From NCBI GenBank assembly GCA_041665145.1, contig JBAYJK010000004.1:132434-189719 (forward strand): 57,286 bases of DNA, given 5' to 3'. The notes beneath the pieces are model-generated. The model had not been told where the DNA came from. It saw only the letters and a list, made by a program, of their open reading frames with translations, and made no database searches. Position 1 is the first letter of the stretch, and each line of letters begins with the position of its first letter. A program made the translations under genes and the position numbers. Below, piece after piece: positions 1 through 57,286 of this stretch. The DNA comes from Patescibacteria group bacterium (GTDB taxonomy: Bacteria > Patescibacteriota > Microgenomatia > UBA1406).

Positions 1-41
1 AAAGTGTTTTTTACCGGGCAGCATCGGGAATATTACAGAAT

Positions 42-443
42 ATGTCCGACACGGATGTCGACACACTGGAAAAATTGGATTTCCACATGCCGGCATTTGA
101 ACGGGCGTTTTATAAACTGCAGATAATGAACGGAGAGAAACGGCTCACGGCAGATGAGTCTTATGTTGTTATTGAAACCTTACAAAACGAAAAGCTGACA
201 GACCCTGAAAAAGTATTTTTTTTGCTGGTAGTAGAAGCCGCGCTATTCGTCAAGATCGCAGAAGAACTTGTCGTAAAAGCCAAGAAAGAAGAACTCGCTG
301 TGTTTTTAACAACGTCCGATCTGAAAAACGCAATATCCCAAGTACAAAACTTATTTGCTCTATCCGCAAGCGGATTAGAGACGCTTCTTGAAGAAAAATC
401 ACGCATCCTGCTTTTGGAAATAAGTGCTAGTATATTTTTATAA
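42..443 (+). CDS. hypothetical protein (133 aa, helical)
   Basis: Open ORF whose stop overlaps the next ATG (TAATG at 441-445). No recognisable motif. Confidence 0.6.
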   Translation: MSDTDVDTLEKLDFHMPAFERAFYKLQIMNGEKRLTADESYVVIETLQNEKLTDPEKVFFLLVVEAALFVKIAEELVVKAKKEELAVFLTTSDLKNAISQVQNLFALSASGLETLLEEKSRILLLEISASIFL

Positions 444-1312
444 TGATAACTACAAACACAGCTCAATCGGACGGGGAAAGCAAAGAGAAAACAGTTAACA
501 AACAGCCCGAATCCACACCTCCTCTTTCAACTGAAGAAATAAAAAACAGTGCGCAATCGGCTGCTGATCGATGGAAACATCGCGAATATCATGGCCTCTT
601 GGATAAAATGAAGGCAACTGACGCTCAGAACGCTAAATTTGAGAAACTCGGTGAGGAACTCCGTGCTTTGGAGAGTGTTTACCGTCCGACCAAAGAACAA
701 GCAGCGGAGTTGACGAGAAAACAAATTGAGTATGGCGGAATGCTTTCTGACCGACAAGAAGTTTCGCAATTGAAACGCCCTGATGGAACAGTGAAAACAG
801 CAGAAGAATTTGCAGCAGAGCAGGAGGCACACAAACAAAAAATGGAGGATGAGATGAAAGAAGGGTATGCTCGCCAAGCACAAATTCATGAAGATACTGT
901 AGAGATTGATAAGTTAAGAAGACTAAAGGCTCGATTAGAGCATGAGGGTTCTTTCCCGGGAGTTCGGGAAATGTTGCGGGTGGTGGGATATCTTATTGCA
1001 CCAGAGAAAGATTTGCCAAAAGATAGGGAGATGGAGCTGGCTGTAGAATCTCTGCATGGTTTAGACTGGGCAGAGAAAATGACACGGGCACTTGGTCATA
1101 CCGGGTTTTATGGAGCGGGGTTAATGGGAATTTTGGGAGGCATGGCTTCAGGGTGGCCGGGGTTGGTTGTTGGTACCGGTGTCGGCTTAGGATCGATTGT
1201 CGTCGCTGTGTTGTCTGGTATGGGAATTGAATTTGCCCAGGATGTGCTTTCAGATAGGCCTGACAAAATCATTAAAGAAGCAGAAGAATTACAAAGGAAA
1301 CCGGAAAAATGA
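443..1312 (+). CDS. hypothetical protein: charged coiled coil with C-terminal glycine-zipper TM hairpin
   Basis: E/K/Q-rich N-terminal half followed by GFYGAGLMGILGGMASGWPGLVVGTGVGLGSIVVAVLSG (repeated GxxxG). Translationally coupled to both neighbours. Confidence 0.75.
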   Translation: MITTNTAQSDGESKEKTVNKQPESTPPLSTEEIKNSAQSAADRWKHREYHGLLDKMKATDAQNAKFEKLGEELRALESVYRPTKEQAAELTRKQIEYGGMLSDRQEVSQLKRPDGTVKTAEEFAAEQEAHKQKMEDEMKEGYARQAQIHEDTVEIDKLRRLKARLEHEGSFPGVREMLRVVGYLIAPEKDLPKDREMELAVESLHGLDWAEKMTRALGHTGFYGAGLMGILGGMASGWPGLVVGTGVGLGSIVVAVLSGMGIEFAQDVLSDRPDKIIKEAEELQRKPEK

Positions 1313-1662
1313 AAAATATTCTAATCAAAATGGCGAGTCTGCTGGGAATGTCTTCCACTGAGACAGAGCAGTTTATTGAGGGTTATAATACGCATATATC
1401 GACTCTTTTCTTAAAGAATTCTGGCGTATCAACTAGCAAACTACAGCCGATTCTTAATCAGTCCACAGACATGGAAAAGCGAATACAGAACGTTTGGAAG
1501 GCAATTACCGATAAAAAGGTTTTTGTGAAAGATTTTGATGCCGCGTTACTTGCATTCCATAAGCAGATTTTCGACGAGTTTAAAAAACACGCAAGCAAAG
1601 AACAATTGGTACAGTTGCAAACATATGTCCAAACACTTGAGAAACAGAATTCGCTTGCTTGA
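1309..1662 (+). CDS. hypothetical protein (117 aa)
   Basis: ATGA overlap with the previous gene. No motif. Confidence 0.7.
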   Translation: MKNILIKMASLLGMSSTETEQFIEGYNTHISTLFLKNSGVSTSKLQPILNQSTDMEKRIQNVWKAITDKKVFVKDFDAALLAFHKQIFDEFKKHASKEQLVQLQTYVQTLEKQNSLA

Positions 1663-1713
1663 ATAAATTCTTTACCCGATTAAATATTCACAAACAGGTT
1701 ATACTGTACGCAC

Positions 1714-2340
1714 ATGACTACTAAATCGTTGCAGAGCGTCAGCTATTTCAAAAATCTGGCCGAGGCAGATTTTCGGGAATTGAAAAATATGGTTCAGATA
1801 AAAACCTTAGTGCGAGGTGAAATTCTTATAGAACAAGGCAGTGAAGACAAGAATATATATTATATAGAAAAAGGTCTCGTGCGAGTCTTTAGAACACAGG
1901 TCGATGGCTCAGCGGTTCCTTTCAGCATTATCGGAAAAGGTGAGTTCGTCGGTGAAATGAGTATTTTGGATGGGGGACCGAGAAGTGCTACTGTTGAGGC
2001 ATTGGAGGAAACCAAAGTTCTCATGTTTGACCACCGTCCGTTTCTTATTTTCCTGGAAAAACATCCGGATATCCTCGTGGCTTTGCTGAAAACAGCCGTC
2101 ACTAGGCTGCGCGATATTCATAAGAAAATTGAAGAAGCTGCTTCACTTCCTCTGGTAGACCGTACCTGGAACTCGTTGCAAATCTTGTCTGTGCATTTCC
2201 CTAAAAAAATGATTCCGTTGTCTCACGAAGAGCTTGCAGATATTATCGGCGCCACACGTGCGCGCGTCAGCGAAGCACTCGAAGCTCTTCACAAAGAAGG
2301 CAAGATCAACCTCTCTTATCGCGCAATTACCATCATCTGA
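1714..2340 (+). CDS. Crp/Fnr family transcriptional regulator
   Basis: cNMP-binding domain (GEILIEQG, FVGEMSILDGGPRSATVEA) plus C-terminal wHTH (LSHEELADIIGATRARVSEAL). Confidence 0.95.
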   Translation: MTTKSLQSVSYFKNLAEADFRELKNMVQIKTLVRGEILIEQGSEDKNIYYIEKGLVRVFRTQVDGSAVPFSIIGKGEFVGEMSILDGGPRSATVEALEETKVLMFDHRPFLIFLEKHPDILVALLKTAVTRLRDIHKKIEEAASLPLVDRTWNSLQILSVHFPKKMIPLSHEELADIIGATRARVSEALEALHKEGKINLSYRAITII

Positions 2341-2392
2341 GATTGTTCTTTAAAGAACTGCGCCTCAAGAAGTCCTATTATAGGATACTTGC

Positions 2393-2515
2393 ATGGTAGG
2401 ATTTTTCTCTAAACTATTCCGATTAGTCACCAACAGGTGCATTTTTTGTGGCGGTTCACTGCTCATCTATAGCTACGACAACGCTCACTGTGTCGTATGC
2501 GGAGAAAGAAACTAA
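2393..2515 (+). CDS. 40-aa zinc-ribbon micro-protein (not in ORF track)
   Basis: Hand translation MVGFFSKLFRLVTNRCIFCGGSLLIYSYDNAHCVVCGERN, with two CxxC knuckles (CIFCGG, CVVCG). It fills the intergenic gap, and TAGGAT (2381-2386) lies 6 nt before the ATG. Confidence 0.6.
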   Translation: MVGFFSKLFRLVTNRCIFCGGSLLIYSYDNAHCVVCGERN

Positions 2516-2533
2516 TCATACAACCTGTATGAT
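2515..2533. promoter_or_regulatory. perfect inverted repeat ATCATACA-acc-TGTATGAT upstream of the lctP promoter (candidate operator)
   Basis: 8-bp arms with a 3-nt spacer, ending 7 nt before TTGTCA (2541-2546). Confidence 0.4.
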
Positions 2534-2540
2534 TATATCC

Positions 2541-2569
2541 TTGTCATTTTCACCGGAATATTTAATACT
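2541..2569 (+). promoter_or_regulatory. sigma70-type promoter of lctP (leaderless)
   Basis: TTGTCA-N17-AATACT-N6-ATG(2576). Confidence 0.45.
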
Positions 2570-2575
2570 TAGCAT

Positions 2576-4021
2576 ATGTTTGTTCTAGCACTCATTCCAT
2601 TAGCGCTTTTCACAACACTGCTTGTGTTCACTAAATCCCGCTTGTTGTGGACTTCGCTCCTCACGTTTTTTGTCACCTGCGGTCTTGTTTTTTTTGCTTG
2701 GCATATGAATGCTGCGGCAATACAGACTTCTGTGTGGAAGGGAATTACTATTGCCTTCGATATTCTGCTTATTATTGTAGGGGCTGTTTTTTTTCTAGAG
2801 ACATTAAACAGTGCGCATATTATTCGTCGGCTATGTATTTATCTTGAGACCTTTTCAAAAGATTACCGTATCCAAGCGTTATTACTTGCATGGTTCTTGG
2901 AAAGTTTTTTTGAGGGAACCGCTGGGTTTGGAGCCCCTCTCACTATTGTAGCCCCGCTTTTGGTTGGTATAGGATTAGCGCCGATGCAGGCACTTGTCGT
3001 TACGCTGCTCGGAAACAGTGCGTCGGGAATATTTGGTGCGGCAGGAACTCCGATCAGAACCGGTCTTGCCGGTCTTCCGATTCTCAATGTCCCACTGTAC
3101 GCGGCTACACTCAATTTGGTCGGATTCCTTGTTCCAGTTTTTATGCTGTGGACCGTCACGCGCTCACAGAAAAAAGAAAATGTGCAATTTTTTGAAGCAC
3201 TCCCTTTTGCTCTTGTCTCCGGGCTTGCGTTCGTGGTTCCCTCAGTTTTACTTGTTCCACTTGGCCAGGAGTTTCCAACTATACTCGGCTCTGTTATTGG
3301 CCTGCTCATCATGCTTCTTTTTATCAAGTTCGGATTTCTTGTTCCCAAAACAACACGAACTTTGAAAGAAGAGCATTTGCCTCATGATACTATGCCGCTT
3401 TATAAAGTATTTATACCGTATGGTTTGCTTATATCGCTCATGGTTGGTGGGAAGTTTATGGTCGGATCTTTTAACCCGGGGTTTGCTTTTGTTGTTGCCG
3501 CACTACCCGTATTGCTTCTCTGGAAGGAAAAAACACTATCTATCAAGACTGTTGTCTTAACATCATTAAAGCGATCGTGGGAACCGTTTGTTGTCATTGC
3601 GGCCGTGTCCGCAATGGTGCAATTAATGATTAATTCTGGTCAGAATTCGGCACAGCTTCCCTCTATTCTCGATACCATGACCCGGAATCTGCCATATGAC
3701 ATCCTTCATTTTCTCTCGCCGGCGATTGGCGCTTTTGGAAGTTTTGTGACAGGCTCAACAACCGTCTCTAATATTATGTTTGGCGGACTCCTTAAACAAG
3801 CTGCAGAAAATGCAGGCTATGGCGTCACGCTTATCTTGTCGTTGCAACTTGTCGGAGCGGCTGCCGGCAACATGATATCAATTGCCGATGTGCTGCCGGC
3901 ACAAGCTGTAGTCGGACTAAACGGAAGAGAGCGTGAAGTGATTAGAAAAGTTCTCCTCCCCTGTATCACTTACGTAACACTCATCATTCTTGCCGGAATG
4001 CTGCTAGAAATGGTGCTCTAG
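2576..4021 (+). CDS. lctP: L-lactate permease (LctP family)
   Basis: Multi-TM protein with family motifs FFEGTAGFGAP, FGAAGTP, GSTTVSNIMFG and GAAAGNMIS. Confidence 0.92.
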   Translation: MFVLALIPLALFTTLLVFTKSRLLWTSLLTFFVTCGLVFFAWHMNAAAIQTSVWKGITIAFDILLIIVGAVFFLETLNSAHIIRRLCIYLETFSKDYRIQALLLAWFLESFFEGTAGFGAPLTIVAPLLVGIGLAPMQALVVTLLGNSASGIFGAAGTPIRTGLAGLPILNVPLYAATLNLVGFLVPVFMLWTVTRSQKKENVQFFEALPFALVSGLAFVVPSVLLVPLGQEFPTILGSVIGLLIMLLFIKFGFLVPKTTRTLKEEHLPHDTMPLYKVFIPYGLLISLMVGGKFMVGSFNPGFAFVVAALPVLLLWKEKTLSIKTVVLTSLKRSWEPFVVIAAVSAMVQLMINSGQNSAQLPSILDTMTRNLPYDILHFLSPAIGAFGSFVTGSTTVSNIMFGGLLKQAAENAGYGVTLILSLQLVGAAAGNMISIADVLPAQAVVGLNGREREVIRKVLLPCITYVTLIILAGMLLEMVL

Positions 4022-4029
4022 CTGGTTGT

Positions 4030-4072
4030 TGTGCTTTCAATCACATAAATTCGGAAGACCGTTCACTATAAT
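4030..4072 (+). promoter_or_regulatory. CRP-like box centred at -41.5 plus TATAAT -10 (class II geometry)
   Basis: TGTGC-TTTCAA-TCACA at 4030-4045, TATAAT at 4067-4072, ATG at 4079 (predicted +1). Confidence 0.5.
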
Positions 4073-4078
4073 TTGGTC

Positions 4079-4798
4079 ATGAAAAAAATACTCCGTGGCT
4101 TGCTCGTCGTCGTGGTTTTATTGGTTATCTGCTTCGTGCTTGTCTTGGGACTTCTCGGTTTTATTCCAGGAATTTCAAGCGTCTTCGGAAGCAACAAACC
4201 CCGTAATCTCGGCGTAACTTTCACAGAGCGGGACCATGATAACGCATACAAAAAGAATGGTGTTGCGGCTTTTCCGATACTTGCATCCAGCGACATAACG
4301 GACAGCATCCGTTATGAGGGGGAAAAAGAGATTATTTTTTCCATGAATTCTGCTGAGATTACTGCGTTAATAAATAATAATGACTGGAAATATATGCCAA
4401 TATCTCATGTCCAAATACGCGTAGACAATGATAACGGCGAGGTTTCAGGAATTCTACATATAGATAAAATACTGCCGTTTATTTCGCTTACACATTCCAC
4501 TGATCAAGTAAAAACAGCTATGAAGAAATACCACATAGCGGGCAACCCACCCTTCTACGTAAAAGGGAAAGTGCTCGTCACCAACAATCAGGTTACATTG
4601 AAACCCGAAAAGGTTGAGATAGGCAGGTTAACCATACCGGCCTTTCTTATCGACCAAAATATCTCCGCATTAACAGACTTTATTGAAAGAAGAATCGCTA
4701 ACGTTCCGAACCTATTAATCCGCTCGTTGCGTTTATACAATAACAGCGTCAATTTCAACGGAACCGTGCCGGAAAAGGAATTTAAGGCAGAAAAATGA
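4079..4798 (+). CDS. membrane-anchored extracytoplasmic hypothetical protein
   Basis: N-terminal KK plus long hydrophobic helix, then a beta-rich soluble domain. Start moved to ATG 4079. Confidence 0.8.
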   Translation: MKKILRGLLVVVVLLVICFVLVLGLLGFIPGISSVFGSNKPRNLGVTFTERDHDNAYKKNGVAAFPILASSDITDSIRYEGEKEIIFSMNSAEITALINNNDWKYMPISHVQIRVDNDNGEVSGILHIDKILPFISLTHSTDQVKTAMKKYHIAGNPPFYVKGKVLVTNNQVTLKPEKVEIGRLTIPAFLIDQNISALTDFIERRIANVPNLLIRSLRLYNNSVNFNGTVPEKEFKAEK

Positions 4799-4823
4799 TA
4801 TAGTGTAAGCAAACTCACTTATC

Positions 4824-5294
4824 ATGAAACGAGCGACGCTGTGTTTTCTACTTAAAGAACAATCTGTTTGTTTGGCAATGAAAAAAAGAGGTTTTGGCGT
4901 GGGAAACTGGAATGGTAGCGGTGGTAAGATAGGTGATAAGGAAGGCTATGAAAAAGAATCCGTGACAGATGCAACTATCAGAGAAGTCCGGGAAGAATTG
5001 GGAGTAACCATTAATAAACTCGTTCCTCGAGGGGAAATATATTTTGAATTTCTTCATAACCCTGAATGGGATGCAATTGTTTACATTTTTACTTCCAAAA
5101 ATTGGGTGGGAAACCCTACCGAAAGCGACGAGATGCGGCCGCAGTGGTTTAATTATGCAGATATTCCTTATGACCAAATGTGGGATGCTGACAGAATTTG
5201 GTTACCTAAAGTCCTTTCTGGAAAAAGCGTATTTGCCAGATTTGTGTTTAATGCCACAAATAGGGTTGTCCGCCATTCCCTGAGGACAAAGTAG
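4824..5294 (+). CDS. NUDIX hydrolase, MutT/MTH1-like 8-oxo-dGTPase
   Basis: KKRGFGVGNWNGSGGK...REVREELG Nudix box (about 5-aa insertion), ESDEMRPQWF and MWDADRIW motifs. Confidence 0.9.
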   Translation: MKRATLCFLLKEQSVCLAMKKRGFGVGNWNGSGGKIGDKEGYEKESVTDATIREVREELGVTINKLVPRGEIYFEFLHNPEWDAIVYIFTSKNWVGNPTESDEMRPQWFNYADIPYDQMWDADRIWLPKVLSGKSVFARFVFNATNRVVRHSLRTK

Positions 5295-5364
5295 TACAAA
5301 ATGTCTCTAGCAATGCCAGAAATATTCCACTATACTGAATATAGTTAAAAGTTTTTTAATCACT

Positions 5365-5523
5365 ATGAAAATTAAAAAAATCCTTGCCATGGTAGCTGCA
5401 GCTGTTGGACTTTCTGTTGGTGGTTATGCTCTTGCCAAAGAGGTAACTAAAAAACCAGTCAAAAAGGCTGCTCCAAAAAAAGTACCAGCAAAAAAAGCTA
5501 AAAAGGCCAAAAAGTCGAAATAA
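5365..5523 (+). CDS. 52-aa signal-peptide protein with histone-H1-like Lys/Ala/Pro tail (not in ORF track)
   Basis: Hand translation MKIKKILAMVAAAVGLSVGGYALAKEVTKKPVKKAAPKKVPAKKAKKAKKSK. Fills the intergenic gap. Confidence 0.7.
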   Translation: MKIKKILAMVAAAVGLSVGGYALAKEVTKKPVKKAAPKKVPAKKAKKAKKSK

Positions 5524-5540
5524 CTTAGAAAAATAATTTG

Positions 5541-5939
5541 ATGGTGAAAGCGAAAGATCAAAAAATTTTGGATCGGTATAAACACCAGAATCCGTGGGGT
5601 ATGTCCATGTCTGTTGATTTATATGATTGTAATCCCAAAACCATCCGTAGCAGAAAAAGCATAGCTGAGTTTGTCGATGCATTGTGCAAATTAATCAAAG
5701 TAACGAAATTTGGAAAGACTGTTATTGTCAACTTTGGAGAAAACAAACGGGTCGCAGGATATTCTATGACCCAACTTATCGAAACATCGCTTATTTCGGG
5801 ACATTTTGCCAATGAGTCGAATTGCGTATATCTTGATATCTTCAGCTGTAAAGAGTATCCTCCCCATGAAGCTGCAGCATTCTGTAAATCTTTTTTTGAA
5901 GCAAAAAAAATGCGTTCCAAAATAACATTCCGGCAATAA
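5541..5939 (+). CDS. S-adenosylmethionine decarboxylase-like proenzyme (SpeD/SpeH fold)
   Basis: VDLYDC, GYSMTQLIETSLISGH (pyruvoyl-Ser region) and YLDIFSCK motifs. Confidence 0.85.
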   Translation: MVKAKDQKILDRYKHQNPWGMSMSVDLYDCNPKTIRSRKSIAEFVDALCKLIKVTKFGKTVIVNFGENKRVAGYSMTQLIETSLISGHFANESNCVYLDIFSCKEYPPHEAAAFCKSFFEAKKMRSKITFRQ

Positions 5940-5940
5940 T

Positions 5941-6543
5941 ATGATCAAGGTTATTCTTTTTGATGTTGATGGGGTGATTGTCCATACAGAGCGTTTCAGT
6001 ATACATTTTTCTCGAGAATATAATATTCCCTTAGATATTGTCTTGCAGTTTTTTACCGGGGAGCTTAAAGATTGTGTCGCGGGAAAGGCGGATCTAAAAG
6101 TAGAACTCAAGAAGTACCTTGGTAAATGGAATTGGAATGGAACTGTTGAGGACTTCCTTCATTACTGGTTTACCACAGAGCACAAAATTGACCAAACACT
6201 TGTAACCTATGTTCAGAAATTAAGAGAAAGCGGAATCCGATGTTATGTTGCGACTAATCAGGAAAAGCACCGTACACAGTATATGCTCAAAGAAATGGGT
6301 TTTGAAAAAAGTTTTGATGGAGTATTTTCGTCATCAACAATCGGCTTTAGAAAACCTCATAAAAGTTTTTTCAATCATATTTTAGTGAAATTGGAGGGAG
6401 TTAAACCTTCGGAAATCTTGTTTTGGGACAATAGTCCTGAACATGTTCAGGTCGCCAATAATCTTGGTATTCGTGGAGAAGTGTACACAAACTTCCCAAT
6501 GTTTGTTAAGACAATGGAAAAGTATAAAAAAGTTTCACGTTAA
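5941..6543 (+). CDS. HAD-family hydrolase (phosphatase)
   Basis: Motif I FDVDGV, motif II ATN, motif III RKP, motif IV WDNS. Confidence 0.92.
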   Translation: MIKVILFDVDGVIVHTERFSIHFSREYNIPLDIVLQFFTGELKDCVAGKADLKVELKKYLGKWNWNGTVEDFLHYWFTTEHKIDQTLVTYVQKLRESGIRCYVATNQEKHRTQYMLKEMGFEKSFDGVFSSSTIGFRKPHKSFFNHILVKLEGVKPSEILFWDNSPEHVQVANNLGIRGEVYTNFPMFVKTMEKYKKVSR

Positions 6544-7386
6544 TCACGCCAGAAGCAAAACTCCCATGGTCACCAATGTGGTAGCGACGAGTTTCTTTTT
6601 CATATTTTTTCGCTCCCCCAAAAATATAGCAGAGAAGAGCACAACTAAAACTATTTCCGACCTGGTAATCGGGGCCATTTGAGAAACGCCGGCGCCTTTT
6701 GAAAGCGCTAAATAATAGGTTATTGCTTGGATTGAGTAGAAGAAACAATATGACAGCATGTTCTTTAAGGTTTTAGGTATTAATAATTCTTTTAATTGGA
6801 GCAGCGCCCGCGGTTTAGCAACAGATAAAATAACTCCCGGCAAAAAAGACATAAGCGCAACATAAGATACGGGATCGTACACCCGGATTACATACATATC
6901 ATTAACACCCGCAAGGGCGTACAAAACCGCTGACCCGATCGCATACCATGCCCCGTTGGAAAAATGCAATTTCTTCCCGGTGTATAAATAAATAATCGAT
7001 CCCAATATTAGTACCGCCCCAATGAAACGGGAAAAACCAAATAGTTCATGTAACAGGAAAACTCCCAGAACAATTGAGACAACCGAGCCGATGGTTGAAA
7101 CTATCGTCAACTCTGATGCTCCGATTTTCTTTGCTGCAGTAAAACCCAAGTATGTCCCGGTTCCATATAAAACAGCGCTGAACAGATAGCGTGGCCAAAG
7201 CGAAAGCGGAGGAATAACAAAGCCCTGATAGAGAGCGTATATCATGATGATAAAAGCAAGAGTAAATTGAAAGAAAATCGAAGACGCAATCGGATTACTG
7301 TCTTCTTCCTTCATGGTGACTCGCAGGTAAAGAACGGAAACAGAGAGCGACAGAGTGCTTATTACCGCAAGAGTGAACCACGACAT
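6544..7386 (-). CDS. EamA/DMT family transporter
   Basis: 280 aa, about 10 TM in two EamA-like repeats, C-terminal FLGER motif. Confidence 0.88.
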   Translation of the reverse strand: MSWFTLAVISTLSLSVSVLYLRVTMKEEDSNPIASSIFFQFTLAFIIMIYALYQGFVIPPLSLWPRYLFSAVLYGTGTYLGFTAAKKIGASELTIVSTIGSVVSIVLGVFLLHELFGFSRFIGAVLILGSIIYLYTGKKLHFSNGAWYAIGSAVLYALAGVNDMYVIRVYDPVSYVALMSFLPGVILSVAKPRALLQLKELLIPKTLKNMLSYCFFYSIQAITYYLALSKGAGVSQMAPITRSEIVLVVLFSAIFLGERKNMKKKLVATTLVTMGVLLLA

Positions 7387-7404
7387 TCGTTTATTGTAAC
7401 AAAT

Positions 7405-7767
7405 CTATCTCACGAAAATCATTTTCACTGCGATAAAAAGTATCAGGAATCCAAAAATTCTGGTGAGCACATGCGCCGGAATTTGTGTCATAACCCGTGC
7501 ACCGATCAGGCTGCCAAGAATAAATCCGAGTGCAATAAAAAGAGCTGCATGAATATTCACATACCCATGTTTGTAGTAAGACAAAACAGCAAGTAACCCA
7601 AGCGGGGGGACCAACAGAGCAAGAGTTGTTCCTTGCGCCTGCTGCTGTGCAAATCCAAATAAGAAAACGAGCGCCGGTACGATAATTACCCCACCACCAA
7701 TTCCGATAAGTCCGCTGAGTATTCCAGCAACAACTCCGAGAAGCATGAGACCGATGATAACCTGCAT
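7405..7767 (-). CDS. half-size TauE/SafE (TSUP) family transporter
   Basis: AGILSGLIGIGGGVIIVPAL...AQGTTL and GSLIGA motifs. Start moved to ATG 7767 (MQVIIG), with TATACT 7 nt upstream. Confidence 0.85.
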   Translation of the reverse strand: MQVIIGLMLLGVVAGILSGLIGIGGGVIIVPALVFLFGFAQQQAQGTTLALLVPPLGLLAVLSYYKHGYVNIHAALFIALGFILGSLIGARVMTQIPAHVLTRIFGFLILFIAVKMIFVR

Positions 7768-7821
7768 GAGAAGAAGTATATGGATTTTAGAAACAAATGC
7801 AAGCAGTTCGGATTGTTCTGA

Positions 7822-7837
7822 CGTGATGTTCGTCACC
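7822..7837. promoter_or_regulatory. CRP-like box centred at -61.5 of the TSUP gene promoter (class I geometry)
   Basis: CGTGA-TGTTCG-TCACC. Minus-strand -10 TATACT at 7780-7775 gives a predicted +1 at 7768. Confidence 0.4.
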
Positions 7838-7849
7838 ATAAACAACAGG

Positions 7850-8200
7850 TCAGAATCCCAGCGCTTCCTTAATGGTGAGCCAGAACTTGCCCCAAAAACC
7901 GGCTTTTTGAAACCGGTTGTATGCCTGTTTTTTATAGTAGTCATCCGTACCGTAATAGGGAGGATCTATCCAGCATGATATAACCACTTTTTCCCCTTTT
8001 TCATTCACTTTGACAATCGCCGTCACCTTCGACTTGCCAAAACGCTTTTCATATTCAGTAGTTCCGGATTGCTTTCCATCCCGATACGTATCATATTGCA
8101 CAACCGCGGACCACGCCATCTCTTGATTTAACCCACGTTGACCGATCCGTTCAAGCGCATGGTTCGTCCAAATAAGATCTCCGTACGTATTTGATGCCAT
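7850..8200 (-). CDS. DUF4258-like (RelE/BECR-like) domain protein
   Basis: WTNHALERIGQRGL helix and VVISCW terminal strand. Start moved to ATG 8200 (TACAAT-N6-ATG). Confidence 0.65.
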   Translation of the reverse strand: MASNTYGDLIWTNHALERIGQRGLNQEMAWSAVVQYDTYRDGKQSGTTEYEKRFGKSKVTAIVKVNEKGEKVVISCWIDPPYYGTDDYYKKQAYNRFQKAGFWGKFWLTIKEALGF

Positions 8201-8229
8201 GCACCTATTGTACCTAAAAATTCGGCCAC

Positions 8230-8260
8230 TTGACTTTTGTTGATGATAGTGTGATATAAT
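8230..8260 (+). promoter_or_regulatory. promoter of the RRM gene (extended -10)
   Basis: TGaTATAAT at 8252-8260 with TTGACT at 8230-8235. Implies a leader of about 105 nt. SD AAGGAGATGA precedes the start. Confidence 0.55.
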
Positions 8261-8372
8261 AGTCGTTAGAGAAAAGGTTGACTGGTAATAGCGTTCGTTC
8301 AGACATACCCAGAGCACCTCAATAAACATGCGTTCAAAAGTATCAAACCCCAATGAAAGGAGATGAGTGTTA

Positions 8373-8654
8373 ATGGATCAAGGAAATAAATTATACGTCG
8401 GAAATCTACCATATTCAGTAGACCAAACCAAACTTCAAGCTTTATTTGAGGTTTTCGGTGAACTCACTGAAGTTGTTGTAATTTCAGATCGTTTTTCAGG
8501 AAAATCAAAAGGTTTCGGTTTCGTAACGTTTAAAAACGCAGCCGATGCTGAGAAAGCTTTGAAAGAAATGAATGAAAAAGAAGTCGATGGACGCAAACTC
8601 ATGGTGAGCGTCGCACGACCTAAAAAAGAGTTCAAAGAGAGGAAAAGCTTCTAA
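8373..8654 (+). CDS. RRM/RNP-1 RNA-binding protein (Rbp type)
   Basis: RNP2 KLYVGNLPY and RNP1 KGFGFVTF. Confidence 0.96.
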   Translation: MDQGNKLYVGNLPYSVDQTKLQALFEVFGELTEVVVISDRFSGKSKGFGFVTFKNAADAEKALKEMNEKEVDGRKLMVSVARPKKEFKERKSF

Positions 8655-8674
8655 TCTGAAATAAAGTGTTAATT

Positions 8675-8712
8675 ATTCGGTCCCGATGAAAATCGGGGCC
8701 GAATTTTTTTAT
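8675..8712 (+). terminator. intrinsic terminator after the RRM gene
   Basis: ATTCGGTCCCGAT-GAAA-ATCGGGGCCGAAT (13-bp stem, one G-U) followed by a T-run. Confidence 0.85.
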
Positions 8713-9461
8713 ACTACTTTTCTTGCACGGATTGCCATAAATAAGGGGATTTCGTTTCTGCTTCTGTTTTCCATTTTCGCCGCCCGTCCGACACTTTCTT
8801 TATCCGAACTCCATTCTTCCATTCTCTCGATCACAAATCCTGCCTTGAATAAATATGTACTGATGTCTTGCAACGGAACATGAAATGACCATGTTTGAAT
8901 CGAGCGACTTCGAGTTCCCGGGTTTATATCAATAGGAATCTGCATAGGGGACATATAGCGATTTATCCTGCGGTATTGTAATTTATTCTTTTCGTCAATA
9001 CCCCAACTCGACTGGCGGGGAATACGGAAGCAGGGATGGTTGAGTACCATAACAAGTATTCCTGAGCGGTCAAGATAGTGAGAAGCGGTGATAAGAGCCT
9101 TCTCCGGAAATTCTATGTTTTGGAGCGCGAGAACAATTGCTGCATGGCTGAAGTCGCGTTTTGAAATGGGAAGAACTTTGGTAATATCTCCGATGGCATA
9201 CCGGTGATTACTGTTCTTGTCCGATTCTTGCGCCTTTTTTATAAGAAACGATGCGGCATCGACACCCTGGTAAAACACATTCCTGGGAATTTTTCTCGCC
9301 AAAACCCCCTGACCGCACCCCAAATCCAGAAGCGAAGAGTTGTCCCGTAAGGCCAACAATTTCAGTGTATTCGGTAACACAACATGTTCGTGATAGTATT
9401 GCCCTTTATCACCGACCAGGTTGTTGTACCAGGGACCGGCCTGTTGCCATGAGGTTTTCAT
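8709..9461 (-). CDS. class I SAM-dependent methyltransferase
   Basis: LLDLGCGQG motif I, GVDAA, LALQNIE and LNHPCF motifs. Confidence 0.92.
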   Translation of the reverse strand: MKTSWQQAGPWYNNLVGDKGQYYHEHVVLPNTLKLLALRDNSSLLDLGCGQGVLARKIPRNVFYQGVDAASFLIKKAQESDKNSNHRYAIGDITKVLPISKRDFSHAAIVLALQNIEFPEKALITASHYLDRSGILVMVLNHPCFRIPRQSSWGIDEKNKLQYRRINRYMSPMQIPIDINPGTRSRSIQTWSFHVPLQDISTYLFKAGFVIERMEEWSSDKESVGRAAKMENRSRNEIPLFMAIRARKVV

Positions 9462-9532
9462 GGTTCTATTATCTCATACCCGCTTTGAAAAAACGAAGAA
9501 TACTCGCTATACTTAACGATAATCAATACGCT

Positions 9533-11029
9533 GTGGCCATACTAAAAAGATTTCACCTCATCATTCTCTTTTTGTTAATTGCCGGGATTTCTGTCTATTT
9601 TCATACGGTAAATCTGCATGCAGACCCTCCCATAGAAACGTTTCTTGAGGCGGGTGATGAAGGAACACATTCATATGCCGCTCGCCAGCTATATCTGAAG
9701 GGCGATTGGGCGACAGATGGTGTGTATTTTGGTGGCATGATGCCGGTATATCCATTATTGCAGGTAACCGGTGTTGTTATTTTCGGAGTTCACAATTATG
9801 CGTTTCGCTTTGTAAATGTCGTTTTCTCGCTTGCCACATCGGTAGTATTGTTCTGGTTTCTCAGTCGAGAAGTCGGGAAAAAGTCTGCCTTTATCGGTTT
9901 TGCTTCATTGGGGTTGAGCTTCTTCTTCACTTTGTATAGCAAAACAGGACTCCCGGAAGCGACAATGGTCTTTTTCTCTTTATGTTCATTTATTTCGTAC
10001 TACTATGCGCTCGTTGCAGAAAAAAAATACTTCCTTCACGGAGTCGTGACCGGATTGTTCCTTGTTCTTGCATTTTTCACCAAACAATCAAGCGCATCGC
10101 TTGTTGGAATGATAGGGTTGACCGGTTCCGTTTTCTATATCAGGGAGTACTTTAGAACCCGCGTTGTATATAACAAATATGCCAGAATCGCAGTGGGAAT
10201 AGCCGTTGTCTGGGTGGTATTTATCGGAATGTATGTAGTAACCTGTGTCCTGCCGGCATACGACAAATGGTTAAAGAACATACCGGGAACATGGGGCGGA
10301 AACCGTCCCCGACGAGCCCTTCTTCAACCACTGTACAGTCTGGAGCAATTGCGTTTTACGCTTTTTAACCCTCTGTGGTCGTATTTACATTTTGTTACTG
10401 TCGGAACATGTACATACCTTGGGATGATGTTTACCAGAATATACCGCTGGCAAAACCATAGAGGAATAACCCTTCTTGAAATGATTACTGTTGCGTGGTT
10501 GTTGATTTTTCTCGGCTATATGTTTGTAATACCACTTAAAGGAGCTCGCTTCTTTATTCTCATAATTATCCCCATGACTCTTTTGTACTCGTATCTTTTC
10601 AAGAAAGAGCATTTAAACTTTTTGCACAAAAGGTTTGGGTTTATTTTTGTATCTATGATGACACTGTTTGTCGTAATTGAGCTTATCGTGAATATCGGTT
10701 ACAACACGTGGTACTTTGTGTACCAACCCCAATTCCAGACATTCGATTCACTCAAAAAACTTGAACGTTATGTACCAAAAAATGAAAAATCAAATCTCCC
10801 GGTGCAGTGGATAATGAACGATACCTACGATAATATTAATTCGTTTCTTGTGCCTGTGGACGACAGAAAAATTGATGCGTACTATTCCCGTTACGGATGG
10901 CCGCACTATATGGTAATTATTAATCGCCAAATTGAGATGTACAAAAAAAATGCCCCAAAATTTTACAAAAGACTTGTGTTCGTGACGGTGGTTAACGGGT
11001 ATACTGTGTACAGTATAAAACAACCATGA
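9533..11029 (+). CDS. GT-C glycosyltransferase (ArnT/PMT, family 39-like)
   Basis: GDEGTH acidic loop after TM1, PVYPLL, FAFRFVNVV and about 12 TM. The ORF-track start (9251) overlaps the opposite gene, so GTG 9533 is more likely. Confidence 0.8.
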   Translation: MAILKRFHLIILFLLIAGISVYFHTVNLHADPPIETFLEAGDEGTHSYAARQLYLKGDWATDGVYFGGMMPVYPLLQVTGVVIFGVHNYAFRFVNVVFSLATSVVLFWFLSREVGKKSAFIGFASLGLSFFFTLYSKTGLPEATMVFFSLCSFISYYYALVAEKKYFLHGVVTGLFLVLAFFTKQSSASLVGMIGLTGSVFYIREYFRTRVVYNKYARIAVGIAVVWVVFIGMYVVTCVLPAYDKWLKNIPGTWGGNRPRRALLQPLYSLEQLRFTLFNPLWSYLHFVTVGTCTYLGMMFTRIYRWQNHRGITLLEMITVAWLLIFLGYMFVIPLKGARFFILIIIPMTLLYSYLFKKEHLNFLHKRFGFIFVSMMTLFVVIELIVNIGYNTWYFVYQPQFQTFDSLKKLERYVPKNEKSNLPVQWIMNDTYDNINSFLVPVDDRKIDAYYSRYGWPHYMVIINRQIEMYKKNAPKFYKRLVFVTVVNGYTVYSIKQP

Positions 11030-12039
11030 GAAAAACATACGGCGTCGGCGTGTTTGTGTTTATTGTCCTTGGAATGTTTTATATGGCATATAATGTATTC
11101 GTTCCACAAAAGTTCCTTTCGCCGATAGGTACGGTCCGGGATAAACCTCTGACTAAATATACGTTCAGTGCTTTGAAAAAACGGCAGTATCTCGGAAGTG
11201 AAATCACGATTGAAAAACAGGTCAAATCAACAGATACTTTCATATCATACATATTTACATTTAAATCCGATGGGAAAAAGGTCAGCGGACTTATAAATCT
11301 GCCGATCATCGCAAAACAGGTTCCGATAATCATTCTGATTCGGGGTTTTGTTGATAAGCAGATTTACTCCCCGGGGGTTGGAACCGAACGTGTCGGAGAA
11401 GCACTTGCTTCAAACGGATATATCACACTCGCCCCTGATTACTTAGGTTTCGGGACCTCAGAGAACCCTTCACATAACTCTATCGAGGAGCGATTTCAGA
11501 CCTATACAACAACCCTCAATTTGCTTGCCTCACTTAACAGGTTGAATGATGCACTCAAACCGCTTGAGAAATCACCACAGGCTGATATTGTGAAAGTAGG
11601 CATATGGGGACACAGTAACGGTGGCCACATAGCCCTATCAACACTTGCGTTGTCGGGGAAAGATATTCCTTCTGTCTTATGGGCTCCCGTATCGAAACCG
11701 TTCCCTTTTTCCATACTGTATTTCACCGACGATATTCCCGACCACGGAAAAGCTTTGCGAAAGGCCGTTGCATCTTTTGAGAAAGACTACGATATTGAAG
11801 AATATTCGCCGACAAACTTCTTTTTCTGGATTCATGCCCCGATACAAATTCACCAAGGAACACAAGATGACGCGGTTCCACTCAGCTGGTCGGACAATCT
11901 GTATCTTGAACTCAAAAAACTTGGACTCTCCGTTGATTATTTTACATACACAGGCGCCGATCATAACCTCATGCCGGATGGGTGGGCAAGCGCTGTTAAT
12001 CGTATGCTGGTGTTTTTTCAAGAGGAGTTGAATCAATGA
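11026..12039 (+). CDS. membrane-anchored alpha/beta hydrolase (S9/dienelactone-hydrolase-like)
   Basis: GHSNGG nucleophile elbow, HQGTQDDAVP (Asp) and ADHNL (His), with an N-terminal TM. Confidence 0.9.
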   Translation: MRKTYGVGVFVFIVLGMFYMAYNVFVPQKFLSPIGTVRDKPLTKYTFSALKKRQYLGSEITIEKQVKSTDTFISYIFTFKSDGKKVSGLINLPIIAKQVPIIILIRGFVDKQIYSPGVGTERVGEALASNGYITLAPDYLGFGTSENPSHNSIEERFQTYTTTLNLLASLNRLNDALKPLEKSPQADIVKVGIWGHSNGGHIALSTLALSGKDIPSVLWAPVSKPFPFSILYFTDDIPDHGKALRKAVASFEKDYDIEEYSPTNFFFWIHAPIQIHQGTQDDAVPLSWSDNLYLELKKLGLSVDYFTYTGADHNLMPDGWASAVNRMLVFFQEELNQ

Positions 12040-13331
12040 AAAAGTACGTACTGTTATTCTTAATTTGCCTGGTTATATACGGTGCTCATTTCATCCACGC
12101 CGGGCACGGAATCTATGGAGATGGCAACGGGTACTGGAGTTATACTCACTCGCTGTACTTTCAACACAACCTCGACCTGAAACCTATTTATGCCCATCTA
12201 AAAAATTTCACCATCAATGAACGGCCTGTTCCCCGACTATTTTGGGGTGTGCAGCCGACAAAAACCGGAGCGCTTCCGAATCACTGGCTTATCGGGACAA
12301 GTCTTTTGTGGTTACCTGGCATGGTTGTGTTGGGAATATTAACGCACATGATGAGTATTACATTTTCTCCCTACCACTTGTTATGGGAGATTGTTCCCGG
12401 GATCAGCGGTGTTTTGATGGGTGTTGTCGGATTATATTTTATTGAGAAAACCATTTCGCGTCTTTGGAATAACGGTGTAGCCGTGAAAGTTGCCTTTATA
12501 TTATTTGCAACTTCCAACCTGATTTACTATGTTGCCATTGAGCCTGCGCTTTCTCACAGCGCTATTTTTTGTATCAATTCTGTTTTCGTTTATACGTGGG
12601 TCAGACTGAACCCGAAATACCGCAGAACATGGCTTATCTGGGGTTTGTTGGTGGGATTGAGTGCAATCATCCGAATAACCGGTATTCTTATTGCAGTTTT
12701 GCCCCTCTATACGTTTCTGAGGCAGGTGGCCGCACCGGAGAAACATACACGAAGGCATGTGGCGCTTTTTTTCTTGTATATACTCGGTATTTTCATTTCA
12801 CTTACTCCACAGCTTATCGTACAACAGGTAATTTACGGGTCCGTTTTTTCCCAACCATACGCCCGATTTTATGTTACGCAACAGGGAGTCTCTGCTTGGT
12901 GGCTGCCACAGGCGTTGTTCTCGGCTGAGCGTGGGTTATTTGTATGGAATCCTGTTTACCTTATTGCCTTGTGGGGACTGATAAGATGGTCAAAGACAAA
13001 CGTTTGGGGGCGTTTATCCCTGACATATCTACTATTACTGCTTGTGGCTGTCGGTTTTTGGGGAGGGGTTCTTTCAGCCGGGTTCGGCAACCGGTTTTTC
13101 ATTGAGGCTTTACCTATCTTTGCACTTGGTTTGGCACATACAATCAGCCGCATCAGTACTAAGAACTTGTACTTACTGTACGGTAGTTTGTTCATCTGGA
13201 ATATGCTGCTTATCATTCAATTTTTCGGAGACAGACCGCGACTTGTAGATCAAAAAGGGTTGACATATGCAAACCTAATCAGCGGTCAATTCAGTGTTCC
13301 TTTGCAAATAATTCTCAAGAGATTACAATGA
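12036..13331 (+). CDS. GT-C-fold membrane glycosyltransferase
   Basis: GDGNGYWSYTHSL first loop, LFSAERGLFVWNP and GFGNRFF motifs, multi-TM. Confidence 0.7.
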   Translation: MKKYVLLFLICLVIYGAHFIHAGHGIYGDGNGYWSYTHSLYFQHNLDLKPIYAHLKNFTINERPVPRLFWGVQPTKTGALPNHWLIGTSLLWLPGMVVLGILTHMMSITFSPYHLLWEIVPGISGVLMGVVGLYFIEKTISRLWNNGVAVKVAFILFATSNLIYYVAIEPALSHSAIFCINSVFVYTWVRLNPKYRRTWLIWGLLVGLSAIIRITGILIAVLPLYTFLRQVAAPEKHTRRHVALFFLYILGIFISLTPQLIVQQVIYGSVFSQPYARFYVTQQGVSAWWLPQALFSAERGLFVWNPVYLIALWGLIRWSKTNVWGRLSLTYLLLLLVAVGFWGGVLSAGFGNRFFIEALPIFALGLAHTISRISTKNLYLLYGSLFIWNMLLIIQFFGDRPRLVDQKGLTYANLISGQFSVPLQIILKRLQ

Positions 13332-13356
13332 TTGTATTAGCAGTTGCTTACTAATT

Positions 13357-14649
13357 ATGAAACGAAAAACAAGACAACATGTTACTAAACACTCAAAAAG
13401 CCTGTTTGATTCAGCGAGGGCAGCGTTCATTCTTACCGCTATAATCGGAATCTTCTTGTTTCTCGGATACGTGGTAAGGAACCAAAGTGCATCGGCACTT
13501 GATGCTGCAGCCGATGTGACAGTCAGCGCTGCTATCAGTCCGAACACGAACTCTGGAAGTTGGCCTGTGTGGTCAAGTAATGCGATTAAGGCAATACAGT
13601 CCGGGGCGACAACAATGGGGGACTCGAGTTTGCCGTCGTATTACAAAGAGATCTTGCCAACCGATATTGTCACATCTTCCATGGTAATCTCTTCGCCGTT
13701 TAATTCTTGGCTTGGCAAATCTGATCCCGCTACTGTTTTTGGGGGCTCTTTTTCATATGAGAAGGGGAATACGCTGCGCTTCGTATATATGCTCAAAGCG
13801 AAACCGGGAACTAAAATAGATGTTGCGAATGGCGTTGTGTTCTCGATATTACCCAACAGCTGGAAACCAAACGGTCTCGGACCTTTTACCTATCACGAAT
13901 ATGTTAGTACGCTTCCGCAACCGAATGTCCTTGTTGGAGTAGATTATGGCGCCGATGGAGAATATGGTGGCGGCGATGATACACTATTTACTTCGGGCAC
14001 CGGACCGGTTGACGCTATCATCGGAACATTCACTACTTCAGCAGAACTCAGTACGGCAGCATCTACTACACCCCAGAATCCGAATGAGCAGGAAGCATTG
14101 GACAGGGCAATTAATGAGACAGAGACTGTTGGGTATGTCAGCAACATCTTTCAGATTGCTTACAGCTCGGATCCTGCGGTTCAGGTAAGTGGGAACATCG
14201 GTGTAGAACCGACCCCCACACCCACAACCATACCGACACCGACTGATGTTGTTTTACCTACCGTAACTATTTTGCCAACACCTGTTGTCTTACCGGTGAA
14301 AATTGACATACGTCCGAGTAGTTATAAAAATATCATCAACCTGAAGAGTCGCGGACTGCTTGGAGTTGCGATTCTATCGTCATCAACCCTCAATCCCAAA
14401 AATGTCGATTCGGACACGGTTCTCTTTGCTGGAGCTCCCCCTGTCCGGGTAAATATGAGGGACGTCAATAGGGATAGGGTGAAGGATATGGTTATGTATT
14501 TCAAAATCCGTCAATTACAACTTGATAATTCATCGACATCAGGGATGCTTGTTGGCAAACTGAAAAATGGAACTGCCATTTCAGGAACAGATTCGGTCAC
14601 TATTGTTCCCAAAATACACGAGGTTGATGAGGAGGATTTAGAAGACTGA
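13357..14649 (+). CDS. membrane-anchored surface protein with Pro/Thr linker and C-terminal DxNxDxxxD-containing domain
   Basis: N-terminal TM, PTPTPTTIPTPT linker, C-terminal IDIRPSS...DVNRDRVKDMVMYF domain. Confidence 0.8.
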   Translation: MKRKTRQHVTKHSKSLFDSARAAFILTAIIGIFLFLGYVVRNQSASALDAAADVTVSAAISPNTNSGSWPVWSSNAIKAIQSGATTMGDSSLPSYYKEILPTDIVTSSMVISSPFNSWLGKSDPATVFGGSFSYEKGNTLRFVYMLKAKPGTKIDVANGVVFSILPNSWKPNGLGPFTYHEYVSTLPQPNVLVGVDYGADGEYGGGDDTLFTSGTGPVDAIIGTFTTSAELSTAASTTPQNPNEQEALDRAINETETVGYVSNIFQIAYSSDPAVQVSGNIGVEPTPTPTTIPTPTDVVLPTVTILPTPVVLPVKIDIRPSSYKNIINLKSRGLLGVAILSSSTLNPKNVDSDTVLFAGAPPVRVNMRDVNRDRVKDMVMYFKIRQLQLDNSSTSGMLVGKLKNGTAISGTDSVTIVPKIHEVDEEDLED

Positions 14650-14651
14650 GC

Positions 14652-15182
14652 CTATTCCCGACAACAGTCAAGTACTTTGCCAACAACTGAGGAAACCTTG
14701 GCAAAAAGAGTGTTTTTACCGAAGTCGAGTGGTTGCTCTTTCTTTTCAGTCTCGGCATTTCTCAAACCTTTTGTGTCGGTAAGACCCAGAATGATACCCC
14801 AGAACAGATTGTATACTTGGTACGACTTATTAAATAGGTCGTGCGCTTTGGCAGCGTCACCTTTTTTAAGGGCTTTTGTTCCAACCTCCATAATTCTCAT
14901 CGAAGCTGCCAAAAAGTGTTTACTAATACACCACTCTTCACCCTTGGTGTCCTTTACCAAACCTTTCATAAGCTCTGTGCGCATTTTTCGCACCTCATTT
15001 AACATACCATAATATTTGCCGTTACCTGTCTTACCGCCGGAAAAGAACAGATGCTCTTCTATTGAAATCAGGTTCATGACGGCTATTGACAAATCCTCTC
15101 CCGATGATAAATCAAGCTTCTCGCTTTTTTCCATTTTCTTAACTTTTTCAATGAGCGCGGCAACTTGTTTTGAATCCACCAT
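14652..15182 (-). CDS. conserved hypothetical helical protein with WCISKH motif and C-terminal CCRE
   Basis: EDLSIAVMNLISIEEH and WCISKHFLAASMR. Lies 2 nt from the upstream gene. Confidence 0.8.
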   Translation of the reverse strand: MVDSKQVAALIEKVKKMEKSEKLDLSSGEDLSIAVMNLISIEEHLFFSGGKTGNGKYYGMLNEVRKMRTELMKGLVKDTKGEEWCISKHFLAASMRIMEVGTKALKKGDAAKAHDLFNKSYQVYNLFWGIILGLTDTKGLRNAETEKKEQPLDFGKNTLFAKVSSVVGKVLDCCRE

Positions 15183-15184
15183 GG

Positions 15185-15652
15185 TTACGGTTTAATTGGT
15201 AATAAAAATTTGAACAACAGTGTGGTAAGAACGAGCATCGCCAAGGGGACAACTACTTTCTGATAGGGAAAATACACTTTGTTGTTGTGTGATTTGCGCA
15301 ACAGCTGGTCAACGCCGATTGCAGAAAGCGAAACTACAAGTCCGAGCAACATGCCAAGCAGCACTTTATCGATACCCAGAAACATGTTTTGAGGATGTCC
15401 TATCTGCTTTGAAAAATACAGATAGGTAATCGAAGTTAAAAAAAAGCCGAGCGTCCAAAGCAAAGGGTTCCTCAAAAATCGATTTTTCATGGAGCGGGCT
15501 ATCCAAAAGGAGAGAGCAGTGTTGAGTCCGGATATCCAAATCGACACCAAAAGATCATCTATTCCCAGTTTTTTTGCAATCAACAACCCGCCGCCAACAG
15601 TAACAATACAAACTGGACACTGCGCATATGCTTCGGGAACCAGAAAAGACAT
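15185..15652 (-). CDS. membrane protein with N-terminal CxxC (AQCPVC)
   Basis: About 4 TM, with GIDD and FPYQK motifs. TATAAT lies 7 nt before the ATG. Confidence 0.8.
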   Translation of the reverse strand: MSFLVPEAYAQCPVCIVTVGGGLLIAKKLGIDDLLVSIWISGLNTALSFWIARSMKNRFLRNPLLWTLGFFLTSITYLYFSKQIGHPQNMFLGIDKVLLGMLLGLVVSLSAIGVDQLLRKSHNNKVYFPYQKVVVPLAMLVLTTLLFKFLLPIKP

Positions 15653-15667
15653 GTTCTTTATTATATG

Positions 15668-16483
15668 CTATATGTGAACTAATTGCAGCCTGTCTGTTTT
15701 CCGAAACTCCGACCCCAAAAAAAACTTCGTCAGCTTTTCATATCGGACATTGAGATCGGTAGCGTAATAGCTCCGTCGGCCGGTCTTACTAAGTTTCGTT
15801 GCGATCTCCACATGCAATTGCAGATATTCCTTCAGTTTTTGTGCAACCACTGACCCTTCAGAGATGAGTGAAACATGTGGTCCGATAATTTTCTGAATGA
15901 TTTTCTCTATAAGTCCGTAATGGGTACAACCCAATACTAACGAGTCGATTTTCTTTTTTGAAAAGGGGCGCAAATACTTCTCAAGTATGAGACATAACCC
16001 TTCCCACTCCAGTTCTCCTTCTTCAATAATCGGCACCAGCAATGGGCATGCCTGTTGGTATACATGTGCCTTAGGAAGTACTTTGTGGATTTCACGGACA
16101 AAACTTTTTGATTCAATCGTCGTGTAAGTACCAATGACCCCGACCTTTTTTGCATTACCGGCTTTTATTGCCTCAACTGCGGGCAAAATCACTCCCAGCA
16201 CTTTGCAGGTCGGATGATGCCGTGGAACATATTCCTGCTGCAATTTTTTAAGTGCGGCAGCTGTCGCAGTATTACAGGCGAGAATAATAAGAGAGCACTG
16301 TTTGCTGGCTAAAAAATCGACCGCTTTTGCAGTAAACTCATAGATAATTTCAGGGGAGCGACCTCCGTAGGGAACCCGTGCGTTGTCACCGAGATATACA
16401 TAGTTGTATTCGGGAAGTTTTATTAAAATCTCTTTCAAGATTGCGAGACCTCCCAGACTAGAATCAAAAACTCCTATATTCAT
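15668..16483 (-). CDS. murI: glutamate racemase
   Basis: IGVFDSSLGGL, YLGDNARVPYG, ACNTAT and LGCTHY. Start moved to ATG 16483. Confidence 0.96.
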   Translation of the reverse strand: MNIGVFDSSLGGLAILKEILIKLPEYNYVYLGDNARVPYGGRSPEIIYEFTAKAVDFLASKQCSLIILACNTATAAALKKLQQEYVPRHHPTCKVLGVILPAVEAIKAGNAKKVGVIGTYTTIESKSFVREIHKVLPKAHVYQQACPLLVPIIEEGELEWEGLCLILEKYLRPFSKKKIDSLVLGCTHYGLIEKIIQKIIGPHVSLISEGSVVAQKLKEYLQLHVEIATKLSKTGRRSYYATDLNVRYEKLTKFFLGSEFRKTDRLQLVHI

Positions 16484-16528
16484 AAGGAAGATAATTGTAG
16501 CACACCACGTCCGTGATACAATTATCAC

Positions 16529-17668
16529 ATGGGGAAAACGCTGTTGTTTTTGCTGAGCTTGGTTGTTGCAAGCTTTATTGTTCATTCCTTCATTATTACA
16601 GTAGCATCTCAAGTTATTCCGTTTGCAGGAACATTCGCATACCCTGAATTACTTCAAAACTACGGCGTACCTCAGGTGTTGTATTCGAGAGCAAACTTTG
16701 ATGGGGTTCACTACTTGCTGATTGCCCAACACGGATACATGCAGTATCAACAGGCATTTTTCCCGCTTTACCCGTTAGGTATCCGTCTGGTAACACACGC
16801 GATGAATGGTAACTATTTTATTTCAGGGTTATTCATCTCGATCACATGCTTTGTTGCTGCTTTATGGTTACTATTCAAACTTGTTAAAGAGACTTTGCCA
16901 AAATGTAACCCCTTCCTTTTTATAGTTTTTCTCATGGCCTTTCCAACATCTTTTTTCTTCATGTCTGTCTATACCGAGGGGTTATTCTTGTTCTTGTTGA
17001 CATTGGTTCTTTTCTTCTTATCACAACGGAAACTAATTTCTGCCGCATTCGTAGCTGGAGTTGCTTCGGGGACTCGGCTCGTCGGGGTCTTTGCTGTTGT
17101 TCCTATCCTGGTTACCGCCTACTTTCTCAACCCTGCACGGAAGATCTCGTGGTTGATGATTCTCGCATCAATGATTCCGTTTATCGGAGTAGCTATCTAT
17201 ATGCTATATCTTGCTCAAACAACAGGCGACCCATTGTTTTTTCTTAATGCGCAACCCGCATTCGGGGCGATGCGTTCAAATCATGTAGTTTTATTACCTC
17301 AAGTTTACTTTCGGTATCTGAAGATTTTTTTTACCGCTGCGTTTGATTACCATTACTATATTGCGGTTGTCGAGTTTGCGATTTTCAATATTATGCTTGT
17401 TTTCTCTTTCTCCGAACTTATCAAACAGTTCGGTAGAAAGAACCTCTTGTGGGTCGGTATAGGAATATTTTCGGTCGCAAATCTGATCTTGCCGACCCTG
17501 ACGGGAACTTTTTCTTCTGTACCTCGATATAGTTTGATGTCGTTGTCTGCTTTTGCATACATGGCGGGAATTGAGAACAAAACCGTCCGGTCAATCATAC
17601 TCATATCTCTTGCACTGCTCCAGGCTGTGTTTCTTGCTTTTTTTACTCAAGGATATTTTGTTAGTTGA
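16529..17668 (+). CDS. PIG-V-like GT-C mannosyltransferase
   Basis: NFDGVHYLLIAQHGY...AFFPLYP, VYTEGLFL and SVPRY motifs. Confidence 0.85.
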   Translation: MGKTLLFLLSLVVASFIVHSFIITVASQVIPFAGTFAYPELLQNYGVPQVLYSRANFDGVHYLLIAQHGYMQYQQAFFPLYPLGIRLVTHAMNGNYFISGLFISITCFVAALWLLFKLVKETLPKCNPFLFIVFLMAFPTSFFFMSVYTEGLFLFLLTLVLFFLSQRKLISAAFVAGVASGTRLVGVFAVVPILVTAYFLNPARKISWLMILASMIPFIGVAIYMLYLAQTTGDPLFFLNAQPAFGAMRSNHVVLLPQVYFRYLKIFFTAAFDYHYYIAVVEFAIFNIMLVFSFSELIKQFGRKNLLWVGIGIFSVANLILPTLTGTFSSVPRYSLMSLSAFAYMAGIENKTVRSIILISLALLQAVFLAFFTQGYFVS

Positions 17669-17701
17669 TTTAAACAAATCCCATGTGCTACAGTACTTGT
17701 T

Positions 17702-18286
17702 ATGCCGCAACCAGTAGTTTTTGACGTCGAAACTCAGTTCTCTTTTCGTGAAATGAGTAACGACACTGAGAAATTGCGTGTTTCGGTTGCGGTCGCTTAC
17801 GATTATGCGACGCAGCAAGCATACTCATTCACTGAAGACAAAATCGGCGGATTGTTCAGTCTGTTTGAAAAAGCTTCTGTTGTTATCGGATTTAACAGCA
17901 ATAATTTTGACCTGGTGGTACTCAAGCCATACTATGTCGGTAATTTGATGTCGTTCTCGCGGTTTGACCTCTTGGAAAGCGTTAAGGAGAAAACGGGCAG
18001 GAGATATCCTTTGGACGACCTGGTACACGCAACGCTTGGAAAAGGTAAATCTGGGCACGGTTTGCAGGCAATCGAGTTTTTCAGAGAAGGAAAAATGAAA
18101 GAGCTTATATCGTACTGCACCGATGATGTACTACTAACAAAAGAACTTTTTGACTTTGGGGTTACCAATGGGTTTATCTATTTACCAACCGCATTAAGCA
18201 AATTGAAAATCCCTGTCGATTGGAAAAGAGTGATTGAACAAAAGCAAAGAGAGACGGGAAATCACAACTTAACACTCGGGTTTTGA
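17702..18286 (+). CDS. RNase H-like DEDD 3'-5' exonuclease (YprB/RNase_H_2-like)
   Basis: ExoI FDVET, ExoII GFNSNNFDL, ExoIII YCTDDV. Confidence 0.85.
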   Translation: MPQPVVFDVETQFSFREMSNDTEKLRVSVAVAYDYATQQAYSFTEDKIGGLFSLFEKASVVIGFNSNNFDLVVLKPYYVGNLMSFSRFDLLESVKEKTGRRYPLDDLVHATLGKGKSGHGLQAIEFFREGKMKELISYCTDDVLLTKELFDFGVTNGFIYLPTALSKLKIPVDWKRVIEQKQRETGNHNLTLGF

Positions 18287-19185
18287 GATTCCGACCATAA
18301 CACTCCCGGTATTTCGACCAATAATTCCGTAGTCGTAAAATACGGACCTTTCGTTTCGTATAGCAGCTCCGCCGTTTTCTTTATGACATACGAGGCAATA
18401 CTTGCTGAAGTTACGCTGTCATTATTAACGTACAACGAAGCAACAAGCGCCGCTAAAAGATCTCCCGTTCCTCCCTTTGTCAATCCGCTGTTTCCTCCTG
18501 AAATACGGACAACATCGGGGTGGTTTCGGTAGTACACATAGTCTGTTCCTTGTCTCTTGAGAAGCCATGTGGCATGATAATCTTTCACCAAAGACAACAT
18601 CTCTTCAATGGTAAAGTTAGAATTCTCCTTACGGGGAAACAGTCGATAGAACTCCTGCTGATGGGGAGTAAGAATACATGAATCCGTGATATTAGTGAGT
18701 TCTAGTTCCTGCAACGCTCCTGCATCAACAACCCATTTTTTTAATGGATATTTAGCAACAAGCGTATTCACCAAAAAATACGACAACAACCCCTCGTCGT
18801 TTATATCTAGTAGAGAGGTTGTCGCATTAATATACCTTGAGTAATCGTGAGAAACGCGCAGGTTTTGACGACGGAGACCCGGTCCGATCAGCACCACATC
18901 AGCCTCCTTCACGTACTCTTCCAGCTCTTCACCCAAGACAACTATCCCATTCAGAAATCGTTTTTTATTTTGCGTCAAAATATCACGATTAATGGAGTTT
19001 GGTGAATAGTAAAAAACATGATCAACAAAATGCGCCACAAGCTCAGCTGCCCATAAGCTTGCTGAGTGAAACAACTCGGATCCGCCAATTACAAGAACCT
19101 TGCCGTTGTCACCTTTGTGCGATCGGGGTGCCATTTTCTTTATATGCTGAACCGCTGATTTATTGAAATCTTTTATTGGCTTCAT
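18262..19185 (-). CDS. nnrD: NAD(P)H-hydrate dehydratase (YjeF C-terminal)
   Basis: HKGDNGKVLVIGGS, IGPGL, VVDAGAL, TPHQQEF and GGTGDLL motifs. Confidence 0.92.
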   Translation of the reverse strand: MKPIKDFNKSAVQHIKKMAPRSHKGDNGKVLVIGGSELFHSASLWAAELVAHFVDHVFYYSPNSINRDILTQNKKRFLNGIVVLGEELEEYVKEADVVLIGPGLRRQNLRVSHDYSRYINATTSLLDINDEGLLSYFLVNTLVAKYPLKKWVVDAGALQELELTNITDSCILTPHQQEFYRLFPRKENSNFTIEEMLSLVKDYHATWLLKRQGTDYVYYRNHPDVVRISGGNSGLTKGGTGDLLAALVASLYVNNDSVTSASIASYVIKKTAELLYETKGPYFTTTELLVEIPGVLWSESQNPSVKL

Positions 19186-19232
19186 AGATTGTTATTGTAA
19201 CATGTCGTGTGAGTATCCAGTATAATGTGATT

Positions 19233-20279
19233 GTGATATCTCTAGCAAAAAGACTGAGTTCGATACGATTATGGGTCTTTGTTTTTATTATTCTGGGGTT
19301 TGTTGGTTTTGTATGGATTTCCGTCCAACCAAAACAATTGGTCTCATCAAAAGGAATCTCCCTGAAAAAGGCTGTTGTGATTCCTAAAAACATCGAAAAT
19401 ATTATTAGTCTTTCAGGAACGGTAGACGCAAACGAAAAAGTAACCTTACAATTTCAAACATCCGGCAGACTTGCGTGGGTAGGAGTAAAAGAAGGCGATG
19501 TGGTTAAAAAGGGGCAGATAATCGCTTCTCTTGATCAGAGAAACATAAGAAAGAACCTGGAAAAAGATCTTAAGGATTTCTCAAACCAACGGTTATCGTT
19601 TGATCAGTTCCGTGATGATAACAAATCAAAGAATATCGGATCACCCAACACCTATCTTACCGACCAATTAAGTCGCTTGGCAGAACAAAACCAAAATACA
19701 CTGGATAAGACGGTAATAAACGTGGAGTTGGACAGCCTGTCTCTCGAATTATCGAACCTTATTACCCCAATCTCCGGAATAATTACGCACATTGACCAGA
19801 AAGTAGCAGGTCTCAACATTACACCCGCAACAGCCAGATTTGAGGTGGTAAACCCGGACAGTCTCTATATACTCGGAACTGTTGATCAACAAGATATTGC
19901 GCGGATCAAGCAAAACGCATCTGCTTCAATTGTTTTCGACGCCCTCCCTAACAGCGTGCATTACGGAAAAGTCTCATATATAGCGTTTTCCCCTGAAGCC
20001 GGAGATGATAATGCATATTCCATTAAAATCAGCATTCCACAAAAAATAATCCCGCAACTTCGGCTCTCAATGGGTGCTGAAGTATCCATAACCACTGACA
20101 CGCGAAAAAAAGTACTCAGCGTTCCACTGGAAGCAATTATTGATGAGGGAAACAAGAAATATGTTTTGGTATTGGCAAAAGAAAAACAGGAAAAGAGAAG
20201 GGTATTTATCGGACTTGAAACCGATAATGATGTTGAAATTATCAAAGGACTCAGAGCTAATGAAACTGTCGTGTATTAA
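19233..20279 (+). CDS. MacA-like membrane-fusion (adaptor) protein
   Basis: TM anchor, VKEGDVVKKGQ lipoyl half-motif, coiled coil, VPLEAI and GLETDNDVEII. In-frame GTG 19233 lies 6 nt after TATAAT. Confidence 0.88.
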   Translation: MISLAKRLSSIRLWVFVFIILGFVGFVWISVQPKQLVSSKGISLKKAVVIPKNIENIISLSGTVDANEKVTLQFQTSGRLAWVGVKEGDVVKKGQIIASLDQRNIRKNLEKDLKDFSNQRLSFDQFRDDNKSKNIGSPNTYLTDQLSRLAEQNQNTLDKTVINVELDSLSLELSNLITPISGIITHIDQKVAGLNITPATARFEVVNPDSLYILGTVDQQDIARIKQNASASIVFDALPNSVHYGKVSYIAFSPEAGDDNAYSIKISIPQKIIPQLRLSMGAEVSITTDTRKKVLSVPLEAIIDEGNKKYVLVLAKEKQEKRRVFIGLETDNDVEIIKGLRANETVVY

Positions 20280-20290
20280 TACAATCCGCC

Positions 20291-20962
20291 ATGATCCGAT
20301 TAGACAAGATTACAAAAAACTATCAACCGTCAAAAGATGTAGTGGTACAGGCGCTTAAAAATATCTCAATCACTATAAATAGCGGTGAGTTCGTCGCGCT
20401 TTTGGGAAACTCCGGCTCAGGAAAGTCAACGCTATTATATATAATTGGGCTTTTGGAAAAGGCCACCAGCGGGTCAATCTTTATTAAAGATAAAAATATT
20501 TCGGAACTTAATGACGCGCAGATTTCACGTATCAGAAACAAAACAATTGGGTTTGTATTCCAACAATTTAATCTTATTACAAAGTTAACCGTACTCGAGA
20601 ACGTCTTGTTACCCGCAGCTTATTCTGCCTATGGTATCCAAAAAGAAAACAAAGACTATGCGCGGTATCTGCTTGAAACATTCGGCATCCTTGAAAAAGG
20701 AAACTCGTTTCCCAACCAGTTATCCGGCGGCCAACAACAGCGCGTGGCAATAGCACGGGCTTTGATAAACAAACCCGAGGTGATTATCGCTGACGAACCG
20801 ACGGGAAACCTGGACTCCAAAACAGGCATCCAGATCATGGACTTGATTAAAGAAATACATTTAAAAGAAAAAAAGACGATTGTGTTGGTGACACATGATG
20901 AGCATATAGCTCGCTATGCAAAAAGAATCGTTAGAATTGTTGATGGAGGGATCACCACATGA
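20291..20962 (+). CDS. MacB/LolD-type ABC ATPase
   Basis: [32 protein letters not shown] and VTHD motifs. Confidence 0.96.
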
Positions 20963-22149
20963 CAAAACTGGGTTTGTATTTTACAGAGGGGATTAATGAT
21001 CTGCTCAAAAATAAAGGTCGCACATTTCTGACCTCCCTCGGAATAATTATCGGGGTGTATAGTGTTGTCTTGCTGCTTTCCTTCGGAGAAGGTCTGAAAC
21101 TCTATATCAACCAGCAATTTGAATCACTGGGTACAAATCTGATTTACATATTACCGGGAAAGATCTCCGGCAGCTCACCAAGTCTTCTGGGAGGAAAAAA
21201 ATTTACTTTCAGTGATTATCGGAAACTTCGCAGCCTGCTGAATAATTCACAAGTAGTCCCGGTGACCACCAAAAACGTCAGCATAGAAACTCCGTCAAAA
21301 TCAGAGTCCACCTCACTCATGGGCAGTACGGTGGATTTTTTCGGAACCCGCAACCTTACACTCACAGAAGGACGTTATTTCTCCCGCAGCGATGAGGCAA
21401 GTGGAAGGAAGGTAGCAGTTATCGGCCCGAAAATAGCTGAAAAGCTTTTCGGGAATCAGAACCCCGTGCGTAAATCGGTAAAAATACAAGGGTTGCGCTT
21501 CTTAATCATTGGGGTTACCGAGCCAAAAGGCGGTGGAGGACTTGGCGGTCCTGATATTGATAATTATGTTTTTATTCCTTACAAGACCGCATGGATTTTG
21601 ACGAATGACAAAAGTTTTTTGAGCTTTTATATTGAGCCGCCTGATAAAGAAAGTATCCCGGTGGTTGTTGAAAAAGCGACCAGATTGTTGCTTGAGAAGT
21701 ATAAAGTGGATGATTTTAGTGTTACCACTCAAGACGAGCTCATAGCAACGATATCCGGCATATTTACCGTTGTCAACAGCGTTCTGGTCGGTATTGCTGC
21801 AATATCTTTGCTTGTTGGAGGTATTGGTATAACCAACATTATGTTTGTAACGGTAAGCGAACGGACAAAAGAAATAGGTATACGTCGAGCTATCGGCGCT
21901 CAGGAGAACAACATTCTGCTCCAATTCGTGACCCAGTCAATTTTGTTGACAACACTGGGAGGAACCCTCGCTCTTTTACTGGCATTTCTTACAAATCTGG
22001 TAATCAACCGCTTTTTTCCTGCCACCATCACACCAATTGGCATGATCCTCGCGTTTGGAGTGTCGTTTGTGATAGGCGTAGTTTTTGGTGTATTACCAGC
22101 ACGAAAAGCAGCAAAAATGACACCGGTAACAGCTATTCGGTACGAGTAA
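20959..22149 (+). CDS. MacB/FtsX-type ABC permease
   Basis: RTFLTSLGIIIG, VSERTKEIGIRRAIGA and PARKAAKMTPVTAIRYE motifs. Confidence 0.95.
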   Translation: MTKLGLYFTEGINDLLKNKGRTFLTSLGIIIGVYSVVLLLSFGEGLKLYINQQFESLGTNLIYILPGKISGSSPSLLGGKKFTFSDYRKLRSLLNNSQVVPVTTKNVSIETPSKSESTSLMGSTVDFFGTRNLTLTEGRYFSRSDEASGRKVAVIGPKIAEKLFGNQNPVRKSVKIQGLRFLIIGVTEPKGGGGLGGPDIDNYVFIPYKTAWILTNDKSFLSFYIEPPDKESIPVVVEKATRLLLEKYKVDDFSVTTQDELIATISGIFTVVNSVLVGIAAISLLVGGIGITNIMFVTVSERTKEIGIRRAIGAQENNILLQFVTQSILLTTLGGTLALLLAFLTNLVINRFFPATITPIGMILAFGVSFVIGVVFGVLPARKAAKMTPVTAIRYE

Positions 22150-22152
22150 GGC

Positions 22153-22839
22153 TTACTTTTTCTTTTCCTCGGATTTACCTTTTTCTTCCTTCTCGTCCGC
22201 TTTGGCGTCACCCGCAGGAGCAGCCCCTTCAGCAACAGGAGCCCCTTCGGTTGCAGTGGGAGCTACCGGAACAGGGATTTCCTCTTTTTGTGCGGCAACG
22301 ATCTCTACAACAGACTTTTCCGGTTCATCGGCATACGCATACAAGTCGTTTTTGGGCAAATCTTTTATTTTAATTCCGGATCCGATGCCGGGTAGGCTAG
22401 CAATTGATACGGTAATTTTTTCTGGGATATTTGCTGGCAAACACTCTATGGTTATTTCATGTGAAAGAATAAGCATGTCGGCTTCACCACTCTTTACCAC
22501 GCCCAATTCACCAACGATTTCAACAGGTACGAGGGTGCTGACCTTTTCTTTAAGATTTACTTTTCTGAAATCAACATGCAGGATTCCGTTTTTTATTGAA
22601 TCTTTCTGAACTTCCTGAATCAAAACAGGATACTCGTCTTTCGCAAGGGTAAGGTACACTAACTGGGTGTTTTTCACTTTTTTATAGGTTTTTTGCAAAT
22701 CAGCAAGCCCCATCTGTACCGCTATCGATTGCATGCCTTTTCCAAATATGTTTCCGGGTATTTTATTTTCTCTTCTTAGTTTTTTAAGCTTTTTTCCGAA
22801 TAATGTTCTTTTCTCAATGTTTAATACGTGTTTTTCCAT
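22153..22839 (-). CDS. rplY: 50S ribosomal protein bL25/Ctc (long form)
   Basis: LRRENKIPGNIFG, ILHVDF and PANIPEKI motifs with an acidic/Ala-rich tail. Confidence 0.93.
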   Translation of the reverse strand: MEKHVLNIEKRTLFGKKLKKLRRENKIPGNIFGKGMQSIAVQMGLADLQKTYKKVKNTQLVYLTLAKDEYPVLIQEVQKDSIKNGILHVDFRKVNLKEKVSTLVPVEIVGELGVVKSGEADMLILSHEITIECLPANIPEKITVSIASLPGIGSGIKIKDLPKNDLYAYADEPEKSVVEIVAAQKEEIPVPVAPTATEGAPVAEGAAPAGDAKADEKEEKGKSEEKKK

Positions 22840-22842
22840 TAA

Positions 22843-25107
22843 CTATTTAAAAGTAACTAATAATAAACGATCCTTCTCTAGGAAGGTATTATACACGAAA
22901 CTGTTCGTATCAACAACAGGCTGAAAATTGGTCTGTAATATTTGCAGATCTCCCTCTGTGTGCATTTCATATATAAGATCATTATTAAGTGACCCTGTTT
23001 GTTTCTGAATAACAATCTCATAATTTTTTGTGTTGATCAGTTTGCGTTGAAGAAAATAGTCCAGGGAAACAGTGACTTTCTCTTGCGGATAAACCTCAAT
23101 AAGTATCCCGATTTTATTGAAACCCATTTCAGTTGAAAGACTGAAATCTGTACGGACCTTGCCGTTTACCGCTATCTTGTCTATCTGAGCATCGGAGGGA
23201 AGCAGAACCTGTAAATAATTCTTGTACAACCCACCCGGGAAAATATTAGGTTGTGATTGATTAAGGTAATCGATAACCAAACTATTCCTCACATCACGGC
23301 CTGTTGTTATTCTGGTAGTCAGGTGCGCAGTCCTTTGAATAAAAAAGTTTGCCTTATTAACACCAAGATTTGCGTCAATTATCGACATGTAGTCGTAATA
23401 ACAATCTTGTTCGATTGTACAACCTAACCGAACCAGCCTCCCTGTCCAAAAAAGATCATCAAACATATTCTGTATTTGTGAGTCGCTGAAATATCCCACA
23501 ACCATCTTCTCATCAAGAGCAGCACGAACAATTTGAATAAATTTTAGAGTGTCAAAATCACCCTCATGCAATCTGGTGATGACGGACCGGAATACTGCTT
23601 CCAAAAAATTCTTTTTTTCCTGGCTCCCCGGGAAAAAACCTTGTTCCGCATGGCTTTGTGCTTTATTAAAAAAGTTTTCCGATGTAACGCTTTCGTCATA
23701 TCCTGAAATATAGAGGTCGGGGAACAGATCCAACATCCTCTGAACAGCGGAGAATGTTACTCCGACAACTCCGTCAAAACCCTCCCAACCAACTTCTGTT
23801 TTAACAAATTGTAAAGCCTGGTTTGCGTTCGTTGAAAAGTCCGCCGAGAATGCGGAGTCCCTTAAAAACCAATGGGGTTGATCCAGTATGCGTCTAATTG
23901 CCTCCGGTGGTTCTATATGTGCTTTTAGCTGCCCGTCAAGGGTGTATACGTCATACATCACGAGATTCTTGAGACTGAAATCCGCAAACTCGGCTGTCCC
24001 AACAGATCCGATAAACCCACCCCCGGGACGGAGTTCCATATTATTCATAAACAATAAAAGAATCTTTTGGGGTTTGCTGAGCGCCAACAGTTCCGGAAGC
24101 CTTGAATTAACCTGGTTGAGTATTGAAAGATGCTCTTGGTATTTTCCAAGTTTATTTACGTACTCTTCCTTAAGCTTATTAAAAACAAGTAGGTCTGTTT
24201 TTTTCCAGCGATTCAACACTTGTGTGTAATCGCTTACAAATCCCCGAGTGTTCTTCTGCACGAAAGCAATGCGCAGTTGCGCTTCTTTTCTTTCAGCATC
24301 CGTTTTGTTCCTTTTAAGGAACAACCTACTGAGAGCGGAGTAGTTCTCAACAAGACCCAATCCTTCGCTCAGCGTATTTATTGTGTTGTGTGTTGTCGTA
24401 ACAAAACCAAAAACAGGTTCGATCCCCGGAACCCAAAACAACGTATTTGATGGGATAAATGCTAATTGCATCTCTATCTGTTGTATTGCCCTGATCTCAC
24501 CGGCCTGCTTACTAATTGTGGCGTAGCTGTCTCCGCGTTTTTGCCACAATCGCCACAAACCAAACCATTCATATGCAAACAAAGCAAAGTAGAGCAGGTT
24601 GCTTAAAACAACAAGAAGTGCCCCGATTTTTAAGGACCATACAAGAACATCTTTCGGTCTAACTTCTTTATGAACAATTGCCCGGGGTATTAACTTGGTG
24701 GAAAAATCAAAACTGTAGGGAATGGGTGTCTTGAACAAAACAAAATCAATCAGCTCGTGAGGTTTTTTATCGGTTCTTCCGATGTTCACTATTTTATAGT
24801 TTATGAGGTTTCTTTCACACCATTTTTTTCGCTCCGCATATTCGTGAGAACTGTAGAAGTAAAAGAAAATTGTTAGTTTGTTAGTTCTAAGCAATTCGGG
24901 CCGGCTTGAAAATACCCCAACATATACAACGAGATCGTAGGACTTCTCCAGAAAACTTTCACCATGCGTATTGGTTGTTTCATAAACATCAAAAGAGTTT
25001 TGTAGTTTTTGCTTTATATAATCGGCAACCTTGTTTTTTTTTGAGTACACGAGTAGCGCTTGTTTTTTATCCTCAACAACCTCGAGCACATACCGTTTGC
25101 TACTCAT
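22843..25107 (-). CDS. DUF4012-like membrane-anchored protein
   Basis: LLLFMNNMELRPGGGFIGS, RDSAFSADF and DANLGVNKAN motifs. Confidence 0.8.
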   Translation of the reverse strand: MSSKRYVLEVVEDKKQALLVYSKKNKVADYIKQKLQNSFDVYETTNTHGESFLEKSYDLVVYVGVFSSRPELLRTNKLTIFFYFYSSHEYAERKKWCERNLINYKIVNIGRTDKKPHELIDFVLFKTPIPYSFDFSTKLIPRAIVHKEVRPKDVLVWSLKIGALLVVLSNLLYFALFAYEWFGLWRLWQKRGDSYATISKQAGEIRAIQQIEMQLAFIPSNTLFWVPGIEPVFGFVTTTHNTINTLSEGLGLVENYSALSRLFLKRNKTDAERKEAQLRIAFVQKNTRGFVSDYTQVLNRWKKTDLLVFNKLKEEYVNKLGKYQEHLSILNQVNSRLPELLALSKPQKILLLFMNNMELRPGGGFIGSVGTAEFADFSLKNLVMYDVYTLDGQLKAHIEPPEAIRRILDQPHWFLRDSAFSADFSTNANQALQFVKTEVGWEGFDGVVGVTFSAVQRMLDLFPDLYISGYDESVTSENFFNKAQSHAEQGFFPGSQEKKNFLEAVFRSVITRLHEGDFDTLKFIQIVRAALDEKMVVGYFSDSQIQNMFDDLFWTGRLVRLGCTIEQDCYYDYMSIIDANLGVNKANFFIQRTAHLTTRITTGRDVRNSLVIDYLNQSQPNIFPGGLYKNYLQVLLPSDAQIDKIAVNGKVRTDFSLSTEMGFNKIGILIEVYPQEKVTVSLDYFLQRKLINTKNYEIVIQKQTGSLNNDLIYEMHTEGDLQILQTNFQPVVDTNSFVYNTFLEKDRLLLVTFK

Positions 25108-26795
25108 CTTTTTTCAACATTGAATAATGGACCAACAATCTGGATATTGGCTGGAGCCCGGGAATTAAACGCTGTTTTAAATTGGGCAGCATCCAACGAA
25201 TTGCCTCCGGCATCACCATTAATATTGACCGACGTTGTCTTTCCGCTTGCAAAATCTGCGCTGACAGAGATTTCCGATATGCTGCTGTACGGGTTGCCCC
25301 CACGCGCCCTGAGTTCTGACTTAACTTTCTCCCGATCCCATGTTTCTGTATTGTAGGGGTTGGGCTTATCTGTCTGCCATAAATGATTGATTAATGACCC
25401 GTCTTTGGCCGTCAACAAAACAACATTAGCGATATCTGCGATTTCCTCACTCTTGAGCCATGCGGTACCTGCATATTCGCTACGGGATCCCCAATTACAA
25501 TAAAACCATGGCGAGTCTTTGTCATACGCTCGCTCATTCAGCTCGGCAAAACTATTTGGATTACCTCCACTGCCGTCAAATTTACCCAAATTCAGAATGT
25601 ATCCTCCATGGGTGGAGGCGTACTGTGTAAAAGCGGGACTTGCTCCATCCATCAAAACCCACCCCGCAGTTTCATTAACAGCCTGTTCCCAATTTCCTCC
25701 TTTTGGCTCAGGCTTGAAAACTTGACACGCCTCGGTGGTACAAATTGAGTTTCTGCGCTGCATTGTATTCAGGGCGTAGGTTCTTGCCGCAACCGCCTGT
25801 GCTTTCAAGAGAGCCCGGTTGTTGTCTGCCCACGCATCCGGTACTTCATAAATTCTTTTAACATAATCCTCTATGGAGAAGGTTCCGTGTCCTTCGACAT
25901 TAACCTGAGTGTTTTGATCATAATCCTTTTTTAAACTAAGTCCTGGATAGTACTCTTGCAGAATTTGTTCTTCGTTCTGACCAGCCTTTGCTCTACCCCA
26001 ACCGCCATATTGATTTAGCCCGTTCCTGTGTGGTGCGCCGTATGTGAAAAATCCAAAGCGCGGCGAAAAACCGGGATCTCTCCCATTTGTAAGATCACTG
26101 GAACAGCCGCGGACAACAGTTCCTGCAGACCGGGGGATGTTCAAGGAAGCCAATTTTTGCGCAACCAACTGTTGCTGACGGGCAACAAGTTGCGATATCT
26201 GCACCTGAAGGCCCGATTGGTATGTACGAGCCTTGGCAACCTCCGTGTTATAAAACTCTTTCTGTTTTGCCAAACTTTGCTGAGCTTCAGCGAGTTGGAC
26301 TTTCTCTTGTTCCATTAAGGTTTTCTTTTCTTCGAGCGCCTTAATAAAAAAAGCTGTTTTTAGAATAGTGTCTCTGTTGCGATACATGCTTTGTTGTTGG
26401 TACAGGAAAGAGCGTGTAGCCGAAGAGATACTTTTTCGTAAAAATAAACCCAATGCGTTATTGACGTATTCCCTCGAGTCCTTATAGTAGACACGCGCAT
26501 TCCTGTCAATAATCTCTTTTTGCTTGATAAGGTTTTTTTCGCCCTGAGCAATTTCATTCTCTTTTGTTTGAATCTGGCTTTCGATGATGACAATCTGTCC
26601 CTCAACGCTCCTAAAGGCTTCTTCGATTTTATTTAAATTTTCCTCTAGGGGAGCTGTTGCTTTGCGTGACTGATCCAGTAATTGGGTAATTTCAGAAATC
26701 TTCTTGCCGATGTCATCGAATTCATCAGCACGGACAGTCCCGTAACCGTAAATAAAGAATAAAAAAAACACACCAATGAGCACCAATCTTTGCAT
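25104..26795 (-). CDS. SpoIID/LytB-domain cell-wall lytic protein with N-terminal coiled coil
   Basis: Signal/TM, long coiled coil, HRNGLNQYG, YEVP and LKAQAVAARTYA...CQVF motifs. Start moved to ATG 26795. Confidence 0.88.
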   Translation of the reverse strand: MQRLVLIGVFFLFFIYGYGTVRADEFDDIGKKISEITQLLDQSRKATAPLEENLNKIEEAFRSVEGQIVIIESQIQTKENEIAQGEKNLIKQKEIIDRNARVYYKDSREYVNNALGLFLRKSISSATRSFLYQQQSMYRNRDTILKTAFFIKALEEKKTLMEQEKVQLAEAQQSLAKQKEFYNTEVAKARTYQSGLQVQISQLVARQQQLVAQKLASLNIPRSAGTVVRGCSSDLTNGRDPGFSPRFGFFTYGAPHRNGLNQYGGWGRAKAGQNEEQILQEYYPGLSLKKDYDQNTQVNVEGHGTFSIEDYVKRIYEVPDAWADNNRALLKAQAVAARTYALNTMQRRNSICTTEACQVFKPEPKGGNWEQAVNETAGWVLMDGASPAFTQYASTHGGYILNLGKFDGSGGNPNSFAELNERAYDKDSPWFYCNWGSRSEYAGTAWLKSEEIADIANVVLLTAKDGSLINHLWQTDKPNPYNTETWDREKVKSELRARGGNPYSSISEISVSADFASGKTTSVNINGDAGGNSLDAAQFKTAFNSRAPANIQIVGPLFNVEKR

Positions 26796-26814
26796 ACCTC
26801 TATTATATCTGTTT

Positions 26815-27669
26815 TTATACTCTTTTTCGTTCAAGGAGATAATATATGGGTGTGGCAATGAATGGAGAGGAATAGGTCCCGACAAGAGTCCCTACTAACA
26901 GAGCAACAGCGAACCAACGAACAGATTCGCCACCCAATATAATGAGTGTACTAAGCATGATTACAACCGTCAGGGAGTTGTTTAGAGAACGTACCATGGT
27001 TAAATTAAGCGCGAGATCTATCGTCTCCTCCAATGTGTGTGTACGTTGTTGTTTCTGTTCTTCACGAATCTTGTCAAGAATAATGATGGTATCGTGAACA
27101 GAAAAAGACATTGTTGTCAGCAGGGAAGTTATGAATAAAATATCAAGCTCCGCCCTAAAAAGAAATCCGAAAATTGACCAACTCAACAACAAAACAACCA
27201 TGTCGTGGAAAAGAGCGATAATTGCAGCGACGGCAAAGCTCCAATTCTTAAAATTAATTGTCAGATATACGAGTATCCCGAGAATAGCGAGTGCTGAGGC
27301 AACAAGAATTGCTTTGATGTTTTCGGCACCAACGCTGGGTCCGACCAACTCAAAACGCTCTTGCTTCAGGGTGTATTTTTTCACCAAATCTTCCGTTAGT
27401 TTTTTTGCATTAGCCGCTTTAAGATCCTTACTTTTCACAACAAAACCCTTGCTGGTTTTTTGAAACAAATACCCGGAATATTTTGTGTTTATGTATGTGT
27501 GTATGTTGTCGACGCTTGTGGCGCGGGTTGTTGAAAATTCAACAAGACCGCCACCCAAAAAATCTACAGAAAGAACAAAGCCTTTTGATAGAGCACTTAT
27601 TAACCCGAACAAAATTATCACCGATGATAAAATTACAAACAACCAGCGGTACTTTATAAACCGGATCAT
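26815..27669 (-). CDS. secF: protein translocase subunit SecF
   Basis: VDFLGG, VGPSVG, HD and SVHDTIIILDKIRE motifs. Confidence 0.95.
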   Translation of the reverse strand: MIRFIKYRWLFVILSSVIILFGLISALSKGFVLSVDFLGGGLVEFSTTRATSVDNIHTYINTKYSGYLFQKTSKGFVVKSKDLKAANAKKLTEDLVKKYTLKQERFELVGPSVGAENIKAILVASALAILGILVYLTINFKNWSFAVAAIIALFHDMVVLLLSWSIFGFLFRAELDILFITSLLTTMSFSVHDTIIILDKIREEQKQQRTHTLEETIDLALNLTMVRSLNNSLTVVIMLSTLIILGGESVRWFAVALLVGTLVGTYSSPFIATPIYYLLERKRV

Positions 27670-29009
27670 AAGGAGCTTATTTTATATAACTTCCATAATA
27701 TGTTTTTTGTGATAAACACCCCGGTAAACAAACTCAACAAGACACCGATGGCAAGTGTGAGAGCAAAACCACGAACCATACCAAAAAGAGGAAGGAATGC
27801 AAAGTTAAACGGATTGAATAAAACAAAACACACAAGGAGTGTGTTTATGTTTGCTGCTTTAATGGCACTAAGTGCACTAAAGTAGCCCACAACAATGGCT
27901 TTTTGTTGGGATTTTTGCACAAGCTTTTCTTCTTTAATCCGTTCATAAATCAGAATGTTTGCATCCACCGCCATACCTATTGACAATATAAAGCCCGCTA
28001 TTCCCGATAAAGTTAGAACAATACCAAACAGTTTGTACAAAGCAACGCTGAATATCGTGTAAATCGCCAAAGAAACAAGCGCAACCAAGCCCTCTTTTCC
28101 GTACAGAACAACCATAAAAACCGAGACAAACAACAACCCCAACGCACCGGCTAAAATACTTTTTTGAATATTGCTTTTTCCCAGCGTCGCCTCAACCGTC
28201 CGTTGCTCAACAAGTTTCACCGGAACCGGAAGAGAGCCGGCATTAAGTGCGTTGACGATTTTATTCCCTTCTTCTATGGTAAATGTTCCGGTAATCACTG
28301 CTTCTCCCGTCTTTATCTCTTGCTGAACTACGGGGGCTGTTATAACCTGTCCATCAAGAATGATACCCAGTGGTTTATTGAGATTTTTTTTGGTTAACTC
28401 CGCAAAAAGCTTTGTCCCTTCCGAATTAAAAAGGAGTGAGATTTGTGGTTTCCCTGTCTGTTGATCAAAAACAAGTTGGGTTTTTTTTAAAAAGTTTCCG
28501 GTAAGCTTAGTTTTTGTGAAATATGGAATATCGGCCGACTGTGTTCCTTGTTGAACTTTTTGTACCGCATATTCACCAAATTCGAGTTGCGCCACTTTCC
28601 CGATTAAATCTATCGCCTCCTGAGGATTCTTTTTTCCTGGTATATCAACCGCCACCCTATATACATTATTATTCTTTAATACAACAACCGACGCCTCGCT
28701 TACACCAAAAAGATTAATCCTTTTTTCTATATTGTCGCGAGCCGCATCTACCGCCCGAACCACGTCTGAAGAAGGGGTCTTCTTCGTATCCAATTCAAAA
28801 ACCAAATGACTCCCTCCTTGCAAATCCAGCCCGAAACGTAATTGATTTGGGATGCTAATTTTCAACCCAAGAATATTGAACGAGGGGTTTTCTGTTTTTA
28901 AAACAACCTTCCTTGATGTACCAGGTAGAGGGAAGCTTGTTGCGGGAATCGCGATCCATAAAAATATACCAGAAAGAATAGATACCCAGAATAATAAGTT
29001 GTTTTTCAT
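27666..29009 (-). CDS. secD: protein translocase subunit SecD
   Basis: GLDLQGG, LNAGSLPVP and IGMAVDANILIYERIKEE motifs. Confidence 0.96.
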   Translation of the reverse strand: MKNNLLFWVSILSGIFLWIAIPATSFPLPGTSRKVVLKTENPSFNILGLKISIPNQLRFGLDLQGGSHLVFELDTKKTPSSDVVRAVDAARDNIEKRINLFGVSEASVVVLKNNNVYRVAVDIPGKKNPQEAIDLIGKVAQLEFGEYAVQKVQQGTQSADIPYFTKTKLTGNFLKKTQLVFDQQTGKPQISLLFNSEGTKLFAELTKKNLNKPLGIILDGQVITAPVVQQEIKTGEAVITGTFTIEEGNKIVNALNAGSLPVPVKLVEQRTVEATLGKSNIQKSILAGALGLLFVSVFMVVLYGKEGLVALVSLAIYTIFSVALYKLFGIVLTLSGIAGFILSIGMAVDANILIYERIKEEKLVQKSQQKAIVVGYFSALSAIKAANINTLLVCFVLFNPFNFAFLPLFGMVRGFALTLAIGVLLSLFTGVFITKNILWKLYKISSL

Positions 29010-29021
29010 GGTGAAACCCTG

Positions 29022-29408
29022 TCAGTTCCTTGTTTTTTTTTGAGGACTAAATATTTCAAACTCCACATACCCATTTTCAAGAAACCCCTCAATCGGACCC
29101 TCCTCTTTTGTCCCAACATCCGACTCGATTTCTTTCAGAAAACCTTGTATGTTCTGATATACGACAGATGCTTTTATTCCGAGAGTTTTTAGGTTGCGCA
29201 TCTGCTTCTCTAAAACAGTGTTGATTTTGTACGACTTCCACACTCTTTCAACGATGTTTTTGTCGGCAAGAGAAATGCCGTCAGAGTTACCGGGCTTGTG
29301 TGATACTTGTACATTGTGCATTCGCAAATCCGAAACCATATCGTCGTAAGCTGGCGGGTTATTTAAAATCTCTAAAATCTCATTCTTCGCTTTTTCCTTG
29401 GAAAACAT
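29022..29408 (-). CDS. hypothetical protein (128 aa)
   Basis: Fills the gap between secD and dnaA. TAAAAT-N6-ATG upstream. Confidence 0.65.
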   Translation of the reverse strand: MFSKEKAKNEILEILNNPPAYDDMVSDLRMHNVQVSHKPGNSDGISLADKNIVERVWKSYKINTVLEKQMRNLKTLGIKASVVYQNIQGFLKEIESDVGTKEEGPIEGFLENGYVEFEIFSPQKKTRN

Positions 29409-29458
29409 GTCTCTATTTTAAATCAACGCATTGATTTGTCAACCCACAAACAAGACGC

Positions 29459-29507
29459 TTGACAATGCGGAAAAAAAACCGTAAGCTTTGTGGAAAAGTT
29501 GTCCACA
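29459..29507 (+). promoter_or_regulatory. dnaA promoter with two DnaA boxes over the start site
   Basis: TTGACA(29459)-N17-TAAGCT, then TGTGGAAAA (29489-29497) and TTGTCCACA (29499-29507). Confidence 0.75.
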
Positions 29508-29548
29508 TATTAATGTTAAAAATAAATCGTGGGTTGCCAAGATAGTCT

Positions 29549-30880
29549 ATGGACGAATACTCTTTGTGGAAAAAGACGCTTGATGAAATTGCTCTTGAGG
29601 TGTCTCCGATCGCATTTGATTCTTTCTTTCAAAAAACAAAGACTTCTCATGTTGAAAACAACACTCTTTATGTGACGTGTCCAAACGATGGGGTTTCTTT
29701 TGTTTTAGAAAACAAATATCGGGGGATCGTTGAAACAATTCTCAAAAAATACAGTGGAGGAGTTGTGCTTCGAGCAATTTTCGTTCCCGCCGAGAAAACA
29801 ATCCCTGAAGGAAAAACACCCATGGCCCCTTTATTTAGAAACGAGTCGGTAGACATTTTAAGCAGAGTACAGCAATCCGGAATATCTCCCATCCTGACTT
29901 TTGATAATTTTGCGGTTTCTATTTCAAATCAAATGGCTCATGCCGCATCCATTGCTGTCTCCCGGGGTCCGGGAAGAACATACAACCCGTTGTTTATCTG
30001 GGGAGGTGTGGGGGTCGGTAAAACACATTTGTTGCATGCTGTTGGTAGAAAAATAATAGAAACCACCAACATGACAGTAAAATACGCGTCGACAGAAGAG
30101 TTTACAAACGCTCTTGTTGAAGGAATACGTACTAAAAACACAAACACGTTTCGCAGAAAATTCCGAAACATTGACGTTTTATTATTGGACGATATCCAGT
30201 TTGTCTCCCAGCGCGACTTCATACAGGAAGAGTTGTTTCACACCTTCAACAAGCTACAATCAATGAATAAACAGGTAATATTCACCTCGGACAAGCCTCC
30301 CAAAGCAATCAAAAACATCGAACAACGGCTTGTTTCCCGTTTCTTAAGTGGTCTTGTTGTTGATATACAACCCCCTGATTTTGAATTGAAAACTGCGATC
30401 CTACTCATAAAAGCCCAGGAGAAAAAATTGGACATCTCCATTGAGGTTGCCAAAACAATAGCCGCACATATTGAGGAGCTTCGGGAATTGGAGGGTTTTT
30501 TACTAAAACTCAGCTCGCTTAAAGAGTCAAATATAGAGATAAAGAAGGAAACAGTAGAGAGGTTGTTGGCTCAATCAAGCTTCATTAACCAGTCACGGAT
30601 AAACCCGAAAGATGTGATCGTTGCCGTATCTAAAGAGATGGGGGTGCGTGTAAAAGACCTTAAAGAAGACAGTCGGAAGAAGAACATAGCGCTTTCACGG
30701 CACGTCGCCATGTATTTGTTAAAAACACTCACCAGCCTTACGTATGAAGAAATAGCCTACCTTACCGGAAGAAAAGACCACACAACCGTTATGCACGGGG
30801 TCCAAAAGATAATCACCACTCTTTCCGTAAATGAGGACCTTCGAAAAACGGTTGAAAGAATTAAATTATACGTCTCATAA
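29549..30880 (+). CDS. dnaA: chromosomal replication initiator DnaA
   Basis: YNPLFIWGGVGVGKTHL, DVLLLDDIQF and KDHTTVMHG motifs. Confidence 0.98.
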   Translation: MDEYSLWKKTLDEIALEVSPIAFDSFFQKTKTSHVENNTLYVTCPNDGVSFVLENKYRGIVETILKKYSGGVVLRAIFVPAEKTIPEGKTPMAPLFRNESVDILSRVQQSGISPILTFDNFAVSISNQMAHAASIAVSRGPGRTYNPLFIWGGVGVGKTHLLHAVGRKIIETTNMTVKYASTEEFTNALVEGIRTKNTNTFRRKFRNIDVLLLDDIQFVSQRDFIQEELFHTFNKLQSMNKQVIFTSDKPPKAIKNIEQRLVSRFLSGLVVDIQPPDFELKTAILLIKAQEKKLDISIEVAKTIAAHIEELRELEGFLLKLSSLKESNIEIKKETVERLLAQSSFINQSRINPKDVIVAVSKEMGVRVKDLKEDSRKKNIALSRHVAMYLLKTLTSLTYEEIAYLTGRKDHTTVMHGVQKIITTLSVNEDLRKTVERIKLYVS

Positions 30881-30996
30881 TTATCCACACACTTATCCAC
30901 ATGATCAACACATATAAAAAGAACGTTGAAACAACAAGCGGCTTCTTTTGTAACTTGGTTATCAACTTTTCCACAGTTGTACTATAATCACTATAT
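30881..30996. other. oriC (dnaA-dnaN intergenic DnaA-box cluster)
   Basis: TTATCCACA at 30881-30889 and 30893-30901, TTATCAACT at 30959-30967, TTTTCCACA at 30967-30975, then an AT-rich tract. Confidence 0.8.
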
Positions 30997-32103
30997 ATGA
31001 AATTTACTGTTATCCGAGAACGCTTCTACTCAACATTGCAAAAGGCGGGGTATTTTATTTCTTCAAAGGTTAACGATAACGGACTGCTGCGATGCGTACA
31101 TATAGAAGCAGAGACGGAGGGTATAACAGTAAAGACATCTTCTGTTACGGAATATTTCATCGGCGAAGTTGGTGGAAAAGTGGAGGAGAGCGGTGTCGTT
31201 TTGGTTGATTTCAAAACCCTTCTTGAAGTTGTAAAATCCACACAAGACACAAAAATCGATGTGGAAAACCTCAAGGGAACCCTAGTAATCAAGAGCAAAC
31301 AGGGAACAGTTAAGCTTCCTACGCTCGATACCTCAACCTTTCCACAACAACCGAAACTGTCCGAGACCGAGGCATTAGATGTGACGTTCTTTGTTTCAAA
31401 AACCACACAACCCGTTCTGTTTGCGGCCGCAACCGACGAAACCAGGCCTATTCTTACCGGCTTGTGTTTTGATTTTCTTGAAGAAAAGACCAATATTGTC
31501 GGTACTGACGGCTTCAGAATGTCTCTTATGTCGCTGGAGAATGTCAAAAAGGGCGGCAAGAAAAAAAGGATGATCATCTCGGCAAGAAGCCTTTTGTCCG
31601 TACAGAAAGTTCTTCAAGACCAGTTTAAGAAGGTGTCTTTCGAAGAGGGCTCCGGATACGTATTGTTCTCGGGTGAGGGTTGTGTTGTTTATGTGCGTCT
31701 CTTGGATGGAGAGTATCCACCATATGAACGGGTGGTGCCGCAAGACAAGGAAACCAAAGTTATCATAAAAAAAGAAGAGCTCCTGAACACAATCAAGACG
31801 GCGTCTCTTTTTGCCCGCGAGGGTTCGAACATGATCGGTTTCGGTGTTGTTGGCGACGAGCTTTTGTTAACAGCTTCAAGTGCAAGTTTGGGAGAGGCGA
31901 GTCTTAGAGTGCCGACCATAGAAAAGGAAGGGTCTGACAATAAGATAACATTTAACTACCGTTACGTGCTTGACTTTTTACAGGTGGTTTCGGGCGAAGA
32001 TGTCAGTTTGCAGATAATCAACCCGTTTGCACCTGGAATTTTTCAGATGAGCAAAAACCCCAACCTGCTCCATATTATTATGCCAATACGGACCGAGGGT
32101 TAG
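30997..32103 (+). CDS. dnaN: DNA polymerase III beta clamp
   Basis: DETRPILTG, GTDGFRMS, RLLDGEYPPYERVVP and IIMPIR motifs. Follows dnaA. Confidence 0.97.
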   Translation: MKFTVIRERFYSTLQKAGYFISSKVNDNGLLRCVHIEAETEGITVKTSSVTEYFIGEVGGKVEESGVVLVDFKTLLEVVKSTQDTKIDVENLKGTLVIKSKQGTVKLPTLDTSTFPQQPKLSETEALDVTFFVSKTTQPVLFAAATDETRPILTGLCFDFLEEKTNIVGTDGFRMSLMSLENVKKGGKKKRMIISARSLLSVQKVLQDQFKKVSFEEGSGYVLFSGEGCVVYVRLLDGEYPPYERVVPQDKETKVIIKKEELLNTIKTASLFAREGSNMIGFGVVGDELLLTASSASLGEASLRVPTIEKEGSDNKITFNYRYVLDFLQVVSGEDVSLQIINPFAPGIFQMSKNPNLLHIIMPIRTEG

Positions 32104-32770
32104 GTCTGTGGAAGACGTTCCGCCAGAACATAAGTGTATAATCCCAAAAAAAACGCCGCGGTGTTTTAAATATCCTCCGCGCGGATGTTTCCATAAGTAT
32201 GTTTCTGTTGAAAACAATTTTCCCGACACGCGAAAGATGTTGGGCAAGATCAAAGTCCTCATGAAGCAGCAAGTTGTCCGAACAGGGTGATATTTTTTTG
32301 AAGGCCGACACCCGAATTCCCTTATTCGGCCCAAAAACCACCGAATGCCCAAGAAAGAAAGAAGCAATCAAAGCAAGCGCGTACGAGGGGTAACGACCCA
32401 GATATCCGTAGGGGGGCTCGGTAAAAACAACGGGCCCAGATACCGCAACGGCAAATGGGTGTTTTTCGAATGCCTCTTCCATTAATTTCAACCAATTTTT
32501 CGGCGGTAAAGAATCCGCGTCGGTTTGACAAACAACATCCCCTTGCGCACTACGGAAACCGCAGTCGCGCGCATATGCCATCCCCTGCTTTGTTTCTCGC
32601 ACAACGCGCACGTTTTTAAATTGCAGCGCGACCTGTACTGAGGTGTCGGTGCAATTGTTGTCTACCACAATAATTTCGTCAGCCGCCCGTTCTTGGTTGG
32701 AAAGAGCGAGTAAACAATTCTTTAAAAGAACCTCCTCATTATAAACAGGGATCACCACAGAAATATGCAT
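32078..32770 (-). CDS. glycosyltransferase family 2
   Basis: VVIPVYNEE, VVDNNCTD, TDADS and EDFDL motifs. Confidence 0.92.
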   Translation of the reverse strand: MHISVVIPVYNEEVLLKNCLLALSNQERAADEIIVVDNNCTDTSVQVALQFKNVRVVRETKQGMAYARDCGFRSAQGDVVCQTDADSLPPKNWLKLMEEAFEKHPFAVAVSGPVVFTEPPYGYLGRYPSYALALIASFFLGHSVVFGPNKGIRVSAFKKISPCSDNLLLHEDFDLAQHLSRVGKIVFNRNILMETSARRIFKTPRRFFWDYTLMFWRNVFHRPNPRSVLA

Positions 32771-32823
32771 TAAGATAATTTTATCATGTTGTTTTTTGTT
32801 GTTAAAAAAAATACAATTAAGGC

Positions 32824-33264
32824 ATGTCTTATACTGCTCTCGGCGTTGTTGTTGTTTGGAATGTTCTTTTAACTCTTGTTTTGGTTTATATATGGTTTTT
32901 TCTCAAGAGTTTTTTTCCTCAGAAAAAACGCGGAATTCACCAAGCCATTGAGGACAGTATTGGGCGCAGTGAGAAACTTGACAAACAAATTCAACAAATG
33001 ACGGAAGAAATAAAAAATCACAAAGAACAAACAAAAACGAGTTTCAAAAAACTCGGACTTGTCCGGTTTAATCCTTTCGACAGGCTGGGGGGCGAACAAA
33101 GCTATTGCTTAGCGCTCTTGAATGAAAAAAAAGACGGTTTTGTGATCACCTTTTTGTATACACACGAAGGAGTTCGGGTATACGTCAAGGAGGTTCTGGG
33201 AGGTAAGGGCGGCGAGGTAGATCTCTCGAAAGAAGAAGAAAAAGCAATTGTTAAAGCAATATAG
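32824..33264 (+). CDS. DUF4446-like membrane-anchored protein
   Basis: TM plus coiled coil, GLVRFNPF...GGEQSYCLALL and LSKEEEKAI motifs. Confidence 0.8.
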   Translation: MSYTALGVVVVWNVLLTLVLVYIWFFLKSFFPQKKRGIHQAIEDSIGRSEKLDKQIQQMTEEIKNHKEQTKTSFKKLGLVRFNPFDRLGGEQSYCLALLNEKKDGFVITFLYTHEGVRVYVKEVLGGKGGEVDLSKEEEKAIVKAI

Positions 33265-33283
33265 TTATGTTACATTCATAGGT

Positions 33284-34423
33284 ATGAAAAAAATAGTTAT
33301 TTTATGTATTCCGATCTATTTTGTGATTATGGGAGTTTCTTTCGTCTTGTTTTCCGGAATGTTGGGCGGAGCTCAGACAAAAACGCAGACAACCAACACA
33401 AACACCCCAACCGAAGGGGATAGCGGACCAAAAACAGAAGAATGTCCTTTAAACGGAGCATATTATTCAGTGCAACAGCGCCAGTTGTGGGAAAAAAGGC
33501 GCCCGCTCGGTGTTATGGTAGAAAACTCAACCGACGCGCGACCTCAGTCAGGATTATCTAAGGCGGACGTTGTTTTTGAGGCGGTTGCTGAAGGGGGAAT
33601 AACGCGTTTTCTTTCGGTTTTTTACTGCCAGACATCGCCAATCGTAGGACCTGTGCGCAGTGCACGTGTATATTTTCTCGATTTTATCGGCGGTTTTGGA
33701 GAATCGCCACTTTACGCTCATGTGGGAGGGGCAAATACTCCGGGGCCTGCAAATGCGCTTGGCCAAATCGAAGATATGGATTGGGTTGGGTACAACGACA
33801 TAAACCAATTTTCTGTCGGTTACCCTGTTTTTTGGCGGGACTACGAGCGTTTACCCGGAGTTGCAACCGAACACACAATGTACACCGATACAAGCAAGCT
33901 TTGGAAAACAGCGGCTTCTCGTGATCTGACAAATGTTGATGAAGAGGGGGTTTCGTGGGACAAAACTTTTGTTCCTTGGGTATTCAAAGAAGAATCTCCC
34001 TTGGAAAAGCGTCCAGCAACCGCCTCGGTTGCGTTCGGTTTCTGGGAAGATTATCGTCAATTCAACGTGGTCTGGACATATAATAAAACAACAAATACGT
34101 ATACCCGCACCAACGGAGGGAAGAAACACCTTGATAAAGCAACGAACAAACAACTTCAAGCAAAAACCATCGTTATTGTTTACATGGACGAAGGTGTAGC
34201 TGATGATGGTTATGACCAAGGACAACATCTCTTGTATGGAACAAAAGGGACCGGAGATGCCGTGATTCTGCAAGACGGGACCGTCACCAAGGGCTCGTGG
34301 GCAAAAAAAGACCGGTTTACCCAGATCAGATTTTATGACGCGAGTGACGAGGAAGTAAAATTCAACCGTGGGACTATTTGGGTAGAAGTCTTACCAACCG
34401 GCAATAAGGTTGTTTATAAATAA
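33284..34423 (+). CDS. DUF3048-like surface protein
   Basis: VENSTDARPQSGL, AEGGITRF, GPVRSAR and GTIWVEV motifs. Start moved to ATG 33284. Confidence 0.85.
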   Translation: MKKIVILCIPIYFVIMGVSFVLFSGMLGGAQTKTQTTNTNTPTEGDSGPKTEECPLNGAYYSVQQRQLWEKRRPLGVMVENSTDARPQSGLSKADVVFEAVAEGGITRFLSVFYCQTSPIVGPVRSARVYFLDFIGGFGESPLYAHVGGANTPGPANALGQIEDMDWVGYNDINQFSVGYPVFWRDYERLPGVATEHTMYTDTSKLWKTAASRDLTNVDEEGVSWDKTFVPWVFKEESPLEKRPATASVAFGFWEDYRQFNVVWTYNKTTNTYTRTNGGKKHLDKATNKQLQAKTIVIVYMDEGVADDGYDQGQHLLYGTKGTGDAVILQDGTVTKGSWAKKDRFTQIRFYDASDEEVKFNRGTIWVEVLPTGNKVVYK

Positions 34424-34425
34424 GT

Positions 34426-35001
34426 ATGTTGTATAGTTTGTTTTCAGGAAGAGCCAAAACCAAGGCCCTTTTTCTTTTGTACGAACACCCGCGGGAAAAG
34501 TTTCATATGCGCCAGATTGAACGCCTAACCCACGAACGGATTAACTCTGTTAGAAGTGCGCTTATAGCGCTTACTAAAGAGGGTGTTTGTAGCAAGGAGG
34601 CTATTGGTAAAAAAACATTTTTTCAAGCGAACCAGAATTACGTTTTTTTTGACGAACTGCTTAGAATTGTTGCAAAAAACACGGGGTTGGGGGGGCGCAT
34701 TGTCAAAGAGAAGCTTAAGCTCGGGAAAATTAAAACAGCCTTTTTAAGTCTGGGGTTCTATCGTCAACTTGCACGGACAACTGAAGATATTGATCTTTTT
34801 ATAGTCGGGAGCGTTCCGGTTGCAGAAATTGCGAAGGTTGCAAAAGAAGAGGGTGATAAGCGGGGGGTGGAGATTAATTATAGCGTAATGACACCGGAAG
34901 AATTTGTTTTCAGAAAGAAAAACAAGGATCCGTTTCTTTTATCCATTCTTCAAAAAGGGCGATTGGTGTTAATCGGCAACGAGGATATTTATTCTGATTA
35001 A
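34426..35001 (+). CDS. wHTH plus degenerate minimal-nucleotidyltransferase fusion
   Basis: N-terminal HTH (MRQIERLT...SVRSALIAL), C-terminal EDIDLFIVG and EINYSVMTPEEF. Confidence 0.75.
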   Translation: MLYSLFSGRAKTKALFLLYEHPREKFHMRQIERLTHERINSVRSALIALTKEGVCSKEAIGKKTFFQANQNYVFFDELLRIVAKNTGLGGRIVKEKLKLGKIKTAFLSLGFYRQLARTTEDIDLFIVGSVPVAEIAKVAKEEGDKRGVEINYSVMTPEEFVFRKKNKDPFLLSILQKGRLVLIGNEDIYSD

Positions 35002-35035
35002 AAAAAGAGCCCCGACTTTCATCGGGACTCCTTTT
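35001..35035. terminator. bidirectional intrinsic terminator
   Basis: AAAAAA-GAGCCCCGAC-TTTC-ATCGGGACTC-CTTTT between convergent genes. Confidence 0.8.
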
Positions 35036-35051
35036 ACCTTACCTTACAGCA

Positions 35052-35255
35052 TTACTCTTGTGGTGCATCCAAGCTATCCCAGTCTTTTTGACTGACGAAC
35101 TTTGTTAGTCGTACCCCTCCAACTACTGCACGAAGGGCGTATCGCACCTGTGTTCCACCGTCTTTTGTCTGACGTTCGTATTTCGTTTTTTTAACGTCCT
35201 TGTCAGAAACGTCTACTTTTTTTCTATTTTTTACGTCGTAAAATTGTATATCCAT
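35052..35255 (-). CDS. small basic beta-rich protein, candidate CC1-like DNA-binding protein
   Basis: MDIQFYDVKNRKKV...ERQTKDG...YALRAVVGGVRLTKFV. Very strong SD and its own terminator. Confidence 0.8.
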   Translation of the reverse strand: MDIQFYDVKNRKKVDVSDKDVKKTKYERQTKDGGTQVRYALRAVVGGVRLTKFVSQKDWDSLDAPQE

Positions 35256-35260
35256 GAAGT

Positions 35261-35271
35261 ATCACCTCCCT
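35261..35271 (-). promoter_or_regulatory. extended Shine-Dalgarno AGGGAGGTGAT
   Basis: Lies 5 nt upstream of ATG 35255 and complements the canonical 16S 3' end. Confidence 0.85.
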
Positions 35272-35273
35272 TC

Positions 35274-35519
35274 TTATAGGTGTCTAAAATAAGACAAATA
35301 CAAGATATATTGTAGTACGATGAAAAGAAAAGTCAATCCAAGGCTCTTTGCAAGTTCTTTTTTAAGAATTGCCGCGTAATTTATGACATGTGGAACAGAG
35401 CCGGTGGTCTTGGTGGGTTGGTCTTTATTTAAAAGAAAAGAGGGTTTTTCGGGTGCTCTATATAGCTTGGCAACTTCCTGAATTCGTCGGGAATCTGTGT
35501 TTCTTTTTTTCGTTTGCAT
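35274..35519 (-). CDS. small hypothetical protein with C-terminal TM
   Basis: Basic N-terminus and LGLTFLFIVLQYILYL hydrophobic tail. Confidence 0.6.
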   Translation of the reverse strand: MQTKKRNTDSRRIQEVAKLYRAPEKPSFLLNKDQPTKTTGSVPHVINYAAILKKELAKSLGLTFLFIVLQYILYLSYFRHL

Positions 35520-35551
35520 AGGATAAAAAAACTAACTAGAATAACAGTATA

Positions 35552-36055
35552 ATGCAGAAAGAGGGAATTAGCAATAAAACAGTCTATTTTGAGTGGGAGG
35601 CACCGGTTCGTCATTTTGAACAAAAAACACAATCGTACTTTCGGGCAATTATTGCGCTCGGCGTTTTACTAACCCTTGCTTTGTATTTCTTGGGGGAGTA
35701 TTTATTAATCTTGGTGGTGTGGTCGGTGGTCTTTGTTTTCTATGTTAAAGCAGCAATTCCTCCACAAAACGCTCTCTATAAGTTGACTAAATTCGGTATT
35801 CAATTCTATCAGCACACCATTCCCTATGAGGTGCTTCGAGGGTTTACGGTTGTGCATAAAAGCACGAACACATTATTGAGAATCTTTGTGTCAGAAGAGA
35901 ACTCGTACGAGATGCACATCTTGTTACCACAAGGCGATGAAGAAGAGAAGATTCTGGCCTTCTTGGAGGAAAAGGTTCCGTTTATTGAGCATATTCCAAA
36001 AACAAATATAGAGCGTTTCTCTTCGTGGGTCGGTTCATTTCTGGGGCTGTCTTAA
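35552..36055 (+). CDS. hypothetical 2-TM protein with PH-like C-terminal domain
   Basis: FEWEAP, two TM helices and a beta-rich tail. Confidence 0.75.
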   Translation: MQKEGISNKTVYFEWEAPVRHFEQKTQSYFRAIIALGVLLTLALYFLGEYLLILVVWSVVFVFYVKAAIPPQNALYKLTKFGIQFYQHTIPYEVLRGFTVVHKSTNTLLRIFVSEENSYEMHILLPQGDEEEKILAFLEEKVPFIEHIPKTNIERFSSWVGSFLGLS

Positions 36056-36648
36056 AGACTTTTCACTTTTTGGGAGAGCAGCTCAGGAGTCATCTCTTTA
36101 CATCCAAATTTGCGTGCCCATTCCAACAACCCATTATCCGAGGTAACAAGCGTTGCATCCCTCTCTCTTGCTAAGAGAATTAATCCGAGGTCGGTGGTGG
36201 AATCAAGGAACCCTTCCCGGGTTGCCCGTCGATATTTTTCACGCAGCGAGCCAATATATGTCTGTGCCGTCTCTGGAGAATTGTCCGGGTGTTTTGAAAC
36301 AATTTCCTTGATAGGTTCTTCAGCAACCCTCAAACCCTTATATAAACGCACTCCTATTTCACGAACCAATTCATAAAACAACGTTGCATCAAGGTGAATG
36401 TTGGTGAGCGAAGGGGAGGCTATTGTTATTACACCCATGAGATCGTCGATGGCGGATGGGTGTGTTTCGAAAAACGACCGGATTTCTTTTGCTGCCTCCG
36501 GTGTCGTAAGAAACTCGCATTTTTCCTCCTTCACAGAAGCACGGACGAGTTTAACGAAATTTTCAACAACCTCTTCCTTATTTTTTCCCAGATTGATAGA
36601 CCGTTGCAGGTTGACAAAAAAGTTAGTGTCGATCACATACGTAATCAT
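36052..36648 (-). CDS. HARP, protein-only RNase P (Aq_880-like PIN nuclease; often annotated RNA ligase partner protein)
   Basis: YVIDTN, KGLRVAEE and LREKYRRATREGFLDSTTD...LVTSDNGLLEWA match the Aq_880 motif pattern, with the catalytic Asp positions retained. Confidence 0.88.
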   Translation of the reverse strand: MITYVIDTNFFVNLQRSINLGKNKEEVVENFVKLVRASVKEEKCEFLTTPEAAKEIRSFFETHPSAIDDLMGVITIASPSLTNIHLDATLFYELVREIGVRLYKGLRVAEEPIKEIVSKHPDNSPETAQTYIGSLREKYRRATREGFLDSTTDLGLILLARERDATLVTSDNGLLEWARKFGCKEMTPELLSQKVKSL

Positions 36649-36724
36649 AGGATCAGTATATCATACCCACTCTGATGCTTATAAACCCTTGTAAAAACAA
36701 GCGGCATTTAGTATTCTTCATTTC

Positions 36725-37708
36725 ATGAATAAACAAACACCAAATCCCAAACTGGAAGCTGTTGCTCTTGCGATGGATCAGATAAAAAAACAATATGGAA
36801 AAGGAGCGATTATGCGTTTTGGCGAAAAGCCTTTTGAAAAAGTGGAGGTTCTTAAAACCGGGGTCTTTGGATTGGATGTGGGGTTGGGTGTTGGCGGGCT
36901 ACCCCGTGGTAGGGTTGTTGAGATTTTTGGTCCGGAAGCTTCGGGGAAGACCACTATCTGTTTGTCGGTCATTGCTCAGACACAGAAGAATGGTGGAATT
37001 GCTGCCTTTATTGATGCCGAACATGCACTCGATCCCCAATGGGCGCGTATATTGGGTGTAGATCTTGACAATCTTCTCATCTCGCAACCAGACACCGGAG
37101 AGCAGGCCCTAGAGATCGCAGAGACCCTTGTGAGGAGCGGTGGGGTGGATCTCGTGGTTATAGACTCCGTTGCTGCACTTGTCCCCAAATCCGAGATTGA
37201 AGGAGAGATGGGTGATTCCTCTATGGGTGTCCAAGCACGCCTTATGTCACAAGCACTCCGAAAACTCACCGGTATTATGTCGAAATCAAAAACAACTGTA
37301 ATATTTACAAACCAGATACGCCAGAAAATTGGGGTGTTTTTCGGGAACCCCGAGACAACTCCCGGAGGGTTGGCGTTGAAGTTTTATGCTTCGGTCAGAA
37401 TTGATGTTCGCCGCATACAGGTCATTAAAAAGGGAGATGAGGTTGTTGGAACACGTACTAAGATAAAGATTATTAAGAATAAAATGGCCCCTCCTTTTAA
37501 AGAAGCAGAGGTGGTTATCTCGGCGGCTGGAATTGATGAAATGGGCTCCGTGATCGACACAGCGCTTCTAAAAAATATTTTGACAAAAAGCGGATCCTTC
37601 ATAAAATACAAAGATAAAACTTTGGGACAAGGGTACGAAGATACTAAGAAAACATTGTCGGGAGACAAAAAACTCCTACAAGAAATAGAGGCGGCTCTTT
37701 TGGTGTGA
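36725..37708 (+). CDS. recA: recombinase RecA
   Basis: [30 protein letters not shown] and [10 protein letters not shown] motifs. Confidence 0.99.
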
Positions 37709-38394
37709 GCGGTTTTCTAACCACCTTCTTTTTGCCCCACTTCTGTGTTGGTTGTTTGCGGCCAGGGGTAACCATATGTCAATCATGCCTTGAAAGTTGT
37801 GTCTTGTATTCTCCCCAGCGGTGTGTGGTTTGTGGTAAGCCATCATTTCTCGGCTTTACTCATTATGAATGCAGGAGAAAAACACAAATTAATGGAGTTT
37901 ACTCATTTTTTTATTATCAACCACCCTTGCGACAAGCAATTAAGAATTGCAAGTTTAGGCACAATAAAGAAATTTTAAACGACATATTACACACACTAAC
38001 TCCTCCAGTCCTTTCTCCCCTCTGGGAGCTGAAAAAAATGTACCCAAATCTGATTGCATCCTTTGTTCCCCAAACCAATGATGTCTATAAAAGCCGGGGC
38101 TTCAATCAATCGTATGTGATTGCCACATATCTTTCTCGGGCTCTTAAAATTCCACTTTATGATTTGTTCAAAAAAGTAAGTCGCACAAAACACCAATCGC
38201 AACTGACCAGAGAAGAGCGAAAAAATAACTTGGGAGGCGCCTTCAGGTTTACGGTAGGAAAGTCCCCAAAAAACATTTTATTGGTCGATGACATTATTAC
38301 AACAGCGACGACTGTAGATACATTGGCGGGATTGGTGAAAACAACAAACCCTCAAAACCGTCTCCACGCCGTTTCGATTATGAGAGCACGGTAA
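37705..38394 (+). CDS. comF: ComF-family PRTase-like competence protein
   Basis: Double Zn ribbon (CVGC, CQSC, CVVC), RGFNQS and [12 protein letters not shown] motifs. GTGA overlap with recA. Confidence 0.88.
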
Positions 38395-39243
38395 TCAGAA
38401 GGGGAGTTCAATATATTTACGGATACTTTTGGCCGTTTGCGAAATACTCTGAAGAAGTTTGTTGTTTTTTTCGCTTCTTGATCCATTACCGTCAAAGACA
38501 TGACCGCCCATCGGGTATTTAAACAGGTCTTTCTTGATAGGCTCCCCCATAAGCGTATAGATACCCGCTATTGTATATTGGCGCAAAAACTCAAGATATC
38601 CAATTTTTTCGGGTCTCCTGAACGAAGGGTAGAGATAGATGTCCTTAAAAACTTTCAGTATCACTCCTATTTTTCTCGCCCGTTGAATCAGGTCGTGATC
38701 CTCGGCAAGCTTCAGGGTTGTGTCGAATTTCCCTATGCGGGCAAACAACATCTTTTCAATAATAATATTGAAACCGGGGGCAAACGGCTTTCCAAGAATA
38801 TTCAACACATCAATCATAAAATTTGTAAGTTCCATAAGGATGATCTGTGTTTGTTGGTTTTCTTTTGCAACAAGACTTGTTGTAGCGAGAAGAACTTTGG
38901 TTTTCTCGAGATTTGAATGTAGCTTGCGCAGGAACCCTTGTGGCAGTTGATCGTCAGCATCAAAAAAAACCAAATACTGTCCACGCGCTTTCTCTGAACC
39001 GAAGTTTCTTTGTGAAGCAACATTCTTGGCATTATGAATATAAAAATACAATTCCATTTTACCCCGCTTCTGATACTTGTTTACCTCAGTCTTTGTATTG
39101 TCAGTTGAGTTTCCGTCAACAACAATCACCTCGTACTGTTTGAACGACTGTTTTTCAATGTCCCCCAAAAGCTTAGGAAGGTCCCGCTCTTCATTTAATG
39201 CAGGAATTATAATTGAAAAAAATGGGTTAGTTGTATGTTCCAT
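38395..39243 (-). CDS. glycosyltransferase family 2
   Basis: IIIPALNEE, VVDGNSTD, FFDAD and AEDHDL motifs. Start moved to ATG 39243. Confidence 0.92.
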   Translation of the reverse strand: MEHTTNPFFSIIIPALNEERDLPKLLGDIEKQSFKQYEVIVVDGNSTDNTKTEVNKYQKRGKMELYFYIHNAKNVASQRNFGSEKARGQYLVFFDADDQLPQGFLRKLHSNLEKTKVLLATTSLVAKENQQTQIILMELTNFMIDVLNILGKPFAPGFNIIIEKMLFARIGKFDTTLKLAEDHDLIQRARKIGVILKVFKDIYLYPSFRRPEKIGYLEFLRQYTIAGIYTLMGEPIKKDLFKYPMGGHVFDGNGSRSEKNNKLLQSISQTAKSIRKYIELPF

Positions 39244-39276
39244 ACTTTGTATGTGCAAATATTTTATACTATTTCT

Positions 39277-39447
39277 GTGATAAAGAAAGTTATTGGAATT
39301 ATACTACTAACGTGTGGAATTGGCCTGGCTCTGTATGTTATATACGTACGCGTTACCGATACCCAACCGGAATTATCGCCGATTCCCAATAATGATAATG
39401 TACGAATAATCATTCTCAGCCCGGGTGTAACTCAAAAAGCCCAATAA
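39277..39447 (+). CDS. small single-TM protein (LSPIP motif)
   Basis: GTG start 6 nt after TATACT, followed by an N-terminal TM. Confidence 0.55.
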   Translation: MIKKVIGIILLTCGIGLALYVIYVRVTDTQPELSPIPNNDNVRIIILSPGVTQKAQ

Positions 39448-39456
39448 ATCAACAGA

Positions 39457-39756
39457 TTACTGGGGAATGGTAAATGTTGTTAAGTTTATTCCTAAAACAC
39501 CACCAACAATACGCAGTATCACGAAAGACGAGCTGATAATGGCAAGTCCCAAGAGAGCGGAGAAGAAAACTCCTTTTGCTTTTTTCAACCTCGCCGGATC
39601 GTCGCCTGCCAATAACCACTGGAGGGATCCGTAGAAGAAAAGATACACAAGCAAAAGGAAAATGATACCACCGAGTGCCATAAGAATGTTTTGAAACAGA
39701 ATCTCTCCGCACGCCAACGTAGGAACCCCATCAATAAGACAACTATTCCATGACAT
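39457..39756 (-). CDS. VirB2/TrbC-like pilin
   Basis: TM-(GSLQWLLAGDDPARLKKAK)-TM hairpin. Confidence 0.8.
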   Translation of the reverse strand: MSWNSCLIDGVPTLACGEILFQNILMALGGIIFLLLVYLFFYGSLQWLLAGDDPARLKKAKGVFFSALLGLAIISSSFVILRIVGGVLGINLTTFTIPQ

Positions 39757-39796
39757 GTGTTTTACTATCTCAAAAATCTTTTAATCGTACCCTTAC

Positions 39797-40141
39797 TTAG
39801 TTGGCATTACCAAAGCGGGGGATGTTGAGCTGTCTGGTGAATCCGAGACCAAAGCTAAAGATTTGTTCGATGGCAATGATGATTGCAACCGTCGCAAACA
39901 AAATGACAAAGCCGATTAATGCATTGGTAATTCTGTTACGTGCTTTTGCAACTTTTTCTTTATCTCCGGTTGACTGGATCCATTCAAAACCACCGTAAAG
40001 CAGATTATAAACTACCATTAAACCCGCCCCGATAAAAAACAAGCGGATGATCCAACCCAATATGTCCATTAAATTCAAATTTCCGGCAAGAAAATCCGGC
40101 CGCGTAATGTTCCCTGTAAGTTGTGCTAAAACAGTACTCAT
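39797..40141 (-). CDS. VirB2/TrbC-like pilin
   Basis: GGFEWIQSTGDKEKVAKARNRITNALIG loop between two TMs. Confidence 0.85.
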   Translation of the reverse strand: MSTVLAQLTGNITRPDFLAGNLNLMDILGWIIRLFFIGAGLMVVYNLLYGGFEWIQSTGDKEKVAKARNRITNALIGFVILFATVAIIIAIEQIFSFGLGFTRQLNIPRFGNAN

Positions 40142-40193
40142 TTATTATTTTAAAAACTACTAATAACAGACCTGAATTCAGTATAGTGGGTTG

Positions 40194-41912
40194 CTAGAAA
40201 TTGTCAAGAGCATATATGCCGTTCTTGTACAGGAACAAAATCTTATCGTCATTATATACACCGAACATTCGAACATCCTTCAACTTGGGATTGAATATTG
40301 ATTTTTTCACCGCACCGGTTTTATCTATTGCCACTATTCGTGATTCTCGAGGACTCAAGCCGTAAAGATACTCGGTGCCGTTCTTATTAAGGAACGTAAG
40401 GTTTGGTACGACTGTTGTCGGGGTGATGGAAAACGCCTCTTTTGCACCGCCGGTGTATTTGAGAATGTTGTTTCCCGTCAGAATATATACTGAGAAGTCA
40501 ATGGTGAACGATTTTGCATCCGAGAGATTTATACTGCTCCCCGATTGAAAATAACTTGTCGCGTCACTGTACCCGTTTTCTATAGGGATGTATTTGAAAA
40601 TCTCATCTTTTGCCGTATCAAGGAGATATATATTGCTGTTAAATAATTGCAGATCAATAACCGAACCCCACAGTTTATCTGCCGGCACAATAATGGTGGC
40701 TTTATCCGGTGTTACCCGATAGATGCCTTTTTGCTTGTTGAACGCATATGCGGTATTGTCACTACAGCCAATCAGTTGTGACTCTTTCGCGTTAGCGAAG
40801 GGGTAGCTGTCTTGCGCTTTTGATTCGACATCGACGACATAAATACGATTATTTGTCCGGTCGATCATACAAACAGAGTTTTTGGATGCCGATATCTGAT
40901 CAGCGCGTGCACCAGCTCCAATGAGTCGAAGATCAAAGAACAGACTGTCTGTGCTTACGTGTGTGTCGCCCAGCATGGTATTCAGGTTAGAAACTTGTTT
41001 GGCAAGCGGTTCGAGTGTTGTCTTTTTTTCGGGGTACTCCTGAATAAGTTTTTGTATGGCGGAACGCAATGTGGAAACTTTGGTTGCCCCTGTCGGATCG
41101 GCAAAAAGATTTTTTCTCAGCCGTTCCACTTCTGGTTGAATTATAGAAAGTTCTTTACTAAACTCTGCTTCGTGTTGGCTTCTGACCGTCTCCTGAATTG
41201 TGGTAAATATCTTCCAGCCAACTATAAAAACTACGCATATTAACAGTATCCACCGTGCCTTTTTAAACAGGTCTGCAACCGATCGTTTTGACTCCGGTTC
41301 GGCGATGTGTAGATTGACTGTTTCCCGCGGGGCGGGAGTATTGGTGGTGTCGGTTATCGAAACCGAGACCGGTGCTTTTTCGATGGAGACTACAAGACAG
41401 GCTGCGGGAATGTTTTTGTTGGAAACCATAGAATCCGAAATGAAGTCGGTTATTTTTTTTGGCTCTTGACCAGGCGGAATCGTATGCACATCAAACTGGG
41501 TGAGGAAAGAATCGGTGCTGAGTAAAAACAAATCTCCAGACTCGGTGTTTCCTGATGCCTGCTGCGTACCTTGGGACACAGAATACCACTCGGTGTTCCG
41601 TTGCAACTCAATTCCTCCATGGTGCGACACTGCAAACAAGGTGTCCCCACCAACATATAAAGCGGCGAGCGAACTGACCGAGTGTTGGGAAACAAAGTCC
41701 TGCAGATACGAGCTGAACGCATGAAGTGAGACAAACTTTTGAGAATGCACCTGTTGATGCAGTGTCTCAAGAGTTTCGCGTAGAGCCGTCTCGCTGCCAC
41801 CTGCTTCATGGTCAATCTCAACAACGCACACAAAAGAACTCTCCACATCAAACCCGACACTTTTTGTTTCCGTATTTTTTCCGAGGTAAACAGAAAACTT
41901 TTTTTCAATCAT
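40194..41912 (-). CDS. bitopic protein: degenerate PP2C-like N-domain, TM, helical stalk, beta-propeller-like C-domain
   Basis: GDLFLLSTDSF resembles a PP2C motif. C-terminal repeats YLLDT/IYILT resemble propeller blades. Confidence 0.7.
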   Translation of the reverse strand: MIEKKFSVYLGKNTETKSVGFDVESSFVCVVEIDHEAGGSETALRETLETLHQQVHSQKFVSLHAFSSYLQDFVSQHSVSSLAALYVGGDTLFAVSHHGGIELQRNTEWYSVSQGTQQASGNTESGDLFLLSTDSFLTQFDVHTIPPGQEPKKITDFISDSMVSNKNIPAACLVVSIEKAPVSVSITDTTNTPAPRETVNLHIAEPESKRSVADLFKKARWILLICVVFIVGWKIFTTIQETVRSQHEAEFSKELSIIQPEVERLRKNLFADPTGATKVSTLRSAIQKLIQEYPEKKTTLEPLAKQVSNLNTMLGDTHVSTDSLFFDLRLIGAGARADQISASKNSVCMIDRTNNRIYVVDVESKAQDSYPFANAKESQLIGCSDNTAYAFNKQKGIYRVTPDKATIIVPADKLWGSVIDLQLFNSNIYLLDTAKDEIFKYIPIENGYSDATSYFQSGSSINLSDAKSFTIDFSVYILTGNNILKYTGGAKEAFSITPTTVVPNLTFLNKNGTEYLYGLSPRESRIVAIDKTGAVKKSIFNPKLKDVRMFGVYNDDKILFLYKNGIYALDNF

Positions 41913-41914
41913 TT

Positions 41915-42172
41915 TTACAATAAGAACAACGCATATAACAATAACACAAATCCTATAACGAGCTGAAGGTAGCCTGCCGCAAAAAACACATAGTTCTGCT
42001 CATCTTTATAATTATGGTTAAGTTTGCGCAATTCCTGATAAAACACCATAGCCCACACGTTATACAGAATTATAGTAATAATCCCCACAATTTTAAAACC
42101 AGTATCGAGGATATTTATACCCTGAATCGCTGAAATAAGTATCAGAAACGGTGCGAACAGATTATTATCCAT
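41915..42172 (-). CDS. small membrane protein (DUF5657-like)
   Basis: 85 aa, 2-3 TM. Start moved to ATG 42172. Confidence 0.6.
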   Translation of the reverse strand: MDNNLFAPFLILISAIQGINILDTGFKIVGIITIILYNVWAMVFYQELRKLNHNYKDEQNYVFFAAGYLQLVIGFVLLLYALFLL

Positions 42173-42713
42173 GACGATGTTGTTGTTGCATGAGGTTGTT
42201 GATAACTTGAACAACCCTGCTCGGAAACGGAACATTCAAAAACTCTATGTTCGGTTCTTCTCCCGCGGTTTGGACAAAAACATTACCATAATTAAACAAG
42301 GCACTGAAAAACCCGAGATTTTTGTTGTTTACTTCTTCAATCCGAGAAATAAGTGTTTGAGTGGTTTGGTTGTTGAGAATATTTATCACATCCACGTCAA
42401 TGATTTTTTTCGATGTAATAATCCCCAGGTTGAAGTACCAAGAGAAGAGATTCGCGAGTGCGAACAGGAAAAAGAAAGCATACCAAACAAGGACAAGAAA
42501 AGTGATTTGCATTCCCGAGAAAGGCAAGAGGTTGACAAGTGAGCCAAAAATGACTGGAATTATCAGGCCGACTAAAGTAATGATAAACCACACGAGATTT
42601 GTGATGGGATGCGCGCGTAGTGTTAAAACAACATTTTCATCCCCATCTTGCGTAGAGAATCGCATTGGCGGGTACTCGCAATATGAATGTAGTAATCGGT
42701 GTGAAGACGGCAT
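42165..42713 (-). CDS. membrane protein with bacterial PH-like domain
   Basis: LTLRAHP, two TM, IITSKKIID and FNYGNVFVQTAG motifs. Confidence 0.8.
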   Translation of the reverse strand: MPSSHRLLHSYCEYPPMRFSTQDGDENVVLTLRAHPITNLVWFIITLVGLIIPVIFGSLVNLLPFSGMQITFLVLVWYAFFFLFALANLFSWYFNLGIITSKKIIDVDVINILNNQTTQTLISRIEEVNNKNLGFFSALFNYGNVFVQTAGEEPNIEFLNVPFPSRVVQVINNLMQQQHRHG

Positions 42714-42743
42714 ACTGAATTATTGTATCACGCTTTTAAAGAA

Positions 42744-42772
42744 TTGACACCAGAGCCCCCATGGCTTACAAT
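42744..42772 (+). promoter_or_regulatory. sigma70 promoter of rny
   Basis: TTGACA-N17-TACAAT, giving a predicted start near 42779 and a leader of about 158 nt. Confidence 0.8.
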
Positions 42773-42775
42773 GTA

Positions 42776-42920
42776 GTCACCAATTACCAGTTATGGTGAA
42801 TGAATGAAATTACCAGTCACGACATATAAGCAGCACAAAACCAGTAACGAACATCGCTTTCAAGTTTCTTTAAGCATGTCCGGCGCTGGTTGGTGATGGT
42901 AATGGCTCTTTTCACCAAAA
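42776..42920 (+). ncRNA. candidate structured leader/ncRNA upstream of rny
   Basis: GTCACCAA/TTGGTGAT and CCAGT/GCTGG end pairing, plus alternative hairpins using the same segments. Confidence 0.35.
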
Positions 42921-42936
42921 AACAGAGGACCGAATC

Positions 42937-44397
42937 ATGTTTAAACAATTACTAAACACTCTTTTCCCCCATTTAACGCAAGAACAGGAAAAGATTCTTA
43001 ATGATGCACAAGGTAGGGCACAAGAGATTATTTTACAAAGCAAAGAGGAAAGTCTGCGGATAAAGCAAAAAGCAGAAGAGGAAGTGATGAAGCTTACCGC
43101 TCAAATAACCGGAATTGAAAAAAATATCGCCCGCGAAGAAAGCAAGCTGGAGCAAGAGAAGCACGAATTAAACAGCCACAAAGCACAGCTCGATCGAGGC
43201 TGGCAAGATCTTGAGCGTGAAAAAAAGAGGATTGAGGAACGCAAGCTTGAGCTAATGCAAAAATTTGAGAAGCTTGCCAAGATGAGTCCGGACGAAGCAC
43301 GGACAAACTTGCTTTCCTACTGGGAACAGAAGTTAAAAACAGATATTGTTAAGTCGGTTCGGGAAGCGGACGAACAGATTAAGCGCCAAACAGAAGAACG
43401 GGCAAAAGAAATCCTCGTTGACTCCATGAGGTACGGTGTCACTGATTATGTCGTTGAATATACCTTATCCACCGTTGCGCTTCCGAGCGAAGATTTTAAA
43501 GGAAGAATCATTGGTAAGGAGGGACGAAATATCCGGGCGTTTGAACTTGCAACAGGAGTTGAAGTGGATCTTGACGAGGAAGGGATGGTTAAGTTGTCTT
43601 CATTCGATCCGATCAAGCGTGAAATTGCCCGTGTTGTATTAGAGCACCTCATTAAAGACGGGAGGGTTCAGCCGGCGCGCATAGAGGAAATGGTTAAAAA
43701 AACCAAGGAAGAAATCAGAAAAATTATTTTCAAAGAAGGTGAAAAGCTTTGTTACGATCTCGGGGTCTACAACCTTCCCCAGGAGCTTATCGAACTTCTC
43801 GGGCGGTTTAAATACAGATTCTCGTACGGCCAGAACATGATCCAGCACACCATGGAAGAGACAAAGATTGGTGTTGCGCTTGCGCATGAGTTGGGTGCAG
43901 ACATTAATATTGTCCGACTTGCGTGTTTGCTTCATGATATAGGTAAAGTTATTACGGATAAAGAAGGTTCGCATATCCAACTTGGTGTGGATTTGCTGAA
44001 ACGGCATCACTTCCCGCAGAAGGTGGTTGATGCAGTCGCTTCTCATCATGAGGATAAAGAATTTACGTCCGTCGAGGCAATTATTGTTTATCTTGCTGAT
44101 GCCATATCCGGTGGTCGTCCCGGTGCCCGTCGGGAGGATGTTACGAGTTATATCACACGCATGAAGTCTATAGAGGACTTTATTAAAGTAAGAGAAGGAG
44201 TTGAAGAAGTTTCCGTCTTGCAAGCAGGTCGTGAAATACGCGTTATCATCAACCCATCGAAACTTGATGACGAACAAACTGTAATAATGTGTTCAAAGCT
44301 GAAAGACGAAATTGAGAAAAGTTTTTCGGCAATTCCAGGACAAATCAAGATTACCGCTATCCGCGAGTTCCGGACGACGGTAGCAACCCGATCTTGA
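42937..44397 (+). CDS. rny: ribonuclease Y
   Basis: Coiled coil, KH domain (KGRIIGKEGRNIR), HD domain (LLHDIGK) and ADAISGGRPGAR. Confidence 0.97.
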   Translation: MFKQLLNTLFPHLTQEQEKILNDAQGRAQEIILQSKEESLRIKQKAEEEVMKLTAQITGIEKNIAREESKLEQEKHELNSHKAQLDRGWQDLEREKKRIEERKLELMQKFEKLAKMSPDEARTNLLSYWEQKLKTDIVKSVREADEQIKRQTEERAKEILVDSMRYGVTDYVVEYTLSTVALPSEDFKGRIIGKEGRNIRAFELATGVEVDLDEEGMVKLSSFDPIKREIARVVLEHLIKDGRVQPARIEEMVKKTKEEIRKIIFKEGEKLCYDLGVYNLPQELIELLGRFKYRFSYGQNMIQHTMEETKIGVALAHELGADINIVRLACLLHDIGKVITDKEGSHIQLGVDLLKRHHFPQKVVDAVASHHEDKEFTSVEAIIVYLADAISGGRPGARREDVTSYITRMKSIEDFIKVREGVEEVSVLQAGREIRVIINPSKLDDEQTVIMCSKLKDEIEKSFSAIPGQIKITAIREFRTTVATRS

Positions 44398-44432
44398 TAT
44401 ACATTGCTACAATAAGATATTTTAAATACGGC

Positions 44433-44460
44433 TTGACAGAAAACGACAAACTTCTATAAT
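44433..44460 (+). promoter_or_regulatory. consensus sigma70 promoter of hup
   Basis: TTGACA-N16-TATAAT, with SD AAGGGGATGA before the start. Confidence 0.85.
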
Positions 44461-44486
44461 GACCCCCAGAAAGGGGATGAAAAAGA

Positions 44487-44759
44487 ATGACAAAGCAAGA
44501 CCTCGTTGCTCAAGTAGCAAAACAAGCAAATCTTTCCATGCGCGCTGCTAAGACTGCAGTTGACTCAGTTTTTTCTACCGTCGCCTCTTCAATGAAGCGT
44601 GGTGAAAAAGTCGTTGTCACCGGTTTCGGTACGTTCATGGTCAGAAAACGTGCAGCCAGAAAAGGACGCAATCCTCAAACTGGTGCAGAAATCCAGATCC
44701 CTGCAAGCAAAACTCCAGGCTTCACCGCCGGAAAGAGCTTAAAGAGAATGGTTAAATAA
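44487..44759 (+). CDS. hup: DNA-binding protein HU
   Basis: GFGTF...[12 protein letters not shown]...IPA signature. Confidence 0.98.
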
Positions 44760-44771
44760 TTACGTGAAAAT

Positions 44772-44820
44772 AAGTCCCGCTCTTTCTCAAAAAAGTTCGT
44801 GAGAAAGGGCGGGATTTTGT
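44772..44820 (+). terminator. intrinsic terminator after hup
   Basis: TCCCGCTCTTTCTCA / TGAGAAAGGGCGGGA 15-bp stem followed by TTTTGT. Confidence 0.8.
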
Positions 44821-44892
44821 GTTGCAACGATGAAAATATGTGTTATACTTAGAAAATCTTTGAATAATCAAAGAGAGGAGAACACATGACCA

Positions 44893-45987
44893 ATGGTAGT
44901 TTCGAAAAAAAACGCATCTAACCCACAGACAACATTTCCAAGCTCAATGGATGAGCTTCTGAAACTCGCAGTTTCACTTCCTAGGCTGAAGCGCGGTGAT
45001 ATTGTGCAAGGTACGATTGTCACAATTTCACGCAAGGAGGCATTTTTTGATATCGGCTGGAAGACAAACGCAATACTTATTCAACCGGAAACGAAAGAAT
45101 TGACTACTTTTTTGCCGTATCTGAAGCCGGGACTTAAAATCGACGTTCGTGTCGTAAATACAGAGGCAAAAGCAGGTTTCCCGGTTGTTTCGTTACAAAG
45201 CTTCTTTGAAAAAGGTAAATGGGATATTCTCAAAGAAAAATTTGATAAAGAAGAAGGAGTTGAGGTAAATGTTATCGGCAGTGGTAAGGGAGGTTTGTTT
45301 ATTGAAGTAATGGGAATCAGGGGTGTTATTCCGAAGATTCAACTTACTCAGAATTTTATTCAGAACCCGCAACAACTGTTTAACAACAAGATCAAAGTAA
45401 AGATTCTTGAGGTTGATAGGGAAAAAAACCGCCTCGTCGTATCACAGAAAGCAGCAGCGCTTGGAATTACGCAATCAAAACTTACCGAATCATTCGACAA
45501 AATTAAAGAGGGTGATGTGTATGATTGTAAGGTGATTGGTTTCTCGAACTTCGGTATTTTCTGTGAAGTTGAAGGAGTAGAGGGGCTTATTCACATCTCC
45601 GAAATCTCATGGAAGAAAGTGAGTGAACCCCGCGAGTATGCAAAAGAAGGGGAAGTATTGAAAGCAATGGTATTGCAGAAGAATACCCGTGACTATAAAT
45701 TGACATTGTCATTGAAGCGTTTACAGAATGATCCGTGGAACAATATCGAAGAGAAATATCCGAAAGACAAAGAAATAAAGGGAACGGTTATCCGCAAAGA
45801 ACCCTATGGCTACTTTATCAGTCTGGAGCCGGGTATTGAAGGACTCATCCACAATTCCAAGATAACTCCCGAGACAAAGATCGAAGTAGGTAAGCGGGTT
45901 GTCGCATATGTTGAGCGCATAGATAAACAACACAGAAAAATGAGTCTTGTTCCAGCAACAACCGAAAAACCACTTTTGTACAGATAA
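44893..45987 (+). CDS. rpsA: ribosomal protein bS1 (short, about 4 S1 domains)
   Basis: GDIVQGTI, FGIFCEV-EGLIHISEISW and EGLIHNS repeats. Confidence 0.88.
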   Translation: MVVSKKNASNPQTTFPSSMDELLKLAVSLPRLKRGDIVQGTIVTISRKEAFFDIGWKTNAILIQPETKELTTFLPYLKPGLKIDVRVVNTEAKAGFPVVSLQSFFEKGKWDILKEKFDKEEGVEVNVIGSGKGGLFIEVMGIRGVIPKIQLTQNFIQNPQQLFNNKIKVKILEVDREKNRLVVSQKAAALGITQSKLTESFDKIKEGDVYDCKVIGFSNFGIFCEVEGVEGLIHISEISWKKVSEPREYAKEGEVLKAMVLQKNTRDYKLTLSLKRLQNDPWNNIEEKYPKDKEIKGTVIRKEPYGYFISLEPGIEGLIHNSKITPETKIEVGKRVVAYVERIDKQHRKMSLVPATTEKPLLYR

Positions 45988-46059
45988 CTAAGTCTTCCGT
46001 TTATGTCCTTCCTGAGGCAATTTGACAATACCAGATCTTTATATTAGAGTGATATCACT

Positions 46060-46356
46060 ATGTTGAATCTTCTCGCTCAGATTGATATCGGCAATTCCAA
46101 TATTTTTGCTCCGGCTGCACGGTTTAACTCACTCGGGTCAACAGCAACCACGGTTGGAAAGGCAGTCGCGCTTGCCGGCGGATTGTCGGTTTTTGCCGGA
46201 TTCGTCTACGCCGCCTATCTGTACTTGACGGCAAACGGCGAAGCTAAGAAAATACAAGAGGCACAACAGATTCTTACCTACGGGATAATAGGACTTGTGC
46301 TCATTGGTGCTGCTTTTTGGATAATGCAGATTATAGGTAAACTTATTAATTATTAA
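46060..46356 (+). CDS. VirB2/TrbC-like pilin
   Basis: AAYLYLTANGEAKKIQEAQQILTYGIIG loop between TMs. Confidence 0.82.
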   Translation: MLNLLAQIDIGNSNIFAPAARFNSLGSTATTVGKAVALAGGLSVFAGFVYAAYLYLTANGEAKKIQEAQQILTYGIIGLVLIGAAFWIMQIIGKLINY

Positions 46357-46359
46357 ACT

Positions 46360-46713
46360 ATGATAAAGCTACTCGCAGACAACGCATGGATTGGGAATAT
46401 ACAACCGCCTATCGGCAGCGGAAATTACGATACCGCACTTCTCCCGTTTATTAACAATTTGTTTAAGCTTGTTTTTGTCGGTTTTGGACTATATGCACTC
46501 GTTAATTTTGTGCTTGCCGCGTTTAATTATATTAACGCCGGAGGCGAAGCTAAGAATATTGAAAAAGCAAAAAAAATGATATCCCAAAGTGTTGTCGGAC
46601 TTTTACTGCTTTCAGTTTCGTTTATTTTTGCCGGCGTTATTGGGGCAGTTTTTTTCGGCAACTGGAATTTTATCCTCGATCCCGTTGCACAAATTAATAA
46701 TATTCATCCATGA
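46360..46713 (+). CDS. VirB2/TrbC-like pilin
   Basis: AAFNYINAGGEAKNIEKAKKMISQSVVG. Confidence 0.85.
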   Translation: MIKLLADNAWIGNIQPPIGSGNYDTALLPFINNLFKLVFVGFGLYALVNFVLAAFNYINAGGEAKNIEKAKKMISQSVVGLLLLSVSFIFAGVIGAVFFGNWNFILDPVAQINNIHP

Positions 46714-47060
46714 GTATTCGTCTTCTCGCACAGATAGGGACTAATGTTTTACCGGGTGTTTCCAACAACACGCCCGATGCACTTATTAATGTCATAAAAG
46801 GCTTACTTACTCTTGCGTTCGTCGGAGGAGGAATACTTTTAATGTACAACCTATTTATGGGGGCGCTTAATTGGATTCAGTCAGCCGGTGAGAAAGACAA
46901 GCTTGAAAAAGCCCGCAAACAGATAACTAATTCGTTGGTCGGGTTTATTATCCTGATTCTCGTATGGTTCTTGTTTTTTGCTATTACCAGCAATATTCTG
47001 GGGATATTTCAATTAACGGGAGACGGAAGCTATCGGTTTGTTCTTCCCTCATTGTTTTAA
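46710..47060 (+). CDS. VirB2/TrbC-like pilin
   Basis: GALNWIQSAGEKDKLEKARKQITNSLVG. Confidence 0.85.
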   Translation: MSIRLLAQIGTNVLPGVSNNTPDALINVIKGLLTLAFVGGGILLMYNLFMGALNWIQSAGEKDKLEKARKQITNSLVGFIILILVWFLFFAITSNILGIFQLTGDGSYRFVLPSLF

Positions 47061-47100
47061 AACACCAACAGAACAGATTGCCGAGGTAGTTTTTATCGGA

Positions 47101-48072
47101 TTAAGAGATTCGCGATGCTGATGTGATGTTATCCACGGTTATGGAGTTGATTTCCTCGAGCGCCTCTATGGTGTTAAACGCGTTATGCGGCGTAATAATA
47201 ACGTTCGGCATATCCCGCAAAACATGATCAAGCAACAATGTTTTTGCTGATGATAAATCGATATATTCGGCCGTAAGCACCATCCGCTCTTCCTTTATAC
47301 TTTGTTCCTCTTCAAGCACATCCAGAGCAGCGCCGGCAAGGATTCCATTCTGCAATGTCTGAACCAACGCTTGCGTATCTATAATCGGCCCGCGTGCGGT
47401 ATTAATCAGCAGGGCACCCTTTTTAATAAACCGCATGTTGTTCTCGTGCAGCAAATGTGTTGTTTCTGGCGTGAGGGGTGTGTGGATAGTAATGATGTCT
47501 GATGTTCGTAGCAGTTCATCAAGCGACACAAAAGTAACGTTTGGTAATGGTTTCTGGGTTCTGGAATAAACAAGAACTTTCATTTTAAAGGCATTTGCAA
47601 TACTGGCTACCCGGTTGCCGATATTTCCGAGTCCGATTATACCCAGCGTCTTATCGCACAAGTCAAACCCGGTCAAGCCCTCATTGCTAAAACTTCCTTT
47701 CTTCGTAAGTTCTACAGAAGGAACTATTTTGCGCGAGAGGGCGAGCATAAGGGCAAACGCATGCTCGGCAACAGAATTAACTCCGTAATGCGGAACATTG
47801 AGAATCGATATTTTGTGTTCTGCACAGTATGCTGCATCGATATGGTCGATGCCGGTTGAGCGTGTAACAATTGTGTGGAGTTTGGGAAAGCGGGCAAGTA
47901 AATCGGCTTTTAAAGGGGAAAAAACAAAAATGGAAATTATTTCAGCCTCAGTTGCGTAGTGAGCTGTCTCATGAGTGAGTTTGTCCGGATGAAAAGTTAA
48001 TTCATGATTGGGAAGTTTTTCACGAAAAAACGTTTCTTCAGCCGGCGTTGTTTCGAAGAATACGATTTTCAT
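47101..48072 (-). CDS. D-lactate dehydrogenase-like D-2-hydroxyacid dehydrogenase
   Basis: TRSTGIDHID, GIIGLGNIG, INTARG, LDVLEEE and TPHNAF motifs. Start moved to ATG 48072. Confidence 0.92.
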   Translation of the reverse strand: MKIVFFETTPAEETFFREKLPNHELTFHPDKLTHETAHYATEAEIISIFVFSPLKADLLARFPKLHTIVTRSTGIDHIDAAYCAEHKISILNVPHYGVNSVAEHAFALMLALSRKIVPSVELTKKGSFSNEGLTGFDLCDKTLGIIGLGNIGNRVASIANAFKMKVLVYSRTQKPLPNVTFVSLDELLRTSDIITIHTPLTPETTHLLHENNMRFIKKGALLINTARGPIIDTQALVQTLQNGILAGAALDVLEEEQSIKEERMVLTAEYIDLSSAKTLLLDHVLRDMPNVIITPHNAFNTIEALEEINSITVDNITSASRIS

Positions 48073-48093
48073 GAATATTAGTATACACGAAAT

Positions 48094-48128
48094 TAAGTCA
48101 TAAGTTAAAAGCTGAAAGTTAAAAGTAA
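48094..48128. repeat. degenerate 7-nt tandem repeat (5 units)
   Basis: TAAGTCA TAAGTTA AAAGCTG AAAGTTA AAAGTAA in the divergent ldh/dprA promoter region. Confidence 0.6.
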
Positions 48129-48186
48129 TGTGAAGTGATGTATATAAGCCGTAGTTTGTGTGACAATTATCCTGTACAGTCATGTC

Positions 48187-49272
48187 ATGGATCAGAACGA
48201 GTTGGCATGTTTCAGTTTTTCGTACTTGAACGGAGTTGGTCCATGTACATTTAAAAAACTTGTAGATCGGTTCGGAAGTCCATATAAGGCGTACATGGCG
48301 TCGGGAGAAAAACTCACACACGCTATTTCAGTGAAACACACAGAACTATTTGCACTGTTTCGTAAAAACTTTGAAGTACAGAAAGAATTGAAAAAGCTTG
48401 AACAGAAACATATCCGTTACATCGCGGCTACCAGTTCTGACTATCCCAGTTCATTGACAAATATTTCCGACCCCCCGATCGGATTGTTTTGCAAAGGGAA
48501 TACCTCCCTGTTTGCGAGCAGCGGAATACGGCTCGCGGTTGTGGGTACCCGAAAGCCCTCCAACTATGGTCAGCGGATGACGAAATTACTCGTCGGCGAT
48601 CTTGCTAAAATTGGGGTGGTGATAGTTTCAGGTATGGCTCTCGGAATCGATACGGTTGCTCATGATACTGCGCTTGCTGCCAATGGAAAAACGATTGCTG
48701 TTCTTGGTTGTGGTGTTGATATTGTCTACCCGTACTCGAACAAAAAGTTGTATGAGCGGATTCTCGAAAACAACGGGTTGATTGTTTCGGAGTTTCCCCC
48801 GGGTTTGACCGTGTTACCGGGATTGTTTGTCGCACGGAACAGGATTGTTTCGGGTTTGTCTTATGGAACAATCGTCATTGAGGGCAGCAATCATTCGGGT
48901 TCACTTATAACCGCGTCATATGCTGCAGAACAGGGTAAGGAAATTTTTGCTGTACCCGGACAAGTAGGAATGGAGTGTTCAGAAGCTCCAAATATTCTAC
49001 TTAAACAAGGAGCGCATCCTGTTACTTGTACGCAAGATGTCACTGACGCTCTTGGACTGAGATATAACCAACGCAAGAAGAAAGTTGAACCACCAAGTTT
49101 ATCACCAACAGAGAAGAGCATCTACGCGTTACTTGAGAGTGCACCATCAACACTCGACGAGTTGTTGACACACAGTCTGCTTTCCGTTCCGGATCTGTCG
49201 ATAACCGTTTCACAGATGGAACTTCAGGGTATAATAGAAAAGAACCAAGAAGGCCGTTGGCAGATTGTTTGA
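48187..49272 (+). CDS. dprA: DNA processing protein DprA
   Basis: AVVGTRKPS, IVSGMALGIDTVAH, RNRIVSGL, GSLITA and VPGQV motifs. Start moved to ATG 48187. Confidence 0.96.
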   Translation: MDQNELACFSFSYLNGVGPCTFKKLVDRFGSPYKAYMASGEKLTHAISVKHTELFALFRKNFEVQKELKKLEQKHIRYIAATSSDYPSSLTNISDPPIGLFCKGNTSLFASSGIRLAVVGTRKPSNYGQRMTKLLVGDLAKIGVVIVSGMALGIDTVAHDTALAANGKTIAVLGCGVDIVYPYSNKKLYERILENNGLIVSEFPPGLTVLPGLFVARNRIVSGLSYGTIVIEGSNHSGSLITASYAAEQGKEIFAVPGQVGMECSEAPNILLKQGAHPVTCTQDVTDALGLRYNQRKKKVEPPSLSPTEKSIYALLESAPSTLDELLTHSLLSVPDLSITVSQMELQGIIEKNQEGRWQIV

Positions 49273-49278
49273 AAATAT

Positions 49279-50223
49279 ATGGCACAAAAACTTTTTATTA
49301 TTACCGGACAGACGGGGACGGGTAAAACAAAACTTGCAGAACAGTTGGCACAACAAATCAATGGAGATCTCGTTTCTGCCGATGCCCGCCAAGCGTATCA
49401 ATATCTCGATATTGTTACAGGGAAAGATATTTCGGATAGCTCCTTTTGCCTTCAAGAAAAAAATGGCGACATCAGCCTCGGGTATTATCAAGCCGGACCC
49501 ACAAAAGTTTGGTTGTATGATATGGTTAACCCCAAAAAATACCTCTCGGCATATGATTGGGCAGTGGCGTGCCAGAAGGTTCTTGGCAGCATCATAAGCT
49601 CCGGGAAAACACCGATTATTATCGGCGGGACGTACTTTTATATCAATACAGTCCTGTATGGTTTATCGGCAGGAGGAAACCCGCAGTGGGATGAGCGAAA
49701 GAAATTGGAGATGTTGTCGGTATACGAGCTCCGTAAAAAAGCGGAGGAATTGGCACATGAAGATTTTCGAGCATTGAATAATTCCGATCAGTATAATCCC
49801 CGACGGCTTGTTCGGTTTATTGAAAAACATACAGACAACACAATGGGAGGTGCTGGTTTTGTCGGGATAGCTGCCGAGTACGACTGTACAACAATTGCAT
49901 TGAAATTTCCCTCAACGGAATATACCCGCAAAGCACTTTCCCAACGAGTAGATGAGCGGCTTAAATCGGGAGCAATTGATGAAGCGGAAACCTTACTGCA
50001 CATGGGGTATACTCCGGGCGACCCGGGTCTTAACACCATAGGCTACAAGCAAATCTTTGCCTATCTTGCAGGGGAAAAACGTTATGATGAAATGCGTGAC
50101 GAGTGGATTACCAAAGAGTGTCAATATGCCAAACGGCAGTTGACACTCATAAAGCAAAATGGGTCTGTTCTATGGTATAATTGTGATGAGGCGCTCTTGA
50201 AAAACGTTAGTGGCTTAATATAG
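49279..50223 (+). CDS. miaA: tRNA dimethylallyltransferase
   Basis: GQTGTGKT, SADARQAY, GGTYFY, TIGYKQ and YAKRQLT motifs. Confidence 0.93.
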   Translation: MAQKLFIITGQTGTGKTKLAEQLAQQINGDLVSADARQAYQYLDIVTGKDISDSSFCLQEKNGDISLGYYQAGPTKVWLYDMVNPKKYLSAYDWAVACQKVLGSIISSGKTPIIIGGTYFYINTVLYGLSAGGNPQWDERKKLEMLSVYELRKKAEELAHEDFRALNNSDQYNPRRLVRFIEKHTDNTMGGAGFVGIAAEYDCTTIALKFPSTEYTRKALSQRVDERLKSGAIDEAETLLHMGYTPGDPGLNTIGYKQIFAYLAGEKRYDEMRDEWITKECQYAKRQLTLIKQNGSVLWYNCDEALLKNVSGLI

Positions 50224-50233
50224 ACTAGATTAG

Positions 50234-50812
50234 ATGAGTACAATTCTTTCTGAAGAATTTGAGCGGAAAATCAGCGATTTTCTATCCAAATTTAAAATAA
50301 TTCCTGTTGCGACCCTTTTATGTTTAATACTGTTTTTCGTATTTTTTTTTCACAACCTGTCCCAGCAATCAGTGTTTGCGGTGCAAGAATACCAACTGCC
50401 ATATCCGGGAATACTACCGGATAACCCGTTATATCCTGCTAAGGTTGTGCGAGACCGAATGATGGAATTCTTTACTCGTGAGCCTTTGAAAAAAAGCGAA
50501 CTGTATCTTTTATTCGCAGATAAACGTATTAATATGGCGCAGTTTATTCGTCAAACTAATTGGTCGCTTACTGAAGAAACAGCCTCAAAGGCGGAGAAGT
50601 ATTTATTGAAACTGCAAGACTCGCTTGTTGCAGCTAAAAATATGGGACTTACTCCGACCGGAAGCTTTATCAAGAAAGTCAAGCTAGCGGGAAAAGCACA
50701 TAACAAAATTCTGAAAAGCCTTAAAAAAAGCGCTCCTTCGGAATTCAAGAATAAATTCGATTCAAGTATACTGCTTAACGAGCAGTTTCAAGGTTACTCA
50801 AACGGGCTGTAA
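50234..50812 (+). CDS. DUF5667-like membrane-anchored protein
   Basis: LPYPGILPDNPLYPAKVVRD...ADKR motif. Confidence 0.78.
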   Translation: MSTILSEEFERKISDFLSKFKIIPVATLLCLILFFVFFFHNLSQQSVFAVQEYQLPYPGILPDNPLYPAKVVRDRMMEFFTREPLKKSELYLLFADKRINMAQFIRQTNWSLTEETASKAEKYLLKLQDSLVAAKNMGLTPTGSFIKKVKLAGKAHNKILKSLKKSAPSEFKNKFDSSILLNEQFQGYSNGL

Positions 50813-51947
50813 TAAGGCCAATAACAACCCCGAACAGCAGCATATTCTGTTGGATGGTTAACCAATAGTGGTCGACAAAACCTGTAGATAGAATAATCAG
50901 GATTAAGATAAATTCCCTTAGTCTTATGAGTCTCATAAGACTAATAAGACCAATATGTCTTATGAGTCCAATAAGACCAATAAGTCCAATAAGTCCAAAT
51001 TCCATTCCAAAAAGCAGAAGTATGCTGTGTATCGGTTGTCCTTGGTACAAGTAATTCGCAAGCCCGGAACCCAAGGGGTGCTGCAGAATACTCATAACGG
51101 CATACTGCCAGCCATGAAAACGTTCACCGATTGTTCCCGGGCTACCTTTAAAAAGCAGGAGAAATGTCAGCATCCAGAATACAAAGTTTATTTTTGTGAA
51201 TTGACACCACTTACAGCCGACGTGTTTCTGTAACTCGAAACCAAGGAAAATAAGTGCAAACATAATAATTCCCGCTTTTGAAAATGAGAGCAATATCAGA
51301 AGTATCGCTGGAATAGTAAAGACAGCAAGATTACTAATAACCCCCAAAGCATAAACGATCAGAAAAAAACCGGCCATTGAATTGGGATGAGCAAACGTTC
51401 CGTAACCGCGTAAGATTGTTTTACCGGCTATAGTAATGGTAGATATTCCCGGTGTCGTGATCGAAAACAAACGCTCGCCCACAAACCACCAAAACCCTTG
51501 TAATGACCCTTGATAATAAATTTGCGACATTGTAAGAAGGAGGGTGTAAAGTGACGCTCCGAAAAGCCCGCAAAGAAATCCCGTACGTTCGGTTTTGTTG
51601 CTCGTGTAAAACACGATTGCGGTTAAAATTATCTTGCCATATTGCCATGCGCGATATACAAACAGCAACTTATCTGATGTTATAAAAAAAAGAAATATGC
51701 AGCCAACAACAAGGTATCCAAGTATTTTTCGGGAAACACCCGGAAGGTTCTGCAAGCTGAAAAGCTTGGGTATCAGTATAAGCAGCAAGAGCATATCTGT
51801 GAGATACACTGTTGGAGCAAGATAATCAGTGCGAACGCCGTTCACGAATGCGAACGGTGGCCAGAAATGCTTTCCGAGTTGTGACGGAAGTAAAAACCCG
51901 AACAGAAAAAAGAGCAACGGGAAGAAAAACTTACGCAAATTTTGCAT
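50775..51947 (-). CDS. O-antigen ligase (WaaL/Wzy_C)-like membrane protein
   Basis: RGYGTFAHPNSMAG, SFSKAG, HPLGSG, PIHS and DHYWLTIQQ motifs, multi-TM. Confidence 0.82.
   Translation of the reverse strand: MQNLRKFFFPLLFFLFGFLLPSQLGKHFWPPFAFVNGVRTDYLAPTVYLTDMLLLLILIPKLFSLQNLPGVSRKILGYLVVGCIFLFFITSDKLLFVYRAWQYGKIILTAIVFYTSNKTERTGFLCGLFGASLYTLLLTMSQIYYQGSLQGFWWFVGERLFSITTPGISTITIAGKTILRGYGTFAHPNSMAGFFLIVYALGVISNLAVFTIPAILLILLSFSKAGIIMFALIFLGFELQKHVGCKWCQFTKINFVFWMLTFLLLFKGSPGTIGERFHGWQYAVMSILQHPLGSGLANYLYQGQPIHSILLLFGMEFGLIGLIGLIGLIRHIGLISLMRLIRLREFILILIILSTGFVDHYWLTIQQNMLLFGVVIGLITARLSNLETAR
50921..50994. repeat. in-frame 9-nt tandem repeat containing a palindrome
   Basis: About 8 units of ccaataag(t/a)/cttatgagt. 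Includes GTCTTATGAG-T-CTCATAAGAC and encodes GLIGLIGLIRHIGLISLMRLIRL. Confidence 0.8.
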
Positions 51948-53853
51948 AGATTCGCCGGACACCTTTTCCGACAGCCTCCTGTTTATAAATTTTGAATGTC
52001 GGGTTCATTTCAGAAAGATTTTTTACATGAGGTCCTCCACAGAATTCTTTACTGAACGCGCTCTCCAATGATTTTCCGACGAAATACACTTTCACCGTAT
52101 CAGGATATTTTTCTTTGAAGAAATGAAGTGCTCCGCTTTTTTCCGCCTCTGTTTTGGGAAGCATGACAAAATCAACCGGCAATTTTTGGGAGATCGTACT
52201 ATTTACAATCTGTTCAACATCTGAGATTTCTTTCTCGGTAAGCGCAGAGGTGTGGGCAAAATCAAAACGTAGCCGTTCTCCGGTAATGTTGCTGCCATAT
52301 TGCTGTACATGTGTTCCGAGTGTCATTCTCAAAGCTTGGTGGAGAAGATGAGTGGCAGTGTGGAACCGGACAACTTCCTCGCTGTGGTCGGCAAGGCCAC
52401 CTTTGAACTTTTGTTCGGCGCCTTTTCTGGAGAGTTCTTGGTGTTGTTTAAAAAGCAAGTTGTAGTATTGCTCAAACTTTTTTTGGTCAATATGCACTCC
52501 AATCTCACGCGTTTTATCGACCACCATATCAGGCACAGTCCCTCTCGATTGGTATAAGTAAAACGCTACATTAGCTGTCGCAGCCGAAGCATTATCTTCA
52601 ACAAGAGGATCACTGGTAGGGGCAGCCCCAAGAGTGTATTGATTAGCTATAACTGATGTCGCTACTTTGACACTGTCGCTCGCGTAGATTTTTAAGGGCT
52701 GAACACTCTCAGCAACAGCTTTCTCTGATTGTTCGAGCGTGTGTATGAATCGTCTTTCTTCTTCAATAAATATTTTTTGTATTTCCTCATTTTTTGAAGA
52801 TAAATCTGGATATAACCATTCAAGCATTGAGCCAACAGTTGGGACAAGGTCAACCGCAACGTTTTTTTCAATACCAAGTTTTTTGCCGAAACGAACCATG
52901 CGACGGATAAATCTACGTAATACGTATCCATGATCTTTATTGGAAGGAATGACGCCGTCCATAGCAATGAGAGTTGCAGTACGGATATGGTCTGCAACAA
53001 TCCGCATTGCTTGTGTTGTCTGTGCATCTGCACGATATTCTTTCCCACTCAAAGACTCAAGTTTTTGAATAAGCGGCCAGAAATTATCTGTTTCAAAGAT
53101 ATCTTTCTTTTTTTGAACAACGAGAGCGATTCTTTCGAGACCACCCCCGAAGTCTACATTCTTTTGGGGTAGTTCTTCCCAGCCTAAGTCGGGTGTTCTG
53201 CGGTATTGCATAAAAACAGAGTTGCCTATTTCAAGAAACTCATCCTGATAGTCGGCAAAATCTTTTCCTAATGGTGGTTCTCCGTCACCGAGATAATAAA
53301 ATACTTCGCTATCCGGTCCGCCAAGTTCGCCAACAGCGTCCCCGCGTTGCCACCAGTTTTCTTTGCGGTCGTGAGCAAAAATACGTTGCCCCTCTTCGGC
53401 TTTGACACCATATTTTGCAAATATTTCCTGAATAATTTTGATCGACTCAATATCTTTGGGAGCAAATTCGTCTCCGGCAAATACAGAAGGATATATACGC
53501 TGTGGATCAAGACCCAATTCCTCAATAAAGAAACTATAAATCCACGATAATTGTTCCTTCTTGAAGTAGTCTCCCAAACTCCAATTACCGATCATATGGA
53601 AACAGGTGGTGTGGCGGATTGTTTTTCCTGCCTCTTCAATATCATCAAACCTCAATGCTCGCTGTACGTCCATCAAACGTGTTCCAAGAGGGTGCTTCTC
53701 GCCGGATAAGTAGGGGACGAGCGGGAACATGCCGGAGTTTACAAAGAGTAACGTTGAGTCACCTTCGGGCACCAGTGACATGTTTGGAATCAACTTATGT
53801 CCCTGTTTTTTATACAATTCAAAATATTTATTCACTATTTCTTGAGAAGTCAT
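51931..53853 (-). CDS. alaS: alanine--tRNA ligase (short form lacking C-Ala)
   Basis: FVNSGMFPL, VDFGGGLER, DHIRT, editing HTATHLLH and CGGPH. Ends at GVRRIYA. Confidence 0.96.
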   Translation of the reverse strand: MTSQEIVNKYFELYKKQGHKLIPNMSLVPEGDSTLLFVNSGMFPLVPYLSGEKHPLGTRLMDVQRALRFDDIEEAGKTIRHTTCFHMIGNWSLGDYFKKEQLSWIYSFFIEELGLDPQRIYPSVFAGDEFAPKDIESIKIIQEIFAKYGVKAEEGQRIFAHDRKENWWQRGDAVGELGGPDSEVFYYLGDGEPPLGKDFADYQDEFLEIGNSVFMQYRRTPDLGWEELPQKNVDFGGGLERIALVVQKKKDIFETDNFWPLIQKLESLSGKEYRADAQTTQAMRIVADHIRTATLIAMDGVIPSNKDHGYVLRRFIRRMVRFGKKLGIEKNVAVDLVPTVGSMLEWLYPDLSSKNEEIQKIFIEEERRFIHTLEQSEKAVAESVQPLKIYASDSVKVATSVIANQYTLGAAPTSDPLVEDNASAATANVAFYLYQSRGTVPDMVVDKTREIGVHIDQKKFEQYYNLLFKQHQELSRKGAEQKFKGGLADHSEEVVRFHTATHLLHQALRMTLGTHVQQYGSNITGERLRFDFAHTSALTEKEISDVEQIVNSTISQKLPVDFVMLPKTEAEKSGALHFFKEKYPDTVKVYFVGKSLESAFSKEFCGGPHVKNLSEMNPTFKIYKQEAVGKGVRRIYAKFA

Positions 53854-53882
53854 GAAGTGTATTATACAAAAAACAAGGCTCT

Positions 53883-54434
53883 TTATACGAGCGGGATTAA
53901 AACAAAAGCAGCTCGCCGTGCAAGAGGGGGGTTTGCTGAGACCAGTCTACTGAGGTCTTCTTTAAAAGTTCCCTGCGGTTGATTTGCTCCTATCGACAGT
54001 CTTACCCTGAGAATTGCACGGGCGAGACCGTGGATCGGGTCACTTCCTTGGAGATTAAAATTGGAAACCATCGTTTCTGCCGGATCAATCATTGGGACAG
54101 CCCCCCGTTGCAGGGCGTCGATAAACGCAGCAAGAACTGTCTTGTGGGCGAGACTTAAGTCCAGTGGTTTTACCATCGTTTCTATCATGTGCTGCTGCTC
54201 TGCTGTTCGAAATCCATCGGGAGATGACGCGATGTGCGTGGGCAATACACTGTGGGCGCCAACTGATTTTGCCATGGCAAGTGACCGTTCTCTTGCGTCG
54301 GCAAGTGTAATAGAACCAGCCTTTCTATTTCTTGGGTCAAAAACTTCCTCGATTTGTCCACCCGGTTTTTGAACTATAAGGGGTGGCCCAAGTATCTGCT
54401 CGTGGTCAGGTATCATTACTGTTGACTCTACCAC
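53883..54434 (-). CDS. hypothetical protein (183 aa)
   Basis: Fills the gap between alaS and uppS. No motif recognised. Confidence 0.6.
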   Translation of the reverse strand: MVESTVMIPDHEQILGPPLIVQKPGGQIEEVFDPRNRKAGSITLADARERSLAMAKSVGAHSVLPTHIASSPDGFRTAEQQHMIETMVKPLDLSLAHKTVLAAFIDALQRGAVPMIDPAETMVSNFNLQGSDPIHGLARAILRVRLSIGANQPQGTFKEDLSRLVSANPPLARRAAFVLIPLV

Positions 54435-54482
54435 AACTTAAATAATTTTCAAGCATACGGTCTGCTATAATACGTAATATCT

Positions 54483-55724
54483 ATGAAACAGAGCCTTGCA
54501 AAACTAACTCTTCCAACCGGAACAAAGATTCCGAATCATATTGCGATTATTCCAGACGGTAACAGGCGATGGGCGAGGGCCCGAGGACGAGATACGTTAC
54601 TTGGTCATAAAGCAGGGTTTGATATGGCGCTCAAACTTGCAAAAGCTGCCCGTGAATTCGGGGTGCATACACTGACTTTCTGGGCGTTCTCAACTGAGAA
54701 TTGGGACAGAACTCCTCGAGAGATAAATTATCTGATGGGGTTGTACGCAATTATGGTTGAAAAACACCGTCGGGAAGCGAAGAAAGATAATATACGCATT
54801 GTTCATATAGGGCGCAAAGACCGTATTCCTGCAAGCCTTGCCAAGCAAATTGCTGCAGTTGAAGAAGAAACAAAAAACAACACCAAACATATTGTAAATA
54901 TTTGTTTGGACCATGGAGGGCGGGACGACATTGTCCGTGGCGTGAATAATCTTATTGAAAAAGTTCGTCAGGGTGAGACGGTTGAAGCGGTTACTGAAAA
55001 GAATTTCCTGGACGTTCTTGGAACGCACGACCAGCCGTACCCATTAGTGGACTTATTAATCCGCACAAGCGGTGAACAGCGTACCAGCGGGTACTTGCTA
55101 TATCAGAGTGCGTATGCGGAAATGTATTTCGAAACTGTCCATTTTCCTGATTTTACGCCTGAGAAATTGCGTGAAACCATACTGGATTATTCACGGCGTC
55201 GCAGACGGTTTGGAGGAAATGATGAAGAAAAACATCTAACATTTAACCCCCGGATTGTTGCGGGACTTGAGTTCAAATGGCACCACGCATTGGATTTGCA
55301 AGAAGACGAGCGGTTACGTGATTTGGTTTTCAGATATCTTAAAGAACACTATAAACTATCAAAACAATCAACGCTTGAGGCGGGAATCCATTTAACGAAA
55401 GCTCTGTTATTCGGCAGGAAGGAAGATTGGCATGGGGCAAAAGAAGAATTAAAGAATCTCTATCACATTGTTCAAAAAACACTCCATTTGGCGTTTGAAC
55501 CAGACATAATTGCCTCATTGGAAATTGCCTTATGGCAAGATCGGGAAAGCGAAGAAAAAATGCGGACACTCCTTGCCGAAAAATTCAGGATTTCGGAGCT
55601 TCAGGCAACGAAATCTGCGCATCTGGCCGTGCTTGCTCAACACGAGTTTGCCAACAAAAACTACGAAAAAGCCGAAAAGTACCTGGTGGGTTTTTATGAA
55701 TTGCTCAAGGAGGAGACGGCCTAG
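54483..55724 (+). CDS. uppS: undecaprenyl diphosphate synthase with about 165-aa C-terminal helical extension
   Basis: HIAIIPDGNRRWA, FSTENWDR, IRTSGEQRTSG and RRFGG motifs, followed by an extra domain. Confidence 0.93.
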   Translation: MKQSLAKLTLPTGTKIPNHIAIIPDGNRRWARARGRDTLLGHKAGFDMALKLAKAAREFGVHTLTFWAFSTENWDRTPREINYLMGLYAIMVEKHRREAKKDNIRIVHIGRKDRIPASLAKQIAAVEEETKNNTKHIVNICLDHGGRDDIVRGVNNLIEKVRQGETVEAVTEKNFLDVLGTHDQPYPLVDLLIRTSGEQRTSGYLLYQSAYAEMYFETVHFPDFTPEKLRETILDYSRRRRRFGGNDEEKHLTFNPRIVAGLEFKWHHALDLQEDERLRDLVFRYLKEHYKLSKQSTLEAGIHLTKALLFGRKEDWHGAKEELKNLYHIVQKTLHLAFEPDIIASLEIALWQDRESEEKMRTLLAEKFRISELQATKSAHLAVLAQHEFANKNYEKAEKYLVGFYELLKEETA

Positions 55725-56571
55725 GTTTTTTGATATCAAGGCCGAAGTAATGTCTCATAAGAATCCTATTCATAGAAAATCCTATGAAATTGAGGAAGCG
55801 CCTTCCCAACGGAACATGATCTTTGAATTTGAAGTACTCGAAGTCGATAATCTTCAGTCGTCCGTCCGGATCGATGAAAATGTTTGAGACCAGGAACTCA
55901 CTTTTGCGTAAAAGCAATCTGGTGATTTGGCTTTTTATCCAACTGAATAACCCCGACATACCGATAAAATCCAAAGACATATTCTCATGACGATAGAGCC
56001 CGTTATTGCAACGGACGATGTCTGCTAACTGTCTCTGTAATTCAGGCTTTCCTTTTATCGAAATGTTTGACAGCGGTTGTCCCTTTACCAGTTCTTGAAC
56101 CAAGCAGAAAAAACTGTTGTCCAGCGGGTCGGACTTTACTTCGGTTGCTGCGGAATAATCTTTAAAATAGCTGCGCGCAGTTGCAACGTTCTCATGTTCC
56201 TCATCTCTTCCATAAGTCATTGTTGTTACGGAAAGAATTTTTCCCAGCTTTATTACCCGTTCCGGCATTCCCGGTTCCGATAACCGATACACCACATGAT
56301 TTGCCCCGGCCCCTATCGGGACAGGGTTGACGTAATTTACGTTGATACCGCAACGGGTGAGGGCGTCCGTTATTTGATGTGTAAAAACCGCTTTATATGT
56401 AGGCGGGGGCGGTTGTAGGAGAGGCGCGACATCTACTTGTGGATGATCATTGTGAATTGGCGAATGTGTTGGTTCCGGAACCAGGTGATCACCAATAGAG
56501 AGTAAAGAGTAATCTTCAACCCTTGTTTTGCTTTCACCTTGTGGTGCAACTGATTCGGTTTGCGGCTCCAT
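55705..56571 (-). CDS. protein-kinase-like fold protein
   Basis: GAGANHVVY Gly loop, VIK, SNIFID and IIDFE motifs. Confidence 0.65.
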   Translation of the reverse strand: MEPQTESVAPQGESKTRVEDYSLLSIGDHLVPEPTHSPIHNDHPQVDVAPLLQPPPPTYKAVFTHQITDALTRCGINVNYVNPVPIGAGANHVVYRLSEPGMPERVIKLGKILSVTTMTYGRDEEHENVATARSYFKDYSAATEVKSDPLDNSFFCLVQELVKGQPLSNISIKGKPELQRQLADIVRCNNGLYRHENMSLDFIGMSGLFSWIKSQITRLLLRKSEFLVSNIFIDPDGRLKIIDFEYFKFKDHVPLGRRFLNFIGFSMNRILMRHYFGLDIKKPRPSPP

Positions 56572-56603
56572 GCCATTAAGTATAATACGACTCGTGGTTT
56601 ATT

Positions 56604-57286
56604 TTATCTCGTACCTTCTTGAATCTCCGCCTGCGGCATTTTCAATTTGCGGGGTGTAATAATTAGGACAATAATTGAGACGATAAGTACGATTCCTCCA
56701 ACCACAGCAAATGTTTTTTGATTACCTACGATACCCGACAGAGTGCCGGCAACAATCGGACCGATAATATAAGCTAAACTGACTGCCGAACCTTGCAACC
56801 CGATCATGTTTGAACCGGCAGATCCCAAGCGTTCTACATAATCCTCAAATGAAGCGGCAACTTCGGGAAGAGCGATCGCAGAAAACACTGATGAGAAAAA
56901 TATCGCAATAAGAATTAAGTGAACATTGTGCACAAACCCGACGGTTAAAAGTCCTAACCCCATGACGATGCCACACAGGAATGCGATTCTTTTTTTTCCA
57001 AACGGTTTGGCGGCAGGTCCCGCAAATACACTCAGACCGAGGGAAGGGAGCATGTAAACAGGAATGATAAAACGGCCCAGCATACTCGTATCTTTAAGTG
57101 TCTCAGAAAACACTGTTCCGACGCTCCAGAATGTTGCATCAACAAACGAAAGTATGAACAAAAAGATATAGAGCGGATACACCCGCTTGAGCAATGTCCA
57201 CCACACCCCAAGTGTTTGTCTGACAGAAATTTTCTCTTGTTCGACCAGAGCGGTGACACGGGTGTGTTTGTGTATTTTGAGTGAAA
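56604..57286 (-). CDS. MFS transporter (5' part outside the window)
   Basis: C-terminal 6-TM bundle (YIIGPIVAG). The frame stays open to the window end. Confidence 0.85.
   Translation of the reverse strand, partial: SLKIHKHTRVTALVEQEKISVRQTLGVWWTLLKRVYPLYIFLFILSFVDATFWSVGTVFSETLKDTSMLGRFIIPVYMLPSLGLSVFAGPAAKPFGKKRIAFLCGIVMGLGLLTVGFVHNVHLILIAIFFSSVFSAIALPEVAASFEDYVERLGSAGSNMIGLQGSAVSLAYIIGPIVAGTLSGIVGNQKTFAVVGGIVLIVSIIVLIITPRKLKMPQAEIQEGTR

Follow-up and report, generated by a model that had tools for sequence, protein, structure and literature searches.

The locus described here lies in a 57,286-nt stretch of DNA (the window) on contig 4 of a Patescibacteria genome of 1.212 Mb, which comprises four contigs and is 100% complete with 0.49% contamination. 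It contains an open reading frame whose product is, with near certainty, a genuine HARP (protein-only RNase P), its activity being inferred; the gene is flanked by a convergent membrane protein gene and a divergent recA:

36052..36648, minus strand: HARP open reading frame, 198 aa, ATG start, supported by profile, PDB and model matches
36655..36663, minus strand: extended -10 element (TGaTATACT), 6 nt before the HARP ATG, read directly
36725..37708, plus strand: recA (PF00154, 427.9 bits), divergent from the HARP gene and 76 nt away
35552..36055, plus strand: gene for a 167-aa membrane protein, convergent, overlapping the HARP 3' end by 4 nt

The best Pfam family for the 198-aa protein is PF08745 (PIN_5; 142.9 bits, E 1e-41, cut-off 27), with residues 4-197 aligned to profile positions 2-202 of 205, and the protein scores 141.6 bits against the NCBIfam model TIGR03875 (cut-off 95.3). 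All significant matches in a PDB sequence search (7/7, E 1e-27 to 7e-19) are "RNA-free ribonuclease P" chains, which come from Planctomycetes GWF2_40_8, Thermococcus celer, Aquifex, Hydrogenobacter and Halorhodospira. By BLASTP, residues 1-198 align with residues 1-187 of the 192 residues of full-length Aq880, the Aquifex enzyme, at 33% identity. The AlphaFold model, for which 73 aligned sequences were used (pLDDT 85.7, pTM 0.80), retrieves only HARPs among its top 34 Foldseek matches; the pre-tRNA-bound Aquifex and Hydrogenobacter HARPs superpose on it with TM 0.86-0.91 and rmsd 2.1-2.3 Å (as single pairs, 8kd9_E gives TM 0.86/0.91 and 8kda_E TM 0.87/0.91 with rmsd 2.3 Å). In the model, the PIN-like core bears the two-helix spike or protruding-helix insert (helices 88-119 and 125-144), and the C-terminal helix (188-197), on which tetramer and dodecamer assembly of HARPs depends, is also present, the alignment to Aq880 reaching residue 187 of 192. 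The rival identity, an ordinary VapC-like PIN toxin or defence nuclease, or else a contaminating archaeal gene, is all but excluded. Membership of the PIN superfamily and a weak match to the generic PIN profile PF01850 (18.7 bits) speak for a VapC-like protein; however, that match lies under the profile's cut-off while PIN_5 reaches 143 bits, the best non-HARP PIN domain in Foldseek (VapC4) has a TM of only 0.44 against 0.86-0.91 for HARPs, and no antitoxin partner is present. A contaminant is countered by the typical composition of the gene and by its place between recA and dnaA/dnaN on a contig of 190 kb, and both a toxin and a contaminant by its occurrence in 58/61 relatives. The original prediction, which had named a 198-aa PIN-like ORF at 36052-36648 as a HARP, thus held on both counts: the ORF is on the minus strand with an ATG start, PIN_5/TIGR03875 is its best profile with the next PIN family below cut-off, and its fold is that of HARP. 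The motifs quoted in support were all found, namely YVIDTN (residues 4-9), GLRVAEE (105-111), LREKYRRATREG (135-146), LDSTTD (148-153), TSDNGL (169-174) and WA (177-178). In NCBI and UniRef, such proteins are named only "RNA ligase partner protein".

Mutagenesis has assigned D7, D138, S139, E141, D142 and D160 to the active site of Aquifex HARP, in which D7N, S139A and E141Q are each inactive (PMC12217051). In the spike helix of Aq880, R129A is inactive and R125A nearly inactive (PMC8266387). The equivalent positions in the window gene are listed below, conservation being counted over 73 clade sequences that are only ~38% identical to the window protein:

36628..36630, minus strand: codon of Asp7 (catalytic D7 of Aq880), invariant in 73/73
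36190..36204, minus strand: segment D149-S150-T151-T152-D153 (D138-S139-K140-E141-D142 of Aq880), codons read directly
36136..36138, minus strand: codon of Asp171 (catalytic D160 of Aq880; PMC12217051), invariant in 73/73
36217..36387, minus strand: spike or protruding-helix hairpin, residues 88-144, with Arg136 and Arg140 (R125 and R129 of Aq880)

Each of the four catalytic aspartates (D7, D149, D153 and D171) is kept in 73/73 clade sequences, as is S150 at the Ser139 position; T8 of the window HARP is invariant too. The elbow-binding arginines are retained almost without exception (R136 in 73/73, R140 in 72/73) together with K138 and R144, and the positions of Aq880 K119 and R123 are occupied by T130 and S134. 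Family membership, fold and these conserved catalytic and binding residues are shown. The Glu141 position is T152 in the window HARP and Ala, Thr, Val or Gly (54, 15, 3 and 1 of 73, respectively) in the clade, and it is non-acidic in 101/101 CPR-type sequences. Across a sample of 120 family clusters, Glu141 was kept in 90/90 classical HARPs (Thermococcales, Aquifex, others), and 30/30 CPR-type clusters had Ala, Thr or Gly in its place. The residue after Asp171 varies as well, being Asn172 in the window HARP and Glu in 68/73 relatives. The original prediction that the catalytic Asp and substrate-binding Arg positions are intact was thus only partly correct: the four Asp and the equivalents of Ser139, Arg125 and Arg129 are intact, and the fifth acidic residue, Glu141, is replaced by Thr. 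A FastTree phylogeny of 191 sequences places all 101 non-Glu (CPR-type) HARPs together in one split (support 1.0). They are thus a HARP subfamily of their own, in which both the catalytic centre and the leader signature (see below) depart from those of Aquifex, as judged from sequence alone.

The HARPs of the Aquificaceae (Aq880; PDB 7f3e, 8kd9, 8kda, 8ssf) are of the same family, length and fold, and their four catalytic Asp, Ser139, Arg125/Arg129 and C-terminal helix all align with the window protein; they differ by an identity of 33% and by having Glu141 where the window clade has Thr or Ala. The best match among solved structures is the HARP of Planctomycetes bacterium GWF2_40_8 (PDB 7e8k, 7e8o; E 1e-27, ~35% identity), solved with pre-tRNA and likewise from a metagenome-assembled, apparently non-thermophilic host, but this protein keeps Glu141 in a DSKED motif and groups with the classical HARPs in the tree. 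Archaeal HARPs (Thermococcales, Halobacteria, methanogens) also belong to the family, those of Thermococcus and Pyrococcus at 35-39% identity. Eukaryotic PRORP is a further parallel, in that a PIN-like metallonuclease with four Asp replaces the ribozyme, but it combines PPR, zinc-binding and NYN domains, is monomeric and arose independently.

Upstream of the HARP gene, the minus strand reads TGATATACT-GATCCT-ATG (plus-strand coordinates 36646-36663), and direct reading revealed no Shine-Dalgarno sequence between the extended -10 and the ATG. A strict two-hexamer -35/-10 scan did not call the HARP promoter because there is no good -35. The extended -10 would imply a leaderless HARP mRNA, as had been predicted; the TGaTATACT-N6-ATG arrangement is confirmed by reading, and the leaderless status is inferred from the sequence only, without expression data. 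Divergence from recA, also part of the original prediction, holds in the window but is not a conserved arrangement: the two genes are adjacent in only 2/80 related loci, and the recA-HARP divergent promoter region was rejected as a conserved unit. Many of the third-party MAGs among these 80 loci are labelled "uncultured Gammaproteobacteria", a placeholder name.

The convergent gene is a steadier neighbour. It lies tail-to-tail with HARP in 77/80 loci, and in 69/73 loci the 3' ends of both ORFs overlap (most commonly by 56 nt), despite an identity of only ~27% for the 167-aa protein across loci. Sequence searches of Pfam and PDB gave no match for the protein; in its model (pLDDT 84.6), a TM hairpin precedes a beta-sandwich that has a C-terminal helix, and Foldseek returned only weak PH/PTB-superfold matches. 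A Pfam or PDB identity for the partner was consequently not retained, there being none by sequence and only weak similarity by fold. The interlock of the HARP 3' end with a membrane PH-like gene distinguishes the window from Aquifex; a functional link between the two proteins nevertheless remains speculation, because interlocking of the genes could by itself suffice to keep their order conserved. Elsewhere, HARP co-occurs with the Rnl3 RNA ligase in 89% of HARP genomes, usually within 5 kb, and the ligase is found within that distance in 80% of bacterial genomes that have both (PMC12153264). Archaeal HARPs usually co-occur with Rnl3. Around the window HARP, no RNA ligase domain was found in ORFs of at least 110 aa between window positions 29549 and 42713, a span that takes in 5 kb on either side of HARP. 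The HARP loci of Aquifex, Pyrococcus and Thermotogae-MAG origin that we examined also lacked an adjacent Rnl3 ligase.

Few ribozymes have been kept by almost all life; RNA-based RNase P is among them. The original prediction held that a protein enzyme may replace or supplement RnpB/RnpA here, and proposed a genome search for both genes. We ran this search and rnpB was not found in the genome: the three RNase P RNA models (RF00010, RF00011, RF00373) scored at best 5.6, 11 and 9.4 bits, a range of 5.6-11 bits against cut-offs of 84-100. The genome searches consisted of a pre-filter followed by Infernal and were not exhaustive; the sensitive Infernal mode, applied to the 57-kb window, detected no RNase P RNA. 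A CR-I/CR-V motif scan of the whole genome yielded only chance-level pairs with at least two mismatches. The sole exact P4-core match obtained by regular expression in an ORF-free gap outside the window (C2:62141) was rejected, being inside rpmE. Similarly, rnpA was not found in the genome, with no PF00825 match at E<=10 and nothing by tblastn. The rpmH stop overlaps the start of an Era-type GTPase gene by 4 nt, era following directly after rpmH, and the canonical rpmH-rnpA slot is therefore closed. Beside dnaA there is no rnpA or yidC either, the slot holding secDF and a small unrelated ORF. Neither gene having been found, the replacement claim is not weakened; we consider it supported, with cleavage activity inferred. 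A genome without detected rnpB and rnpA, in which HARP would be the sole RNase P, recalls the Aquificaceae. Archaeal HARPs, in contrast, always occur beside the RNP enzyme and are dispensable (PMC6380272, PMC12153264), whereas no RNP was detected in the window genome. The two-enzyme bacteria (Halorhodospira, Thioalkalivibrio, Methylacidiphilum, Thermodesulfatator) have a HARP of the same family yet keep functional rnpB and rnpA, which are absent here, and 4/5 of their HARPs that were assayed are inactive on pre-tRNA in vitro (PMC9945441).

The pattern extends to the whole order, which NCBI names Candidatus Roizmanbacteria (Microgenomates group, CPR/Patescibacteria), so that what had been presented as a feature of one reduced bacterium must be corrected. 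In a sample of 61 genomes from three families and 35 genera, HARP scores above cut-off in 58/61, rnpB is found in 0/61 at E<=0.01 and rnpA is above cut-off in 2/61; the rnpA counts cover this order only and leave out the sister orders. As a positive control, the same search recovered rnpB in 282/301 Patescibacteria (94%), the three genomes of the order within that sample being rnpB-negative; the positives include 16/16 genomes from other orders of the same class (RF00010, E 1e-11 to 1e-42). The lack of detectable rnpB and rnpA in the genome and across the order is thus shown, within the reach of a pre-filtered search. Two relatives carry the rnpA matches. In G008, rnpA was rejected as evidence of a persisting RNP and attributed to binning contamination, because it lies on a 3.3-kb contig in an rpmH-rnpA-yidD arrangement with a YidC that has the long periplasmic domain of diderms. 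The rnpA-like gene of G003 is harder to dismiss: it is on an 11.8-kb CPR-style contig, where dnaA is followed by a divergent rnpA and a short YidC. This genome is a 50-contig MAG without rnpB, and whether the gene is native or a contaminant is unresolved. We count it against our main reading.

Could a highly divergent, unrecognised RNase P RNA, alone or helped by a protein cofactor, perform the housekeeping function and leave HARP as an accessory? This rival is unlikely but not without support: RNA-based RNase P is near-universal, archaeal HARP knockouts have no phenotype (PMC12153264), HARP is accessory in archaea and in bacteria with both enzymes, structural RNAs of CPR bacteria often depart from the norm, and our Infernal scan was not exhaustive. 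Moreover, rnpB of the sister orders already scores low on RF00010, and a more divergent RNase P RNA is for this reason not strictly excluded. Against it stand the contrast between 0/61 genomes in the order and 16/16 in its sister orders, the parallel loss of RnpA and the lack of any credible P4-core motif in ORF-free gaps.

The organism has pre-tRNAs to process. Its genome contains 45 tRNA genes and one tmRNA; a gap of 4 nt separates tRNA-Cys from tRNA-Ser, with tRNA-Tyr next in line, tRNA-Arg and tRNA-Ile are separated by 81 nt, and tRNA-Ala is located in the rRNA spacer. A -10 box is recognisable for 28 tRNA genes and is placed for a +1 start in only 4/28, the median spacing implying leaders of roughly 3-10 nt; the other 17 have no nearby promoter. 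Because tRNA genes either sit in clusters or have promoters that point to short leaders, the organism must have an RNase P activity; the requirement for 5' processing follows from this organisation. Leaderless tRNAs of the Nanoarchaeum type, for which no RNase P would be needed, are ruled out by the same promoter spacing and clusters.

The predicted substrates differ from those of Aquifex. At position -1, the 45 tRNA genes have U 35 times, C 8 times and G twice (including G-1 of tRNA-His) but never A; zero A in 45 has P ~3e-7 at the genome A frequency of 0.286. In HARP-only Aquifex, A is found at -1 in 38/44 pre-tRNAs and is the base preferred by HARPs in vitro (PMC12439589), whereas U predominates (78%) in the window genome. 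Thus, of the features that co-evolved with HARP in Aquifex, A(-1) is not met and the lack of a G-C extension is met: a G-C N-1:N73 pair extending the acceptor stem occurs in tRNA-His only, just as non-His pre-tRNAs of Aquifex have no stable G-C extension of that stem, a likeness that is not significant alone. CCA is encoded in only 7/45 tRNA genes and N74 is C in 45/45.

It could be argued that HARPs of this clade have another RNA-processing role and that tRNA 5' ends are made by an unknown endonuclease or by 5'-3' exonuclease trimming. The clade-wide loss of Glu141, the short predicted leaders and the missing A(-1) signature are in line with this view, several HARPs from bacteria showed no activity on pre-tRNA in vitro (PMC9945441), and a ligase-linked role outside tRNA processing has been proposed (PMC12153264). 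We consider it improbable nonetheless: the four Asp, Ser139 and the elbow-binding Arg (R140 in 72/73) are kept, and these residues are specific to pre-tRNA recognition; HARP was gained exactly where both RNP subunits were lost; neither flank contains a ligase within 5 kb; an endonuclease is required to release tRNAs separated by 4 nt and the one in the rRNA spacer; and no other candidate enzyme is, to our knowledge, available. A bolder version, in which the clade HARP is not an RNase P at all and an undescribed enzyme or ribozyme processes the tRNAs, or in which HARP works only together with the PH-like protein, seems remote; it would appeal to the lost Glu141 and to substrates with U rather than A at -1, in a genome where tRNAs 4 nt apart are still separated.

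Our preferred reading is that HARP is the most likely sole RNase P of an organism, and of an order, that lost rnpB and rnpA; we put its probability at about 0.75, with cleavage inferred. In this scenario, a PIN-like metallonuclease of roughly 22 kDa with an inserted helical hairpin would assemble into homo-oligomers up to dodecamers, by analogy with the Aquifex and Hydrogenobacter enzymes. One dimer would bind the tRNA elbow through its Arg-rich spike helix (Arg136, Arg140), and the dimer next to it would cleave off the 5' leader in a two-metal-ion reaction involving Asp7, Asp149, Asp153 and Asp171 with Ser150. The RNP enzyme (rnpB RNA and RnpA) would have been lost at the base of Candidatus Roizmanbacteria, and HARP may have been gained once and inherited vertically since. 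Oligomerisation, catalytic mechanism, pre-tRNA cleavage and the single origin are all inferred. In addition to the G003 gene, several points weigh against this reading. Glu141 is lost throughout the clade while E141Q abolishes cleavage by Aquifex HARP (PMC12217051); the Aquifex A(-1) bias (PMC12439589) is absent in the window genome; and there is no biochemical or expression evidence. Four HARPs of non-thermophilic bacteria have been reported as inactive on pre-tRNA in vitro (PMC9945441, PMC12153264).

According to reviews, the Aquificaceae are the only group in which HARP took the place of the RNP (PMC10941002), and heat, extreme habitats or chance have been discussed as causes of the swap (PMC10941002, PMC12153264). 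A 2025 survey of more than 1 million genomes linked bacterial HARPs to extreme habitats and listed only Aquificales, Ectothiorhodospirales, Nitrococcales, Methylococcales and Thermodesulfovibrionales as bacterial HARP taxa (PMC12153264). One sentence in Daniels et al. 2019 mentions that some "unclassified bacteria" are HARP-only, with RnpA used as a proxy and the RNA not searched (PMC6380272), and the phrase "some unclassified bacteria" is repeated in PMC9945441. Searching full-text literature, we found no link between HARP or protein-only RNase P and CPR, Patescibacteria, Microgenomates or Roizmanbacteria. Aquifex is a hyperthermophile; the window clade, in contrast, consists of ultra-small CPR bacteria whose habitats, judging from MAG sample names, are not extreme (aquifers, groundwater, a cold CO2 geyser, lakes and surface water).

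The swap of the ribozyme for HARP has so far been detailed only for one hot-spring bacterial family. If our reading is true, a whole order of ultra-small bacteria from non-extreme habitats would provide a second, independent natural experiment, and would argue against thermophily as the driver of the RNP-to-HARP swap. There is a consequence for annotation, since these proteins are carried only as "RNA ligase partner protein" in NCBI and UniRef. The active site without Glu141 and the U-1 leader signature are directly testable variants, and more than 100 divergent sequences are now at hand to ask what lets a HARP serve as the only RNase P of a cell.

The HARP gene lies tail-to-tail with a gene for a 167-aa membrane protein in 77 of 80 Roizmanbacteria loci (L022-L101). 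Their ORFs share a 3'-terminal overlap in 69 of 73 loci, most commonly of 56 nt and in the window of 4 nt. The neighbour combines a transmembrane hairpin with a PH-like beta-sandwich, and sequence searches of Pfam and the PDB returned no match for it. The two genes form a conserved convergent-overlap pair with no established meaning. The features concerned in the window are:

29549-32103, dnaA-dnaN, about 4 kb from HARP
35552-36055, forward strand, 167-aa membrane protein gene
36133-36135, Asn172 codon of HARP, the residue directly after catalytic Asp171
39797-40141, reverse strand, T4SS-pilin-like gene (114 aa, PF18895)
40194-41912, reverse strand, gene for a 572-aa protein, adjoining the T4SS-pilin-like gene

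The 572-aa protein has no match in Pfam. The dnaA-dnaN region is likely the replication origin; the dnaA flank that often holds rnpA/yidC has instead secDF and a 128-aa orphan ORF.

Within the order, the window HARP groups with its nearest relatives, L022, P0015, P0018 and P0029, in a subclade (support 1.0) in which, in alignments, the spike-helix loop (window residues about 116-130) is some 10 residues shorter than in the order's other two families, and in which the position of Aquifex Glu141 is occupied by Thr rather than Ala. After catalytic Asp171, the window protein carries Asn, whereas 68 of 73 relatives carry Glu, as does Aquifex HARP (E161).

Two further loci lie outside the window:

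G003 contig C46 (L018) 853-1233, reverse strand, RnpA-like gene (126 aa; PF00825, 49 bits)
G000 C1:176248-177257 (L021 2749-3758), rpmH and an Era-type GTPase gene, overlapping by 4 nt

The contig with the RnpA-like gene is 11.8 kb long and belongs to G003, a MAG from the same family; the gene is divergent from dnaA and followed by a short YidC gene. In this MAG HARP is present and no rnpB was detected. The gene could be a relic rnpA or a co-binned piece of another CPR organism. The GTPase beside rpmH in G000 has MMR_HSR1 and KH_2 domains; era is reportedly lost from most CPR lineages (review, PMC10582724).

Across the whole G000 genome, N74, which follows the discriminator, is C in all 45 tRNA genes, usually with A next, while only 7 of the 45 encode a full CCA; position -1 is U in 35/45 and A in none. 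An atypical pathway for the 3' end or for CCA addition might underlie this pattern; alternatively, the pattern could constitute a substrate code for HARP. Although the genome is 100% complete, the 45 tRNAs that ARAGORN finds in it include none for Asn; one is called as tRNA-Ile with a TAT anticodon.

Dozens of third-party (TPA) MAG records, including L022, L024 and L029, are titled "uncultured Gammaproteobacteria bacterium"; they are clearly Roizmanbacteria/Microgenomates. Because of this mislabelling, the lineage would be concealed in taxonomy-based HARP surveys.
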